DNA from: an uncultured delta proteobacterium
GTDB lineage: Bacteria > Desulfobacterota > Binatia > UBA9968
Assembly: GCA_963771465.1 (NCBI GenBank)
Contig: CAVYTU010000014.1
Location: 800,001 to 864,000 of the forward strand
Direction: 5' to 3'
DNA: 64,000 bases
Below the pieces are notes generated by a model. That model did not search any database, was not told the origin of the DNA, and worked only from the letters and a program-made list of their open reading frames with translations. The position numbers and the translations under genes were made by a program. Of this stretch, positions 1 to 64,000 are shown one piece after another. Positions within the stretch are counted from its first letter, which is position 1, and each line of letters begins with the position of its first letter.

Positions 1-2
1 AG

Positions 3-878
3 CTGTTTGCCGACGCGGGCTTTCTGACGGTTACGATCGACCGGCCACAACCTATCCCTAGCGATGCCTACGATCAGTATCGGGTCTCGCCGCGCCATGC
101 CAATGACATCGTCGCAGTCTTGCTGGAGGTCAACACACTCTACAATGCGAGTCCATTGGATGTGTTTCTCGCCGGAACCAGCCGCGGCGCGTTGTCCGTC
201 ATCGCGCAGAATAGCTTGGGTATCGGCAGCCTGCTTTCGAGCCCGGTAAATTCGGCGAACGATGGACTCTGGGTAGGCTCAGATTCGCCGCACCTGCGAC
301 TTGTGCCGAGCTTCGTGACCGTCCCCGTTCACGTGCTTGCTCACTCGCAAGACGCCTGTTCCGTATCAACAGCAGCCAATTCCAAAAATTTGCACAATGA
401 CTTTCACGCGGCTGGCGTCGAGGCATTTTTCAATAGCGTCGACGGCGGCTTCGTGGTCGACGCCGACCCTTGCAACGCCACGACGTTTCATGGCTTTCTG
501 GGTATCGAAAGGAGCGCGGTCCAGAAGATCACCGACCGAATGGAATATTTCTTAAAAAAGCAAAGTAAAGACGCGCCGGGAAATAGCAATCCCACGCTGC
601 TAGCCAACGCGCCTCATTTAGCCTCGACGGCCACGGATACGCCTGTAACGATCGATTTGGCGGGACTTGCTCTCGATGCTGACAACGATCCGTTAACCTA
701 TCGGCTGCCGCATGCCGCCTCGAACCGTGGTGGGTCGCTCAGTTTGAATGGTTCGACTGTCGAGTACACGCCACCTTTGGGCTTTACCAATCGAACCGAC
801 GGGTTTGTCTTTCAGATCGCTGACGGAAACGGGGGCAAAAGTAATGGTGTGATTCTGATCGCTGTCGGAGTGCCTTGA
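3..878 (+). CDS. 5'-truncated alpha/beta-hydrolase-like protein with C-terminal Ig-like (Big_9/cadherin-like) domain
   Basis: Frame is open from nt 3 (LFADAGFLTVTIDRP...). It has a G-T-S-R-G nucleophile elbow, a DxC...H segment, and a C-terminal D-A-D-N-D-P-L-T-Y...Y-T-P...F-x-F-Q-I-A-D-G Ig-like repeat. Confidence 0.6.
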   Translation: MFADAGFLTVTIDRPQPIPSDAYDQYRVSPRHANDIVAVLLEVNTLYNASPLDVFLAGTSRGALSVIAQNSLGIGSLLSSPVNSANDGLWVGSDSPHLRLVPSFVTVPVHVLAHSQDACSVSTAANSKNLHNDFHAAGVEAFFNSVDGGFVVDADPCNATTFHGFLGIERSAVQKITDRMEYFLKKQSKDAPGNSNPTLLANAPHLASTATDTPVTIDLAGLALDADNDPLTYRLPHAASNRGGSLSLNGSTVEYTPPLGFTNRTDGFVFQIADGNGGKSNGVILIAVGVP

Positions 879-910
879 GCTCTAATCGCACACGGAAACC
901 CTCGTCGCCC

Positions 911-945
911 AAAAAAATGGCTGAGACGATGCTTCAGCCATTTTT
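911..945. terminator. bidirectional intrinsic terminator
   Basis: AAAAATGGCTGA-n9-TCAGCCATTTTT between convergent genes. Confidence 0.75.
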
Positions 946-974
946 ACTTGGTCGACAAAAGAATCGGTTAAGAT

Positions 975-1247
975 TTAGCCCTTCTTGGCTTTAAACCAGT
1001 CGGCGTCGATTTGGATGAAGTGCTTCCACTTGTCCGGAGTCGCTGCTTCTTCGAAGATCGCCTCCACCGGGCAGACTGGCTCGCAAGCGCCACAGTCGAT
1101 GCATTCTTCAGGATCGATATAGAGCTTCGTTTCTTTCTCGAATTCCTCAGCTTCGTTTTTGGTCGGGTGAATGCAATCGACCGGGCAAACGTCCACGCAA
1201 GCAGTATCTTTGGTGCCAATGCAAGGCTCAGCAATAATGTAGGTCAT
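975..1247 (-). CDS. dicluster (7Fe/4Fe-4S) ferredoxin
   Basis: Motifs C..TKDTACVDVCPVDCIH and CIDCGACEPVCP; RBS AGGAGG. Confidence 0.92.
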   Translation of the reverse strand: MTYIIAEPCIGTKDTACVDVCPVDCIHPTKNEAEEFEKETKLYIDPEECIDCGACEPVCPVEAIFEEAATPDKWKHFIQIDADWFKAKKG

Positions 1248-1401
1248 CTCATCCTCCTAGATTCAGACTTCAATTCTAGTAGCAAATCGACTTTCCCAAG
1301 TCAATTAATCCAATGAGCGCCCATTGCCGTTTCGCGTCGAGACCTCACCTTGACCGTACGTCGGTGTGGTGCTAGAGGAAAACAGAAAGGAATCCCTCGC
1401 A

Positions 1402-2472
1402 ATGCAGAAACTCTTTGCTGTCATAGGCGTGGCATGGCTTGCCATCGGCTTCGCTCCGTTCGCACATGCGGCCACCGTTGAAGAGGTGATCAAGACCGTT
1501 CGCAGTTTAGCTCCGGCCCAGCGCAAGGCGGCACTGGAAGAAGGCGCAAAAAAAGAAGGCCAACTGGCCTGGTACACGTCGATGAGTTTGACCGACTTCC
1601 CAAGGGTCGTGGCGGCTTTCGAAAAATCCGCTCCGGGCGTGAAGGTCAATGCTTACCGGCTGGCGCAATCTTCGATCATGAATAAAATCGACACGGAAGC
1701 GCGCGCGGGCCGCTATGCCGTCGATATCGTTACCGCTTCGCCGGTAGAGATGTGGGAGCTAAAACAGAAAAATTACTCGACATCGTACCTCTCGCCCGAG
1801 CTCAAGGCTTTTCCCAGCGGCGCCTACGATCCGCAAGGCTTCTGGTCGTCCTTCGAAGTGACGCCAATCGTGTTGGCCTTTAACACCAAGCAAGTCACGC
1901 AGGAGGAGGCGCCCAAAAGCTATCAGGATCTGCTCCTGCCCAAATGGAAAGGCAAGATGAATTTCGGTACCGATGAGCACGCCTGGTTCTCAACTATGTT
2001 AGACGGTATGGGGAAAGCCAAGGGGCTTGAGTTCATGAAGGGGCTGGCCAAACAGCAACTGCATTTTCCGGGATCGAGCAGTGTGATGAGAGTGCAACTG
2101 ATGCTGGGAGGTGAATCAGCGATGGTCATCGCCGCGCGTGGCCGGCGGGTAACGGAACTCAAGGAAAAAGGCGCACCGATCGATTATCGGATTCTCGATC
2201 CCTATCCTGCTGAGCCGAGCTCACTGGCGATTATGCGGCGCGCCTCGCATCCGCACGGGGCGATATTGTTCGCAGATTGGCTGATGTCGGAAGAAGGTCA
2301 GACATTTATGGCGCAGCAAATTCCACGCATGACGCTACGCAAGGGCATAAAACAAATCCCACGCTATCAAGAGTTGTACAAAAAGGAATTTGTTTTTGTC
2401 AATCCTGCCTCGCTGGGTCCAAATCTAAACGAGGTGATAGCGAGCTATCAGCAGATATTCAACGTCCGCTGA
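1402..2472 (+). CDS. ABC transporter solute-binding protein (Fe3+/thiamine-like family)
   Basis: Signal peptide; motifs AKKEG.L.WYTS, PKSYQDLL.PKWKGK, HPHGA.LF.DWL.SEEGQ. Confidence 0.85.
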   Translation: MQKLFAVIGVAWLAIGFAPFAHAATVEEVIKTVRSLAPAQRKAALEEGAKKEGQLAWYTSMSLTDFPRVVAAFEKSAPGVKVNAYRLAQSSIMNKIDTEARAGRYAVDIVTASPVEMWELKQKNYSTSYLSPELKAFPSGAYDPQGFWSSFEVTPIVLAFNTKQVTQEEAPKSYQDLLLPKWKGKMNFGTDEHAWFSTMLDGMGKAKGLEFMKGLAKQQLHFPGSSSVMRVQLMLGGESAMVIAARGRRVTELKEKGAPIDYRILDPYPAEPSSLAIMRRASHPHGAILFADWLMSEEGQTFMAQQIPRMTLRKGIKQIPRYQELYKKEFVFVNPASLGPNLNEVIASYQQIFNVR

Positions 2473-2520
2473 GCTGATCGTTGTCTCGAACCTTCGAGTT
2501 GTACGCGCTACCTTTAAGTC

Positions 2521-2970
2521 ATGCCTGTTGAGTTCGCCCGGCGTGGCGCCGGGAGGAAGTATCCCACGGCAGTGCTGCGCAACATCGCTCGCGAGCTTTT
2601 GGCGCTACTCAATCAGCAGGGCGCCGAATTGAGTGTGGCGTTGGTCGGCGATAAGGAAATGCGCCCGCTCAATGCCAAGTATCGAAAGAAAAATCAGACT
2701 ACAGATGTGCTGTCATTCTTCGTCGCCGATCAACCGAAGGCGAGTCCGATCATACTCGGCGACGTGATTATTTCCGTCGAACAGGCGCGGCGCCAGGCAA
2801 AAGCGCGCAAGAAAACCCTCAAAAGCGAGATGGTGACGTTATTGATTCATGGCATTCTCCACTTGCTGGGCTACGACCACGAGCGTTCCGAGCGTCAGGC
2901 CAAGGTCATGTTCGCCCTGGAACGAAAACTTCACGCGCGCCTTTGTGAGCGCGGCCTATTGAAGGTATAA
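2521..2970 (+). CDS. ybeY: rRNA maturation endoribonuclease YbeY
   Basis: Motifs TDVLSF, LGDVIIS and HGILHLLGYDH (metal binding). Confidence 0.95.
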   Translation: MPVEFARRGAGRKYPTAVLRNIARELLALLNQQGAELSVALVGDKEMRPLNAKYRKKNQTTDVLSFFVADQPKASPIILGDVIISVEQARRQAKARKKTLKSEMVTLLIHGILHLLGYDHERSERQAKVMFALERKLHARLCERGLLKV

Positions 2971-3036
2971 TCGAAACATCGGCAGTCAGGGATTGAAAGT
3001 AAGAATTCACTAGTGAGAATTCGGAATTGAGCCACG

Positions 3037-4141
3037 ATGTTAGAAGAAACTTCAGAACAACTTACCCACCTCGAAGAGCGGCTTGAGCTACTGCGGAGGC
3101 GACTTTGACGTCGACGCCAAGCAGAAGCGCGTTGCGGAACTGAACCAAGCCACCGCTCAGTCGGATTTTTGGAACGACGCCGACAAGGCGCAAAGCGTAC
3201 TCAAAGAACAGTCTACCCTCAAAAGCGTTCTCGCCAGTTGGGAGAAACATCAAGCCGATCTTGCGGAGGCGAGATTTTTTCTCGACGTCGCCAAAGACGA
3301 GAAGAGCGACGAGGCGCTCAGCGAAGCGGCCAGCAAGGTCGACGCGGTCACCAAGGAGATGGCGCAGACCGAACTGACGCAGCTGCTCGGTGAGCCCGAT
3401 GACCGGCGCAATGCCATAGTCACGCTTCACCCCGGCGCCGGCGGCACTGAGGCGCAGGATTGGGCGGAAATTCTTTTGCGCATGTATCTGCGCTGGTGCG
3501 ACCGACGCGGTTTTCGCAAAGAGATTCTCGACTATCAGCCGGGCGAAGAAGCGGGAGTTAAAAGCGTTACCTTCAACGTCACCGGCGACTATGCCTTCGG
3601 CTACCTCAAAGCCGAAGCCGGTATTCACCGCTTGGTGCGAATCTCGCCGTTCGATGCCAACTCCCGCCGTCACACTTCATTCGCTTCCGTGTTTGTTTAT
3701 CCTGAGGTCGACGACGATATCAAAATCGAAATCAACGATGACGATCTGCGCGTTGATACTTACCGATCGAGCGGCGCCGGCGGCCAGCATGTGAACAAGA
3801 CCGACTCAGCAGTGCGTTTGACCCATCTGCCGACCAATATTGTCGTGGCGTGTCAAAACCAACGGTCGCAGCACAAAAACCGCGCTATGGCGATGAAGAT
3901 TCTCAAATCGCGGCTCTACGAATTGGAATTGGTGAAGCAAAAAGAAAAGATGGAGTCCTACCACAAAACCAAGAAAGACATCGCTTGGGGCAGCCAAATC
4001 CGCTCCTATGTGCTCGCTCCCTATCGCCTGGTCAAGGACCACCGCACCAACGTCGAAGTCGGCAACGCCGACGCGGTACTCGACGGCGACATCGATCAGT
4101 TCATCGAAGCCTACTTGATGATGGCGGACGAGCCGGCTTGA
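3037..4141 (+). CDS. prfB: peptide chain release factor 2, translated via programmed +1 frameshift
   Basis: ATG at 3037 gives 23 codons ending CTT-TGA-C (3103-3109). The +1 frame continues DVDAKQ... with SPF and GGQ motifs. Confidence 0.97.
3095..3109 (+). promoter_or_regulatory. RF2 programmed frameshift site (internal SD plus CTT TGA C)
   Basis: Sequence GGAGG-cga-CTTTGAC matches the canonical prfB slippery site. Confidence 0.95.
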
Positions 4142-4341
4142 AACAGTGAAAGGTGAGCCGTGCCGCCTCAGCCTCGGCACGTTTAAGTCAAACCGCGCGG
4201 AACTTTTCCGCAACTTTATTGGTTCGGAAAGCACCGAATCGGAGCAGCGCTCTCGGTGTGCCGATTTTTTGTCTTGCACCGGTTCTACGAAGATGATCTC
4301 CTCAGCATCGAACGGGTTAGCACTGAATCGTGGGAGGGTTT

Positions 4342-5529
4342 ATGGAAATGGAGATTCCAAACGCCGCTGGACACGTTACCAACCTTGAATCGGCCGTCTT
4401 AGAGCGATACGGCAACGCCGCTCAAGAAGTCGAAGCTTGTTTATGTCTACCGGTGAGCTACGACAAGGCGTTGTTGGAGGTCATCCCGGAGGAGATCATT
4501 GAAAAAGACTACGGCTGCGGCGATCCGTCGCGCTATATCGGCGCGGGCGAAACCGTTCTCGATCTCGGTTCCGGCAGCGGTAAGGCTTGCTACATTATTG
4601 CGCAGATCGTCGGCGCAAACGGCAAAGTAATAGGCGTCGATTTCAATCCGCCGATGCTGGCGCTGGCGCGCAAGTACCAAAAATCGATCGGCGATAAACT
4701 CGGTTATCACAATGTCGAATTTCGGCGCGGCAAAGTTCAGGATTTGCAAACCAATCTCGACTTGGTCGATGACTATCTGCAAACTAATCCGGTACGGTCC
4801 GTGGCCGAACTGGCCAAGCTCCATGAATTTGAAGCGAAGACTTGCCGAGAGCAGCCGCTCATCGCCGATGAGTCGATCGATGTGATTGTGTCCAACTGCG
4901 TGCTCAATCTGGTGCGCCCGGAAGACAAGACGCAGCTGTTTACCGAGATGTATCGCGTGCTCAAGCGCGGCGGGCGGATTGCCATTTCCGATATCGTCAG
5001 CGATGAAACAGTGCCCGAGCATTTGGCCAAAGATCCCGATCTGTGGAGCGCCTGCGTTTCCGGCGCGTTTCAGGAAGAAGAGTTTTTGCGCGCCTTCGAG
5101 GACGCGAAATTTCACGGCATCCAGATCGAAGAGCTGCGCACGGAAGCTTATCAGACCGTCGAAGGCATCGAGTTCCGCGCCGTGACGGTGACGGCTTATA
5201 AAGGAAAAGAAGGGCCATGCATGGAGCGCAACCATGCGGTGATCTACCGCGGGCCTTGGAAGCAAGTGGTCGATGACGACGGCCACACGTTGGAGCGCGG
5301 CGCGCGCACGGCGGTGTGCGCCAAGACTTTCAACCTCTACGCGCGGCCGCCTTACGCGGGGCAGTTCATTCTCATGCCGCCGCGCGAAGAAGTGCGCCTG
5401 GAGAACGCCGGAGTTTTCGATTGCTCGCGCGATCACAAACGCCATCCGCGCGAGACCAAGGGGTTGGAGTACAACGTCACGAAGCTTTCCGGCGCCGTGT
5501 GCGGGCCGGATTCGAATTGCTGCACTTGA
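4342..5529 (+). CDS. SAM-dependent methyltransferase, arsenite-methyltransferase (ArsM)-like, Cys-rich
   Basis: Motifs DYGCGDP, LDLGSGSG, VSNCVLNL, WSACVSGA, GKEGPC; C-terminal C...CCT. Confidence 0.8.
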   Translation: MEMEIPNAAGHVTNLESAVLERYGNAAQEVEACLCLPVSYDKALLEVIPEEIIEKDYGCGDPSRYIGAGETVLDLGSGSGKACYIIAQIVGANGKVIGVDFNPPMLALARKYQKSIGDKLGYHNVEFRRGKVQDLQTNLDLVDDYLQTNPVRSVAELAKLHEFEAKTCREQPLIADESIDVIVSNCVLNLVRPEDKTQLFTEMYRVLKRGGRIAISDIVSDETVPEHLAKDPDLWSACVSGAFQEEEFLRAFEDAKFHGIQIEELRTEAYQTVEGIEFRAVTVTAYKGKEGPCMERNHAVIYRGPWKQVVDDDGHTLERGARTAVCAKTFNLYARPPYAGQFILMPPREEVRLENAGVFDCSRDHKRHPRETKGLEYNVTKLSGAVCGPDSNCCT

Positions 5530-5531
5530 AA

Positions 5532-5566
5532 TAATGGACAATGGAAAATTGATAATTGAAAATTAT
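5532..5566. repeat. degenerate 7-nt tandem repeat (nAATkGA x5)
   Basis: taatgga caatgga aaattga taattga aaattat, immediately after the methyltransferase stop. Confidence 0.6.
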
Positions 5567-5623
5567 CGGAGCAGGGCCGGCGACATTTCACACGTCAACG
5601 GCTCGCGATTCTCATAGATCGTC

Positions 5624-6604
5624 ATGCAGCCGTTTGTCGAGAAACTGAGGCTCAACGGCGCCGGTCTTCGGCGCCGGGCCGTCGACGTGCTGCAGGTCAA
5701 TTTGGGGCGCTACTGCAATCTGGCTTGCATTCACTGCCATGTCGAGGCCGGACCGACGCGCACGGAAATGATGAGCCGGGAAAACGTCGACGCGGTGCTG
5801 CGCTTGCTTGCCAACACTAGCATTCCGACACTCGATATTACCGGCGGCGCGCCGGAGTTACATGACGACTTCGATTACTTGGTTGAATCAGCGCGCCAAC
5901 TTGGACGGCATGTGATGGATCGCTGCAATCTGACGGTTATCTTCGAGCCAGGTAAAGACTATCTACCGGAGTTTTTTCGTCGCCATGGAGTCGAGCTGGT
6001 TTGCTCGTTGCCTTGTTATTCGATCGAGAACGTCGATAAGCAGCGCGGCAAAGGGACGTTTGACGGCAGCATTCGCGCGCTGCAGATCTTCAATGAACTC
6101 GGCTACGGCAAACCGGGGAGCGGCTTGACGATGAATCTTGTCTACAATCCGGTCGGTCCGCACTTGCCGCCGCCGCAGGAGAAGCTGGAGCAGGACTACA
6201 AACGAATCTTGCGCGAACAATTTAGTATCGAATTCAATCATCTGTTCTGCCTCACCAACATGCCGATCACCCGCTACGCCACTCATCTCAAGCTGCGTGG
6301 TGAGTACGACCCGTATATGGAATTGCTCGAAACCAACTTCAACCCCGGCACGGTCGACCAAGTGATGTGCCGCAATCTAATCAGCATCGGTTGGGACGGT
6401 TGGGTTTATGATTGTGACTTCAATCAGATGCTCGATTTGCCGATTGCCAACGGCGACGGCAAACGCTTGCACATTTCATCACTGACGCTCGATCAGCTTG
6501 CCGAACCGGCCATTACGGTCGGCAACCACTGTTACGCGTGCACCGCCGGTGCCGGCAGCAGCTGCGGCGGCACGCTGATTTCAGAATATTCGGCAGTCCC
6601 ATAA
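5624..6604 (+). CDS. arsS: radical SAM / Cys-rich domain protein (ArsS-like, arsenosugar biosynthesis type)
   Basis: CNLACIHC (CxxxCxxC), DITGGAPE, YDCDFNQML, C-terminal HCYACTAGAGSSCGG. Confidence 0.88.
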   Translation: MQPFVEKLRLNGAGLRRRAVDVLQVNLGRYCNLACIHCHVEAGPTRTEMMSRENVDAVLRLLANTSIPTLDITGGAPELHDDFDYLVESARQLGRHVMDRCNLTVIFEPGKDYLPEFFRRHGVELVCSLPCYSIENVDKQRGKGTFDGSIRALQIFNELGYGKPGSGLTMNLVYNPVGPHLPPPQEKLEQDYKRILREQFSIEFNHLFCLTNMPITRYATHLKLRGEYDPYMELLETNFNPGTVDQVMCRNLISIGWDGWVYDCDFNQMLDLPIANGDGKRLHISSLTLDQLAEPAITVGNHCYACTAGAGSSCGGTLISEYSAVP

Positions 6605-6663
6605 GACATACTGCGCCAACGACCACGCAACCCAACAAAGGCGTCTTGCATCCAACGACAATC

Positions 6664-8916
<2,253 letters not shown>

Positions 8917-8947
8917 GAAGACGGTGAGGAGTAAAGAGAAGGATTTC

Positions 8948-9787
8948 GTGGGGCGAATTTTTACTCGGGCGATTGTCGTAATTACGATGCTAGTCGGCGC
9001 TGATTGGGCACAGGCCGCGTCGAAGGCGGAGCTTTGGCCGCGATGGCAGAAACATGATCCAAATAGCCGGCAGCAAATTGATCATAGCGTGTGGGAAAGT
9101 TTTCTTAAGCAGAACGTTGTCGCGCCGCATCCTTCGGGAGTTAACCGGGTGCGTTATAACGGTGTCAGCCCGGAGGATCAAAAATCTTTGAAGAGTTATC
9201 TGCAGGCGCTCCAAGCGCTGGCGATTTCAAACTACAACCGCGACGAGCAAAAGGCCTACTGGATCAATCTATACAATGCCTTCACCGTCGATCTGATCAT
9301 TTCCCGTTTTCCCGTGGCATCGATTCGCGACATCAATATTTCTCCCGGCTTGTTGGCGCGCGGACCCTGGGGCGCGAAGTTGCTGACGATCGAAGGGGAG
9401 AAGCTTTCTCTCGACGACATCGAACACCGGATTCTCAGACCGATCTGGCGTGACAATCGAATTCATTATGCGCTCAATTGCGCCAGCCTCGGCTGTCCGA
9501 ATCTTCAGCCGCGGGCTTACAACGCTGACAACTGCGAGGCGCTGTTGGAAAAAGGCGCGCGCGAGTTCATCAATCATCCGCGCGGCGTGTCGCTCCAAAA
9601 GGGTAAACTTCAGGTGTCGAGCATCTACGTGTGGTTTCAGGAAGACTTCGGCCACGGCGCGGCGGATCTGATGGAACACTGGCAAGAATACGCGGAGCCG
9701 ATGCTGGCCGGCGCGCTGGAAAAATACCAGGGCGGCTTGGTGCATGATTATGACTGGCGCTTGAATGGTGTCGAGACCAAGCCGTAA
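8948..9787 (+). CDS. DUF547 family secreted protein
   Basis: Signal peptide; motifs AYWINLYNA, SLDDIEH.ILR, RIHYALNCASLGCP, YDW.LN. Confidence 0.88.
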   Translation: MGRIFTRAIVVITMLVGADWAQAASKAELWPRWQKHDPNSRQQIDHSVWESFLKQNVVAPHPSGVNRVRYNGVSPEDQKSLKSYLQALQALAISNYNRDEQKAYWINLYNAFTVDLIISRFPVASIRDINISPGLLARGPWGAKLLTIEGEKLSLDDIEHRILRPIWRDNRIHYALNCASLGCPNLQPRAYNADNCEALLEKGAREFINHPRGVSLQKGKLQVSSIYVWFQEDFGHGAADLMEHWQEYAEPMLAGALEKYQGGLVHDYDWRLNGVETKP

Positions 9788-9891
9788 CGCACATTTACGG
9801 AAGTTCGCGGATTACATAACCGCGTTGATTTTGATTCGCCCATTTGGTTCAAAGCGGAATTCCATCGCTGCTCTGGTCGTAAAAGCCGCCG

Positions 9892-10569
9892 ATGAACATC
9901 TCGGTTATCGTTCCAGTTCTCAACGAGGAGAAAACCATCGCAACGACATTGGAAGCGTTGGTGACGCTGGCGCCCTACGAAATTATTATCGTCGACGGCG
10001 GCAGTGCGGATCGGACGCGCGAACTGGCCGGACAATTCCAGGTAAAAGTTATTTCCTCGGACCGCGGCCGAGGACGGCAGATGAATCGCGGCGCCAGCGA
10101 GGCGAGCGGTGATGTTTTGCTATTTCTTCACGCCGACACGCGTTTGCCGGCTTCGGCCCTGAACGACATCAAAGCGGCGCTCGGCGAGCCGCGCTATCTC
10201 GGCGGCCGCTTCGATGTCGAACTCGCCGGCGCACATTGGTTGCTGCCGCTGGTGGGCCGCCTGATCAGTTACCGTTCGCGGATTTCCAAAGTCGCCACCG
10301 GCGACCAGGCGCTGTTCGTGCGCCGCCAAGTTTTCGAGCGCATACGCGGTTTTCCTGATATGCCATTGCTGGAGGACGTCGCTTTTTGCCGGACGCTGAA
10401 ACGTCTCGGTGAAGTGGCCTGCTTGCGTAGCCGCGTGGTGACTTCGGCACGGCGCTGGGAAGTGGACGGAGTTTGGCGGACCATTTTCAGAATGTGGATA
10501 ATAAAATTGCTCTATCTCGTCGGCGTTTCACCGGCGCGCTTGAAACAATTCTATGCCGACACGCGCTAA
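9892..10569 (+). CDS. GT2 glycosyltransferase, TIGR04283-type (rSAM/selenodomain-associated transferase 2)
   Basis: Motifs VDGGS.D.T, GRG.QMN.GA, LFLHADT, GDQALF, EDV, TSARRW. Confidence 0.88.
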   Translation: MNISVIVPVLNEEKTIATTLEALVTLAPYEIIIVDGGSADRTRELAGQFQVKVISSDRGRGRQMNRGASEASGDVLLFLHADTRLPASALNDIKAALGEPRYLGGRFDVELAGAHWLLPLVGRLISYRSRISKVATGDQALFVRRQVFERIRGFPDMPLLEDVAFCRTLKRLGEVACLRSRVVTSARRWEVDGVWRTIFRMWIIKLLYLVGVSPARLKQFYADTR

Positions 10570-11260
10570 TGCGCTCGCCGTTATGACCAAGGCGCCGATT
10601 GCCGGGACCGTCAAGACGCGTTTGCAGCCACTTTTATCCGCCGCGGAGGCGGCGGATTTGGCGTGTGCTTTATTGCTGGACCAATTACATCATCTGCGCG
10701 CGCTGGAAAGCGCCGATCTCTACGTCGCCTTTACACCGCCCCAACAAGAAGCGCTGGTGCAACGGTTGGCGCCCGCGCCGTTCCAGTGTTTTCCCCAGAG
10801 CGAGGGCGATCTCGGCATGCGCATGCACAATATTTTCTCAGTGCTGTTTGCCAAAGAATATAAAAACGTCGTCCTCATCGGCGCCGACTTGCCGCCTATA
10901 CCATTGGATTATTTTGCTCAGGCCTATGACTATCTTGACGGTCCCCAGCCGCGGGTGGTTTTGGGGCCAAGCCGCGATGGCGGTTACTACTTGGTTGGGC
11001 TCAATTGTCCGATGCCCGCCATGTTCGAGAATATGACCTGGAGCCACGACCAGGTTTTCACCCAGACAGTCACCAGGCTCGCGGATCGGGGTATCGAAAC
11101 GCGCCAATTGCCGAGCTGGTTCGACGTCGACACGCCCGCTGACCTGCAGACTCTGATGACCCGAGTGGACGATGCGCACAATGTTTCAATGAAAAATACT
11201 CTCGAATTTCTTCGCCGTCTCGGCCGGCGCCGTCGGCGCGAGAAAACAAAACCGTTGTAG
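10553..11260 (+). CDS. TIGR04282-type transferase (DUF2064; rSAM/selenodomain-associated transferase 1)
   Basis: Motifs KAP..G.VKTRL, Q..GDLG.RM, IGAD.P, GPS.DGGYYLVG, DVDTP.DL. Confidence 0.88.
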   Translation: MPTRANALAVMTKAPIAGTVKTRLQPLLSAAEAADLACALLLDQLHHLRALESADLYVAFTPPQQEALVQRLAPAPFQCFPQSEGDLGMRMHNIFSVLFAKEYKNVVLIGADLPPIPLDYFAQAYDYLDGPQPRVVLGPSRDGGYYLVGLNCPMPAMFENMTWSHDQVFTQTVTRLADRGIETRQLPSWFDVDTPADLQTLMTRVDDAHNVSMKNTLEFLRRLGRRRRREKTKPL

Positions 11261-11457
11261 TTCCCGCGCGCGGCAAATCGGGATCAAAACAGCGGATGCA
11301 CTGGCGCGGCAACTTTGCGAATCATTTTTTTCCACCGAGGTTGTACTTTGTCCGGTAATATTCGATCTTTATTTAGAGATCATCGGTACGAAAAATGGCC
11401 GGGCGATGCGCTGCTTTCGGCGCTCGGGTTATTTGCAACTAGACTCGCGGAGACCCT

Positions 11458-13378
11458 GTGGCTTATCAACCGATTCAAAACTACGGACTGATTGGCGATC
11501 TGCATACCGCGGCTTTGGTCGGAACGGATGGTTCCATCGATTGGCTCTGTTTCCCGAGTTTCGATTCTCCGAGTGTGTTTGGCGCCATCCTTGACGACCA
11601 CAAGGGCGGACGGTTCAAGATCTGCCCTTTGGCGGAAAATGCGACTTACAAGCAGGTCTACTGGCCGGATACAAATGTTCTCATTACGCGCTTTCTCTCC
11701 CCCGATGGCGTCGGCGAAATCGCCGATTTCATGCCGGTGGACGAACCGGACCGCTGGCATGGCCAGCACCAACTGATTCGTCGGGTCCGTGTCGTGCGCG
11801 GCAGCCTGGCTTTTCGCATGCTATGCCAGCCGGCATTCAATTATGCTCGAGACGACCACCGGGTTAAACCTTATCGTGAAGGCGTGGTATTTCACTCGCC
11901 GAGCTTAAGCCTCGCTTTGGCGACTAAAGTGCCCCTCAAGATTTTCGATGCCCATTCGGTTTGCGCCGAGTTTGTCCTTAAAGAGAACGAGACCGCAACG
12001 TTCCTGCTGCATCAAGTGAGTTCGGATACCGATTGCGGCGAGGGGTTGACCGACGGCGAAACTGAGCGTCTGTTCGAAGGCACGGTTGAGTACTGGCGGC
12101 GCTGGATTTCAAAGTGCAGCTACGTGGGGCGCTGGCGCGAGACCGTTCAGCGCTCGGCGCTGGTTCTCAAGTTGCTCACCTACGAACCGACCGGCGCGAT
12201 TATCGCGGCGCCCACGTGCAGCTTGCCGGAAAACATCGGCGGCGGGCGCAATTGGGACTATCGGTATACGTGGATCCGCGATGCGGCTTTCACTCTTTAT
12301 GCGCTCATGCGCATCGGCTTCACTCAGGAGGCCGCCCGGTTTATCGATTGGCTCGAAGCGCGCACGCACGAATTGGAACCCGATGGTTCGCTGCAGATCA
12401 TGTACGGCGTCGACGGCCGTCACGATCTGCAAGAGGAGACTCTGGATCACCTGGAAGGTTATCGCGGCTCGCGGCCGGTGCGCATCGGCAACGGCGCTTA
12501 CAATCAGCATCAGATCGATATTTACGGCGAACTGCTGGATTCGATCTATCTTTACAACAAATACGGCACGCCGATTTCACACGCGCTGTGGAAAGAAACC
12601 CGGCGGATGCTCAATTGGGTCTGCAAGAATTGGCAGACCAAAGACTTCGGCATTTGGGAAGTACGCGGCGAGCCGCAGGATTTTGTTTATTCAAAACTGA
12701 TGTCTTGGGTGGCGCTCGATCGCGGGTTGCGGCTTGCGGAAAAGCGCTCGTTTCCGGCTGATCGCAATGTCTGGCTCAAGAATCGCGACGCGATTTATGA
12801 GGAGATTTTGACCAAAGGCTGGAGTGAAAAGCTGCAAAGTTTCACGCAATACTACGGCAGCGAATCCCTAGACGCCGCCAATTTGTTGATGCCTTTGGTC
12901 TTTTTTGTTTCACCCACCGATCCGTCGATGCTGCGCACGATCGAGGCGGCCGTGCGCCCGCTCGCCAGCGGCGGCTTGATGTCGAATAGCCTCGTCTATC
13001 GCTACCATTCAAAAAGAAAGATCGATGGCCTGGAAGGGGACGAGGGCACGTTCAATATGTGCACCTTTTGGCTCGTCGAAGCGATGACGCGGGCGGGACG
13101 CACCGATAGAACGGCAGCTCGAACAGGCGCGGTTGATTTTCGAGAGCATGTTGGGCTACGCCAATCACCTCGGTCTTTACGGCGAAGAAACCGGTCCCTG
13201 CGGCGAGACTTTGGGCAATTTCCCCCAAGCGCTGACCCATTTGGCGCTGATCAGCGCCGCGTTCAATCTCAACCGCGCGCTCGGCGCCAACGAGCATGAT
13301 TGGCCGGGATTGCCGGGCTCCGGCCTGCGCGATGGCTCCGGCGCCGGCGCGGAAAGCAAAGGCGAAACGAAAAAATAA
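11458..13378 (+). CDS. glycoside hydrolase family 15 (glucoamylase/trehalase-like); frameshift near 13110
   Basis: Motifs [36 protein letters not shown]. The C-terminal LG.Y.EE...GNFPQALTH is in the shifted frame (ORF 13133-13378). Confidence 0.88.
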
Positions 13379-13566
13379 AAATACCGAATAACTGCGCTAA
13401 AAAGTTGGGCGCTGTGTTAATGAACCATTAAAAAAAATATTTTTGGCGATGCTGCGAGCGCAGCGCCGGGGGCGGGCCTTATCATGGCGGCATGAATGCA
13501 ATATGATAAACCACGTAAACGTCTGGTTCGGAATATCGATCTTTAAGAAAGTAAGTGGAGGACGGG

Positions 13567-15621
<2,055 letters not shown>

Positions 15622-15623
15622 AC

Positions 15624-16082
15624 ATGCGCATCGTCATCGGCGCCGACCATGCGGGCTTTGATTTGAAGCAGACTATCGCCGCCGATTTGCGCCGGCAGGG
15701 ACACGAGATTATCGACAAGGGAACCGACAGCGACGATGCCGTGGATTATCCCGATTTTGCCGAAGCGGTGAGCGGCGTGCTGCGCGCCGGCCAGGCGGAA
15801 CGCGGCGTATTGGTCTGCGGCAGCGGCGTCGGCGCGTCGGTGTCGGCCAATAAGATTCCCGGTATCCGCGCCGGCTTGTGTCACGATACTTATTCGGCGC
15901 GCCAGGGCGTCGAACATGACGACATGAATATCTTAGTCCTCGGCGCGCGGGTTATCGGCGTTGAAATGGCGCGCGAGCTGGTGGACCATTTTCTGGCGGC
16001 GAAGTTTAACGGCGAAGAACGCCACCGAAGGCGCGTCGAAAAGATTAAGGCATTGGAACGGCGCTATGGCAAAACCGCTTGA
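15624..16082 (+). CDS. rpiB: ribose-5-phosphate isomerase B
   Basis: Motifs IGADHAG, DYPD, CGSGVG, ANK..GIRA, RH.RR. Confidence 0.95.
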
Positions 16083-16094
16083 AGGAGACATGAC

Positions 16095-18849
16095 ATGAAT
16101 CCTTTGAAAGAACTTGGCGAACAGGGCCAGTCGATTTGGCTCGATTACATTCGACGAAATCTAATTCGCAGCGGCGAGTTGAAGCGCATGGTCGACGACG
16201 ACGGCATCCGCGGCGTGACCAGCAACCCGACGATTTTTGAAAAGGCGATCGCCGGCAGCACCGACTACGACGACGCGCTGGGTGAGATGCTGGCGCGCGA
16301 CGGTAACGCCGAGGTCGAAAAACTCTACGAGCCGCTCGCCATCGAAGACATTCAAATGGCGGCCGATGTGCTGCGTCCGGTTTACGACGCCACTAACGGT
16401 GAAGACGGCTACGTGAGCCTCGAAGTGTCGCCGCACTTGGCGCACGATACGCAACGGACGATCAACGAAGCCAAGCGACTGCGCGCGGCGGTCAACCGGC
16501 CCAACTTGATGGTCAAGGTGCCGGCGACGAGCGCCGGCATACCCGCCATCGAACAGCTGATCGCCGACGGACTGAGCATCAATGTGACCTTGATGTTCTC
16601 CATGGGCCATTACGAAGCGGTGGCGCGCGCTTATGTGAAAGGCTTGGAGCGGTGCGCGACGCCGGCCAAAGTCGCCTCGGTGGCGTCGTTCTTTGTCAGC
16701 CGGGTCGACACCGCGGTCGACAAGGAATTGGAAAAAAACGGCACCGCGGAAGCCAAAGCGCTCGCCGGCAAGATCGCCATCGCCAATTCCAAAGTTGTCT
16801 ATCGCCGCTTCATGGAAATCTTTCACGGCGAAGGGTTCGCGGCGCTGCGTAGCCGTGGCGCGCGCGTGCAGCGGCCTTTGTGGGCGAGCACGGGAACCAA
16901 GAATCCGGCTTACTCCGATGTGCTTTATGTCGAGAACTTGATCGGCCCGGAAACGGTCAATACGTTGCCGCCCGATACCATCACCGCTTTTCGCGATCAC
17001 GGCAAGATTCCCGGTGCGACAGTCAAAACGGGTTTTGACGAAGCCGACGCGGCCCTGGCCCAGTTGGCGAAGCTTGGCATCAATCTCGATGCGATCACGG
17101 AAAAACTGCAAGTTGACGGCGTAGCGGCGTTCTCGGCTTCCTTCGATCAGCTGATGGGCGCGTTGGAAAAAAAGCGCAGCGCCATGGTTGGCGTTAGGTT
17201 GAACCGCCAAGAGCTTCGTCTCGGCAAATACCGCAAGCGCGTGGAAAAACGGCTCAAGGAGTGGCAGGACGCGCAAGTCGCCAGCCGTATTTGGAATAAG
17301 GATCATACCGTTTGGTCGAAGGATACGCAGCCTGAACTCACCGATCGCTTGGGCTGGCTCGAACTGCCGGAGACGATGGCAAAACAGGTGACGCCGCTTC
17401 GCTGCCTTCGCCGACAAAGTCAAAGCCGACGGCATGAAACATGTCGTGCTGCTCGGCATGGGCGGGTCGAGCTTGGCGCCAGAAGTGTTTCAAGAAACTT
17501 TTGACAATGCGCCGGGCTATCCAAAGTTACGCGTGCTCGATAGCACGCATCCCGCGGCGGTCAAGGCGGTGGAGCGCGAGATCGATTTGGCGCGCACGAT
17601 CTTTCTGGTGTCGAGCAAGTCGGGGACGACGACAGAAACCAATTCATTTTTCTTTTACTTCTGGGACAAACTAAAAAAACTCGGCGCCGATCCCGGCCCG
17701 CACTTCGTCGCCATCACCGATCCGAATACAGCCCTGGAAAAGCTCGCTAGGGAGCGAAACTTTCGCGCTATTTTCAATACGCCGGAAGAAGTCGGCGGGC
17801 GCTACTCCGCCTTGACCCTATTCGGCTTGGTGCCGGCGGCATTGATCGGCGTCGACATCGGCGCCGTGCTGGCGCGCGCCCAGCGCATGAGCGCAGCCTG
17901 CGGCGCGGCGACCGCTGACAGTAGCAATCCCGGCATGATACTCGGTGCCGCTTTGGGCGAGCTGACTTTGGCCAAGCGCGACAAGGTGACGTTTATTTGT
18001 TCGGCGTCGTTGGCGGCATTTCCTTCTTGGGTCGAACAATTGATCGCCGAGAGCACGGGCAAGGAGAAAAAAGGCATCGTGCCGGTGGCCAACGAGGGTG
18101 TCAGCGCGCCGGAAAAATACGGCAGCGACCGCTTCTTCGTTTATCTCAGATTGGCCGGAGATGAAAATCACACGCTCGACCGCCAAGTGGCGGCGCTGGA
18201 GGCCAACGGTCATCCGGTGGCGCAGATCGATGTGAACGACAAGCATGACCTCGGCCAAGAATTTTTCCGCTGGGAGTTCGCCGTGGCGGCGGCCGGCGCG
18301 GCGCTCGCTATCAATCCATTTAACCAGCCCGACGTGCAACTAGCCAAAGACTTGTCCAAGAAGGCGATGAGCGAAAGCGGCGCGAGCGGCACGAAATTCA
18401 AGGATGAAATCGCCGCCGCGGACAGCGCCGTACTGAGCCAAGCGGTAAGCGCTTGGCTCGGCAAGAAAAAGGCGCGCGATTATGTCGTCGTGCAGGCGTA
18501 CATCGAGCCGTCAGCGGAAAATTCAAGCAGTCTGCAAGCGCTCTGCGCCACCATTCAAAGCCGATTGGGGGTCGCAACGACTTTGGGCTTCGGCCCACGC
18601 TTCCTCCATTCCACCGGTCAGCTCCATAAAGGCGGCCCCAATTCGGTGCTAGTGCTACAGATCGTCGATGTGCCCGTCGATAATCTTACTGTACCGGAGA
18701 CGAACTATACGTTTGACGCATTGATCCAGGCCCAGGCGATCGGCGATTTTACCGCGCTGAAGCAAAGACGGCGGCGTGGGCTCAGAGTCAATCTCGGCGG
18801 CGATGTTGCCGGCGGTTTGACGCGCTTGATCGATTCGATACGCGGATAG
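16095..18849 (+). CDS. bifunctional transaldolase / phosphoglucose isomerase; frameshift near 17400
   Basis: Tal domain ([31 protein letters not shown]) followed by PGI/SIS domain ([46 protein letters not shown]). Confidence 0.9.
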
Positions 18850-18879
18850 TCCGAATTCTCCAGGGAAGGAGAAATTACA

Positions 18880-19776
18880 ATGGAACTAGGCATGATCGGG
18901 CTCGGCCGGATGGGTGCTAACATGACCGAGCGGTTGGTGCTCGGCGGCCATCAGGTGGTTACTTACGATCGCAGCGCCGAGGCGATCCAACGGGTCGTTG
19001 ACAAGGGCGCCACGGGCGCAGTGTCGCTCGCCGACTTCGTCAAAAAATTATCGCTGCCGCGGGCCATCTGGCTGATGGTGCCGTCGGGCGATCCGGTGGA
19101 TCAGACGATGGATCAGTTGCTGCCAAACTTGACCAAAGGCGATATCATCGTCGACGGCGGCAACTCCAACTACAAAGATTCGATCCGGCGCGCCGAAAAA
19201 ATGAAAGCTCACGGCATGCACTTCATCGATGCCGGCACCAGCGGCGGCATTTGGGGTTTGCAGAACGGCTACTGCCTGATGGTCGGCGGCGACAAAGAAA
19301 TCGTCGGCCGTTTGGAACCGATTTTTCTCACTCTCGCGCCCAAGGATGGCTATCTCCACGCCGGACCGAACGGCGCCGGCCACTTCGTCAAGATGATCCA
19401 CAACGGCATCGAGTACGGCATGATGCAAGCCTACGGCGAGGGCTTCGAGTTGCTCAAAGCTTCTCAGTTCGATCTCGATTTAGCAAAAATTTCTCACCTG
19501 TGGAATCAGGGCAGCGTGGTTCGCTCTTGGTTATTGGAGCTCTGCGAGAGCGCTTTTGAAAAAGATCCCAAGCTCGACTCGATCAAAGGTTACGTCGAAG
19601 ATTCCGGCGAAGGGCGCTGGACGGTCATCGAGGCGATCGAACGGGGCGTGTCGGCGACGGTTTTAGCCCATTCACTCTTCGCCCGCTACGCGTCGCGCCA
19701 GCAGGATGCATTTTCCAACAAAGTTATCGCCGCGCTGCGCAACGAGTTCGGCGGCCACGCGGTGAAAAAGGGCTAG
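18880..19776 (+). CDS. gnd: 6-phosphogluconate dehydrogenase, decarboxylating (short form)
   Basis: Motifs GLGRMG, DGGNS, D.GTSGG, GHFVKMIHNGIEYG, RNEFGGH. Confidence 0.95.
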   Translation: MELGMIGLGRMGANMTERLVLGGHQVVTYDRSAEAIQRVVDKGATGAVSLADFVKKLSLPRAIWLMVPSGDPVDQTMDQLLPNLTKGDIIVDGGNSNYKDSIRRAEKMKAHGMHFIDAGTSGGIWGLQNGYCLMVGGDKEIVGRLEPIFLTLAPKDGYLHAGPNGAGHFVKMIHNGIEYGMMQAYGEGFELLKASQFDLDLAKISHLWNQGSVVRSWLLELCESAFEKDPKLDSIKGYVEDSGEGRWTVIEAIERGVSATVLAHSLFARYASRQQDAFSNKVIAALRNEFGGHAVKKG

Positions 19777-19781
19777 GGCTG

Positions 19782-21325
19782 ATGGCGAGCGATCCGCACG
19801 ATTATGTCCCCGCCGGTTTGAGCCAGGTGAAAAAGCCGCATGGCTGCGTGATGGCCATCTTCGGCGCTTCTGGCGATCTCACCAAACGAAAGCTGATTCC
19901 CGCGCTTTACAATCTGGCTTTGGAAAAGCGGCTGCCGGAGCGCTTCGCCGTGGTCGGGTACGCGCGCAGCGAGATGACCGATGAGTCGTTCCGTGACAAA
20001 ATGCGCGAAGCGGTCAAAGAGTTTTCCCGCACCGGGTTGAAAGACGACGTCTGGCAGCAGTTCGCCAAAACGCTTTACTACGTGCGCGGCGGCTACGAGG
20101 ATCACGATGGCTTTCAGAAGTTAAAAGAGTTCGTCGAAGGGTTCGACCGTGGCAGCCGGGTGTTGCCGGCGCGGGTTTTCTATCTCGCCACGCCGCCGGA
20201 CGTCTATGAAAAATTGATCGAATGCATTGCCGGCGCGGGCTTGGCACCTAAGGAAACTCGATGGTGAGCCGCGCGCCCGCGTGGTGATCGAGAAACCGTT
20301 CGGCACCGACTTGCAAACTGCGCGCGAGCTCAATCGCCGCATTCACGAATTCTTGGATGAGCGGCAAATTTACCGGATCGATCACTACCTCGGCAAAGAA
20401 ACCGTGCAGAACATCATGGTGTTCCGTTTCGCCAACGCGGTGTTCGAGCCGATCTGGAACCGGCGCTACGTCGACCACGTGCAAATCACCGCGGCCGAAA
20501 CCGTGGGGGTGGAAAACCGCGGTGGCTATTACGAACAAGCCGGCGTGGTGCGCGACATGTTTCAAAACCATTTGCTGCAGCTCCTCTGCATGACGGCGAT
20601 GGAGCCGCCGGTGGGGCTCGATGCCGACTCGGTGCGCGATGAGAAAGGCAAGCTGCTCAAGTCGGTTCGTCCCGTCGCGTCGGAGGAAGTCGCGGCCGCG
20701 GCGGTGCGCGGCCAGTACGGGCCCGGCAGGATAGACGGTCGAGGAAATGGTCGGCTATCGACAAGAGCCTGGCGTCGCGAAGAATTCCACGAACGTCACC
20801 TATGCGGCGATCCGGTTCTTTATCGACAACTGGCGCTGGGAAGGCGTGCCGTTTTATCTGCGCTCGGGCAAGCATCTGGCCAAGCGCGTCTCCGAAATCG
20901 CCATTCAGTTTAAGCGCCCGCCAATGCTGCTGTTCAAATCCCATGCCGTCGAAGACGTCAACCCCAACGTGCTGGTCATGCGCATTCAGCCCGATGAAGG
21001 CGTGTCTTTGACCTTCGAAGTCAAACCGCCAGGACACGACATGGTCATCCGCCCATTGAGCCTTGATTTTAACTACGAGGAATCTTTCGGCAACAGCCCG
21101 CCCGAGGCGTACGAAACGCTTCTGGAAGATTGCATCGAGGGCGATTCGACATTGTTCACGCGCCATGATTGGGTGGAGTTGGCTTGGTCGCTGGTGGATC
21201 CGATTATTCAGGTTTGGAATCTGAGCAAGCCGAGAAATTTTCCCAACTATGAGGCCGGCTCGTGGGGGCCGAAGGAAGCCGACGAGTTCATGCAACGCGA
21301 CGGCCGGCGCTGGCGTAAACCGTGA
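19782..21325 (+). CDS. zwf: glucose-6-phosphate dehydrogenase; frameshifts near 20260 and 20745
   Basis: Motifs [35 protein letters not shown] and [12 protein letters not shown] spread across three overlapping ORFs. Confidence 0.93.
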
Positions 21326-22380
21326 GCGAAGAAAAATCAGCCGCAACTACGCAAGGCAGGCAAAAGAAGAAATCGCCTATGGCCCATAGAGATCTCGTCC
21401 TCGCCGGCGATATCGGCGGCACCAAAACTAATCTCGCGCTGTTCTCGGTGCACGGTGAAAAACTGCGTTCCGAATCGCTGCAGACGTTTCCGAGCAAACA
21501 ATATTCAGGTCTGGTGCCGGTGTTGAAAGAATTTCTCGCCCGCGATGACCATAGCATCGACGCGGCTTGTTTCGGCATCGCCGGCCCGGTGGTTGACGGC
21601 AAAGTCAAAACCCCCAATCTGCCCTGGATGATCGATACGGCTGAATTACGCCGCGCCTTGAAACTCGATTCCGTCATCCTGCTCAACGATCTCGAAGCCG
21701 GCGCCTATGGGATCTTTACTCTGGACGATGATGAACTTTACACCCTCAACAAAGGCATCATGCGCCAGTCGGGTAGCAAGGCGCTGATCGCCGCCGGCAC
21801 GGGACTCGGCCAAGCGATCTTGTACGACGACGGCCGCCACTTTCATCCGCTCGCTTCCGAAGGCGGCCACGCCGACTTCGCGCCGCGCGACGAGTTGGAA
21901 ATCGAGCTGCTGCGTTACTTGATCGGCCGCTTCGGTCACGTGAGCTACGAACGGGTGCTTTCCGGTCCTGGACTTTTTAACATTTATCGCTTCTTGAAAG
22001 AGAGCCGCGGCATGGAAGAGCCGAAATCACTCACCGAGCAGTTCGCCGCCGCCGCCGATCCGAGCGCCGTGGTTTCCAAGGCGGGGCTCGCCGGCGAGGC
22101 CGAAATTTGCGTGAAGAGTTTAGAATTGTTCGTCTCGCTCTACGGCGCGGAGGCGGGCAATCTCGCACTACTCGCGAAATCGGTGCGCGGTCTTTACATC
22201 GGCGGCGGCATCGCGCCCAAGATTCTCGCCAAACTGAAAGACGGGACCTTCATGCGCGCGTTCGTCGACAAGGGACGCTACACCGACCTGCTCGCGGGTA
22301 TTCCCGTTCAAGTGGTGCTCAACGATAAAGCGGCGCTGCGCGGCGCCGCCTACTACGCCGCGTATCTCGCCGGTGACTAA
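21322..22380 (+). CDS. glk: glucokinase
   Basis: Motifs LAGDIGGTKT, ND.EA, GTGLG, SEGGH, GGGIAPKI, F.DKGR. Alternative start at ATG 21379. Confidence 0.93.
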   Translation: MSEEKSAATTQGRQKKKSPMAHRDLVLAGDIGGTKTNLALFSVHGEKLRSESLQTFPSKQYSGLVPVLKEFLARDDHSIDAACFGIAGPVVDGKVKTPNLPWMIDTAELRRALKLDSVILLNDLEAGAYGIFTLDDDELYTLNKGIMRQSGSKALIAAGTGLGQAILYDDGRHFHPLASEGGHADFAPRDELEIELLRYLIGRFGHVSYERVLSGPGLFNIYRFLKESRGMEEPKSLTEQFAAAADPSAVVSKAGLAGEAEICVKSLELFVSLYGAEAGNLALLAKSVRGLYIGGGIAPKILAKLKDGTFMRAFVDKGRYTDLLAGIPVQVVLNDKAALRGAAYYAAYLAGD

Positions 22381-23125
22381 CCGAGAAATTATTATCTGCC
22401 GCGACATCGGCGAACTCAGCCGCAAGGCGGCAGAGCAATTCGTCGCACTGGCGCGCCAAGCGATCGCCGCCCACGGACGCTTCAGCGTCGCGCTCTCCGG
22501 CGGTTCAACGCCGAAGGCGCTTTACTCGACGTTGGCAACCGCGGAATTCAATTTGCAGCTCGCGTGGCGGCAAATTCATCTTTTCTGGGGTGATGAGCGC
22601 TGCGTGGCGCCGGATCATGCCGAGAGCAATTTTCGCATGGTCAAAGAATCGCTGCTGTCGAAGATACTCATTCCCGCCGAGAACGTGCATCGCATGATCG
22701 GCGAATTGGAGCCCGCCGCCGCCGCGGCGGCATATGAGACCGAGCTGCGGCAATTTTTCTCGTTGTCAGCGAAACAGTTGCCCCGCTTCGATCTGATTCT
22801 TCTCGGACTCGGCGAAGATGGCCATACGGCGTCATTGTTTCCCCAGAGTTCGGCGTTGAACGAAACCGAGCGTTTGGTAGCGACGACGTATGTCGAAAAG
22901 CTCGACGCGCATCGGCTGACGCTGACGTTTGCCGTGATCAACAACGCCGCGCAGATCACTTGCTCGATCGCCGGGCAGAGCAAAGCGGCGATCGTGAAAG
23001 AAATTCTAACTACCGAAAAGTGCGACTACCCCGCCGCGAGGATTAGGCCCGAGAACGGTCAATTGATCTGGTTAGTCACTCAAGACGCCGCCAGCGATCT
23101 GGCAATCGGATCAACTGTCATTTGA
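22373..23125 (+). CDS. pgl: 6-phosphogluconolactonase
   Basis: Motifs ALSGGSTP, WGDER.V, SN, LLG.G.DGHTASLFP. Confidence 0.95.
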   Translation: MTNREIIICRDIGELSRKAAEQFVALARQAIAAHGRFSVALSGGSTPKALYSTLATAEFNLQLAWRQIHLFWGDERCVAPDHAESNFRMVKESLLSKILIPAENVHRMIGELEPAAAAAAYETELRQFFSLSAKQLPRFDLILLGLGEDGHTASLFPQSSALNETERLVATTYVEKLDAHRLTLTFAVINNAAQITCSIAGQSKAAIVKEILTTEKCDYPAARIRPENGQLIWLVTQDAASDLAIGSTVI

Positions 23126-23708
23126 TTTTGGTTAATTCGCGGCGAATCTGCTCGTTGGTCGCTCGTTTCTGGTAATTCACTTCGACAAATTTCCACCGCA
23201 CCACCCCTTTCGGATCGATCACGTAAGTCGACGGATGCGGCCAGCCCTTGCCGTCCGAGTTAAAAATGCCGTAGCGGTCGATCACTTTGTGATCTTTGTC
23301 CTCGAGCAACGGGAAATCGAACTCGCCGTCGAAACGTTTGCGTAGCATCTCGCCGAATTTCTTCGATTCCTCGTGATTGTCAACGCTGACGGCGAGGATT
23401 TGGACTTTGTCTTTCTGCGTTTTGGTTAAAAGGCTTTTCAGCTTCCCGAGCTGTTCTATGCAGAAAGTTCACCAATAGCCCCGGTAGAAAACCAAGACGA
23501 CGGACTTCTTGGCGCGGAAGTCCGATAAACTAATCGCTTTGCCGTCACTATCTTCAAGCGTAAAATCAGGCGCCGGTTGGCCGACCTTGACACGGTCGAT
23601 ATCGGTCGCGGGTTGAGTCACGGGATCTTTTGGGCCCAACTGGGCTAACGCGGCGGCGCTCACTGTGCCGGCCAAGACTAAGGCTGCCAGGGTCAAAGAT
23701 GTTTTCAT
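23118..23708 (-). CDS. secreted AhpC/TSA (peroxiredoxin-like) selenoprotein with UxxC motif (in-frame TGA at 23471-23469)
   Basis: Two ORF-track fragments are in the same frame and joined by a single TGA: ...APDFTL...VLVFYRGYW-U-TFCIEQLGKL...FPLLED...P.TYVID.KG.VRW. A SECIS-like hairpin follows. Confidence 0.88.
23439..23453 (-). promoter_or_regulatory. putative bacterial SECIS element
   Basis: CAGCU-CGGGA-AGCUG hairpin; the loop begins 21 nt after the UGA. Confidence 0.7.
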
Positions 23709-23747
23709 CGAATTTCTCCTACCAATGAATAACCCACGCTGAGGTAT

Positions 23748-24575
23748 TTAGTTCCCGGGAAACTGCCGTGAAATCGCGGCGCGCGCCGGTATGGTTACAT
23801 AGGGGCGAAAGCGGCGTTGAGCGATGGCGCGGAATAAGCCCGGCGCGAACCGTTTGAGCGCGCACACGAGCGCGAGCCAGCGCGGCATGACCACTTCGAA
23901 CTGGTTTTTCTCGATGGCGCCGATGACTGCGTGCGCAACCGCCGCCGGGTTGATGTACAGCTGGGGCGGCGATTTGGGTTCGCTGTCTTCGAACTCGTGG
24001 CTGAACTGCGTGCTGACGGGTCCGGGGCAAACCACCGAAACGTTGATGCCTAGCGGTTTGAGCTCGTGGTAAAGGCTCTCCGACCAGCCGTTCATGGCGA
24101 ATTTCGACGCGCAGTAACCCGCCATGTTGAGCGTGCCGATCTTGCCGGCGCCCGAGGAGATATTGACGATATGGCCCGACCCTCTGGCGATCATCGATGG
24201 CAGGACTGCATGGGTGCAGTAGACGGCGCCGAGATAATTCGTCCGCATGATCGCTTCGATCGTTTCCACCGGCGTGTCGACAAAGGGTTTGCGCATGCCA
24301 ATACCGGCGTTGTTAATCAAGATATCGATCCTGCCGAAATCGGCGAGCACTTTAAGCATCATGTCGTTAACTTGCTCGGCGTCGCCAATGTCGCAAGCGA
24401 TCATCAACGACTTGGGATCGGATTTGCGAACTGCTTTAAGAGTTTCGACCAGCCGTTCGCGCGCCCGGCCGCAGCCGACGACAACGGCGCCTCGGGCGGC
24501 GAGATCGATGGCGAGCTGTTTGCCGATACCATCTGACGCGCCGGTAATGAAAATGATTCGATCCTTAAGATCCAT
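23748..24575 (-). CDS. short-chain dehydrogenase/reductase
   Basis: Motifs TGASDGIG, NNAG, YCASK. Confidence 0.92.
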   Translation of the reverse strand: MDLKDRIIFITGASDGIGKQLAIDLAARGAVVVGCGRARERLVETLKAVRKSDPKSLMIACDIGDAEQVNDMMLKVLADFGRIDILINNAGIGMRKPFVDTPVETIEAIMRTNYLGAVYCTHAVLPSMIARGSGHIVNISSGAGKIGTLNMAGYCASKFAMNGWSESLYHELKPLGINVSVVCPGPVSTQFSHEFEDSEPKSPPQLYINPAAVAHAVIGAIEKNQFEVVMPRWLALVCALKRFAPGLFRAIAQRRFRPYVTIPARAAISRQFPGN

Positions 24576-24698
24576 GACTCACAGTTAAGGTTTTCCGGAA
24601 AGACGCTAAGACTACCAAGCTAAGACAAGTCCGAAGATATTTCCGCTGTAAATTTTGACTTGATGTGCGTGTGGTTTGTCATCCAATCTCCCTGAGGT

Positions 24699-25607
24699 TC
24701 ACAGCGGCATGCAGGCTTGCAGGGCTTCGGGCAGATTCGGGAAGTCGAACTGGAAGCCCAGATTCTGTGCTACCACGGGAATGACTCGTTGACCGGTGAG
24801 CAGCATGTCGGCGATGTCGCCTAGGCCAAGTCGAAGTGCGAATCCCGGCACCGGCGCCCAGCAAGGCCGGTGCAGCACGTGGCCAAGAGTTTGGCAGAAC
24901 TCTTTGTTGCGCACCGGATTGGGCGCGGTGGCGTTGATCGCGCCGCTGGCTTGTTGATTATCGATGACATGAAGAATCAAGCGCACTTCATCTTCCAGGT
25001 GGATCCACGACATCCACTGTTTACCCGAGCCGATGGGCCCGCCGAAAAAAAATTTAAACGGCTCGACCATTTTGGTCAACGCGCCGCCGCCGTGGCCGAG
25101 CACGATGCCGGTGCGCAGGCGGACAACACGCATACCGAGAGCTTCGGCTTTCTTCGCTTCCTCTTCCCAATCGCGGCAGAGCCGGCTCAGAAAATCCGCT
25201 CCCGGCGGCTCGGTCTCGGTGATCTCTTCGTCGTCGCGCGCGCCATAGTACCCAATCGCCGAAGCGTTGATGAGAAACTTCGGTTTCTGTTTTGCCTTGG
25301 CGCAAGCTTGAACCAGGCTTTGGGTGGCGTCGACGCGGCTTTTGACCAAACGGCGGCGCTGCGTGTGGGTCCAGTTCCTTTCCGCGAGCGGCTCACCGGA
25401 GAGATTGATAACGCCGTCTGCGCCGTCTAGTTCCACGTCCCAATCGCGCAGCGCGCCGGGCGTCCAGTGTTGCCAACGCTTAACACCGGTGCTGGCGTCG
25501 CGTGGCGTGCCGCGGGTGAAGAGAATCAAGCTATGGCCTTGCTCTAATAGCCGTGGGCAAAGGGCGCTGCCAATAAAGCCGGTTGCGCCAGTGACGACCA
25601 ATCTCAT
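24699..25607 (-). CDS. TIGR01777 family NAD-dependent epimerase/oxidoreductase (YfcH-like)
   Basis: Motifs TGATGFIG, SA.GYYG, RTGIVL, G.QW.SWIH, N.TAP.PV.N. Confidence 0.9.
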   Translation of the reverse strand: MRLVVTGATGFIGSALCPRLLEQGHSLILFTRGTPRDASTGVKRWQHWTPGALRDWDVELDGADGVINLSGEPLAERNWTHTQRRRLVKSRVDATQSLVQACAKAKQKPKFLINASAIGYYGARDDEEITETEPPGADFLSRLCRDWEEEAKKAEALGMRVVRLRTGIVLGHGGGALTKMVEPFKFFFGGPIGSGKQWMSWIHLEDEVRLILHVIDNQQASGAINATAPNPVRNKEFCQTLGHVLHRPCWAPVPGFALRLGLGDIADMLLTGQRVIPVVAQNLGFQFDFPNLPEALQACMPL

Positions 25608-25780
25608 GATGCGTTGTTCTCCAGTCCCGATGGCGGAAACGTTCGCCACCCAGCCATGAAACATTTTCCGCGAGGCGGAGTCAAGGTAAAGCTAGTCCGG
25701 GCGCGATACGGGTCATTGTCCTTGTTATTGGCATAGAAGCGAATAGAATGGCGGCACCTTTTTTTCTAGAGAGTCTACGC

Positions 25781-27445
25781 ATGACCGCGGAGTTTTCTGC
25801 CGACGAAAAAAAACGGCTGGCGCCATTTTTCACCAATGACGACCGGCCGGTTTTCGGTCTTAAGTTGCCCCAGGAGGTGGCCGGGGCGCTGTTTTCCCGC
25901 TATAGCCGCTCGGTAAAAAGCTTGCGCCGCACTTTTCTCGATGAGTTTCTCGGCGATGCCGAGCTCGGCTTGGGCGAGATACTCGGCGGACAAACCGCGG
26001 CTGGCGATGACAGCGCGGCGCTCAAAAAAGCCCGGGCGTTCTTCGAACGCGTCCTGGTCGGCTACGGCGATGATTCCGTCGCCCAGTTGGGCGGCGCTCA
26101 TATCGCCTGCGAAAATATTTCCAACGTCGCCGCGAAACTATTGGAAGACGCGCGCATCGGCATCGCGCCGCTGGAGAAATCGACGCGCTACGTGCGCTTC
26201 GATCAAAAGGACGCCGCCGGGGATTATCTTTTTTACCGCGAGCCCAAGATCATGGCGTCGCGTCACCGCGACCGTTATCTCGAAGTGATGAATCTGCTGT
26301 TCGACACCTATTCCAAGCAGATGGAGCCGATGCTCGATCACGTCGCCAAGGCGCTGCCCATCGAGCAGCTGGAAGTGCGTGATCCGGTTTCCGGCAAAGG
26401 GGTAAATTATGCCGACGCCGCCAAGGATGAACGGTTGCGCCGCTGGGCCGAGACGGCATACCGCGCAACGGTGCGGGCGCACGCGTGTGACGTGCTGCGC
26501 AGTTATCTGCCGGCAGCGACGCTGACCAACGTCGGCATGTTTGGCGTCGGCCAGGCGTTCGAGTATCTCGTCAGCAAGTTTTACTCACACGAGTTGAGCG
26601 AAGCGAAAGAACTCGGCGCGGCGATTCACGGCGAGCTCAATCAACTGATCCCATCCTTCGTCAAACGGGCGCAGCGCAATGAGTATCTCGTCGCGACCAC
26701 GGCGGCGGCGAAAATGCTGGCGGCCCATTCGACCGCGCTAATTCCAATCGCCACCCAGGAACCGGTGACGCTGGTTGATTATGACACGGACGCAGAAGAA
26801 AAAGTGCTTGCGGCGATTCTCTACGGCCAAGCGCGCCAGCCGCTGGAGCAATTGCGCCAGGTCGCCGCGACGCTGAGCCAAGCCGAGCGCCGGCAAATCT
26901 TTCAAGAGTATTTTTCGAAGCGGCGTCATCGGCGCGACAAGTTGAGCCGCGCTTTCGAAAACGTTTATTACACCTTCGACATTCTCGGTAATCTCGGCCT
27001 CTACCGCGATCTCCACCGCCACCGCATTCTCACCCAAGAGCGCCAGGACTTTACCACCGTGCACGGCTACGACACGCCGCCGGAAATTGCCGAGTCCGGT
27101 TTCACCAGCGAGTTCGACCACTGCATGCAGCGCGCGGCGGAATTGTACGAGGAGATTTACCGCGATTTGCCTTGCGAAGCGCAGTATGTCGTGCCGTTCG
27201 CTTACAAGATTCGCTGGTACATGAAGATGAACCTGCGCGAAGCCGTGCACATGTGCGAGCTGCGCACCATGCCCCAAGGCCATCCCGACTATCGATTCAT
27301 CTGCCAGGAAATGTGGCGCAAAGTTCAATCCGTCCATCCGGCGCTGGCCGAGTCGGGAAAATTCATGGACTGGCAGAAGTATAGTTTGGGGCGCTTGCAG
27401 TCGGAGTTGCGCACGGAGTTTAAGAAGTCGGCGCTCGAGAAATAG
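25781..27445 (+). CDS. thyX: FAD-dependent thymidylate synthase, long duplicated-domain form
   Basis: Motifs GALFSRYSRS, YGDDSVAQL, EKSTRY, RDLHRHR, ELR...QGH..YR. Confidence 0.8.
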   Translation: MTAEFSADEKKRLAPFFTNDDRPVFGLKLPQEVAGALFSRYSRSVKSLRRTFLDEFLGDAELGLGEILGGQTAAGDDSAALKKARAFFERVLVGYGDDSVAQLGGAHIACENISNVAAKLLEDARIGIAPLEKSTRYVRFDQKDAAGDYLFYREPKIMASRHRDRYLEVMNLLFDTYSKQMEPMLDHVAKALPIEQLEVRDPVSGKGVNYADAAKDERLRRWAETAYRATVRAHACDVLRSYLPAATLTNVGMFGVGQAFEYLVSKFYSHELSEAKELGAAIHGELNQLIPSFVKRAQRNEYLVATTAAAKMLAAHSTALIPIATQEPVTLVDYDTDAEEKVLAAILYGQARQPLEQLRQVAATLSQAERRQIFQEYFSKRRHRRDKLSRAFENVYYTFDILGNLGLYRDLHRHRILTQERQDFTTVHGYDTPPEIAESGFTSEFDHCMQRAAELYEEIYRDLPCEAQYVVPFAYKIRWYMKMNLREAVHMCELRTMPQGHPDYRFICQEMWRKVQSVHPALAESGKFMDWQKYSLGRLQSELRTEFKKSALEK

Positions 27446-27607
27446 AGTCAGGAGAGTCGCCGAAAGTTAAAATCGAAGCAAGCCGTGCGAGGTCGTCGTA
27501 ACATAGCCGCACAATTCCAGCTTGACTCTTCGCCGCGAGCGGCGTTATAGGTGCCGAGTTCATCGTGGCTGAGCCAACCATACTTTAACCTTCGGAGGAA
27601 CCCGTAG

Positions 27608-28030
27608 ATGGAATGGAAAGAAGCGTTTCCCCTGTTGCAAGAAAATCACACCGGTGTCGCGATCAGCGTCACGCCCAAGGGCCGGGCGCAGTCGACCATC
27701 GTCTCGACGGCTGTACTGGATGGTAAGCTCGGCTTCGCGTCCCGGCCGCGCACCGTCAAGGTCAAGAACATCCAACGGACAGGCCGGGCGACGGTCACTG
27801 TCATCAAGCTCGATACCCGGCGCTATGTCACCGTCGAGGGCCCTGCGTCCATCGAGCCTTGGCAAGACACGCCAGCGCATATCAAGAGATTGAAGGACCT
27901 TTACGTTTCCATGGGCCGAGGCCCCAAAGGTACAGACGAGAAATTTGCCGAGCAAATGCGGGAAGAGGAACGAAGCCTAATTCTAGTCACCCCCGAGCGC
28001 CTGTACGGCAGCCTCCGATCAGGCGCCTAA
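27608..28030 (+). CDS. PPOX-class (F420/flavin-binding split-barrel) oxidoreductase
   Basis: Motifs G.AQ, K.KN..R, YVTVEG.A, E.R....VTPER; RBS GGAGG. Confidence 0.75.
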   Translation: MEWKEAFPLLQENHTGVAISVTPKGRAQSTIVSTAVLDGKLGFASRPRTVKVKNIQRTGRATVTVIKLDTRRYVTVEGPASIEPWQDTPAHIKRLKDLYVSMGRGPKGTDEKFAEQMREEERSLILVTPERLYGSLRSGA

Positions 28031-28113
28031 CGTAATTCCCTTCGCCTCGCCAAGGCGTTGAAAGCCGGCCGCTTTCCGCCCAGCGGATTGGGTCGCGCAG
28101 GAGGTTTAAGACA

Positions 28114-29235
28114 ATGATCGCCATGCTTGTCGCAATCGTCATGATGGTTTTGGGTTTGTTGCCACTGACTGGGGCGGCCTCTGCTGCAACGGTAACCGCT
28201 GCCAGTGTTCAAAAAGCCAAGCAAGCTGCCGAAGCCAAGGGCTTTGCGTTTATCTCCAACCGCGACGAAATCTTAAGCAACGCTAAAAAAGAGGGCAAAG
28301 TTCGCGTGCAGAGTTCGTTGGATCCCAATACGTTTAAGCCGCTGGCGGAGTCTTTCAAAAAGAAATATCCCTTCGCAGATATCGAGATTCAGGAATTGAC
28401 GGGTACCGACGCGGCGCAGCGCTTCCTTCTGGAACTCAAAGCGGGAGCGAGCAAAGACTGGGATGTATTGCATCTCCCGGAAGATTTTTATACCGACTAC
28501 GCGCCGCACGCGAAAAAACTCGACCTTTTAGGGATGGCCGAGCAGATGGTCTTGAATATCAATCCTAAGATGATCGACCCCGAATATCGCACCGTGGTGA
28601 GCGTCGGTTCCGGCATTTGCTCCATTGCCTACAATAAGAAGCTGCTTGCCGCCGACAAGGTTCCGAACCGGTGGGAAGACTTCTTGAAGCCGGAGTTCAA
28701 GGGGAAAAAATTTCTCGTCGATATCCGGCCCTACTGCGTCGCCGCTCTCGTGCCCGCTTTGGGTGAGGAGTGGGTCAAGAACTATGCCCGAAAGATCAAG
28801 GAACAAGAGCCCATCTGGATGCGCGGCAATACCCGGGCGATGAGCGGGATTGTTTCCGGCGAGTACGCGCTGCATCAAATGACGCAGTACCATTCCTGCG
28901 TTCGTGCCGCAGAAAAAGACGTCACCAAATCGCTTGGCTGCAAGACTCTTGAACCCGTCCCGGTGAAGCTCCAGGACGTCGTCGGCGTTATGCAAACCGC
29001 GTCGAATCCGTCGCGCGCGCTGCTCTTTATCGAACACGCCGCCAGCCCTGAAGGGCAAAAAATCATCGATGAATTCAACCCGCTCAAGTCAAACGTCTTT
29101 GCCGACGGCGAGATCGCCAGATTGCTCAAGGGCAGAAAAGTTTCGCTGAACGACTATCGCACCTATCACAAGTCACCGGCATTGATAAAAATGGTCGTGG
29201 AAGCTTATGGTTTTCCCAAGGCCGAAGCCAATTAA
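28114..29235 (+). CDS. ABC transporter solute-binding protein (Fe3+/thiamine-like family)
   Basis: Signal peptide; motifs AKKEG, AYN, P..WEDFLKPEFKG, SPEGQ. Confidence 0.82.
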   Translation: MIAMLVAIVMMVLGLLPLTGAASAATVTAASVQKAKQAAEAKGFAFISNRDEILSNAKKEGKVRVQSSLDPNTFKPLAESFKKKYPFADIEIQELTGTDAAQRFLLELKAGASKDWDVLHLPEDFYTDYAPHAKKLDLLGMAEQMVLNINPKMIDPEYRTVVSVGSGICSIAYNKKLLAADKVPNRWEDFLKPEFKGKKFLVDIRPYCVAALVPALGEEWVKNYARKIKEQEPIWMRGNTRAMSGIVSGEYALHQMTQYHSCVRAAEKDVTKSLGCKTLEPVPVKLQDVVGVMQTASNPSRALLFIEHAASPEGQKIIDEFNPLKSNVFADGEIARLLKGRKVSLNDYRTYHKSPALIKMVVEAYGFPKAEAN

Positions 29236-29325
29236 CGAGATAAATCGGCGCTGACCCGGAGACCGTCCCCTCAATTTCAGAGCCTGACAGCGTCCCAAAA
29301 GACTCCGTTTCAATTTAGCAGAAAC

Positions 29326-29361
29326 AAAAAGAGGGACAGCCGGTTCCCCGGCTATCCCTCT
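29326..29361 (-). terminator. intrinsic terminator
   Basis: Minus strand reads AGAGGGATAGCCGG-GGAA-CCGGCTGTCCCTC-TTTTT. Confidence 0.8.
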
Positions 29362-29383
29362 CGCAACGTGCATGCTCAGAAGA

Positions 29384-29824
29384 TTACTTTGTGGTCGGTT
29401 TCTTCTCCGTCACGTCGGCTTTCTTCTCTGTCCTGGTTTCTTCTCCGTCGCTTTTTTGGCTTCGGCCTTGACCGAGCTGGCGATCATCTGGCCATCCTTC
29501 TCGGTGTAGGAAACCTTGACCATGTCGCCCACTTTGAGTTTTGCCAGCGAGCTTTTCGCGCTCTTGGAAGTGGCGCTCAGCTTTATCTCTTTGTCCTTTT
29601 CCTTAACTTCGAAAGTGCCCGCCTTCGCATCCAGCGACTGTGACCTCACCGGTAGCCTGATGGGTCTTCGTCTTCTCTGATTTCATCTCCGTTTTCTTCT
29701 CCATTGCCGGAGCGGCTGGAGTCGCGGGTGTAGCTGGAGTGGCCGGTTTCGCCTGCGCGAAGCCGAGCGCGCTAAAACCTAACGTGGTTAAAGCAACAAC
29801 TAATATCTTAATCATGTTTTTCAC
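29384..29824 (-). CDS. small secreted Lys-rich OB-fold-like protein with PAT and TEKK repeats; apparent indels near 29640 and 29433
   Basis: Signal peptide, PATPATPATPA, TGEV..xD....L..LKVGD.VKVSY motif, C-terminal TEKK x3 after frame correction; RBS AGGAGG. Confidence 0.65.
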
Positions 29825-30021
29825 AGTATCACCTCCTTCCTGTTTGTTAGACTTTCCTTTGTTAGACGTGATGTTTTCAAAATCCTTTCAAATCTTCACT
29901 AGACAATAGAAAACTTACGCTGCTCCGCACACTTGGCAGCTTTACGGCACTCGGTGAATTTGGCGTCCCGATCGCTGGTTTGCTACGCTCGCATACCAGT
30001 TGCTTGCACAGTCAACGCTCC

Positions 30022-30414
30022 CTAATCCTTTGGCGCCTCGCCGCCGGCCTTGATTTCTTTGCCTTCGGGACCGAAGCGAGAGTTGGAATAGGTTTCCGCT
30101 CTACTGCCCATGAAAACATAGCCGGTGTGGCTCGGCGCTTCTTGTTGGTAGTATTGCCCTTTGGGGATGACCACCAACACGCCCGGGGTAATCGATTGCC
30201 GCGTGCCGTCCGGGAAGTTTATGAAGCATTCCCCTTGAAGACCATAAAAGGCCTGATCCGCCGTATGTCTGTGCATGGGGCCCTTGTCGCCGGGTACACT
30301 ATTGTGAATCCAGACATGAAAGTTGTCGGAATTGAAAAGGAGCCGATCATGCTTGCCGGCTCCCGCACTTTTCATCCCTGGGTGCTCGTTAATATCGATA
30401 CGCTTAGCGGGCAT
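30022..30414 (-). CDS. cupin domain protein
   Basis: Motifs MHRH.ADQ.FY..QG and IPKGQYY; RBS GGAGG. Confidence 0.8.
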   Translation of the reverse strand: MPAKRIDINEHPGMKSAGAGKHDRLLFNSDNFHVWIHNSVPGDKGPMHRHTADQAFYGLQGECFINFPDGTRQSITPGVLVVIPKGQYYQQEAPSHTGYVFMGSRAETYSNSRFGPEGKEIKAGGEAPKD

Positions 30415-30444
30415 AAACACCTCCACTCTTTTTATCTGCCTGAG

Positions 30445-30484
30445 CGATACTCTAAACAGAATTCTCGTGTCAACCAGGCAAGTT
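30445..30484 (-). repeat. 40-nt intergenic repeat A, copy 1 (contains TTGACA on minus strand)
   Basis: 38/40 identical to 33966-34005. Confidence 0.85.
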
Positions 30485-30520
30485 GATTCTGAAGCCACGA
30501 TCACGGAACACGAACACGTC
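30483..30520. repeat. 38-nt intergenic repeat B, copy 1
   Basis: ttgattctgaagccacgatcacggaacacgaacacgtc; other copies at 31764 and 34128. Confidence 0.85.
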
Positions 30521-30574
30521 GCTTGAACATTCAGTCGCTAGTCGATCTTTTGGGTTGCGGCAAACTGGCATTCG

Positions 30575-31637
30575 TTACTCGCCCATAAGCTTTTTGATCT
30601 TTTGCACGACCTCGGGCGGCTGATTGACAATCTCTTTCATAATCGCTTCTTGTTCTTCACCCGTTGACGGATCGAGCTCCATGTTTGATTTCTTCGCTTC
30701 GGCCAACAGAGCGGGGTCGTTAAGCGCCTTGGTATAGGCCTCCCTTAAAAGTCGAACGCGGTCGGGCGGCGTCTCTGGCGGCGCGATCATCGGATGGCCA
30801 TACTCATCACCGGCAAACATCACTTGAATCACTCGCCGGCTAGTGTCCGGCGTTTTGTACTTGTCCATCAGCTCATAAAGAGTCGGAACGGCTGCCGCCC
30901 GAGGATCGCGCTTCCGGCCGGTCTGCACGAGGTGCCGGTCGAAATCCTTTTTGTGCCACGTGCCAAAGGGCTCACGCCCGAAGTGAGCGTACAGAGTCAT
31001 CCCGGCACAGACGATTTCGCCCTTTTCTATGGCCAAATCAATTTCCGAACCGCCGGGATATCCCAAGACCATGGTGAATTTGATACCCAGAGCCTCCTCC
31101 AAGGCGCGCACTAAAATATTGCTCGCACTCGAAGTACCTGAAGCGCCGCACTTGGGCGGCTCTTTGGCTTTGCGCAACGTCTTCAATCGTCCGATAGGGT
31201 GTGTCGGAACGGATAAACAAAATCGCCGGTGTTTTATCCAGCGCGCCGATCCAGCTCAATTTGCGCACGTCGAACTTGACCTGCGGCTTGCCAATAAGCT
31301 GGTCGAGATAGATGTAGCTGAGCGGCATGCCGATCGTTAGGCCATCGCTCTTGGCCACGGAATAAATGTAGTTGGTGGCTACCAGTGAACTGGCGCCGGG
31401 CATATTCTGCACGATGATTTCAGGATTACCGGGCAGATATTTTCCCATGTGACGCGCGAGCAGCCGCGCGGCGATGTCATAGAAGCCGCCCGGCGGCGAG
31501 CCGACCACGAGACGGATCGTCTTACCTTGAAAAAAGGGTGCTGGTTGCGCGCTTGCGAGACTGCTGGGGCCGATCAACAGCGCGAGCAAAAGAACTCCGC
31601 ACGCTGAACGTGAACCGCAGCGTTTCCAGTCAATCAT
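30575..31637 (-). CDS. TctC/Bug family tripartite tricarboxylate transporter substrate-binding protein; frameshift near 31176
   Basis: Motifs G..PGG.YD..ARL.ARH, QNMPGA, DGLT, GYPGG.E..LA.E.GE, PP.TP.DRV..LR. Confidence 0.85.
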
Positions 31638-31763
31638 CCGGAGCCTCTTATCGCATAATGGTTTTAGGTCCAGCTATGTTTGTGCAACTCGGCCATCTGT
31701 TTACGTGGAACAATGACGACTCGCACGACGTGCAAATTGTCGATTATCACTAGCGGTGACAGC

Positions 31764-31801
31764 TTGATTCCGAAGACACGTTCACGGAACACGAACACGT
31801 C
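31764..31801. repeat. 38-nt intergenic repeat B, copy 2
   Basis: ttgattccgaagacacgttcacggaacacgaacacgtc. Confidence 0.85.
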
Positions 31802-31815
31802 TCTTAAACGTCCGT

Positions 31816-32913
31816 CTATTTTTTTGGCTCGTAACCAACTTTCGGAAAGCCCCAGGCCTCAGTGGCGATGCGCTCCATCAGTTTGTCTTCTGTGCCGCGG
31901 CAAGTATCGCCGCAAAGAGAGACTTTGGCTCCCTTCATGAGCTTGTTAGTAAGTGTTCCTTCGATGAGAAAGGAGCCTCGTCCTGGCTCGAGCGATTCCG
32001 CCACTTGCTGCCCTTCTTTCGACGCCATGAACTCGATCCAGAGCAGGGCTGAGTGAATGTTCTTGGCGCCCGCGTAGATCGCTTCCGGTTCATGAAAAGA
32101 TACGGGGAAGGGGTCTGGAACAACCATTTTGAGGTTCGCATCCTGGTTCAAAGCACGCTGCGTCGAGTGGACGTAATTGCCGCAATTCATGACGACCTCA
32201 CCAGAAGTCAACATCGTTAGGTTGCGGGTATTGCCCCTGCTCCAAAGCGGATTGTTCTCTTTGATCCGGCGCGCGAAGCCGAGAAGTTTTTCTGCTCCCC
32301 ACGCGGGAGTCAGCCAAGCCAAAACATTGGGTTTGGTATCGACGCTAAATTTGCCGTTAAAGTATGGATCATGACACGCCTCCCAACTCTTCGGTGCCTT
32401 ATCGGGAGGAACGAGCTTGGTATTGTAGACCAATACACCCGTGTAGGACCCCAACCAAACGACTATTCCTGAATCGTCGATCATTTCGCGATGGATATTT
32501 AAGTGGCCGGCCTGAGCCATGCCATTGAAGTTCACCTGCTTCACTAGATTGTGCTTAAAGTACTCGCTCCAGAAAGCGATGTTGGTGCTGAACACGTCCA
32601 GGTTAGCGCGTCCGGCAGAAAGTTCAAAAATCTGCCTCTGGTAAGCGGGAATGCCGTCTGCGGATGTCCAGTTCACTTTGACGAAGGGATATTTCTGCTC
32701 GAAGGCCTTGACCAACACGGGGATCGATTTTTCATCGAACGCCGGAGATACATTCAACTTACCTTCTTTTTTGGCGCCTTCCATGATCTGCGCCTTTGTG
32801 AGCATGACTGCTGGTTCTTTTTTCGCCTGGGCCATCACGTCTTGGTTAGAGATGACCGCAGTCAGCATCACTCCGAGAATCCAAGCACTGAAAAATTTTA
32901 TCCGTCTATCCAT
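31816..32913 (-). CDS. ABC transporter solute-binding protein (Fe3+/thiamine-like family)
   Basis: Signal peptide; motifs AKKEG.L, YNT.LV, PKSW, SKEGQ; RBS GGAGGAG. Confidence 0.82.
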   Translation of the reverse strand: MDRRIKFFSAWILGVMLTAVISNQDVMAQAKKEPAVMLTKAQIMEGAKKEGKLNVSPAFDEKSIPVLVKAFEQKYPFVKVNWTSADGIPAYQRQIFELSAGRANLDVFSTNIAFWSEYFKHNLVKQVNFNGMAQAGHLNIHREMIDDSGIVVWLGSYTGVLVYNTKLVPPDKAPKSWEACHDPYFNGKFSVDTKPNVLAWLTPAWGAEKLLGFARRIKENNPLWSRGNTRNLTMLTSGEVVMNCGNYVHSTQRALNQDANLKMVVPDPFPVSFHEPEAIYAGAKNIHSALLWIEFMASKEGQQVAESLEPGRGSFLIEGTLTNKLMKGAKVSLCGDTCRGTEDKLMERIATEAWGFPKVGYEPKK

Positions 32914-32993
32914 CGGTCTCCTCCTTGTTGGACTCGCCAATGTCGGTTTTCATACAGTTTAATGAGCCGTCCATCACGGCTATCGATCAATAG

Positions 32994-33737
32994 TTACTTT
33001 CGCTCGCTTTCCGGATCGCCAAGCTCCCGATCAAAAAAGTCGACGACCAGCGGCCAAACCTGTTCGGCGACTTCCGGCTGATAACCACCGCCCGATTCCG
33101 GCGAAGCAAATCCGTGGTTGGCGTGCGGGTAAAGATGCCACTCCAACGGCTGACCATTGGCCAGAAAGCTCGCCATGATTTTCTGCTGCATCGGCAGAGT
33201 GCTGATGTGGTCGCGGCCGCCATAGGCGATGAACGAAGGACACTTGATGTCGCGGGCGGCATCACAGGGATGACGCGGCCGGAGCTTGCTCGGCGGCTCT
33301 TCGTGGATGGATGCGTAATAAGCGGCATAAGCTTTGACGGCGGGAGTGGCGGCGACAAAATGCACGCCGATACGGCCTCCCATGCAATATCCGATCACTC
33401 CCACGCGCCCCGGATCGACATTCGACCGGGCCGTCAGATAGCGCCATCCCACGTCGATCGCGCGCACGAATTCGTCGTCCGTTCTTACGTCCTGAACTTC
33501 CTCTTTACCCTGCAGGGTTCCTGAAAGATTGCCGAAGCCCAACAAACTATACAGATCCGGCATGATTGTGGTGTAGCCAAGCTTGGCAAATTTGTAGGCC
33601 TCCGTTCTAAGGTATCCGGTTGTGCCCGACGAGTGGACGATCAATATGGCCGGTCCCCGCTCCTGCCCAACCGGATGGGCCATGAATCCGGGCAGGCCGT
33701 CTTTTTCCTCCGTCAACCGTCGTGAGACAATTCGCAT
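32994..33737 (-). CDS. dienelactone hydrolase family protein
   Basis: Motifs G.IGYCMGG, G..D, YP.A.HGF. Confidence 0.9.
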   Translation of the reverse strand: MRIVSRRLTEEKDGLPGFMAHPVGQERGPAILIVHSSGTTGYLRTEAYKFAKLGYTTIMPDLYSLLGFGNLSGTLQGKEEVQDVRTDDEFVRAIDVGWRYLTARSNVDPGRVGVIGYCMGGRIGVHFVAATPAVKAYAAYYASIHEEPPSKLRPRHPCDAARDIKCPSFIAYGGRDHISTLPMQQKIMASFLANGQPLEWHLYPHANHGFASPESGGGYQPEVAEQVWPLVVDFFDRELGDPESERK

Positions 33738-33965
33738 GCTGTGAGTCCTCCTGTTTCAGTCATCTGTTAAGTTCCTTGTCGACCGCTAAACGTCTCCTCG
33801 CCTGCGAAAGGCATGCGACGCGACTCATGTAAGAATGCAGCGAAGTAAAATTAACGGCAATGTTATTTTCATCAAGACGGCGAGCCGGCGCATGCTACCT
33901 GTCGCGGTTTTCTCTCACCGTAATCAATCTGTTTTCATCATTCACGATCTGCACTCGTGTCTCAC

Positions 33966-34005
33966 CGATACTCTAAACAGAAATCTTGTGTCAACCAGGC
34001 AAGTT
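33966..34005 (-). repeat. 40-nt intergenic repeat A, copy 2
   Basis: cgatactctaaacagaaatcttgtgtcaaccaggcaagtt. Confidence 0.85.
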
Positions 34006-34127
34006 AAATTAGCGGATCATCGTTCCGACGAACGCAATCACGGTTTCCCATGCGTCGAGTCGGTCGGCGACGATGGGCGACGAGCCGAGAAAACTCATCG
34101 CGGTCCGTTTAGATGCAAATTCTCACT

Positions 34128-34165
34128 TTGATTCCGAACACACGTTCAAGGAACACGAACACGTC
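34128..34165. repeat. 38-nt intergenic repeat B, copy 3
   Basis: ttgattccgaacacacgttcaaggaacacgaacacgtc, followed by CGTGTTCG, which can pair with CGAACACG. Confidence 0.85.
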
Positions 34166-34260
34166 CGCTGCGTGTTCGTTTACCAGTCAATGAAATACCA
34201 GGTGGCGCCATGCGGAAGGTAAGTTAGTCGAGACTCACGTCTGACCCTCATGCCTTTTCC

Positions 34261-34455
34261 CTAGTGCTTCTTGTCCCTTGGCGGAAATGGATCGTTTCCG
34301 TAACTGTCAGAGTCCTGAATTTTGCCGTTGCGGCCGTGAATAATGACATCAACGCGTTCTCGGCGGGCCTGCTCACGAGCCTGCTCCACCGCATCGGCTT
34401 TCGTATCGTGAACGGAACCCGCACGATCAGCGCCTTCTTTTTCTTGCCCAGCCGG
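34261..34455 (-). pseudogene. DUF2188 family gene remnant (disrupted 5' end)
   Basis: Manual translation GW./KEGADRAGSVHDTKADAVEQAREQARRERVDVIIHGRNGKIQDSDSYGNDPFPPRDKKH*; not in the ORF track. Confidence 0.7.
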
Positions 34456-34702
34456 CTAGTCCTTCCTTTTCTCTTATCGCGTGAAACGGTGCCGGTACGC
34501 AATAAGAAAGTAAATTTTCCAGGCGGCGACACTTCGCCAACCGTCGACACGCGTGATGAATCTTCGCCATTTCAAACCGATCAAATCATAAAAGTCTCTA
34601 GCTATCTGAATCTCACGAGATAGTATTGTCGATATCGACAGCGTGCGGCAACTCACGTGCGACTTTTGAATCCAATAATCAAGTATCAGGAGGGACATCG
34701 AT

Positions 34703-35803
34703 ATGAACGTAGCGACTCCACAAAGCGCGCAGCAGGAAAAAAGTGTTTCCCAAACGGCAAAAGCTTTTGCGGCCCAAAGTCCCACGTCAGGTTTGGCGCC
34801 ATTGACGATTCGGCGCCGCATCCCCGGAGCGCAGGATGTGCAGATCGATATTTTATACTGCGGCGTGTGTCATTCGGATTTGCACCAAGTGCGCAACGAG
34901 TGGCAGAAAGCGATGCCGACAGTTTATCCCTGCGTCCCGGGTCACGAGATCGTCGGCCGGGTGGTCAAAACCGGCAACGCCGTGACGAAGTTCAAAGCCG
35001 GCGACATCGCCGCCGTCGGATGCATGGTCGACTCTTGCCGCAAATGCACCAGTTGCCGCGCCGGTGAAGAACAGTATTGCGACAGCTTTCCCACGCTTAC
35101 TTATAATGGCGAAGACAAACATCTCGGCGGTGTAACCTATGGCGGCTACTCCGAGAATATCGTGGTCGATGAGAAGTTTGTCCTGCGGGTCTCGGAAAAA
35201 TTGAATCTTGCCGGCACGGCGCCGCTGCTGTGCGCCGGCATCACTACCTACTCGCCGCTGCGTCACTGGAAAGTCGGCAAAGGCCAGAAGGTGGGAGTGG
35301 TGGGACTCGGCGGGCTGGGTCACATGGGAGTGAAATTCGCCAGCGCGTTTGGCGCGGAAGTCGTGCTCTTCACCACCTCGCCGAACAAGATCGAAGACGG
35401 GCGGCGGCTCGGCGCGCATGAAGTGGTGGTGTCAAAAAATGACGCGGAGATGCAAAAGCATGCACTCAGTTTCGACTTCATCTTGGATACCGTTTCCGCC
35501 GAGCATAATTTAAATGCCTATGTCGAGTTGTTGAAGCGCGACGGCACGCTGACCATGGTCGGTGCGCCGGAAAAACCGCTGCCGATCGAAATCTTTGGCC
35601 TGCTGCCGAAGCGGCGGCAGATCGCCGGCTCCAGCATCGGCGGCACTCTTGAGACTCAGGAGATGCTCGATTTCTGCGCCGAGCATAATATCACCTGCGA
35701 TGTCGAAGTGATTCGGGCTCAGCAAATCAACGAAGCCTACGAGCGCCTGCTCAAGAGCGATGTGAAATACCGCTTCGTCATCGACATCGCTTCGCTGAAG
35801 TAA
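34703..35803 (+). CDS. Zn-dependent NADP alcohol/aldehyde dehydrogenase (YahK/cinnamyl-ADH-like)
   Basis: Motifs CGVCHSD, PGHE, C..C..C.......C, PLLCAGITTYSPL, GLGGLGH, YRFVID. Confidence 0.95.
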   Translation: MNVATPQSAQQEKSVSQTAKAFAAQSPTSGLAPLTIRRRIPGAQDVQIDILYCGVCHSDLHQVRNEWQKAMPTVYPCVPGHEIVGRVVKTGNAVTKFKAGDIAAVGCMVDSCRKCTSCRAGEEQYCDSFPTLTYNGEDKHLGGVTYGGYSENIVVDEKFVLRVSEKLNLAGTAPLLCAGITTYSPLRHWKVGKGQKVGVVGLGGLGHMGVKFASAFGAEVVLFTTSPNKIEDGRRLGAHEVVVSKNDAEMQKHALSFDFILDTVSAEHNLNAYVELLKRDGTLTMVGAPEKPLPIEIFGLLPKRRQIAGSSIGGTLETQEMLDFCAEHNITCDVEVIRAQQINEAYERLLKSDVKYRFVIDIASLK

Positions 35804-35837
35804 AAAATCGTAAGCGAGCCTCATGGAAGCTTGCTTT
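35753..35837 (+). repeat. direct repeat copy 1 (3' end of adh plus downstream)
   Basis: Degenerate copy at 37161-37241. Confidence 0.85.
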
Positions 35838-35858
35838 ATCGCTGAGCGGATTTCGAAT

Positions 35859-35910
35859 GTTTAAATCGTTCAAAACGTTCAACCGCGTTGCTCCGTTCAA
35901 GCCGTTTAAG
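35859..35910. repeat. short degenerate GTTyAA repeat cluster (about 9-nt period)
   Basis: gtttaaatc gttcaaaac gttcaaccgc gttgctcc gttcaagcc gtttaag. Confidence 0.5.
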
Positions 35911-35979
35911 AGTCCACCGGTTCCGCACGCGCCGGATGCTCGAATCTCGTTTTCTGCGCTCTTTTCCGCGCATTTCATA

Positions 35980-37044
35980 TTACTGTTGCGTGAGAATTTT
36001 TTTTAAGCGGGCGATGGTCTCCGGCGGTTGTGTCATGACATCTTTGACGATGACTTCCAGCTCCTCGCCGCTGATCGGGTCAAGCTCGAAATTTTTTTTC
36101 TTGGCATCTTCCAGAAAAACCGGGTCCTTGATCATCTTTTGAAACGCTTCGCGCAGCATCTTCACCCGATCCGGCGGCGTCCCGGGGGAAGTGAATATCG
36201 GCCTGCCCAGAGTGCCGTTGGCGAGGATCACGCTTGCCAGGCGCCGACCATCCTCGGGCGTCTTATAACCGTCCATGACCTCATACAGCGTCTGTACATC
36301 GGCCAATCGCGCATCGCGTTTCCGCCCGGTTTGATAGACGTTGCGAACGAAGCCTTTCTTTTTCCACGTAATATAAGGCTCGCGCGCGAAAAACGTTTCG
36401 ATCGTAAAGGTCCGGCACTGTATCTCGCCTCGCTCAATGCCGAGATCGAGCTCCGGCCCGCCCGGGTAACCCAGCACGGAGTGGATCTTGAGGGGCGGCA
36501 TAATTTCTTCGAGCAGCCGCGCCAGCATATAGTCTGTGCCGGAAGTGCCGGTGGTGCCGCAGCGCGGCGGCTCTTTGGCCTTGCGAATATCGTCGATGGA
36601 TTTGAAGGGCGCATCCGCGCGCATGGTCATCTGAGAATCACCCTTGACCGGCGAGCCAATCCAGACAAACTTTCCCCAGTCATATTTGACCTCCGGCCGC
36701 CCCACGAGCTGGTCCAGGTACATGCCTGGTAAGATGGATCCAATGATCGTCAAGCCGTCGGGCTTGGCCACATTGTACATGTAATTGGTGGCAATTTTGT
36801 GGCCGGCTCCAGGCATGTTCTGAATGAGCCCATCCGGATTGCCGGGGATGTGTCTCGGCAAATGGGCGGCAACCGTGCGCGCCCAGACATCATAAAGAGA
36901 ACCTGCGGTGGTTCCGACCACGACTTTGAGGGTCTTTCCCTTATAGAAGGACTCGCTTTGCGCGTGGCCTAGGGAAACCGAAGCAACGTTTAGAGCGACG
37001 AGGACCATGAGAAAATATTCGCCTGCGAGAGTCGATTTTTTCAT
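35980..37044 (-). CDS. TctC/Bug family substrate-binding protein
   Basis: Motifs G...G..YD..AR, QNMPGAG, KPDGLT, GYPGG.E..L..ERGE, PGTP.DRV..LR. Confidence 0.87.
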   Translation of the reverse strand: MKKSTLAGEYFLMVLVALNVASVSLGHAQSESFYKGKTLKVVVGTTAGSLYDVWARTVAAHLPRHIPGNPDGLIQNMPGAGHKIATNYMYNVAKPDGLTIIGSILPGMYLDQLVGRPEVKYDWGKFVWIGSPVKGDSQMTMRADAPFKSIDDIRKAKEPPRCGTTGTSGTDYMLARLLEEIMPPLKIHSVLGYPGGPELDLGIERGEIQCRTFTIETFFAREPYITWKKKGFVRNVYQTGRKRDARLADVQTLYEVMDGYKTPEDGRRLASVILANGTLGRPIFTSPGTPPDRVKMLREAFQKMIKDPVFLEDAKKKNFELDPISGEELEVIVKDVMTQPPETIARLKKILTQQ

Positions 37045-37160
37045 AACACCTCCTGCTCTCAACTAGCAGATTAGGGGTCTAGAATGATAGCGGAGTTGCG
37101 AATGTTCCGGAGGGATCAGTTTTAGTCGCCTATCCCGTCGGTCGGAATCCTGTGGAACGC

Positions 37161-37241
37161 AAGCGCGACGTGAAATACCGCTTCGTCAGATGTCGCTTCG
37201 CTGAAGTAAAAATCGTGAACGTGCTCGATGGAGCTTGCTTT
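37161..37241 (+). repeat. direct repeat copy 2 (orphan duplicate of adh 3' end)
   Basis: aagcgcgacgtgaaataccgcttcgtca..gatgtcgcttcgctgaagtaaaaatcgt...gcttgcttt. Confidence 0.85.
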
Positions 37242-37302
37242 GTCATCGGGGGGAATATCCAATGACCATTGCCGGTGACAGATTCTTTCGGAAAGTTCTC
37301 GC

Positions 37303-38196
37303 TCACGGCGCGTTGGTCGGATCCCAGCAGGTTCGCAGGTTTTCATTGAAGCCATCGAGGAGACGCATATCCTCTGCGCTGATTTCAAAGTCAAAGACAT
37401 CGGCATTTTCGAAGATGCGTGTGCGATTGGCCGATTTGGGAATCACCACCAAGCCACGCTGCAGCGCCCAGCGGATGAGGATTTGCGCTGTTGATTTGGT
37501 TTGCGAATGGGGCAACAGCTTATCGACGAAAGGCAAGCGCGAGCGGGAACGCGCAGTCTGCGCTTCGCCTGTGGAATATTTTTTGGCCACTGCGACGAGT
37601 TTCGGATCTTTTAATCGGTCGCCTTTGGTTAAAGGACTGTAGGCTTCAATGACAATGCCTTTGCTGGCGCAGTAATCCAATAAATCCCGCTGATACAGGT
37701 AGGGATGAAACTCAACCTGGTTGACTGCGGGAACCGTCTTCGTCTGGGCAAGCAGCTCCGTCAAGTGCTTAATGGTAAAATTGCTAACGCCGATCGACCG
37801 CGCCTTGCCCTCCGCCTGGAGCGCTTCGAGCGCGCGCCAGCTCTGGCGCCGTTCCCGCACAGGATAGTGGATCAGGTAAAGATCGACATAATCCATCTTG
37901 AGCTTGCGCAGGCTCGTGTCCAGCGCCCGCTCCGGGTTGCCATGGTCGGAATTCCACAGTTTGGTGGTGACGAAAATGTTCTGCCGGGGAATGCCGCTTT
38001 TTCTAATCGCCGCACCCACATTCTCCTCATTACCGTACATGGCCGCAGTATCGATGAGCCGGTACCCCGCTTCCAATGCAGCAAGCACCGCCGCTTCACA
38101 GGTCGCTCCCGCGCGCACCTGCCACACGCCCAACCCGAGCTGGGGAATTCGCTGACCGTCATTGAGGGTTAATTTCGTCTCGATCGTCAATTTCAT
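37303..38196 (-). CDS. aldo/keto reductase
   Basis: Motifs GLG.W, GYR.IDTA..Y.NE, TTKLW, DLYLIH, IGVSNF, NQVEFHP, IPKS. Confidence 0.95.
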   Translation of the reverse strand: MKLTIETKLTLNDGQRIPQLGLGVWQVRAGATCEAAVLAALEAGYRLIDTAAMYGNEENVGAAIRKSGIPRQNIFVTTKLWNSDHGNPERALDTSLRKLKMDYVDLYLIHYPVRERRQSWRALEALQAEGKARSIGVSNFTIKHLTELLAQTKTVPAVNQVEFHPYLYQRDLLDYCASKGIVIEAYSPLTKGDRLKDPKLVAVAKKYSTGEAQTARSRSRLPFVDKLLPHSQTKSTAQILIRWALQRGLVVIPKSANRTRIFENADVFDFEISAEDMRLLDGFNENLRTCWDPTNAP

Positions 38197-38403
38197 AAAA
38201 AGTCATTGGCTGTTCTTGTTAGACGGCCGTCACGGCATCGGGTTTGGATTGCGACAATGGATCCATTTAACTAGTTGACAGCGCTTTCCCGATTAACCTG
38301 CACAATTCTCGACTGGCCGCAACAAGATTGGTATTTGTATAGACGATGAGATCGCGGCTCTATACAAGACCCGTGAAATATCACACCAAAGGATCGGTTC
38401 ACC

Positions 38404-39810
38404 ATGCTGCTTGTCTTTGTCCATGGCTGGAGTGTAGTCAACACGGATACTTATGCCGGTCTGCCTGCCGCACTCGTCAAGAATGCGTCGGCGAAACTCG
38501 ATCTTCAAGTCACCCATCTCTACCTCGGTAAATACGTGACCTTCGCCGATGAGGTGAAGGTCGATGACATCGCTCGTGGAATGCAGCACGCCATCGCCAC
38601 GGAGGTCGTGCCGAAGCTCGCCAAGGGCGAACGCTTTGCCTGCGTCACGCACTCGACCGGCGCACCAGTGGTGCGTAAGTGGATCGATCTCAACTATCGC
38701 GGGAAACTCGACAAGTGTCCGCTTGGGCACCTGGTTATGCTCGCGCCGGCAAACCATGGGTCGGCGCTGGCGCAGCTTGGCAAGGGCCGCGTCGCGCGAA
38801 TGAAATTCTTTGCCGACGGCGTCGAACCCGGCACGGGCGTGCTCGACTGGTTGGAACTTGGCAGCGACCAAAGTTGGGAGCTCAATCGGGAGTGGCTTGC
38901 TTACGACTGCGTGCCCGCAAGGTTGTATCCCTTTGTCCTCACAGGGCAGACGATAGACCGCGCCTTCTACGACAACCTTAACGCCTACACCGATGAGGCG
39001 GGGTCGGATGGCGTCGTACGGGTCGCAGCGGCAAACTTGAACTACGGCTTGATCCGGCTGGTGCAGACCGACGGCGAACTCGAGCTAAAAAAAGATGATC
39101 GCAGCGTAAAAACCGCCCTCGGTGTCCTGCCCGGGCGCTCTCATTCCGGCACGAACATCGGCATCCTCGCTAGCGTGCGCGCCGACGATGACGGCACGCA
39201 CCCCACGGTTCAGTGGGTTTTGCGCTGCCTGGAGGTGGGCAGTGCCGCGGCTTACAACCGGCTGGTCAAAGAACTGGATGATCTCACCGCAGAGACTCAA
39301 ACGGATGAGCGCAAGCAAAGCGTCAAACAGTTGTTCATCTTTAGGCGGACCTTTGTGACCAATCGCTACTGCATGCTCGTCATCCGGATCGTCGACGACC
39401 GTGGTTACAATCTTTCTGACTACGACGTGCTCTTCACCGCGGGACCGGCCTACGACCCGAACCATTTGCCGCCCGGCTTCTTTGTGGATCGCCAGCGCAA
39501 TCATCTCAACCCCGGAAAGCTGACCTATTATATCGACTACGACGTGATGAACGACTGGCTGAACAAGCCCGAGCTGGCAGGAAAATTTGGCGTGCGGATT
39601 GCCGCGCGCCCGTCCGAGGGTTTCGCCTACTACACCGTCGCCGAACACAAGGGCGCCTTTGCCGCGCTCAAGCGATACTTTGAGCCAAACCAGACGTTGA
39701 TGATCGAAGTCGAACTGCGCCGCCGTGTCGTCGAAGGCGTTTTCCGACTAACGCAAAACCTGACTCCGGAGGATTTCAGCAAGCAGCCGAAAGGGTCCGA
39801 AATCCCGTAA
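38404..39810 (+). CDS. alpha/beta-hydrolase (lipase/phospholipase-like) with C-terminal extension
   Basis: Motifs FVHGWS, THSTG nucleophile elbow, APANHGS.LA, SDGVVR, SHSG. Confidence 0.8.
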   Translation: MLLVFVHGWSVVNTDTYAGLPAALVKNASAKLDLQVTHLYLGKYVTFADEVKVDDIARGMQHAIATEVVPKLAKGERFACVTHSTGAPVVRKWIDLNYRGKLDKCPLGHLVMLAPANHGSALAQLGKGRVARMKFFADGVEPGTGVLDWLELGSDQSWELNREWLAYDCVPARLYPFVLTGQTIDRAFYDNLNAYTDEAGSDGVVRVAAANLNYGLIRLVQTDGELELKKDDRSVKTALGVLPGRSHSGTNIGILASVRADDDGTHPTVQWVLRCLEVGSAAAYNRLVKELDDLTAETQTDERKQSVKQLFIFRRTFVTNRYCMLVIRIVDDRGYNLSDYDVLFTAGPAYDPNHLPPGFFVDRQRNHLNPGKLTYYIDYDVMNDWLNKPELAGKFGVRIAARPSEGFAYYTVAEHKGAFAALKRYFEPNQTLMIEVELRRRVVEGVFRLTQNLTPEDFSKQPKGSEIP

Positions 39811-40153
39811 CCGAACAGTGCGCGCGGCTCAATGTCAGTCTAGATCTCGAATCTCAAAAGCGCTCAATTCGCTTCAACTCTTCTTTGCATTCGTTTAGCA
39901 CGGTATACGAAGCATTGAGGCAACAACACGTTCTTGGTCACCTTACCTGCCCGCATCTTCAGTAGCGTCGGAATACTTATTTCTTCCCGATACGCCCGCA
40001 ATTCTAGTTCTTTAGCCGGCACTGGGACCCCGCCCTAGTAGTCTAGTGTTGGTGCGTCGCAGACGAACTCAACGATGGCTCAAACGACTGTTGACAGAAG
40101 GGCGAGGCAGCATGAAGCATGGGGAGTTAGCTATTCGGAAATCGGGGAATTGA

Positions 40154-40349
40154 GTGCCGCCTAAATAAGGGAACTCATCGCGGATCTTGAGAAGGCTGGT
40201 TTCGTGATCGCGGCGGCAAGGGAAGTCATCGAAATTATGTTCATCCCAAAGTAGCGCGACCAATTACGATTTCCGGAAGACCGGGAGACGACGCCAAGCG
40301 TTATCAGATACGGGCGGTGCAACTAGCAGTCGAGGAGGCGAAGAAATGA
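40154..40349 (+). CDS. hicA: HicA family mRNA interferase toxin (two apparent 1-nt deletions; error or pseudogene)
   Basis: Corrected translation MPPK.RELIADLEKAGF..RGGKGSHRNYVHPK...ITISG..GDDAK.YQ; not in the ORF track; ATGA overlap with hicB. Confidence 0.78.
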
Positions 40350-40586
40350 AGGACAGCGCGAAGTACGCTAAAATTGTTGAGTGGTCCGATGAAGACCAAT
40401 GTTACGTTGGCAGTGCGCCTGGATTGATCCTTGCCGGTTGCGATGGCGATGATGAACAAGTCGTTTTCAGCGAACTTTGTCAGGTGGTCGAAGAAGCGAT
40501 CGATATCTATCATAAAGATGGTAAGCCTCTGCCTGGCGCCAACTTCTGGACGTGACTTCGCTACCAAAATGCGGAACGTTGCGTGA
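40346..40586 (+). CDS. hicB: HicB family antitoxin (indel near 40535)
   Basis: Motifs Y..IVEWS.ED..YVG..P.L..GC.G.D...V..EL...VEE.I......GKPLP; corrected end PTSGRDFATKMRNVA*. Confidence 0.78.
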
Positions 40587-40713
40587 TGTTCTGCGAAATG
40601 ACGTGCTACCAAACGGTTGACGAAAGTTCCTGCACTACTAATGGAGCGCGGTTTTTTGCTCGCCTAGCTATTTTCGCGAACGGAGTCAAATCTCTTTTTG
40701 ATCGCCGATTTTA

Positions 40714-41772
40714 TTAGCTGGCTTCTCCCAGAGCCACGGCCACGTCGTCCTTGCTCACCTCGAACTTTGTGGCAAAGCGGGCGGAGATCTTCTGTATGTC
40801 CTTAACCAGGTCCGGAGCCTGGGAAGGTTGAAAGAATTCAGGAGGGCCGTTCCCCTTGTATAGTCCGGGCACGAAGGAGAGACGTTGGATCTTGCCATCG
40901 TGAATATCGCAGCGCACCAACATGGACAGGAGCACATGGTTGGGGCGCTTCTGGTAGTGCAGGTCGTGAACGAAATTGCCCAGAGAATAAAGTATAGGCT
41001 TGCCCTTGTAGACCTCGATGGCCTGGAGAACGTGAGAATGATGGCCGGCCACCATGTCTGCGCCGGCGTCGATGGCGAAATGGCCCATCTCTGTTTGATA
41101 TTCCACGAGCTCGCCGGTTCCCCCCGTCGTGGGTGACACACCCCAGTGCCAGGAGACAACCACTACGTCGGCTTCTTTTCGCGCTTTGCGAATATCCTCT
41201 TCCAGAGCCGCGCGGTCCGCGCCGCGATCAGGAACAGTGTGGATGATCGGTGGAGAGCCGGGCACATGGTGAACCCGAAGCCGGGGCTCGTAGAAAGTCT
41301 GGACGGAATAGTAGGCGATGCCTCCTCTGGTTTCTGTGGCTGCGGCCGTGATCGGATCGCACACCGAAGCGCGGCAGACGAAAGCGACTTTGGTGCCGTT
41401 GCGCTCGATGATGGCGGGCTTTCGCGCTTCAGCGAAATTGCGGCCGCCGCCGCCGCGCACGATGCCAGCCTTATCCATTACGTCCAGGCAACGCAAAAAT
41501 GGATCTAGGCCGTGCCACGTGCTTGGATTGTTGGCGAGGTTCATGACGTTGAAACCCGCCTTGACGTAGGAGTCGAACATCCACTCATCGGTTCGAGGGT
41601 GGTGATCGGTATCATGGGGCGCGAGATACTTGGCATCAGCCACCACGGTTTCGAGATTGCAGAAGGCGATGTCCACGTCTTTGAGCAGCGGCTGGACCGT
41701 GGCAAAGGCGGAATCGGGATCGGGGCGACCGACGAAGGTATCGCCCACCAAAACCATTTTGACGTCACTCAC
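40714..41772 (-). CDS. CapA/PgsA family metallophosphoesterase-like protein
   Basis: Motifs VGD, NLE, LANN, VVS.HWG, GHHSH, YSLGNF; RBS AAGGAG before GTG. Confidence 0.85.
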   Translation of the reverse strand: MSDVKMVLVGDTFVGRPDPDSAFATVQPLLKDVDIAFCNLETVVADAKYLAPHDTDHHPRTDEWMFDSYVKAGFNVMNLANNPSTWHGLDPFLRCLDVMDKAGIVRGGGGRNFAEARKPAIIERNGTKVAFVCRASVCDPITAAATETRGGIAYYSVQTFYEPRLRVHHVPGSPPIIHTVPDRGADRAALEEDIRKARKEADVVVVSWHWGVSPTTGGTGELVEYQTEMGHFAIDAGADMVAGHHSHVLQAIEVYKGKPILYSLGNFVHDLHYQKRPNHVLLSMLVRCDIHDGKIQRLSFVPGLYKGNGPPEFFQPSQAPDLVKDIQKISARFATKFEVSKDDVAVALGEAS

Positions 41773-42001
41773 GATAAGTCTCCTTCTCAAGAGCTGCGCT
41801 ATCGATTGCTACTTTTGGGCGGAACAATATGCGGTAACAGGCAATGATGTCAAACTAACAAATCGGAATTTGTTATAGCAAAGCACCGAGGGAAGTTTCG
41901 GGTCGGATCAGCAATGGAAATTGCATCAAGGACGCGATTCTGTTCAGCGTTGCAACGCGTGGGTTTCCAACTCGCCTGTCCGTTATTCACCAACTCATGA
42001 T

Positions 42002-43009
42002 TCAATGCATGAGCGCCAACGCCACCGCCACGAACGCGGTGATCAACGCGGTGCCGGCTAGCGCCAGCGCGATGAAAATTGCGGTTCGCCACTGCGACTC
42101 CATCGCACGCGCACTCATAACGGCATTGGCTGTTGCTATCCGGGTATCGGTGAAGAGTGACTGCTGCATTACCGTCTTTGCCGCGAGCACCTCTTCGATG
42201 GCGCATTCGAAGTCCTGCTGCTTGATGCGCTTACCCAAATCCGGTCCCGGCTCGGCGGCGGCTAAGGCGGCGGCTTTGAGCACCGCATTCTTGATATCGC
42301 CACCGCTCAGTGTGTAGCGCTCGGCGAGCCGGCGGAAATCCACGTCGGGCGCTATCGGAGTCTTCTTGGGGTGAATTTGCAACTCCCAGATGCGCGCGCG
42401 TTCTTCCGGTCCCGGGATCTCAAACAGCACATGGGCGCGGATGCGGCGCTCGAAGGCGGGATCGAAGTTCGCTGCCAGATTCGTCGCAAAAATCACGATG
42501 CCATTGAACGCCTCCAACTCGTGCAGGATAACGTTAACCGTCAAATTGCTTTCGCGTTCGTGCGGCAGTCCGGCGCCCGAGGAGCGGCGCATGGCGATGG
42601 CGTCTGCCTCGTCAAATAATAGGACCGCATTTTGTTCAGCCGCCGCGCGAAACGTCGCGACTATATTTTTAGGCGTCTCGCCGAACCACATAGACTCGGC
42701 CTCGGCATAGTTGACCACGAGCAGCTTAAGACCGAGCTCGTAGGCGATCGCCTCGGCGCAGATCGTCTTTCCCGTGCCGGGCTGTCCGGCGAAGTTAAAC
42801 GCCAGCCCCCGTCCCGAAGTATGCCGTTCGCCTAGGCCCCAGCGGTTAAAAATCAAGTGGTGATTGCGTACCTGCGCCAGCGCCTGATCCAAGGTGCGGC
42901 GGGTTTGTGGCGCCAATACCACATCCGCCAACGTACGCGCCGGTGTGACGGCTTCCACGACCCGGCGTGAGCCGAGGCCGGTGAGGAAAGAAATCAGAGG
43001 ACTAGCCAT
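42002..43009 (-). CDS. AAA+ ATPase with C-terminal transmembrane helix
   Basis: Walker A G.PGTGKT, Walker B LLFDEAD, SRH ATN.....D.AF.RR, GGDIKN; hydrophobic tail. Confidence 0.85.
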   Translation of the reverse strand: MASPLISFLTGLGSRRVVEAVTPARTLADVVLAPQTRRTLDQALAQVRNHHLIFNRWGLGERHTSGRGLAFNFAGQPGTGKTICAEAIAYELGLKLLVVNYAEAESMWFGETPKNIVATFRAAAEQNAVLLFDEADAIAMRRSSGAGLPHERESNLTVNVILHELEAFNGIVIFATNLAANFDPAFERRIRAHVLFEIPGPEERARIWELQIHPKKTPIAPDVDFRRLAERYTLSGGDIKNAVLKAAALAAAEPGPDLGKRIKQQDFECAIEEVLAAKTVMQQSLFTDTRIATANAVMSARAMESQWRTAIFIALALAGTALITAFVAVALALMH

Positions 43010-43072
43010 AACTGATTGTGGTCAATTTCTCCCCGTGAATCTAGATCGCCGGGGATAAAAATTCATCCGCTT

Positions 43073-43834
43073 CTACCCAACCTGCTTGGGCCGGTAAAAC
43101 TCAATCGCGTTTTCATAAAAAACATTCGCTGCTTTTTCTTCGCCTAAGGTTTCCAAGACCAGTGTGTAATCGCTATCGAGATACGGCCTCGGCGCGCGAG
43201 TGGACGGCAGGTCGGTGCCGAACATGAGCGCCCGTGGGTTGGCCGCGTAGAGGTCGGTCAGGGCGGAGCGTACATCGAAGTCGACCCGTCCGAACCCAGT
43301 GGCTTTTACCCGCACACCTTTTTCCACGAGTTTGAGCAACGTCGGAAAACCTGCTTTGGACAGGCCAAGGTGGTCGATGCTGACCGCCGGCAACGACACC
43401 AGCGTATCGAAAAGATCGCCAAGCTCGGTGGAGTCGACATACAACTCGGTATGCCAGCCGACCAGTTGATGGACGCGCCGCGCGAAGTTTTCCAGATGCT
43501 GGATTTCTTCCGAGCCGCCGCGCTTGACGTTGAAACGGACGGCGCGAACTCCCGCGTTGTTGAGTTCCCGTAACTCTTGATCCGACACGGTCTGCGGCAC
43601 TTGAGTGACTCCGACAAAGGTCGGGCCGAGCACTTTCAAAGCGTGAAATAGATAGGATTGATCTAACTCCTGGAAAGAGCCGGACACCACGGCGCCGCCG
43701 CAGAGATCGACGGCTTTTACGCGCGCTAGATAATCCTCGCTGGTAAATGCGTCGGGCATGAATCCTTGATTGGGCACGACGGGAAAGTTCTTGTCGATGA
43801 TATGAAAATGGCAATCGAAATATTTTTGCTGCAA
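43073..43834 (-). CDS. amidohydrolase_2 family (2-pyrone-4,6-dicarboxylate lactonase-like)
   Basis: Motifs DCHFH, VRFN, IDHLG, FGTDLP. Confidence 0.85.
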   Translation of the reverse strand: MQQKYFDCHFHIIDKNFPVVPNQGFMPDAFTSEDYLARVKAVDLCGGAVVSGSFQELDQSYLFHALKVLGPTFVGVTQVPQTVSDQELRELNNAGVRAVRFNVKRGGSEEIQHLENFARRVHQLVGWHTELYVDSTELGDLFDTLVSLPAVSIDHLGLSKAGFPTLLKLVEKGVRVKATGFGRVDFDVRSALTDLYAANPRALMFGTDLPSTRAPRPYLDSDYTLVLETLGEEKAANVFYENAIEFYRPKQVG

Positions 43835-43935
43835 CGAAGTTCTCCTCTCAAGATTGTCGAACCGCTATATCGCAATAACGCGGTGCTGGCAAGTATTGTA
43901 CGGCCGCCGCCGTTTCGTCCGTTGATCAGGTTCCA

Positions 43936-44692
43936 TCACCCAGCCCGCAGCTTGAGCAGCGTCGGAATATCCGTTGTTTCCTGATACAGACGCAGCTCTT
44001 TTTCTTTACGCTGCACGGCGAGCATGGCCATGCGGTCGGCGAGTTCGTTGCCTTCGGTGCCGACGTGGGCGGCGACGTGGGTGAGGGTCAGTTTTTTCTC
44101 AATGCGTCGGTAGATCGCGTAACAGTCCTGGATAATTTCCAGGTTCTTGATCTCGCCGCCAGGTTTTTTCCAGCCTTTCTTTTCCCAGCTCGGTGCCCAA
44201 CTGCGAATGCAGTTGATGGAATACGCCGAGTCGCTGCACACCTCGACGGTGTTGCCGGCGTTGATTTCCGCTTCGGCCATGCGCAAGGCGTGATAGAGCG
44301 CGTTCAGTTCGGCGGTGTTGTTGGTTCCCATGGGGTTGTACAGGCCATACCATAACTCCGCGAGTTTGCCGCCTCGATACACCACGATGCCGGAGCCGGC
44401 CTTGCCGGGGTTGGGTTCACAGGCGCCATCGCAATAAATGCTGACATCGAATTGGTGAGCGCTATGCATGGCAGCGCGTTCGCTGTCAGGTTTGCGGACC
44501 TTTTGCATGCCGGGCGTTTTGGCCGGAACGTTTGCGGCCGCCGTGAGCAAATGCCTCCTCTGCTTCCACACGGTTCGGGAAGGACTTGAAACGAGCGCCG
44601 GTATACTTGTCGACGGCACGCTGAGCAGTCGCCCAATCCGTGAATACACCGGTCTGCCGTCCTGACCATACGACGTAAAATTTTTGCGCCAT
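43936..44692 (-). CDS. ribonuclease HI with N-terminal hybrid-binding (viroplasmin-like) domain; frameshift near 44535
   Basis: N-terminal KFYVVW.GR.TGVF..W......V..Y.GARFKSF; RNase H motifs DGAC..NPG, TNN.AEL, DS.Y, H..AH.G..GNE.AD. Confidence 0.88.
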
Positions 44693-44867
44693 GCTGAGTC
44701 GATGTGCCTCCTGGAGAAATTGCTTCTTGCGGGTTTCGCGCGAGGAAATTTTTCACCACAGTTCGCAGAGTTCGGAGTAACGTTTATAAAAACCTTGACT
44801 GCGAGACCTCAGCGCCTCTGCGGTGCAATCTCCGATCAGTTGTTGCTGGCGAAGCTGGTGAAAATAT

Positions 44868-44884
44868 CGCGTCGCCCGGACGCG
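44868..44884 (-). promoter_or_regulatory. putative bacterial SECIS element
   Basis: CGCGUC-CGGGC-GACGCG hairpin; the loop begins 20 nt after the in-frame UGA of selO. Confidence 0.7.
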
Positions 44885-44888
44885 TTAA

Positions 44889-46385
44889 TCAGGTACCTCA
44901 GAAAGTTCGGTAATGACCGTACCCTTCAGGCGGAGGTTCGGTAAAGGCGGCAAACTCGGGCTGATCGTCGAACGGGCGCGATAGGATATTCAGCAGCGTT
45001 TCGAAAGGCGCGTAGTCGTCGCGTTCCACCGCAGCACTCAAGGCTTCCTCTACTCGATGGTTGCGCGGAATGAACGCCGGATTAACACGCCGCATCGCTT
45101 GTGCGCGCGCCAAAGGCGCCACCGCCTCGCGTGCAAGCCGCGCGCGCCAGTGTCCACTCCAGAGATCGTAGGCAGACGGATCGGCAAACAGGGCGCGAAT
45201 CGGTTCCTCGTTGCCTAAGGCCGCATCGGCGAGGTAACGGAAAGCCAACGTGTAGTCAACTTTCTTTCCCGCCATCGCGGTGAGAAACCCCGTGGCGAGG
45301 TTGAGATCGGCCTCGTCCTCGCTGACCAGTCCGAGCTTGGCGCGCATGCCTTTTAGCCAGTGGCGTTCGTATTGTTCTGTAAAGGCGTTGATCACCTCAG
45401 TGGCGCGTACGATGGCGCGTTTTTCATCAGCATCGATCAGCGGTAAAAGCGTCTCCGCCAGCCGCGCAAGATTCCACTGCGCGATGTTGGGCTGATTGGC
45501 GTAGGCGTAGCGACCCCGAGTGTCGATGGAGCTGAAGACGGTTGCCGGATCATAATGATCCATGAAGGCGCATGGGCCGTAGTCGATGGTCTCACCGGAG
45601 ATCGCCATATTGTCGGTGTTCATCACGCCATGGATGAAGCCCACATGCATCCAGCTGGCAATGAGCGCCGCTTGCCTTTCGCACACGCGCTCGAGCAATC
45701 CGAGGTACGGATTCGCATGGCCCTTTAGCTCCGGATAGTGACGATCGATTACGTAATCGGCCAGGCGACGCACCTTGGCCGGCTCACCGCGGGCGGCGAA
45801 TAATTGGAAGGTGCCGACACGGATGTGGCTGGCAGCAACGCGGGTCAAAACCGCGCCCGGTAGCGCGCCCTCGCGATAGACGGGCTCGCCCGTGACCACT
45901 GCGGCAAGCGCCCGGGTCGTCGGGATACCAAGCGCGTGCATCGCTTCGCCGATCAAGTATTCACGCAACACGGGCCCGAGTGCCGCCCGGCCGTCGCCAG
46001 CGCGCGAAAATGGCGTGGGACCCGAGCCTTTGAGCTGAATGTCACGACGACGTCCGTTGCGGTCGATCACCTCGCCCAGGAGCAGCGCCCGCCCGTCGCC
46101 AAGTTGGGGCGCGAAGCCGCCGAACTGGTGGCCGGCGTACGCTTGAGCCAGCGGCAGCGCTCCCTCGGGTGTCTGATTGCCGGCAAAGATTCTCGCGCCT
46201 TCCGCGGAATCGAGAGCCGTGGCATCCAGTCCCAATTCTTCAGCCAACTCAATGTTGAGCTTGACCAATCTAGGCTGCGCCACTTGCGCCGCCTTCCAGG
46301 GCACGTAGAAGCCCTCAAGTTCGCGCGCATAGGTATTGTCGAAGGCGAATCGCGCGGCGGCAGGGTTGTTCGGGACGTGCGTCAT
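44889..46385 (-). CDS. selO: protein adenylyltransferase SelO/YdiU, predicted Sec at antepenultimate residue (TGA 44900-44898)
   Basis: Motifs [31 protein letters not shown]. The 3' end reads TAC CGA ACT TTC TGA GGT ACC TGA = YRTF-U-GT*. Confidence 0.9.
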
Positions 46386-46531
46386 CGGGTGACTTCCTTG
46401 GTCGGGGCGATTAATGAATCCTCGTGCTATCATTCTTCTCGATATCGAAAGAAATATCTACACCTGTTCCAAAGAGTGTCCTTGGTTTTCAATACGCTTT
46501 GCGGGTTATGCTTTCGTAAACAAATCGACGG

Positions 46532-46939
46532 TCAGGGGTTGGTATACATCGCTCTGCGATCTCGCAGCGCCAGCCAGCCGCGACCGATTCGGTAGATGAC
46601 CCACAGGCCGGCCGCGATGAAAACCACTATCGCAAGTGGAATGCCTATGAACGTCACAAACAAAAACCCGCCAAGCAGACACCAGAGCAGGCCAAACCAA
46701 AACGTCCGGATCTGCCAGCGAAAGTGTGACTCGAGAAAGGTGGCTCTGGCCTCCCCTCTCTTCAGGTAGTTGATGATAACGGCGATAATCGAGGGCATGC
46801 CAAAGACGAAGGCGCCGATGATCGTCGCCGCGGTGGTTATGCCGATCAGGAGGCTCAGAGCGTGCAGGGCATAGACCAAGTGGGTGACGTTGACGAGGGA
46901 GGAGGCCGGGTTGGCATCGGTAAGAGTTTCTTCGGACAT
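46532..46939 (-). CDS. DUF4870-like small membrane protein
   Basis: Motifs YAL, NY.KR, SHF.WQIRTFW, YRI.RGW..L. Confidence 0.78.
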   Translation of the reverse strand: MSEETLTDANPASSLVNVTHLVYALHALSLLIGITTAATIIGAFVFGMPSIIAVIINYLKRGEARATFLESHFRWQIRTFWFGLLWCLLGGFLFVTFIGIPLAIVVFIAAGLWVIYRIGRGWLALRDRRAMYTNP

Positions 46940-47116
46940 CAGCGTTACCCCCTCAGCAAATCACATTCACATTCGCTCAGGCCCAGTGTTAGACTTCGCC
47001 AACCCGACTATCTTGGCCAGGTCCACGAACGAGTCGGACAATACTACTTTGGGTGGCGCCATCGGGAGAATCATGAGATTCCCCTTCGTACTGTCTCATG
47101 GCACGAGTGAAAGTCT

Positions 47117-48097
47117 CTACGGTTTCCAGCCGGCTTGGGTCAGCTCGCTGTCCGCTTTCTTCGCAAAGCTGAAATCGTAGGCGCGCTCGATGGGCACTTC
47201 CTTGGTGACTTTGAGAACCTCGCGAACGATGTCGAGATCGTTCTTTTGGGTTTCTTCATCGACCACGCCGCTAGTCGTAAAAGTTCCGATCATGCCGTCG
47301 TAAGTGCGCGCAGCCAATTCTCTGTCCAACTCGGAAAATTTCATCATCGTGTCCATGGCGACCGCGCGGTTCTGTTTGACCAGGCGCAGGGCTTTGAGCA
47401 GAGCACGCATGAATCCATGCATCAACTTGGGTTTCGCTTTGATGAATTGGTCGTTGGTGGCCACTGTGCCCCAGGAATTTTTCACTTCCTTGCCAAGGTA
47501 CAAGATCTCCTTCATGCCTTGATCGAGGGCGGCAAAGCGTTCCTCGGAGCTTAATAGTCCCGCATCCACGACTCCCGACTGTAGCGCGGCAAGACGCTGG
47601 CCGGGAGGCAGCGCGAGAAACGTCAAATCCTTGTTGGCGTCGAGGCCGTACTTCGGCGCAACTTTTTTCAACATAAACGTCGCCACAGCGGCGATGCCGG
47701 TGACAGCGATCGTTTTATTCTTAAGTTCTTTGAAAGCGCTGTACTGGGGCCGGACCATCAGCCACTGCAGCACCTGATCGTTGACGGCGAGCACGGTTTT
47801 GAGCGGAGCGTTGCCTTGAGTGACGGCGACCAAGGCGCTGCTGCCGGAACCGGTGAAATCCATTTCTCCGGCGAGCACGGCTTGAAGGCCGGGGGTGGAA
47901 GCCATGACGACAATATTGAGATCGATCCCTTCCTCTTTCATGTAACCCCGCTCCTTGGCGAGCGGAAAGATAATGAACTGAAACGACTTGGACGGCAGGG
48001 TGACGTTGATTTTATCGAGGCCGAATACCGCTTTGGCGGGAAGCAGCAACATGCCGACCAGCAGCGGCGAAATCATCGACAGGATGATTTGTTTCAT
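47117..48097 (-). CDS. ABC transporter substrate-binding protein (NMT1/SsuA-like)
   Basis: Signal peptide; motifs A.E.GY..EEG.D, AL.SG.VDA, F....P. Confidence 0.82.
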   Translation of the reverse strand: MKQIILSMISPLLVGMLLLPAKAVFGLDKINVTLPSKSFQFIIFPLAKERGYMKEEGIDLNIVVMASTPGLQAVLAGEMDFTGSGSSALVAVTQGNAPLKTVLAVNDQVLQWLMVRPQYSAFKELKNKTIAVTGIAAVATFMLKKVAPKYGLDANKDLTFLALPPGQRLAALQSGVVDAGLLSSEERFAALDQGMKEILYLGKEVKNSWGTVATNDQFIKAKPKLMHGFMRALLKALRLVKQNRAVAMDTMMKFSELDRELAARTYDGMIGTFTTSGVVDEETQKNDLDIVREVLKVTKEVPIERAYDFSFAKKADSELTQAGWKP

Positions 48098-48149
48098 CGT
48101 TCATTCCTCCTGAAAACAAGCCACCGAGCAGGCGGCGAATCCGATCACG

Positions 48150-48170
48150 GCTGACTTTATAAAAGTCAGC
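48150..48170. promoter_or_regulatory. perfect inverted repeat, candidate operator
   Basis: GCTGACTTT-ata-AAAGTCAGC about 55 nt upstream of the SBP start codon. Confidence 0.45.
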
Positions 48171-48429
48171 TTTTTAAGTCGAGGGAAAATTTAAAGGTTC
48201 AATGAAGCGGCTGCTTTTCCACGTGAGTCATTTCCTCGTGTCATACGGCCAGCAATATTGTCGTTCGAGTAGGGATTCTACCGGCGGCAAGTTAATGCCA
48301 ATGAGGATGATCGGGTTGTACCTTGCGGCTTGTACTTATTTCTAGACGAGGCGGATAGCAATTGACTTGGCTGGAATGGACAATAAGAAAATCCTTGCTG
48401 CTTCTCCTGAGCGTCCCTATGCTGTGCGT

Positions 48430-49134
48430 CTATCTTGAACCGGCGAGTTCGAGAAATTCTCCGGCGAGCTTGGGACCGATGCCTTCATCTTCATGCTTGA
48501 AGAATATGTATGCATGATCCCATTGCTGCGATAGGATTCGTTCTTTCCAATTCAACAGATCGGCGCGGCTATATTCGGAGCGCCGGAGCCGGACGTAGCC
48601 CCAGGTTGCAGTCGAGATCAGATTGGAACTTTCCGTCTCATCCATTTCGGCCGTGCAGAGCGCACAGTTATGTTCCCGTAGGCAGTTGTAGATTTCGTCA
48701 TCGAACCAAGACGAATGGCGGAACTCAAAAGCAACCGATCGGTCTGCCGGCAAATGGGACAAAAAGTCTTGCAGCGTCAGCAAGTTTTTTCGTAGATAGG
48801 GCGGCAGCTGAAAAAGAACCGCGCCCATGCGCGCGCCTAACGTGGTTGACACGCGAAATAGATCGTCGACTTCGCGTGTGGCGTCTTTGAGCCGTTTCTG
48901 ATGAGTAATTCTCTGCGGCGCTTTGAGGACGAAGCGAAACTCCGCTGGCACCTGTTCCGCCCAGGATTGAAGCACGCTTTCCTTGGGCATCCGATAAAAA
49001 GTATTGTTGATCTCGACGGCAGGCAGCCGTGAGGCGTAAAACTGCAGCAGCTCCTTTGCCGCGAGACGCTCGGGATAAAAATTTCCTAGCCAGGCTTTGT
49101 AACTATAACCGCTGGTTCCGACCCACAGCTTCAC
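48430..49134 (-). CDS. DUF72 domain protein (YecE-like)
   Basis: Motifs GTSG.SY..W...FYP, VEINNTFY..P, KAP..ITH, LFQLPP, EFRH.SW. Confidence 0.9.
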   Translation of the reverse strand: MKLWVGTSGYSYKAWLGNFYPERLAAKELLQFYASRLPAVEINNTFYRMPKESVLQSWAEQVPAEFRFVLKAPQRITHQKRLKDATREVDDLFRVSTTLGARMGAVLFQLPPYLRKNLLTLQDFLSHLPADRSVAFEFRHSSWFDDEIYNCLREHNCALCTAEMDETESSNLISTATWGYVRLRRSEYSRADLLNWKERILSQQWDHAYIFFKHEDEGIGPKLAGEFLELAGSR

Positions 49135-49311
49135 GGCAGTTTTCCTCCCCGAACAACTTTCAGAAACCCCTGTGCAGACGTATTGAATTGTACCATTGTC
49201 GGGCGACACGGTTCATTGCGGCAATGGCCGCCGCACCGCCGATAATCGACTTGGTTTCGCAATCAGATAGCCGGAAAACTTCCGCTATCAAATTAAGTTA
49301 ACAGTCCATAG

Positions 49312-49504
49312 TTACTTCTTCTTGCGCGATTTTTTCGCCGGTACTTTAGCTGCCGGCGCGTCGCGCTTCAGATAAGCCAATGGCGATCGCCTGCTTGCGG
49401 CTTTTCACGGTCTTGCCAGAACGGCCGCTCTTCAAGGTTCCCTTTTTACGCTCATGCATCGCCCGTTTAACTTTTCGTGCTGCGCCTTTGCCGTATCGTG
49501 CCAT
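49312..49504 (-). CDS. DUF6496-like small basic protein (one apparent indel near 49350)
   Basis: MARYGKGAARKVKRAMHERKKGTLKSGRSGKTVKSRKQAIAIGLSEARRAG.KVP.KKS; not in the ORF track. Confidence 0.75.
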
Positions 49505-49611
49505 AAGATCACCTCGATAATTCATTTGCTACGATGACGACTCTCTAATTCCTTCGTTATCCCTACAACACAGGACTCTAATATATTTGCGAGACGGCGG
49601 CGTTCAGCATT

Positions 49612-50946
49612 TCACCTAACGGGCTCACTAGCATGGACTTTTGTCCCCTGCGGCCGATACCAATCCGCCCGCGTCAAGGGAGGGCCGCTTCGGCCGTGCT
49701 CGGGTTTTGCCAGTAAGGTTTGGTAAATACTCAAGCGGCCGGAGCGGAATTCATAGGCTGAGCCGGCCAAGTACAAGCGAAAAACCCGGAAGCTCAGGCG
49801 ATCGGTCAGCCGCTCGATCTCATTTTGCGCCGCTTCCAACCGGTGTAGCCAGTGCTCGAGAGTCAACCGGTAGTGCTCACGTAGACTCTCCACGTCGAGC
49901 GCTTCGAAACCGGCGGCTTCAGCGCTCGCAACCGTACGTCCGATGGTCGCGAGAAAATGATCGGGAAAAACATAGCGATCCATGAACGAGCGACCGGGGT
50001 GGTTTGCGACCGTCGGCTTGCTCACGATCGCGTGATGGAGAAATTGCCCGCCGGGCCGCAGCAACTCATACGCGCGGGTAAAGTATCCATCAAATAATTC
50101 TTCCGGCACATGCTCGGCGGCGCCGACACTGGCGATGCGGTCGACGGGTTCGATGCCCTGCAGTTGGAGAAAATTATCGACTTCGACGCGGCACCGGCTT
50201 TCCAACCCTGCTGCGCGAATGCGCTTGCGCGCAAAGTCGGCTTGTTGCGGGCTGAGCGTTAGGCCCACCGCCTCGACGCCGTAGTTGGCTGCGGCGTGCA
50301 TGATCAGCGCGCCCCAGCCGCAGCCAAGATCGAGCAAGCGTTGGCCCGGTTGTAACCGCAACTTGCGGCAGATGTGGTCGAGCTTGCTTTTTTGCGCCTC
50401 GGCAAGCGACGCCTCTGGCGATTCGAAGTACGCACAGCTGTACGAGAGCGACTCGTCCAACCACAACTTCCAAAACTCCGCGGGATGATTGTAATGATAA
50501 TTAACGGCGTCTCGAAGCCGCGCTGCGGTCGGCGCAAAGCGCCGGGAGAAGCCGGAAAAAATTCCCGCGCGCGGATATTTAATCGGTGGGATCGACCAAA
50601 GCCAGCGCGCCAATTTGAATCTTTTAGATGCCGGGTAGTGGATCGTCATCAGGCGGTCGGCCGATTCGAAAATATCGATAAACGAACCTTGTACCTCAAG
50701 GTCGCCATAGATGTAGGCCTCGCCGAAACTCAATGTGCTGACGTTGCTAAAGATACTGCGCACGACGTTGGGCGTGCGAAAGATGAGTTTGAAATCAGCC
50801 GGGCCGGCAGGCTCGGGCGGCCATTGTTCGCCATCCCATAGTTGAATGGCGAACCCACGCGGCCGTAAAGGGGATAGGACTGTTTCTAAAAGTGAGCGCG
50901 CTGACCACTCGACGGGATTTGCTACCGATGACGTTGTCGTTACCAT
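49612..50946 (-). CDS. cfa: cyclopropane-fatty-acyl-phospholipid synthase family methyltransferase
   Basis: Motifs YHY, YSCAYF, AQ..KL..ICRKL.L.PG..LLD.GCGWG, YVFPD, HY..TL..W. Confidence 0.88.
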   Translation of the reverse strand: MVTTTSSVANPVEWSARSLLETVLSPLRPRGFAIQLWDGEQWPPEPAGPADFKLIFRTPNVVRSIFSNVSTLSFGEAYIYGDLEVQGSFIDIFESADRLMTIHYPASKRFKLARWLWSIPPIKYPRAGIFSGFSRRFAPTAARLRDAVNYHYNHPAEFWKLWLDESLSYSCAYFESPEASLAEAQKSKLDHICRKLRLQPGQRLLDLGCGWGALIMHAAANYGVEAVGLTLSPQQADFARKRIRAAGLESRCRVEVDNFLQLQGIEPVDRIASVGAAEHVPEELFDGYFTRAYELLRPGGQFLHHAIVSKPTVANHPGRSFMDRYVFPDHFLATIGRTVASAEAAGFEALDVESLREHYRLTLEHWLHRLEAAQNEIERLTDRLSFRVFRLYLAGSAYEFRSGRLSIYQTLLAKPEHGRSGPPLTRADWYRPQGTKVHASEPVR

Positions 50947-51067
50947 TGCAGACCTCGCGCAGATAGCGAAATGTAGTTACGACCTTAGAGCAATCTCCAC
51001 GCCATGAATGAATTGAAGCCGGACTCATTGATAATTCATTCACCAGCGACCACGGGCCACTAATCTT

Positions 51068-51130
51068 TGTAGGAGTTTTGCCTTCTACGAAGGTTTTGCC
51101 CCTACACGCGAAGGTTTTTGTTCCTACACG
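51068..51130. promoter_or_regulatory. tandem 21-22-nt direct repeats upstream of cfa
   Basis: tgtaggagttttgccttctac / cgaaggttttgcccctacacg / cgaaggtttttgttcctacacg. Confidence 0.5.
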
Positions 51131-51254
51131 GAATGTGGAAGGAGATCAGGTGCGATTACGCCAGATATCGTTCGTTTGTCGTTCGCAGCTATGCGAGCTG
51201 CGAGCTAGGAAATCACTGGCAGATTTAAAATTGGCTACCAATGGTAGGCGAGTG

Positions 51255-51947
51255 CTAAAACTTTTCCGACCACGGCCGTAATTCAATGTGCGATGCCCAC
51301 GAGCTGCGGTGTTGGCGGTGCAGGTGGAGATAAGTCTGAGCGATCGCATCCGGGTCGAGGCTACCGTCGGGACCGCGTGTAGTGAGACGCTCCGGGTTGG
51401 TAATTCCACCGTCGATCACCACCTGAGCGACGTGAATATTTCGCGGCTGGAGCTCGCGCGCCATGCTTTGCACGAGCCCGGTCAAGCCCATCTTGCCCAT
51501 GGCGAATGCCGGAGAATTGGCGTAACCCTTGACGCTCGCGGATGCTCCCGTGAACAGGATCGTGCCGTTGCCCGCTTTGACCATTCTCTTGGCGGCCTCC
51601 TGGCCGATAAGAAACCCGCCATAACAAGTGATCAAGATTGTCTGGCGCACTGCGTCGGGATCGAGTTCGGTGATCGGACCGCGGACGCGACCGCTGGCAT
51701 TGTAGACAACAAGATTGGGATCGCCGAAATCTTGATTCACCGCCTGGAACAGCTTTTTCACATCGGCTGGGCTGCTCGCATCGCACGTGTATGCGCGGCC
51801 GTCGATTTCTTTGACTAAGCCGTCCAGTTTCTCGACGCTGCGCGCGGCCAGCGCCACCCGCATACCTTCTGTCTTAAACAGCCTTGCCAGCGATGCGCTC
51901 AATCCCGGTCCGCTGCCGACGATCAATGCTATTTCTTGCTGTGCCAT
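51255..51947 (-). CDS. short-chain dehydrogenase/reductase (atypical, FxxGK)
   Basis: Motifs VGSGPGLS, VYNA, FTGASAS.KG, FAMGK, IDGGI, ELRP..E.F. Confidence 0.88.
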   Translation of the reverse strand: MAQQEIALIVGSGPGLSASLARLFKTEGMRVALAARSVEKLDGLVKEIDGRAYTCDASSPADVKKLFQAVNQDFGDPNLVVYNASGRVRGPITELDPDAVRQTILITCYGGFLIGQEAAKRMVKAGNGTILFTGASASVKGYANSPAFAMGKMGLTGLVQSMARELQPRNIHVAQVVIDGGITNPERLTTRGPDGSLDPDAIAQTYLHLHRQHRSSWASHIELRPWSEKF

Positions 51948-52059
51948 AACGACCCTCCAACGGCCGGATATCAAGCTGGTTTCAGGCTGTCAATCAATTC
52001 AACGAAAAGATGATCCGGAAATTGATTGCGTTGCGTCGTCACAAATCGATCGACGCTGC

Positions 52060-52290
52060 GCGCAGGCAACGCGCTGCCTCGATAAATACCGCTGCGTCCA
52101 AAGTGTTCAAAATGTCGGATGGCTGTAACCAGCCGCGCCGCGCCATGGCGATGCCGAAATGGAGATTGCCCATACCGGCGTCGAATGGGCGTCCGTAGAC
52201 ACGATAAATTTGATGTCCCGTTCGCGCGCAGCGAATCCAGCGCGGTTCCAAGTCAAGCCGATGGGGATCGCCATTGGTTTCGAATGGCAC
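52060..52290 (-). pseudogene. 3' remnant of PolX/PHP-domain gene
   Basis: Fragments E.NGDPHRLDL...W, KF..STDAHS and FGIAMARRGWL...DILNTL across frames; no 5' part. Confidence 0.65.
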
Positions 52291-52334
52291 CGCGGGACGC
52301 GGCGACGTAAAAACGATCCTGCAATGAAAAGCCA

Positions 52335-52877
52335 TCAGCTCGAGGATAGCGGCAGAAACATGTTTAGATCCGAACCGCCAAAAACTGAGTCGATGAACTG
52401 GCCGATCAGCCAGGCGAGTCCTGCCAAAATTCCAAAAATAATGACCAGCAGCCCGGCAAGCAGCGAAATGACAAACAACCCGTGCCCGACTGTGGATTTG
52501 CGGTGGTGCGCGCCGGCGTAACGTTCCAGTAGCTGTACGTTCTTGACGTTACTGCGAAACCAAATCGAGAAGATGTCGCCGAAGATTGGAATCGCGCCGA
52601 TCATGGAATTAATCGCGATATTCAACCCCATGCGCAGCAAGACGATCTTGGGAATATTAAACTGCGCCGCGATTAACAGAATCGCCGAACCGGTCACATT
52701 GGCCAATAAATCGCCCACTCCCGGCACCAGGCCAAGAATTGGATCCAAACCGAAGCGAATCGATGTCCCGGGAATTGTAATGCGCTGATCGAGCAGGTCA
52801 GCCAAGAACCGCGCGATCCTCAGCCGCTGCGCGGCTAGGTCACTCCCGGCCTCTCGCTTAATCTCCGTTTCGATCAC
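52335..52877 (-). CDS. DUF4112 membrane protein
   Basis: Motifs LLD....IPGT..RFGLDPILGL.PG.GD, IG.IP..GD.F...F.SN..N. Confidence 0.88.
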   Translation of the reverse strand: MIETEIKREAGSDLAAQRLRIARFLADLLDQRITIPGTSIRFGLDPILGLVPGVGDLLANVTGSAILLIAAQFNIPKIVLLRMGLNIAINSMIGAIPIFGDIFSIWFRSNVKNVQLLERYAGAHHRKSTVGHGLFVISLLAGLLVIIFGILAGLAWLIGQFIDSVFGGSDLNMFLPLSSS

Positions 52878-53065
52878 CGAGCCGACAGCTGCTCCCCGGT
52901 AATTTCCTGCTCGGCGTTTTTCCATTTCGCATATTCCTCTGCGCGTCGTTTGGCGTCGGGGCCGGAAAATCGCGTAATTAATTTTTCGCCTTGAGCCGCT
53001 TCGTTGACCGCGACCACAATATAGCTACCGGCGTGCTCGGTTGATTCTTCTAATTCGTACGTCAT
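52874..53065 (-). CDS. small hypothetical protein
   Basis: RBS GGAGGGG; GTGA overlap with the DUF4112 gene; motif F.GP.A..RAEEYA.WKN. Confidence 0.55.
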   Translation of the reverse strand: MTYELEESTEHAGSYIVVAVNEAAQGEKLITRFSGPDAKRRAEEYAKWKNAEQEITGEQLSAR

Positions 53066-53357
53066 TGCAATCCCCTCCGTATCAGCGCTTATTTGCCTGC
53101 CTTCGAGCCGATTCAAGGTTGAGTCAAAGAGCAACGGTGAAATCCGCAGTGCGGGGCTTCTTTGCTCGACTTCGTGTATTCTAGCGTACCTCTGAATAGC
53201 GCCGGTTCAACCCCAAATCTTTACAATTTATAATTGGAATACCGGGCACGCGGCTGTATCATTGACAGATAGTGAGTCCTCAATTACGTTCGCTCTGAGA
53301 CAACGATCAAAACCTCAACCAGCAACTGCAGCGCTAGCCCGCCGCATAGGAGCAACA

Positions 53358-55034
53358 ATGGCATACGATCTGATTATCAAGAACGGCAAAGTGATCGACG
53401 GTTCCGGCCTGCCAGGATTTCACGGCGACGTCGCCGTCAGCGGCGGGCGAATCGTCGAGATCGGCAAAGTGAGTGGCGAGGCGCGCCAGGTGCTGAACGC
53501 GGATGGCTTGGTGGTGGCTCCGGGAATCATCGACAACCACACGCATTACGATGCTCAGGTCACCTGGGATCCGCTCTGCACTTACTCTTGCTATCATGGC
53601 ATCACCACCGTCGTCATGGGCAACTGTTCGCTGGCGATGGCGCCCGCTCACCGGGAGGATCGCGAGATGCTTGCCGGAGTTTTGTCCCATGTCGAAGCGA
53701 TTCCGCTGGAAGCGATCCAAGCCGGGGTCAACTGGTCCTGGGAAACGATCCCCGAGTATCTCAATGCTCTGGACCGACGGCTGGGCATTAACGTCGCTTC
53801 GCTCATCGGCCACTCGGCGGTGCGGCGCTATGTCATGGGTGAAGCGTCGCAAGAGCGGCACGCCACCGATGAAGAAGTTACGGCCATGAAGGCGATCGTG
53901 CGCGAGGGATTAGCGGCCGGCGCGGTGGGCATTTCCTTCGAGCGCAATCTGCGCCATTTCGACTGGAATGGCCGGTTGGCGCCGACCAATCTCGCCTCCG
54001 AGGAAGAGATTTTCGCCGTCGCTAGCGTCGCCGACGAGGTCGGGCATGGGGTGATCCAGTTTGGCGGCGACCGCACGATCAGCACAAAGCTAGCCAAGGC
54101 GAGCCGGCGGCCGGTTTTCTACGGCAACATCACGCAGCAGGCGGTGGCGCCAGACAAATGGCGCAAGCAGCTAGGAGAAGCCGAGAGCTTGATGCGCCAG
54201 GGACATCGCGCCTACCAGTTTGTCATGCCGCGGCCGGGAGATCTGCGTTATACGCTCAAGACCGCCCAACACTTCGACGCCATGGCGACCTGGAAAAACG
54301 TCATGTTGCTGCCTCACGACCTGCGCACACAAGCGTTCCGTGATCCCGAGACGCGCGCCAAACTGCATCGGGAGGCCGTCGAGACGCCGATGGATACCAA
54401 CCGCGCCGGTGATTTCACGCGCCGCTGGGATTTACAATTTGTCTTCAAGCCGGCGCTGGCGAAAAACCAGCATCTCACGAGCAAGAGCGTGGCCGAGATC
54501 GCGCGGGAACAGAACAAAGACGTGCTCGACGCGTTCCTCGACTTGGCGCTGGAAGAAAACCTCGAAACCGAATTCGAGCGGCGCGAAGTCAACAGCGACC
54601 AAGCGGCCATGACCGCGCTGCTCACCAGTCCGTACACCGTCATCGGCCAGTCGGACGGCGGCGCTCACGTGGTTTTTCGCACCGATTATAGCTACTCGAC
54701 TTATCTGCTGTCGCACTGGGTGCGCGAGAAAGAAATCATGTCGCTGGAAGACGCCATCCGAAAGCTCACGTTCGTGCCGGCATCGCTCTTCGGATTCTCC
54801 GACCGCGGGCTAGTGCGCCCCGGCTTGGCCGCCGACCTGATGATATTCGATCCTGCGACCATCAGCCCGTTAGAACCGGGCGAAGCGCACGACTTGCCCG
54901 GCGGTGCCAAGCGGCGCAAACAACTCGCGCAGGGAATCGAGTGGACCGTGGTCAACGGCCAGGTGCTGATGGAACACGGCAATCACACCGGCGCATATCC
55001 CGGCAAGGTGGCGCGCAGCGGCAGTGCCGCGTAG
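53358..55034 (+). CDS. N-acyl-D-amino-acid deacylase family amidohydrolase
   Basis: Motifs DL.IKNG.VIDGSG, PG.ID.HTHYD, GNC, SDGGAH, DRG..RPG..AD. Confidence 0.9.
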   Translation: MAYDLIIKNGKVIDGSGLPGFHGDVAVSGGRIVEIGKVSGEARQVLNADGLVVAPGIIDNHTHYDAQVTWDPLCTYSCYHGITTVVMGNCSLAMAPAHREDREMLAGVLSHVEAIPLEAIQAGVNWSWETIPEYLNALDRRLGINVASLIGHSAVRRYVMGEASQERHATDEEVTAMKAIVREGLAAGAVGISFERNLRHFDWNGRLAPTNLASEEEIFAVASVADEVGHGVIQFGGDRTISTKLAKASRRPVFYGNITQQAVAPDKWRKQLGEAESLMRQGHRAYQFVMPRPGDLRYTLKTAQHFDAMATWKNVMLLPHDLRTQAFRDPETRAKLHREAVETPMDTNRAGDFTRRWDLQFVFKPALAKNQHLTSKSVAEIAREQNKDVLDAFLDLALEENLETEFERREVNSDQAAMTALLTSPYTVIGQSDGGAHVVFRTDYSYSTYLLSHWVREKEIMSLEDAIRKLTFVPASLFGFSDRGLVRPGLAADLMIFDPATISPLEPGEAHDLPGGAKRRKQLAQGIEWTVVNGQVLMEHGNHTGAYPGKVARSGSAA

Positions 55035-55062
55035 CACTAAAAATTATCAAAGTGAGAAAACT

Positions 55063-55102
55063 GAGTGGCAGGAAGCTCAAAAGCTTCTGCCACTCTTTTT
55101 TT
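55063..55102 (+). terminator. intrinsic terminator
   Basis: GAGTGGCAGGAAGCT-caaa-AGCTTCTGCCACTC-TTTTTTT. Confidence 0.8.
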
Positions 55103-56807
55103 ACTCGAGGGAAACATTCACCAGTTGCTTGCGAATTTTATATTTACCGACTTGCTTCATGACCAGCGGCACGAGTCCTTCCGGCACATCGACGAACGAC
55201 TTTTGGTTTTCAATGTGGATCTTGCCGATGACGTTGCCTGGGATATCGGCGTGATAGGCGATGGTGCCGACCAGGTCGTTCGGACCGATGCCATGGCTTT
55301 TGCCGATGTTCAAGGTGAGCCGCACCATCCCCGTTTCGTGTGAGTCGTCGTTGCCGCGATGGCGCGGTGTGGATTTTGCCTTGTCGCGTGAGAACGACGG
55401 CCGTGTCGAAGGTCTGGCGCGCTGCTCGACGCGATAGCCGCCGCGGCGCGGTTCGCGTTCGAAGCGTTTGTTCGGCGCTTCCCGGATCTCTTCGACTTCG
55501 ACCACCTGAGCGATCGTGCGTTGCTTCTCGTCGCCGCGGGCTAGTTTCAGCGCGGCCGCCGCGATGTCCAAAGGGTCATGGCCCAGCGCAACCAATCCGT
55601 CGACGATGGCGCGTTCACGGTTGAACCTAGCGCGCTTGAGTCCAAGCGTCACTTGCTCGGTCAGCTGCGCGCTGCGCCGTTGCGTAATGTCTTCCACGCT
55701 CGGTAGTGTGGCGCGGAGAAATTTCTGCCGAGTAAACGCTTCGATACGGCGCAAATGGGCTTGCTCGACGGGCGCGATCAGTGAGATGGCGATGCCGGTT
55801 TTGCTGGCACGGCCGGTGCGGCCGATGCGGTGGACATAGACTTCGACTTCAGTTGGCAGGTCGTAGTTAAACACATGGGAGATGTCGTCGATGTCGAGGC
55901 CGCGCGCGGCGACGTCGGTGGCCACCAGTATCTGAATTTTGTCGTTGCGAAAGCGATGCAAAACTCGCTCGCGAGCTTCCTGGGTGAGATCGCCATTCAA
56001 AGTTTCAGCGGGGAAACCCTGCTGCGTCAGTGCGTTGGCCAATTCGGCAGTGCCGATGCGGGTGCGCGCGAAAATTAAAGCGCGCTTCACATCTTCGTGT
56101 TCTAGGATGCGTGTGAGCGCGGCGATTTTGTCGGACGGCCGCACCAGATAATAGCGTTGCTCGATGGCCAGCGCCGTGACTTGATTGCGTTGAATGGTCA
56201 CTGATTGCGGCGCGCGCATATATTTATCGGCGAGGCGGCGGATCGGTGGCGGCATGGTGGCGGAAAAGAGCGCGGTCTGCCGCGTCGCCGGGGTCTTGGC
56301 TAAAATCGCTTCGACATCGTCGATGAAACCCATCTTGAGCATCTCATCCGCTTCGTCGAGCACGACCGTCTTGATGGCGCTCAAGTCCAATAATTTGCGC
56401 TCCAGTAGATCGAGCAGCCGTCCGGGTGTGCCGACGACGATATCGACGCCGCGCCGCAGCTGGCTGACTTGCTGGCCAAAACCCTGACCGCCGTAAACCG
56501 CCAGCACCTTGGCGCCGATGTGGCGTCCGTACCCTTGCACGGCTTCGGCCACTTGCAGAGCTAGCTCGCGGGTAGGCGTGAGCACCAAAGCTTGAGGGGT
56601 TTTGCGCGCTTGATAGTTGTTGAGAATTGGCAAGGCAAAGGCCGCAGTTTTGCCGGTGCCGGTTTGGGCTTGACCGATGACGTCGACGCCGGTGAGCATG
56701 AGCGGAATCATGCCCGACTGAATCGGTGTCGGCGTCGTGTAGCCGAGCTCGCTAAGCGCCTGCGTCAGTGCCGGATGCAAATTAAAATCAGTAAACTCTA
56801 CGGTCAT
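55101..56807 (-). CDS. deaD: DEAD-box RNA helicase with C-terminal DbpA RNA-binding domain (DeaD/CsdA-like)
   Basis: Q motif, AQTGTGKT, PTRELA, TPGR, DEAD, SAT, ARGLD, HRIGRTGR; RBS AAGGAG. Confidence 0.9.
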   Translation of the reverse strand: MTVEFTDFNLHPALTQALSELGYTTPTPIQSGMIPLMLTGVDVIGQAQTGTGKTAAFALPILNNYQARKTPQALVLTPTRELALQVAEAVQGYGRHIGAKVLAVYGGQGFGQQVSQLRRGVDIVVGTPGRLLDLLERKLLDLSAIKTVVLDEADEMLKMGFIDDVEAILAKTPATRQTALFSATMPPPIRRLADKYMRAPQSVTIQRNQVTALAIEQRYYLVRPSDKIAALTRILEHEDVKRALIFARTRIGTAELANALTQQGFPAETLNGDLTQEARERVLHRFRNDKIQILVATDVAARGLDIDDISHVFNYDLPTEVEVYVHRIGRTGRASKTGIAISLIAPVEQAHLRRIEAFTRQKFLRATLPSVEDITQRRSAQLTEQVTLGLKRARFNRERAIVDGLVALGHDPLDIAAAALKLARGDEKQRTIAQVVEVEEIREAPNKRFEREPRRGGYRVEQRARPSTRPSFSRDKAKSTPRHRGNDDSHETGMVRLTLNIGKSHGIGPNDLVGTIAYHADIPGNVIGKIHIENQKSFVDVPEGLVPLVMKQVGKYKIRKQLVNVSLE

Positions 56808-56990
56808 GGAATGGCTCCTTATACTTATGTGTAGACGTTGATAATGCTGCAACGTCTTTGCAGATACCGTTGTGGTTCAACAATCGGACCCATCACATAA
56901 GCACGAGCCGCTCTGTTGCATCTAAACGCCCGACCCAGGGGGCGGACTAGGCACTACCAAGCCCAGAAGATTTGCCACTTTCGGAAGGTA
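56808..56990 (-). ncRNA. putative structured 5' leader of DEAD-box helicase
   Basis: 10-bp stem 56822-56831/56894-56903 enclosing hairpins 56833-56857 and 56867-56887; further hairpin 56927-56944; extended -10-like TGcTACTGT near 56995-57003. Confidence 0.45.
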
Positions 56991-57181
56991 AGGCACAGTA
57001 GCACATTAAATCGCGAACTTCGAACCGTGGCGAATTGGAGGAAACTTATGGTTGTGAAAGCATCCCGAAAAGGATTCGCCCAAGCCGTTTGCCATTGGCG
57101 ATGCGTACGGAGTACAAGAAATCTACGTTTGAATGAGCGTGCGAATTCCCCAGCAATGGTGTCGTTAAACGAGCCGCCGAA

Positions 57182-60100
57182 ATGAACTGTCCGCGCTGCC
57201 AGCATGACAATCCTGCCGGTGTAAAGTTCTGCGGCGAGTGCGGGGCGCGGCTTGAATCCGCATGCGCCGCTTGTGGCGCGGCAAATTCGCCGGGAAATAA
57301 ATTCTGTGGCCAGTGTGGCGCCTCGCTCGTTCAAGTGACCAACTGCCGACGAAGTTCGCGTCTCCCGAAACGTACACCCCCAAGCATCTCGCCGAAAAGA
57401 TTCTCACTTCAAAAAGCGCGCTCGAAGGCGAGCGCAAGCAGGTCACGGTGCTGTTCGCTGATATGAAAGGATCAATGGAACTGCTCGCCGATCGCGATCC
57501 GGAGGAGGCGCGCAAACTGCTTGATCCGGTGATCGAGCACATGATGGAAGCGGTGCATCGATACGAAGGGACAGTGAGCAATTTGATGGGCGACGGAATC
57601 ATGGCGCTGTTTGGCGCGCCGCTTGCGCATGAAGATCATGCCGTGCGCGCCTGCTATGCAGCGCTGAGAATGCAGGAGTCGGTGAATCGATATGCTGACG
57701 GAGTGCGGCGGACGGAAGGTGTGCCGATTCAAATCAGAGTGGGTTTGAATTCCGGAGAAGTGGTGGTCGGTGCCATCGGCAACGACTTGAAGATGGACTA
57801 CACGGCGATCGGCCAGACGGTGCATTTCGCTTCGCGCATGGAGCAGATGGCGAAGCCGGATTCGATCATGATGACCGCAGATGCTCTGCGCTTAGCCGAA
57901 GGCTACGTGCAGGTGAAGCCGCTCGGCCCGGTCAGCGTCAAGGGATTAACTGAGCCGGTGGAAGTTTATGAAGTTACCGGAGTTGGAGCCGCGCGCTCTC
58001 GCCTGCAAGCGGCAGCCGCGCGCGGACTCACTCGCTTTGTCGGACGCGATGCTGAAACCGAGCAGCTTCGAAAAGCGCTTGAACAAGCGCGCGCAGACCA
58101 TGGTCAGGTGGTCGGTGTCGTAGGAGAACCTGGTCTGGGTAAGTCACGGCTGTTCTTCGAGTTCACTCATTCCCATCGGACGCAAGGATGGTTGATCCTC
58201 GAAAGCGGGTCAGTTTCATATGGCAAAGCCACGCCCTATTTGCCAGTCATCGATCTCCTCAAAGCCTACTTTAAAATTCAGGATCGCGACGATCAGCGCG
58301 AAATTCGCGAGAAGGTGACCGGCAAGCTGCTCACGCTGGATAAATCTCTGGAGTCCACGCTACCGGCCTTCCTGGCACTTTTAGATGTGCCTGTCGATGA
58401 CCCGATGTGGCAGGCACTCGATCCTTCCCAACGCCGTCAGCAGACTCTTGGCGCCGTCAAGCGGCTGCTGCTTCGAGAGAGTCAGGTCCAGCCTCTGATC
58501 CTGCTATTCGAGGATCTGCACTGGATCGATTCGGAGACCCAGGCGATGCTGGAGAGCTTGGTGGAAAGTCTGCCGACGAGCAGGCTGCTCCTTCTGGTCA
58601 ACTATCGTCCGGAATACCAGCATGGTTGGGCTAACAAGACTTACTACACCCAACTGCAGGCTTGATCCGCTGCCGCCTGAGAGCGCGGGGGAGATTCTCA
58701 ATTCAGTTCTGGGGAATGACCACGGACTTCAGTCCCTCAAAGAGCTTTTGATCGAACGAACCGAGGGGAACCCGTTTTTCCTTGAAGAAAGCGTCCGGAC
58801 CCTGGTGGAGACAAAAGTTCTGGCGGGCGAGCGAGGGAATTATCATCTGGAGAAAAAGGTCGAGAGCACCCAGGTGCCGGCTACGGTTCAAGCCGTGCTG
58901 GCCGCGCGCATTGACCGGCTGCCGCTTGAGGAAAAGCAGCTCCTACAATCAGCCGCGGTCATCGGCAAGGATGTTCCCTTCTCCCTCCTGCAGGCCATCA
59001 CTGAATTATCTGACGAGGAACTCCGTCGCGGCCTTACCCACCTCCAGGCGGCGGAGTTCCTTTACGAGACGAGTCTGTTTCCTGATCTGGAATACACTTT
59101 CAAGCACGCGCTCACCCACGAAGTGGCGTACGGAAGCCTTCTCCACGAGCGCCAGCGCGCTCTGCACGCGCGGATCGTGGAAGCCATCGAGACGCTATAT
59201 CCTGATCGGCTGATCGAGCAGGTCGAGCGGCTCGCGCATCACGCAGCGCGGGGAGAGGTATGGGGAAAAGCTCTGACCTATCTCCGGCAGGCCGGCACCA
59301 AGGCGGACGCCCGCTCGGCGAATCGAGAAGCGGCATCGTACTTCGAGCAAGCGCTGACCGCCCTGGCGCATCTGCCTGACGAGTCGCGAGACACGTGAGC
59401 AGGCCATCGACCTCCACTTCAACGTGCGTAGTCTCGCTGGGGGCGCTCGGGGAACGCGAGAGGGTTCTTGAACACCTGCGCGCAGCCGAAGCCCTGGCAA
59501 ATGCTCTAGGAGATGAACGCCGGTTGGCGCGGGTTAATGTGTACATCGCGAGACGAGCTCTCGGCGCAGGGTGAGCATGAACAAGCCGTCACGGCCTGTG
59601 AACGGGCAATCGCAATGGCCAGAACCCTAGACGACTACGGTCTGGAGGTTGTGGCGACTAATATCTCTGGGATCGGCTTACTATTGCTTGGGCAATTATC
59701 CTAAAGCAGTAGAGGCGCTGAGGCGCAACTTGGTGCCCCTTGACAGCCCAGTGGTTCGTGAGCGCTTTGGTGCGATCGGCCTCCCCTTCGCGAACTCGCG
59801 GGCCTCGCTAGCCTTAGCGCTGGCCGAGCGCGGGGAGTTCATCGAAGCCATAGCCCGATGCACGGAGGCGATCCAGATAGCGGAGGCGGTCGGCCATCCT
59901 TACAGCGTTACCGTGACCTATCGAGGGATGGGTCATCTGCATCTCAGGCGGGGAGATCTTCACCAGGCAACTCTTACACTCGAGCACGCCCTGGAGGTCT
60001 GTCAGGGAGTGGACAGCCCGCCTCTCTTTCACGCAGTGCGTTCCGCTCTAGGCTACGCCTATGCGCTCTCTGGGCGCAGTGCTGAGGCAATTCCCCTCCT

Positions 60101-60552
60101 GGAGGAGGCCGTCGAGCGCCCCGCATGGCCGCGACCACGAGGGCCAATCGCAGCGGACCATCTGGCTGAGCGAAGCGTATCTGCTGGCCGGGCGGGAAGC
60201 GGATGCCCGTGCCGCCGCACAGCGCGCCTTGGGTCTCGCCCGCCAGCACAAAGAGAGAGGACACGAGGCGTACACTCTTCGGCTCCTCGGCGAGATCGCG
60301 GCGCGCGAAGATCCCCTTGATATCGGGAAGGCGGAAAACCACTATCGCCAAGCTCTCGCCCTCGCTGAAGAACTCGGCATGCGCCCGCTCATCGCGCATT
60401 GCCACGTCGGTCTGGGAAAACTGTACCGGCGAATCCGGCAATTTGACAGACGAGCTGAAGAGCATCTCACCAACGGCGTCACGATGATGCGTGAGATGGA
60501 AATGGGACTGTGGTTGCAGAGGGCTGAGGCGGAGTTGAAGGGGCTCGAATAA
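57182..60552 (+). CDS. double zinc ribbon / class III adenylate-guanylate cyclase / AAA ATPase / TPR protein (multiple frameshifts)
   Basis: CxxC x4; ERKQVTVLFAD, GDGIMALFGAP.AHEDH; GEPGLGKSRL; FEDLHW.D; GNPFF.EE; Y.FKHAL; TPR-like helices. Split over at least 5 ORFs. Confidence 0.85.
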
Positions 60553-60741
60553 CAAGATCGTGCAGTAAAATTGTGACAAACTGAGCTCCGTATGACATTG
60601 AGCCGGTTACTGATCGTGGTGTGTCTGACTGGTTTGGCTAATGGCGTCGGTGAATCTTGACGCTTCAATGCTGATGGTGGTAGACCTTCCGGTATAAGCA
60701 ATTGCGAGGATTCGCAGACTCAGTGCAAGGAGGAATTGGAT

Positions 60742-61803
60742 ATGGCTGGTAACGGAAACGACGCTGGTTTCGAAGTTATTATTTCGTCCGACTCCCACGT
60801 GATGGAGCCGTCGGAGATACTGGCCGAACGAGCGCCGCAATCATTCAAGGATCAAGTACCGCGCTTTCCCAAACTGGCGGTGGGTTCGAGTTTCCAAACT
60901 CATCCGGGCGGGTCGGACCCGACGCACCGAATTACCGAAATGGAAACCGACGGGCTGAGTGCCGAGGTGCTTTATCCAACTTATTTGCTGCCCCATTTCG
61001 CGATGGACGACGCCAAGCTGCAGGAAGTTAGTTTTCGCGCCTACAATGACTGGCTGATCGAGTATTGCAACGCGTCGCCCAAACGTTTGATCGGTATTGC
61101 GGCGATCTCGGTTTACAATATTGACGAAGCGGTGAAAGAATTGGAACGCTGCGCCAAAGCGGGCATGAAGGGTTCGATCATTTGGCAGGCGCCGCATCCC
61201 GATCTGCCTTTTCATTCCGAGCACTATAATAAGTTCTGGGCCGCCTCGCAGGATCTGGGGTTGCCCGTGCACCTGCACATTCTCACCGGCCACGGCTACC
61301 ACAAGCAGACCGTGTTCGGAAACAAGCGCACCGGCGTCGAAGCCTATCGAGGCAGCGTGAATCTAAAGCTCAAAGAGATCATCGACGCCTTCTTCGAGCT
61401 GATTTTTTACGGTGTGTTCGAGCGTTATCCCAAGCTTCGGTTTGTCGGAGTAGAAAACGAAATCGGCTGGATGCCGTTCATGATGCAGCAGTGGGACTAC
61501 TATTATAACCGGTTCAAGGGTGTGAATCCGCCGCCGATCAGCAAAAACCCGAGCGAGTTTTTCAAGACACAGATCTTCGGGACGTTTTTCCGCGACACCG
61601 TGGCGGGTCACAATTTCGAATGGTGGGGACAGGACAACTGCATGTGGTCGAACGACTATCCGCATGGCAACTCGACCTGGCCGGAATCAAAAAAATATAT
61701 CGACCGCGATCTCGGCCACTTGCCGGCGGACATCCGCAAAAAACTGGTTTACACCAATGTGAAAAAGCTTTACGACATCGATATTCCTCATCCGGTGCAG
61801 TAA
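60742..61803 (+). CDS. amidohydrolase_2 family protein
   Basis: Motifs S.DSHV.EP, AYNDWL, HLH, E...GW, W.NDYPH...TWP.S. Confidence 0.9.
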   Translation: MAGNGNDAGFEVIISSDSHVMEPSEILAERAPQSFKDQVPRFPKLAVGSSFQTHPGGSDPTHRITEMETDGLSAEVLYPTYLLPHFAMDDAKLQEVSFRAYNDWLIEYCNASPKRLIGIAAISVYNIDEAVKELERCAKAGMKGSIIWQAPHPDLPFHSEHYNKFWAASQDLGLPVHLHILTGHGYHKQTVFGNKRTGVEAYRGSVNLKLKEIIDAFFELIFYGVFERYPKLRFVGVENEIGWMPFMMQQWDYYYNRFKGVNPPPISKNPSEFFKTQIFGTFFRDTVAGHNFEWWGQDNCMWSNDYPHGNSTWPESKKYIDRDLGHLPADIRKKLVYTNVKKLYDIDIPHPVQ

Positions 61804-61938
61804 CCGGCGATTCGGTCAGGGGTGAAACCGATTGGCGCGCTAGCGGACAACTAAAAGTCTGAGAGCGCGCCAATTTTTTTTGCTTAAGAAGAAGTCTCGC
61901 GCAACGACGCAAAGCTCGCCAAGTGACGGGCAAGGCCC

Positions 61939-61996
61939 GTCATCCCGAACGAATGTGAGGGATCTAAGAAGGATTTCTCCGTTCGGTCGAAATGAC
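61939..61996. repeat. REP-like palindromic element
   Basis: GTCATcccGAac...GAGGGATCT...GATTTCTC...gTCGaaATGAC, with self-complementary ends. Confidence 0.55.
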
Positions 61997-62079
61997 ACGC
62001 TTGGCATTTTGCCGCGATATAAATTTTCCGTCGTTCGGTTGACGATTTTACAATTAAGAATCCAATAGGAGGAGGTCTT

Positions 62080-63829
62080 ATGGCCGCACGCTATGGTTCC
62101 GATCTGATCGTCGATTTGTTGAAAGTTTTGGGAATTGAATACGTCGCGCTCAATCCCGGTTCGAGCTTCCGCGGCATCCACGATTCTCTGGTCAACTACG
62201 AGAGCGGCCACAAGCCCAATCCTGAAATGATTTTATGCTGCCACGAAGAGATCGCCGTCGCGGTGGCGCATGGCTACGCCAAAGCGACCGGCAAGATCAT
62301 GCCGGCGATCGTGCACAACGTGGTCGGCCTGCAACATGCCTCGATGGCGATCTACAACGCCTGGTGCGATCACACACCGGTGATGGTCATGGGCGGTACC
62401 GGGCCGATGAATTCGAGCAAGCGGCGGCCGTGGATCGACTGGATTCACACGGCGCAGGTGCAGGGCAATCTGGTGCGCGACTTCGTCAAGTGGGACGACC
62501 AGCCGGTGGGTGTCGAAGCGTTTCCTTCTTCGATCATGCGCGGCTATCGCATCGCCATGAGCGATCCCGGCGGGCCGGTCTATCTCTGCTTCGACGTGAC
62601 CGACCAAGAGGCTGCGATCGAAAAGGAAATACCGCTGCCTGACCCGAAGCGCTTTCGCCCGCCAGCGCCATTACAAGCGGACTACGACGCGATCAAAGAA
62701 GCCGCACAGTTACTAGCGTCGGCGCAAAATCCGGTGATCCTTGCCGACTACGTCGGGCGCAACAACGACGCGGTGATGGGCCTGGTCGCGCTCGCCGATC
62801 TTCTGTCTATTCCGGTGGTCGATTTCGGTGCGCGCTTGAATTTTCCCAATACTCACTCGCTTAATCTCACCGGCAGAAACCGCGAGTTGATCGCCAACGC
62901 CGACGTGATCATGGGACTGGACATGACCGATCTCTACGGCGCGCTGGTGCGCTCGGATCCCAACACTCACGCCAACGTTCCCGCGACCAAACCCGGCTGT
63001 AAAGTGATCAACATCACGCTCAAAGATATCGTAGTGCGCGGTTGGAGCAGCGATTTTCAGGAACTGGCGCCGGTGGATCTGCCGATCGTCGCCAACACCA
63101 AAGTCTTTCTCCCCGCGCTCGCTGAGGAAATCAGAAAGCAGGGAAAATTTTCCAAGAGCGTCGTCGAGGATCGGCGCAAAGCATTGGCGGCGCAGCACGA
63201 AGAAATCCACGCGCGCTGGCAAGCCGATCTCAAGAAACGCTGGGACGAGCGGCCGATCGCGCCGCCGCGGCTTGCCTGGGAAATTTGGGAAGCGCTCAAA
63301 AAAGAAGACTGGCTGCTGGTCGCCGGCGCGTTTCGTGGTTGGCCGAGCCGGTTATGGACATGGGACAAACCTGGGCTGTTTCTCGGCGGTTACGGCGGTG
63401 GTGGATTGGGTTACGGACCCGCTGCGTCGGTGGGCGCATCGCTGCCGTATCGCGGCACGGGCAAGATCTGCGTCAATCTGCAGCGCGACGGCGAGATGCT
63501 ATACACGCCGAGCGCTCTGTGGACCGCCGCCAACACCGGCGTGCCGCTGCTGACCGTGATGACCAACAATCGGGTTTATTACAATGACGTGGAGCATCAG
63601 GAAAAGGTCGCGATCCACCGCGGCCGGCCCGTGGAGAACAAACTCGTGGGTATGGAAATGGCCAAGCCGCCGGTGGATTTTGCCAACCTGGCGCGCACCT
63701 TCAGTCGTTCACGGCGAGGGACCGATCACCGAACCGGAGCAGATTCGCCCGGCGGTGGAACGGGCGATCAAGGTCATCAAAGAAGAAAAACGACCGGCCC
63801 TGGTCGATGTGTATATGCAGATGGTGTGA
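62080..63829 (+). CDS. thiamine pyrophosphate-binding enzyme (acetolactate synthase/benzoylformate decarboxylase-like); frameshift near 63705
   Basis: Motifs NPGSSFRG.HDS, HEE.AV..AHGYAK, GGG.GYG, RDG..LY....LWTA....NN; C-terminal GPI..P......A...PALVDV in the shifted frame. Confidence 0.88.
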
Positions 63830-63863
63830 TCTTCGTTCTATTGCTCGAAGAGGAGAACGCAGA

Positions 63864-64000
63864 ATGCTCGTGGCCAAAATTTTGTTTCTAGGTTTCCTGG
63901 TACTGATTGCGTCGGGTTGGCCGGATCGCGGTTATTCTCAACAGAAGCCGTTAAAAAAAATTCGCGTCGGCGTGCCTTCCGTGGGCATGGGCAACATCAT
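63864..64000 (+). CDS. 5' part of ABC transporter substrate-binding protein (runs off window)
   Basis: RBS GAGGAG; MLVAKILFLGFLVLIASGWPDRGYSQQKPLKKIRVGVPS... (signal peptide plus K.RVG.P). Confidence 0.6.
   Translation, partial: MLVAKILFLGFLVLIASGWPDRGYSQQKPLKKIRVGVPSVGMGNI

Follow-up and report, generated by a model that had tools for sequence, protein, structure and literature searches.

Two UGA codons and one hairpin at the 3' end of selO: a probable C-terminal selenocysteine in an uncultured Binatia-like bacterium

Introduction

At which of two closely spaced UGA codons does this selO gene end? We analysed a 64,000-nt stretch of DNA from an uncultured bacterium (the window; GenBank assembly GCA_963771465.1, contig CAVYTU010000014.1, positions 800,001 to 864,000) that contains a selO (ydiU) gene. 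A preliminary description of the locus reported two TGA codons 9 nt apart at the end of the gene and a hairpin starting 4 nt past the second TGA, both of which were confirmed, and it read the first UGA as a selenocysteine (Sec) codon and the second as the stop. Two UGAs 9 nt apart sharing one hairpin make a compact natural test case for how spacing decides between Sec insertion and termination. A Sec form at this locus would bring Sec-dependent SelO to a soil lineage that is abundant and uncultured, and would allow the benefit of Sec to SelO, still an open question for the mammalian enzyme, to be studied in bacteria.

The selO gene and its product

The gene encodes a protein adenylyltransferase of the type with a TF(C/U)GT C-terminus and occupies 44892..46385 on the minus strand (498 codons including the proposed Sec codon). 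It starts with an ATG at 46385, with a Shine–Dalgarno-like AAGGAAG read from the sequence 7 nt upstream (46393..46399, minus strand), and alignments with homologues start at residues 1-10. The first TGA aside, the 498 codons are uninterrupted and match the family from one end to the other. The product matched Pfam PF02696 with an E-value of 4.7e-120 and 401.9 bits (cut-off 22.8) over profile positions 6-464 of 466, and NCBIfam NF000658 with 588.4 bits (cut-off 431). It fell below the equivalog cut-offs of NF045949 (450.1 vs 850) and NF040880 (430.8 vs 900); by these profile matches, it is a member of the family and not an equivalog of the characterised E. coli or Pseudomonas enzymes. Its relatives in the PDB are 6III, 6K20, 9JYM and 6EAC (E about 1e-105 to 1e-108). 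The motif HGVMNTDNM aligns with the solved SelO enzymes, and AMPylation (or UMPylation) activity is a prediction from this conservation.

The neighbouring genes encode an RNase H, an amidohydrolase, an AAA ATPase, an NMT1-like binding protein, a DUF72 protein and a cyclopropane-fatty-acid-synthase-like methyltransferase. The flanking genes vary among relatives, and no obvious redox partner of SelO was found among the neighbours.

At the 3' end, TAC CGA ACT TTC is followed by the first TGA (44900-44898), GGT ACC, the second TGA (44891-44889), TTAA and the hairpin (44884-44868), as in ATATTTTCA. The first TGA is codon 496 and the proposed Sec codon (44898..44900, minus strand). The codons for Gly497 and Thr498 (44892..44897, minus strand) are translated only if this TGA is recoded, and the second TGA (44889..44891, minus strand) is the proposed true stop.

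Exchange of TGA and Cys codons among relatives

Relatives of the gene come from genomes labelled Candidatus Binatia or "uncultured delta proteobacterium". Within the same order, the selO 3' end was readable in 44 species-level genomes, and the position of the proposed Sec codon is TGA in 25 of them and TGC in 19. In all 62 more distant loci it is TGC or TGT; every Cys-form relative thus has a Cys codon opposite the window TGA. The C-terminal Cys motifs that had been named for SelO proved real, since all 62 of the more distant loci end in TFCGT and eight of 19 3' ends from a phylum-wide sample end in SCSS. The TGA of the window lies opposite the Cys of TFCGT in relatives, a conserved third-from-last Cys/Sec position, and x-C-G-T is the C-terminus of 131 of the 150 nearest SelO cluster representatives at 50% identity.

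The phylum sample comprised 401 genomes, 23 of which had a SelO at E up to 1e-50. None of the 19 3' ends compared had TGA at the Sec-codon position; ten ended in TFCGT, eight in SCSS and one in neither. Likewise, none of the 150 cluster representatives ended at the TGA position, a count that does not show an absence of Sec forms because representatives may favour longer Cys forms.

The bases after the first TGA carry a coding signature. Across 18 distinct TGA forms, the two following codons read GGN ACN with positions 1 and 2 identical throughout (100%) and with 60.1% identity at the wobble positions, similar to the 62.8% at four-fold sites within selO. Eight further TGA forms have GGN ACC after the TGA, and GGN ACN followed by the in-frame second TGA is kept in all 26 distinct TGA tails. 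Past the second TGA, conservation is confined to the hairpin. The suggested comparison with relatives therefore found both the Gly-Thr codons and the hairpin retained in TGA forms.

The hairpin downstream of the stop codon

The proposed bacterial SECIS is a 17-nt hairpin (44868..44884, minus strand) with the stem CGCGUC/GACGCG (44879-44884 paired with 44868-44873) and the loop CGGGC (44874-44878). It lies wholly 3' of the second UGA, as had been described. We compared it with the consensus bSECIS model given in a 2026 review (loop of 3-9 nt, stem of 4-16 bp, G in the first two loop positions, 16-37 nt from the UGA and a minimum free energy of at most -7.5 kcal/mol; PMC13188914), applied through our own implementation with simple-hairpin energies. 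Relative to the first UGA, the hairpin fits the model, with a loop of 5 nt, a stem of 6 bp, G at loop position 2, a distance of 19 nt and -8.2 kcal/mol. No hairpin qualified under the model for the second UGA, from which the loop is 10 nt away, outside the range of 16-37 nt. Spacing, which had been suggested to discriminate between the two UGAs, can explain on these distances which of them would be recoded.

Each of the 26 distinct TGA tails has the hairpin, and none of 21 distinct TGC tails has it intact. A perfect stem of at least 5 bp was found in 17 of 18 TGA tails (in the 18th, a U-A pair is U-G) vs none of 15 TGC tails, and a second batch of tails gave the same picture (8/8 TGA, intact in 0/6 TGC). 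The core is 96.4% identical among the 18 TGA forms, compared with 62.8% at the four-fold sites of selO, and identity in the 3' flank drops to 45% and then 29%, a pattern that points to selection on the hairpin. Within the loop, all four letters occur at the fifth base. The loop otherwise changes only from G to U, in keeping with the G[G|U] consensus reported in PMC13188914. Several TGC forms hold decayed remnants of the hairpin, e.g. ACGAGTCAGGG.GACGC, with a stem-breaking change in common.

Taken singly, the selO tail of the window stands only modestly above chance, and it is the comparison with relatives that lifts the signal beyond it. In the same genome, a simple hairpin fitting our bSECIS implementation follows 56 of 1426 (3.9%) long TGA-ended open frames. 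The fold of the 48-nt tail is unremarkable (z = -0.84, with an equal or better fold in 45 of 200 shuffles), and eight of 18 TGA relatives reach -7.5 kcal/mol by simple-hairpin energy, stems of 5 bp giving -5.8 kcal/mol. Rfam families, including SECIS, gave no match to the element even at E up to 10. The expected covariation was not seen: four of the six stem pairs are invariant and the covariation score was equalled in 140 of 500 shuffles, a test that is uninformative because the stem is almost invariant. The outermost stem pair is unpaired in nine of 18 TGA sequences. A genomic repeat was considered and rejected, as the core has a single match in the genome at up to one mismatch.

A terminator scan of the window flagged the hairpin as terminator-like, with the tail ATATTTTCAC. 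When the alignment was read by eye, most relatives had an A-rich run without a T-run after the stem, e.g. AAAACATTCC, AAAAACGTCA and GAATGTCAGA; the scan itself covered the window. The hairpin may have a second role as a terminator.

Selenocysteine machinery and authenticity of the TGA

The preliminary description had proposed a check for selA, selB, selC and selD, and all are present in the genome. The tRNA-Sec scored 76.7 bits and was called SeC(tca) by ARAGORN, and selB scored 358.6 bits, selA 614.1 bits and selD 376.3 bits; all four are above their curated cut-offs. The genome decodes Sec elsewhere too, with in-frame TGA codons at canonical sites in selD (KAAG-UGA-AAKL) and fdhA (HQARL-UGA-HSS), and the loop of the fdhA SECIS is 18 nt from its UGA vs 19 nt in selO. 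Relatives with selO use Sec as well: selA was above the cut-off in 17 of 18 and selD with an in-frame TGA was found in 17 of 18, the match in the 18th being partial.

The source assembly consists of 19 contigs with an estimated contamination of 6.29%. The TGA, for which a check in raw reads had been advised, is confirmed by contigs (not raw reads) from two other soil-metagenome studies, which span 44760-44916/44918 and show no difference within 44868-44900. One contig from an RNA library (metatranscriptome) lies inside selO and covers 44974-45160, short of the UGA; it may come from DNA.

Interpretation of the two UGA codons

The exchange of TGA with TGC, the coding signature after the first TGA and the linked hairpin make it very probable that the first UGA is read as Sec and the second is the true stop. 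None of the outcomes that the preliminary description had named as refuting was seen in the contigs of other studies, the set of sel genes or the tails of relatives. We accordingly regard it as highly likely, from these comparisons of nucleotide sequence, that selO encodes a 498-residue selenoprotein ending in Y-R-T-F-Sec-G-T. A related possibility, less favoured but deserving some weight, is that selenium supply sets the balance between recoding and termination at the first UGA, so that the cell switches between a full-length SelO under redox control and a truncated one without it. Release factor 2 competes with Sec insertion, and recoding may be inefficient with so short and weak a hairpin (-5.8 to -8.2 kcal/mol); this argument is inferential, and two products would overlap with the selenoprotein reading rather than exclude it.

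It is improbable that the first UGA is an ordinary stop, with a SelO lacking its last three residues, including the regulatory Cys, and a hairpin that is a terminator or an mRNA-stabilising stem. The terminator-like call on the window hairpin and the unremarkable fold of its tail would suit such a gene, databases annotate a product of 495-496 residues, and a loss of three residues might be tolerated. The six bases after an ordinary stop should drift, yet their first and second codon positions are fully conserved and only the wobble varies, and an in-frame stop follows the Gly-Thr codons in 26 of 26 tails. Moreover, the A-rich run in place of a T-run in most relatives argues against a terminator, and loss of the hairpin coincides exactly with the TGC codon. 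Still less probable is that a near-cognate tRNA (for Trp or Cys) reads the first UGA independently of SelB, or that this organism uses TGA as a sense codon. The coding signature past the first UGA indicates translation and leaves the inserted residue unspecified, which would accommodate either; against them, TGA closes 1426 long open frames in the genome and selO itself, the codon alternates only with Cys codons, a model-fitting hairpin with a spacing like that of the fdhA SECIS travels with the TGA, and the genome has a complete Sec system. A sequencing or assembly error, or a decaying pseudogene, is the least credible explanation: the fragmentation and estimated contamination of the assembly leave room for it, whereas the same TGA and hairpin recur in 26 distinct relatives and in the contigs of two other studies, and the 498 codons are otherwise open and match the family over their whole length.

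Proposed mechanism and candidate redox partner

With Sec at codon 496, decoding would proceed as follows. When the first UGA is in the A site, the 17-nt hairpin would lie 13 nt downstream in the 3' UTR, with its loop starting at 19 nt, and would bind SelB with GTP and Sec-tRNA(Sec), so that Sec is inserted. Three codons on, with the second UGA in the A site, the hairpin would be 4 nt away and probably inside the ribosome or unwound; for that reason it could not present SelB, and release factor would terminate translation.

The inserted Sec would replace the conserved third-from-last Cys of SelO and most likely form a selenylsulfide that gates AMPylation. In E. coli SelO, that Cys is reported to pair with an activation-loop Cys in a regulatory disulfide, given as Cys272 with Cys476 in the review PMC7278666. 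The position of E. coli Cys272 (FICNHSD) aligns with Phe284 in the window SelO, and for this reason any partner named here is a guess. The candidate is Cys272 of the window protein (codon 45570..45572, minus strand), which lies in the activation segment (DYGPCAFMD) and is conserved without exception in 91 distinct sequences of the TF(C/U)GT type. Lineages read as reverted to Cys usually have another Cys five residues upstream (CxxxxC), so a single Sec may stand in for two cysteines. A Cys close to the Sec is very rare in Sec forms.

Evolution of the Sec form

The Sec form would have arisen from a Cys ancestor within the Binatia-like soil lineage; some branches would then have reverted to Cys, with the SECIS decaying there. 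The interleaved Sec and Cys forms and the SECIS remnants let the direction of the exchange be read. The relatives are not independent of one another. A quick tree needed six Sec/Cys changes, of which well-supported branches force only one, and independent-pairs tests (Sec vs hairpin; Sec vs Cys at -5) had one pair on well-supported branches, with which significance is unreachable. Sec in this clade probably originated independently of eukaryotic SELENOO, since both its outgroups and its basal members have Cys.

A broader account can be offered tentatively, with slightly less than even confidence. SelO would have become a selenoprotein independently in a Binatia-like soil lineage, with Sec at the regulatory residue that it also occupies in animals and with a minimal SECIS of 17 nt located beyond the real stop. 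One hairpin would recode one UGA and spare another 9 nt away purely by distance, and lineages that reverted to Cys would have lost the SECIS and usually gained CxxxxC. If this is true, the selO tail is a natural ruler for SelB-ribosome geometry.

Comparison with known systems

The Sec reading, the placement of the SECIS, the role of spacing and the truncation by gene callers are thus supported from the first interpretation of this locus; the covarying hairpin is not, and the claim that bacterial SelO is an unrecognised selenoprotein family fails. Bacterial "selenoprotein O-like" proteins with Sec had already been predicted in 2025 (PMC12013277) and appear in the 2026 review (PMC13188914), and the window selO is a further probable Sec-SelO, from a Binatia-like lineage. 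The earlier case (COG0397/PF02696) was predicted by deep-Sep in Desulfosediminicola ganghwensis IMCC35004 (PMC12013277) and is listed as WP_136798779.1 in PMC13188914. According to its published description, it shares with the window gene the SelO domain, one in-frame TGA, Cys homologues and a SECIS-like stem-loop just downstream, and both are predictions. The hosts differ, that of the window being Binatia-like.

Mammalian SELENOO, a mitochondrial AMPylase, is described with a single Sec near the C-terminus, where bacteria have a conserved Cys (PMC7278666, PMC12409994). The window protein belongs to the same family and would carry Sec at that bacterial Cys. By those descriptions, the eukaryotic protein has a CXXU motif and a peptide that directs it to mitochondria, and it depends on the SECIS system of eukaryotes, in contrast to the 17-nt bacterial-type hairpin of the window, whose product tail Y-R-T-F-U has Arg three residues before Sec and so lacks CXXU. 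With SelO/YdiU of E. coli and P. syringae (6III, 6K20, 9JYM, 6EAC), the window protein has in common its fold family and the position of the third-from-last Cys; its proposed Sec codon lies opposite the C-terminal Cys of 6EAC. Unlike them, it ends in TF(C/U)GT and not SCSS, and it has Phe284 where E. coli has Cys272 and another, invariant Cys in DYGPC. The Campylobacter DUF466 proteins ending in Lys-Cys-Sec-COOH (bioRxiv 10.1101/2022.07.06.499078), a family unrelated to SelO and likened here on Sec position alone, are reported with Sec at the C-terminus, so near the stop that any bacterial SECIS must follow it, as in selO.

Shortened SelO records in public databases

Gene callers had been predicted to cut the protein three residues short, and 58 of the 120 closest public protein clusters indeed stop precisely at ...YxT(F/Y). 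Among these best clusters, roughly half of the close relatives are therefore stored without their last three residues, and a probable redox-switch residue is missing from databases. The shortened records include NCBI entries named [quoted passage not shown].

Structure and identity of selO

The selO gene is encoded on the minus strand, starts at an ATG at 46385 with AAGGAAG 7 nt upstream, and ends ...TAC CGA ACT TTC TGA GGT ACC TGA, with the first TGA (UGA-1) as codon 496 at 44900–44898 and the second (UGA-2) at 44891–44889. The second TGA is followed by TTAA, the hairpin CGCGTC-CGGGC-GACGCG (44884–44868, minus strand) and then ATATTTTCA. On re-reading the sequence, the preliminary description's account of the gene end, the two TGAs and the hairpin was exact. 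Contigs assembled in two other soil studies span 44760–44916/44918 and are unchanged over 44868–44900; at this level, as opposed to that of raw reads, the TGA is genuine rather than TGC. One contig from an RNA library spanned 44974–45160 of selO only and thus not the 3' end.

The product was identified as SelO/YdiU at full length (PF02696, E = 4.7e-120; NF000658, 588 bits vs a cut-off of 431), and was below the cut-offs of two equivalog models. The solved SelO enzymes of E. coli and P. syringae matched it with E values of about 1e-105 to 1e-108.

Selenocysteine machinery of the genome

The genome encodes tRNA-Sec (76.7 bits, anticodon tca) and adjacent selA, selB and selD genes (G000:C14:197319-201637), each exceeding its cut-off and lying on the same contig as the window, approximately 600 kb away; selA, selB, selC and selD, which the preliminary description had proposed to look for, are thus all present. 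Because selD, itself a selenoprotein (KAAG-U-AAKL, encoded KAAG-TGA-AAKL), and formate dehydrogenase (HQARL-TGA-HSS) both carry in-frame TGA at Sec sites, the organism decodes Sec. The loop of the fdhA SECIS (GGUCGCC-GGUUU-GGCGGCC) lies 18 nt after the UGA, that of selD 32–33 nt and that of the selO hairpin 19 nt. In relatives, the selD SECIS stem shows a double change from C-G to U-A (CGCGCAA.../CGTGCAA...). A second molybdopterin-oxidoreductase-like match with a TGA was found outside the window (G000:C16:85180-86043); its TGA sits near the beginning of the matched translation, unlike a canonical Sec site.

TGA/TGC exchange among relatives

The nearest selO relatives (79–92% identity) are in metagenome-assembled genomes that carry the label Candidatus Binatia or "uncultured delta proteobacterium". 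Three loci 83–91% identical to selO (L049, L053 and L062) are titled Verrucomicrobiia, Pseudomonadota and Candidatus Acidiferrales, respectively, and are probably mislabelled or mis-binned contigs from the same lineage.

The order was sampled with 123 species-level genomes, 48 of which had selO (G476, flagged as unpublished and with an N-terminal piece only, was left out), with a readable 3' end in 44. Codon 496 was TGA (Sec form) in 25 and TGC (Cys form) in 19. Pooling with the named loci gave 26 distinct TGA and 21 distinct TGC tails, and all 26 TGA tails continued GGN ACN TGA with a hairpin 3–5 nt on, bearing out the predicted exchange with a kept Gly-Thr-stop and hairpin. Of the first 18 TGA tails, 17 had a perfectly paired stem of 5 bp or more and the other had U-A changed to U-G; the first 15 TGC tails contained no such stem. 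Among the remaining tails, the hairpin was found in 8/8 TGA tails and intact in 0/6 TGC tails. More distant loci (Burkholderiales, Rhizobium, Hoeflea and others) all had a TFCGT-type end with TGC or TGT (62/62). The Sec system was kept in Sec-form and Cys-form genomes alike: selA was above its cut-off in 17/18 relatives' genomes and selD had the in-frame TGA in 17/18, the match in the 18th being partial.

The true stop was TGA in all 26 Sec-form tails, and TGA in 16, TAA in three and TAG in two Cys-form tails. The invariant second UGA may reflect shared ancestry, or the UGA and the next bases may be part of the element. At two loci, G019:C13:143330-144818 (L038/L041) and G485:C14:2680-4178, a TGA-form selO was matched as two or three neighbouring pieces, suggestive of frameshifts or assembly errors, yet TGA GGT ACC TGA and the hairpin are both preserved. 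Two genomes hold an extra isolated copy of the last ~80 selO codons only (L042, G003:C29:435909-436154; L043, G004:C9:295134-295388), ending TFCGT* approximately 3 kb from the full selO.

Selection on the codons and hairpin

Taken from one sequence, the hairpin is weak evidence for a SECIS. Model-compliant hairpins follow 56 of 1426 (3.9%) long TGA-ended frames in the genome, as counted by applying the published bacterial SECIS model, in our own implementation, to simple hairpins only; the local fold gave z = -0.84, and a terminator scan likewise flagged the hairpin. A genomic repeat was ruled out, as the 6.9-Mb genome has a single match to the core with up to one mismatch allowed.

Comparison was more informative. 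Across 18 distinct TGA forms (mean pairwise identity), positions 1–2 of the two codons (Gly and Thr) that follow the TGA were 100% identical and their wobble positions 60.1%, with 62.8% at four-fold sites of selO (10 full-length forms); these codons are therefore translated. The 16-column hairpin core was 96.4% identical vs 44.7% in the following 12 columns and 29.3% farther downstream, and the hairpin sequence is therefore under selection. Loop base 5 occurs as all four letters among TGA forms, and the sole other loop change is G to U, where the consensus model permits either. The covariation anticipated in the preliminary description was absent from the stem: four of six pairs were invariant, the score was matched by 140/500 shuffles, and the outer pair was C-G in seven sequences, U-A in two and unpaired in nine. 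Folded as simple hairpins, only 8/18 TGA forms were as stable as the -7.5 kcal/mol limit of the consensus model.

Proposed decoding and role of Sec

The reading of UGA-1 as Sec is well supported, and we regard it as very probable. When UGA-1 occupies the A site, the hairpin would begin 13 nt and its loop 19 nt downstream, within the 16–37 nt between loop and UGA given for the consensus bacterial SECIS in a figure legend (PMC13188914, Fig. 2) and near the 18 nt of fdhA. From UGA-2 the loop is 10 nt off, and no hairpin there satisfies the consensus model; termination would prevail because the stem would by then be at or inside the ribosome. These distances fit the proposal that spacing picks the recoded UGA. 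Selenoproteins ending in Sec offer a precedent for a SECIS wholly past the stop (bioRxiv 10.1101/2022.07.06.499078).

In the solved P. syringae protein, the residue aligned with codon 496 is the C-terminal Cys. According to a review, activation-loop Cys272 and C-terminal Cys476 of E. coli SelO form a regulatory disulfide, and higher eukaryotes have Sec in place of Cys476 (PMC7278666). In this SelO subfamily, Phe284 occupies the position of E. coli Cys272; another cysteine, the Cys272 of DYGPC, is invariant across 91/91 distinct sequences and is a candidate partner of Sec.

Evolution of the Sec and Cys forms

A quick maximum-likelihood tree placed eight Cys outgroups and two Cys forms without the hairpin at its base, with Sec and Cys forms interleaved above. 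Six Sec/Cys changes were needed, only one forced by well-supported branches, and an independent-pairs test on these kin sequences had no power. Several nested Cys forms hold recognisable broken hairpin copies with a common stem-breaking change; together with the basal hairpin-free Cys forms, these fit one Sec gain within the lineage, probably followed by reversions to Cys and SECIS decay.

Five residues ahead of the Sec/Cys site, codon 491 of selO (44913–44915) is CAT (His). Cys at this position (-5) occurred in 16/21 distinct TGC tails vs 1/26 TGA tails, where Arg or His is found otherwise, and, among the best 120 protein clusters, in 51/61 Cys vs 0/58 truncated forms; these sequences share ancestry, and for this association the independent-pairs test had no power. 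Cys at -5 yields CxxxxC, comparable to CSMLSC of SCSS-type SelO.

Relation to reported and deposited SelO proteins

A 2020 review still gave Cys at this SelO position in all prokaryotes (PMC7278666). The view that bacterial SelO was an unrecognised selenoprotein family has been overtaken: the 2025 deep-Sep paper describes Sec-containing homologues as "first detected in certain bacteria", identifies Desulfosediminicola ganghwensis by name and places TGA homologues in other Sec users too (PMC12013277), and the prokaryotic selenoproteins listed in a 2026 review include "Selenoprotein O-like protein, PF02696" (PMC13188914). Our literature search found no paper joining Binatia with selenocysteine, or YdiU with selenocysteine and UGA. 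The selO gene is a further member of this recently predicted kind, with a TF-U-GT end that may be the same variant as the published one. It adds a soil lineage in which Sec-SelO is widespread, the probable decay of the SECIS once Cys is regained, the association of Cys at -5 with Cys forms and a natural case of tandem-UGA spacing.

The expected truncation in databases was evident among the best 120 protein clusters: 58 stop precisely where the TGA lies, with the ending ...YxT(F/Y), one falls a residue short, and the other 61 are Cys forms of full length. NCBI records of the truncated type are named plainly "protein adenylyltransferase SelO".
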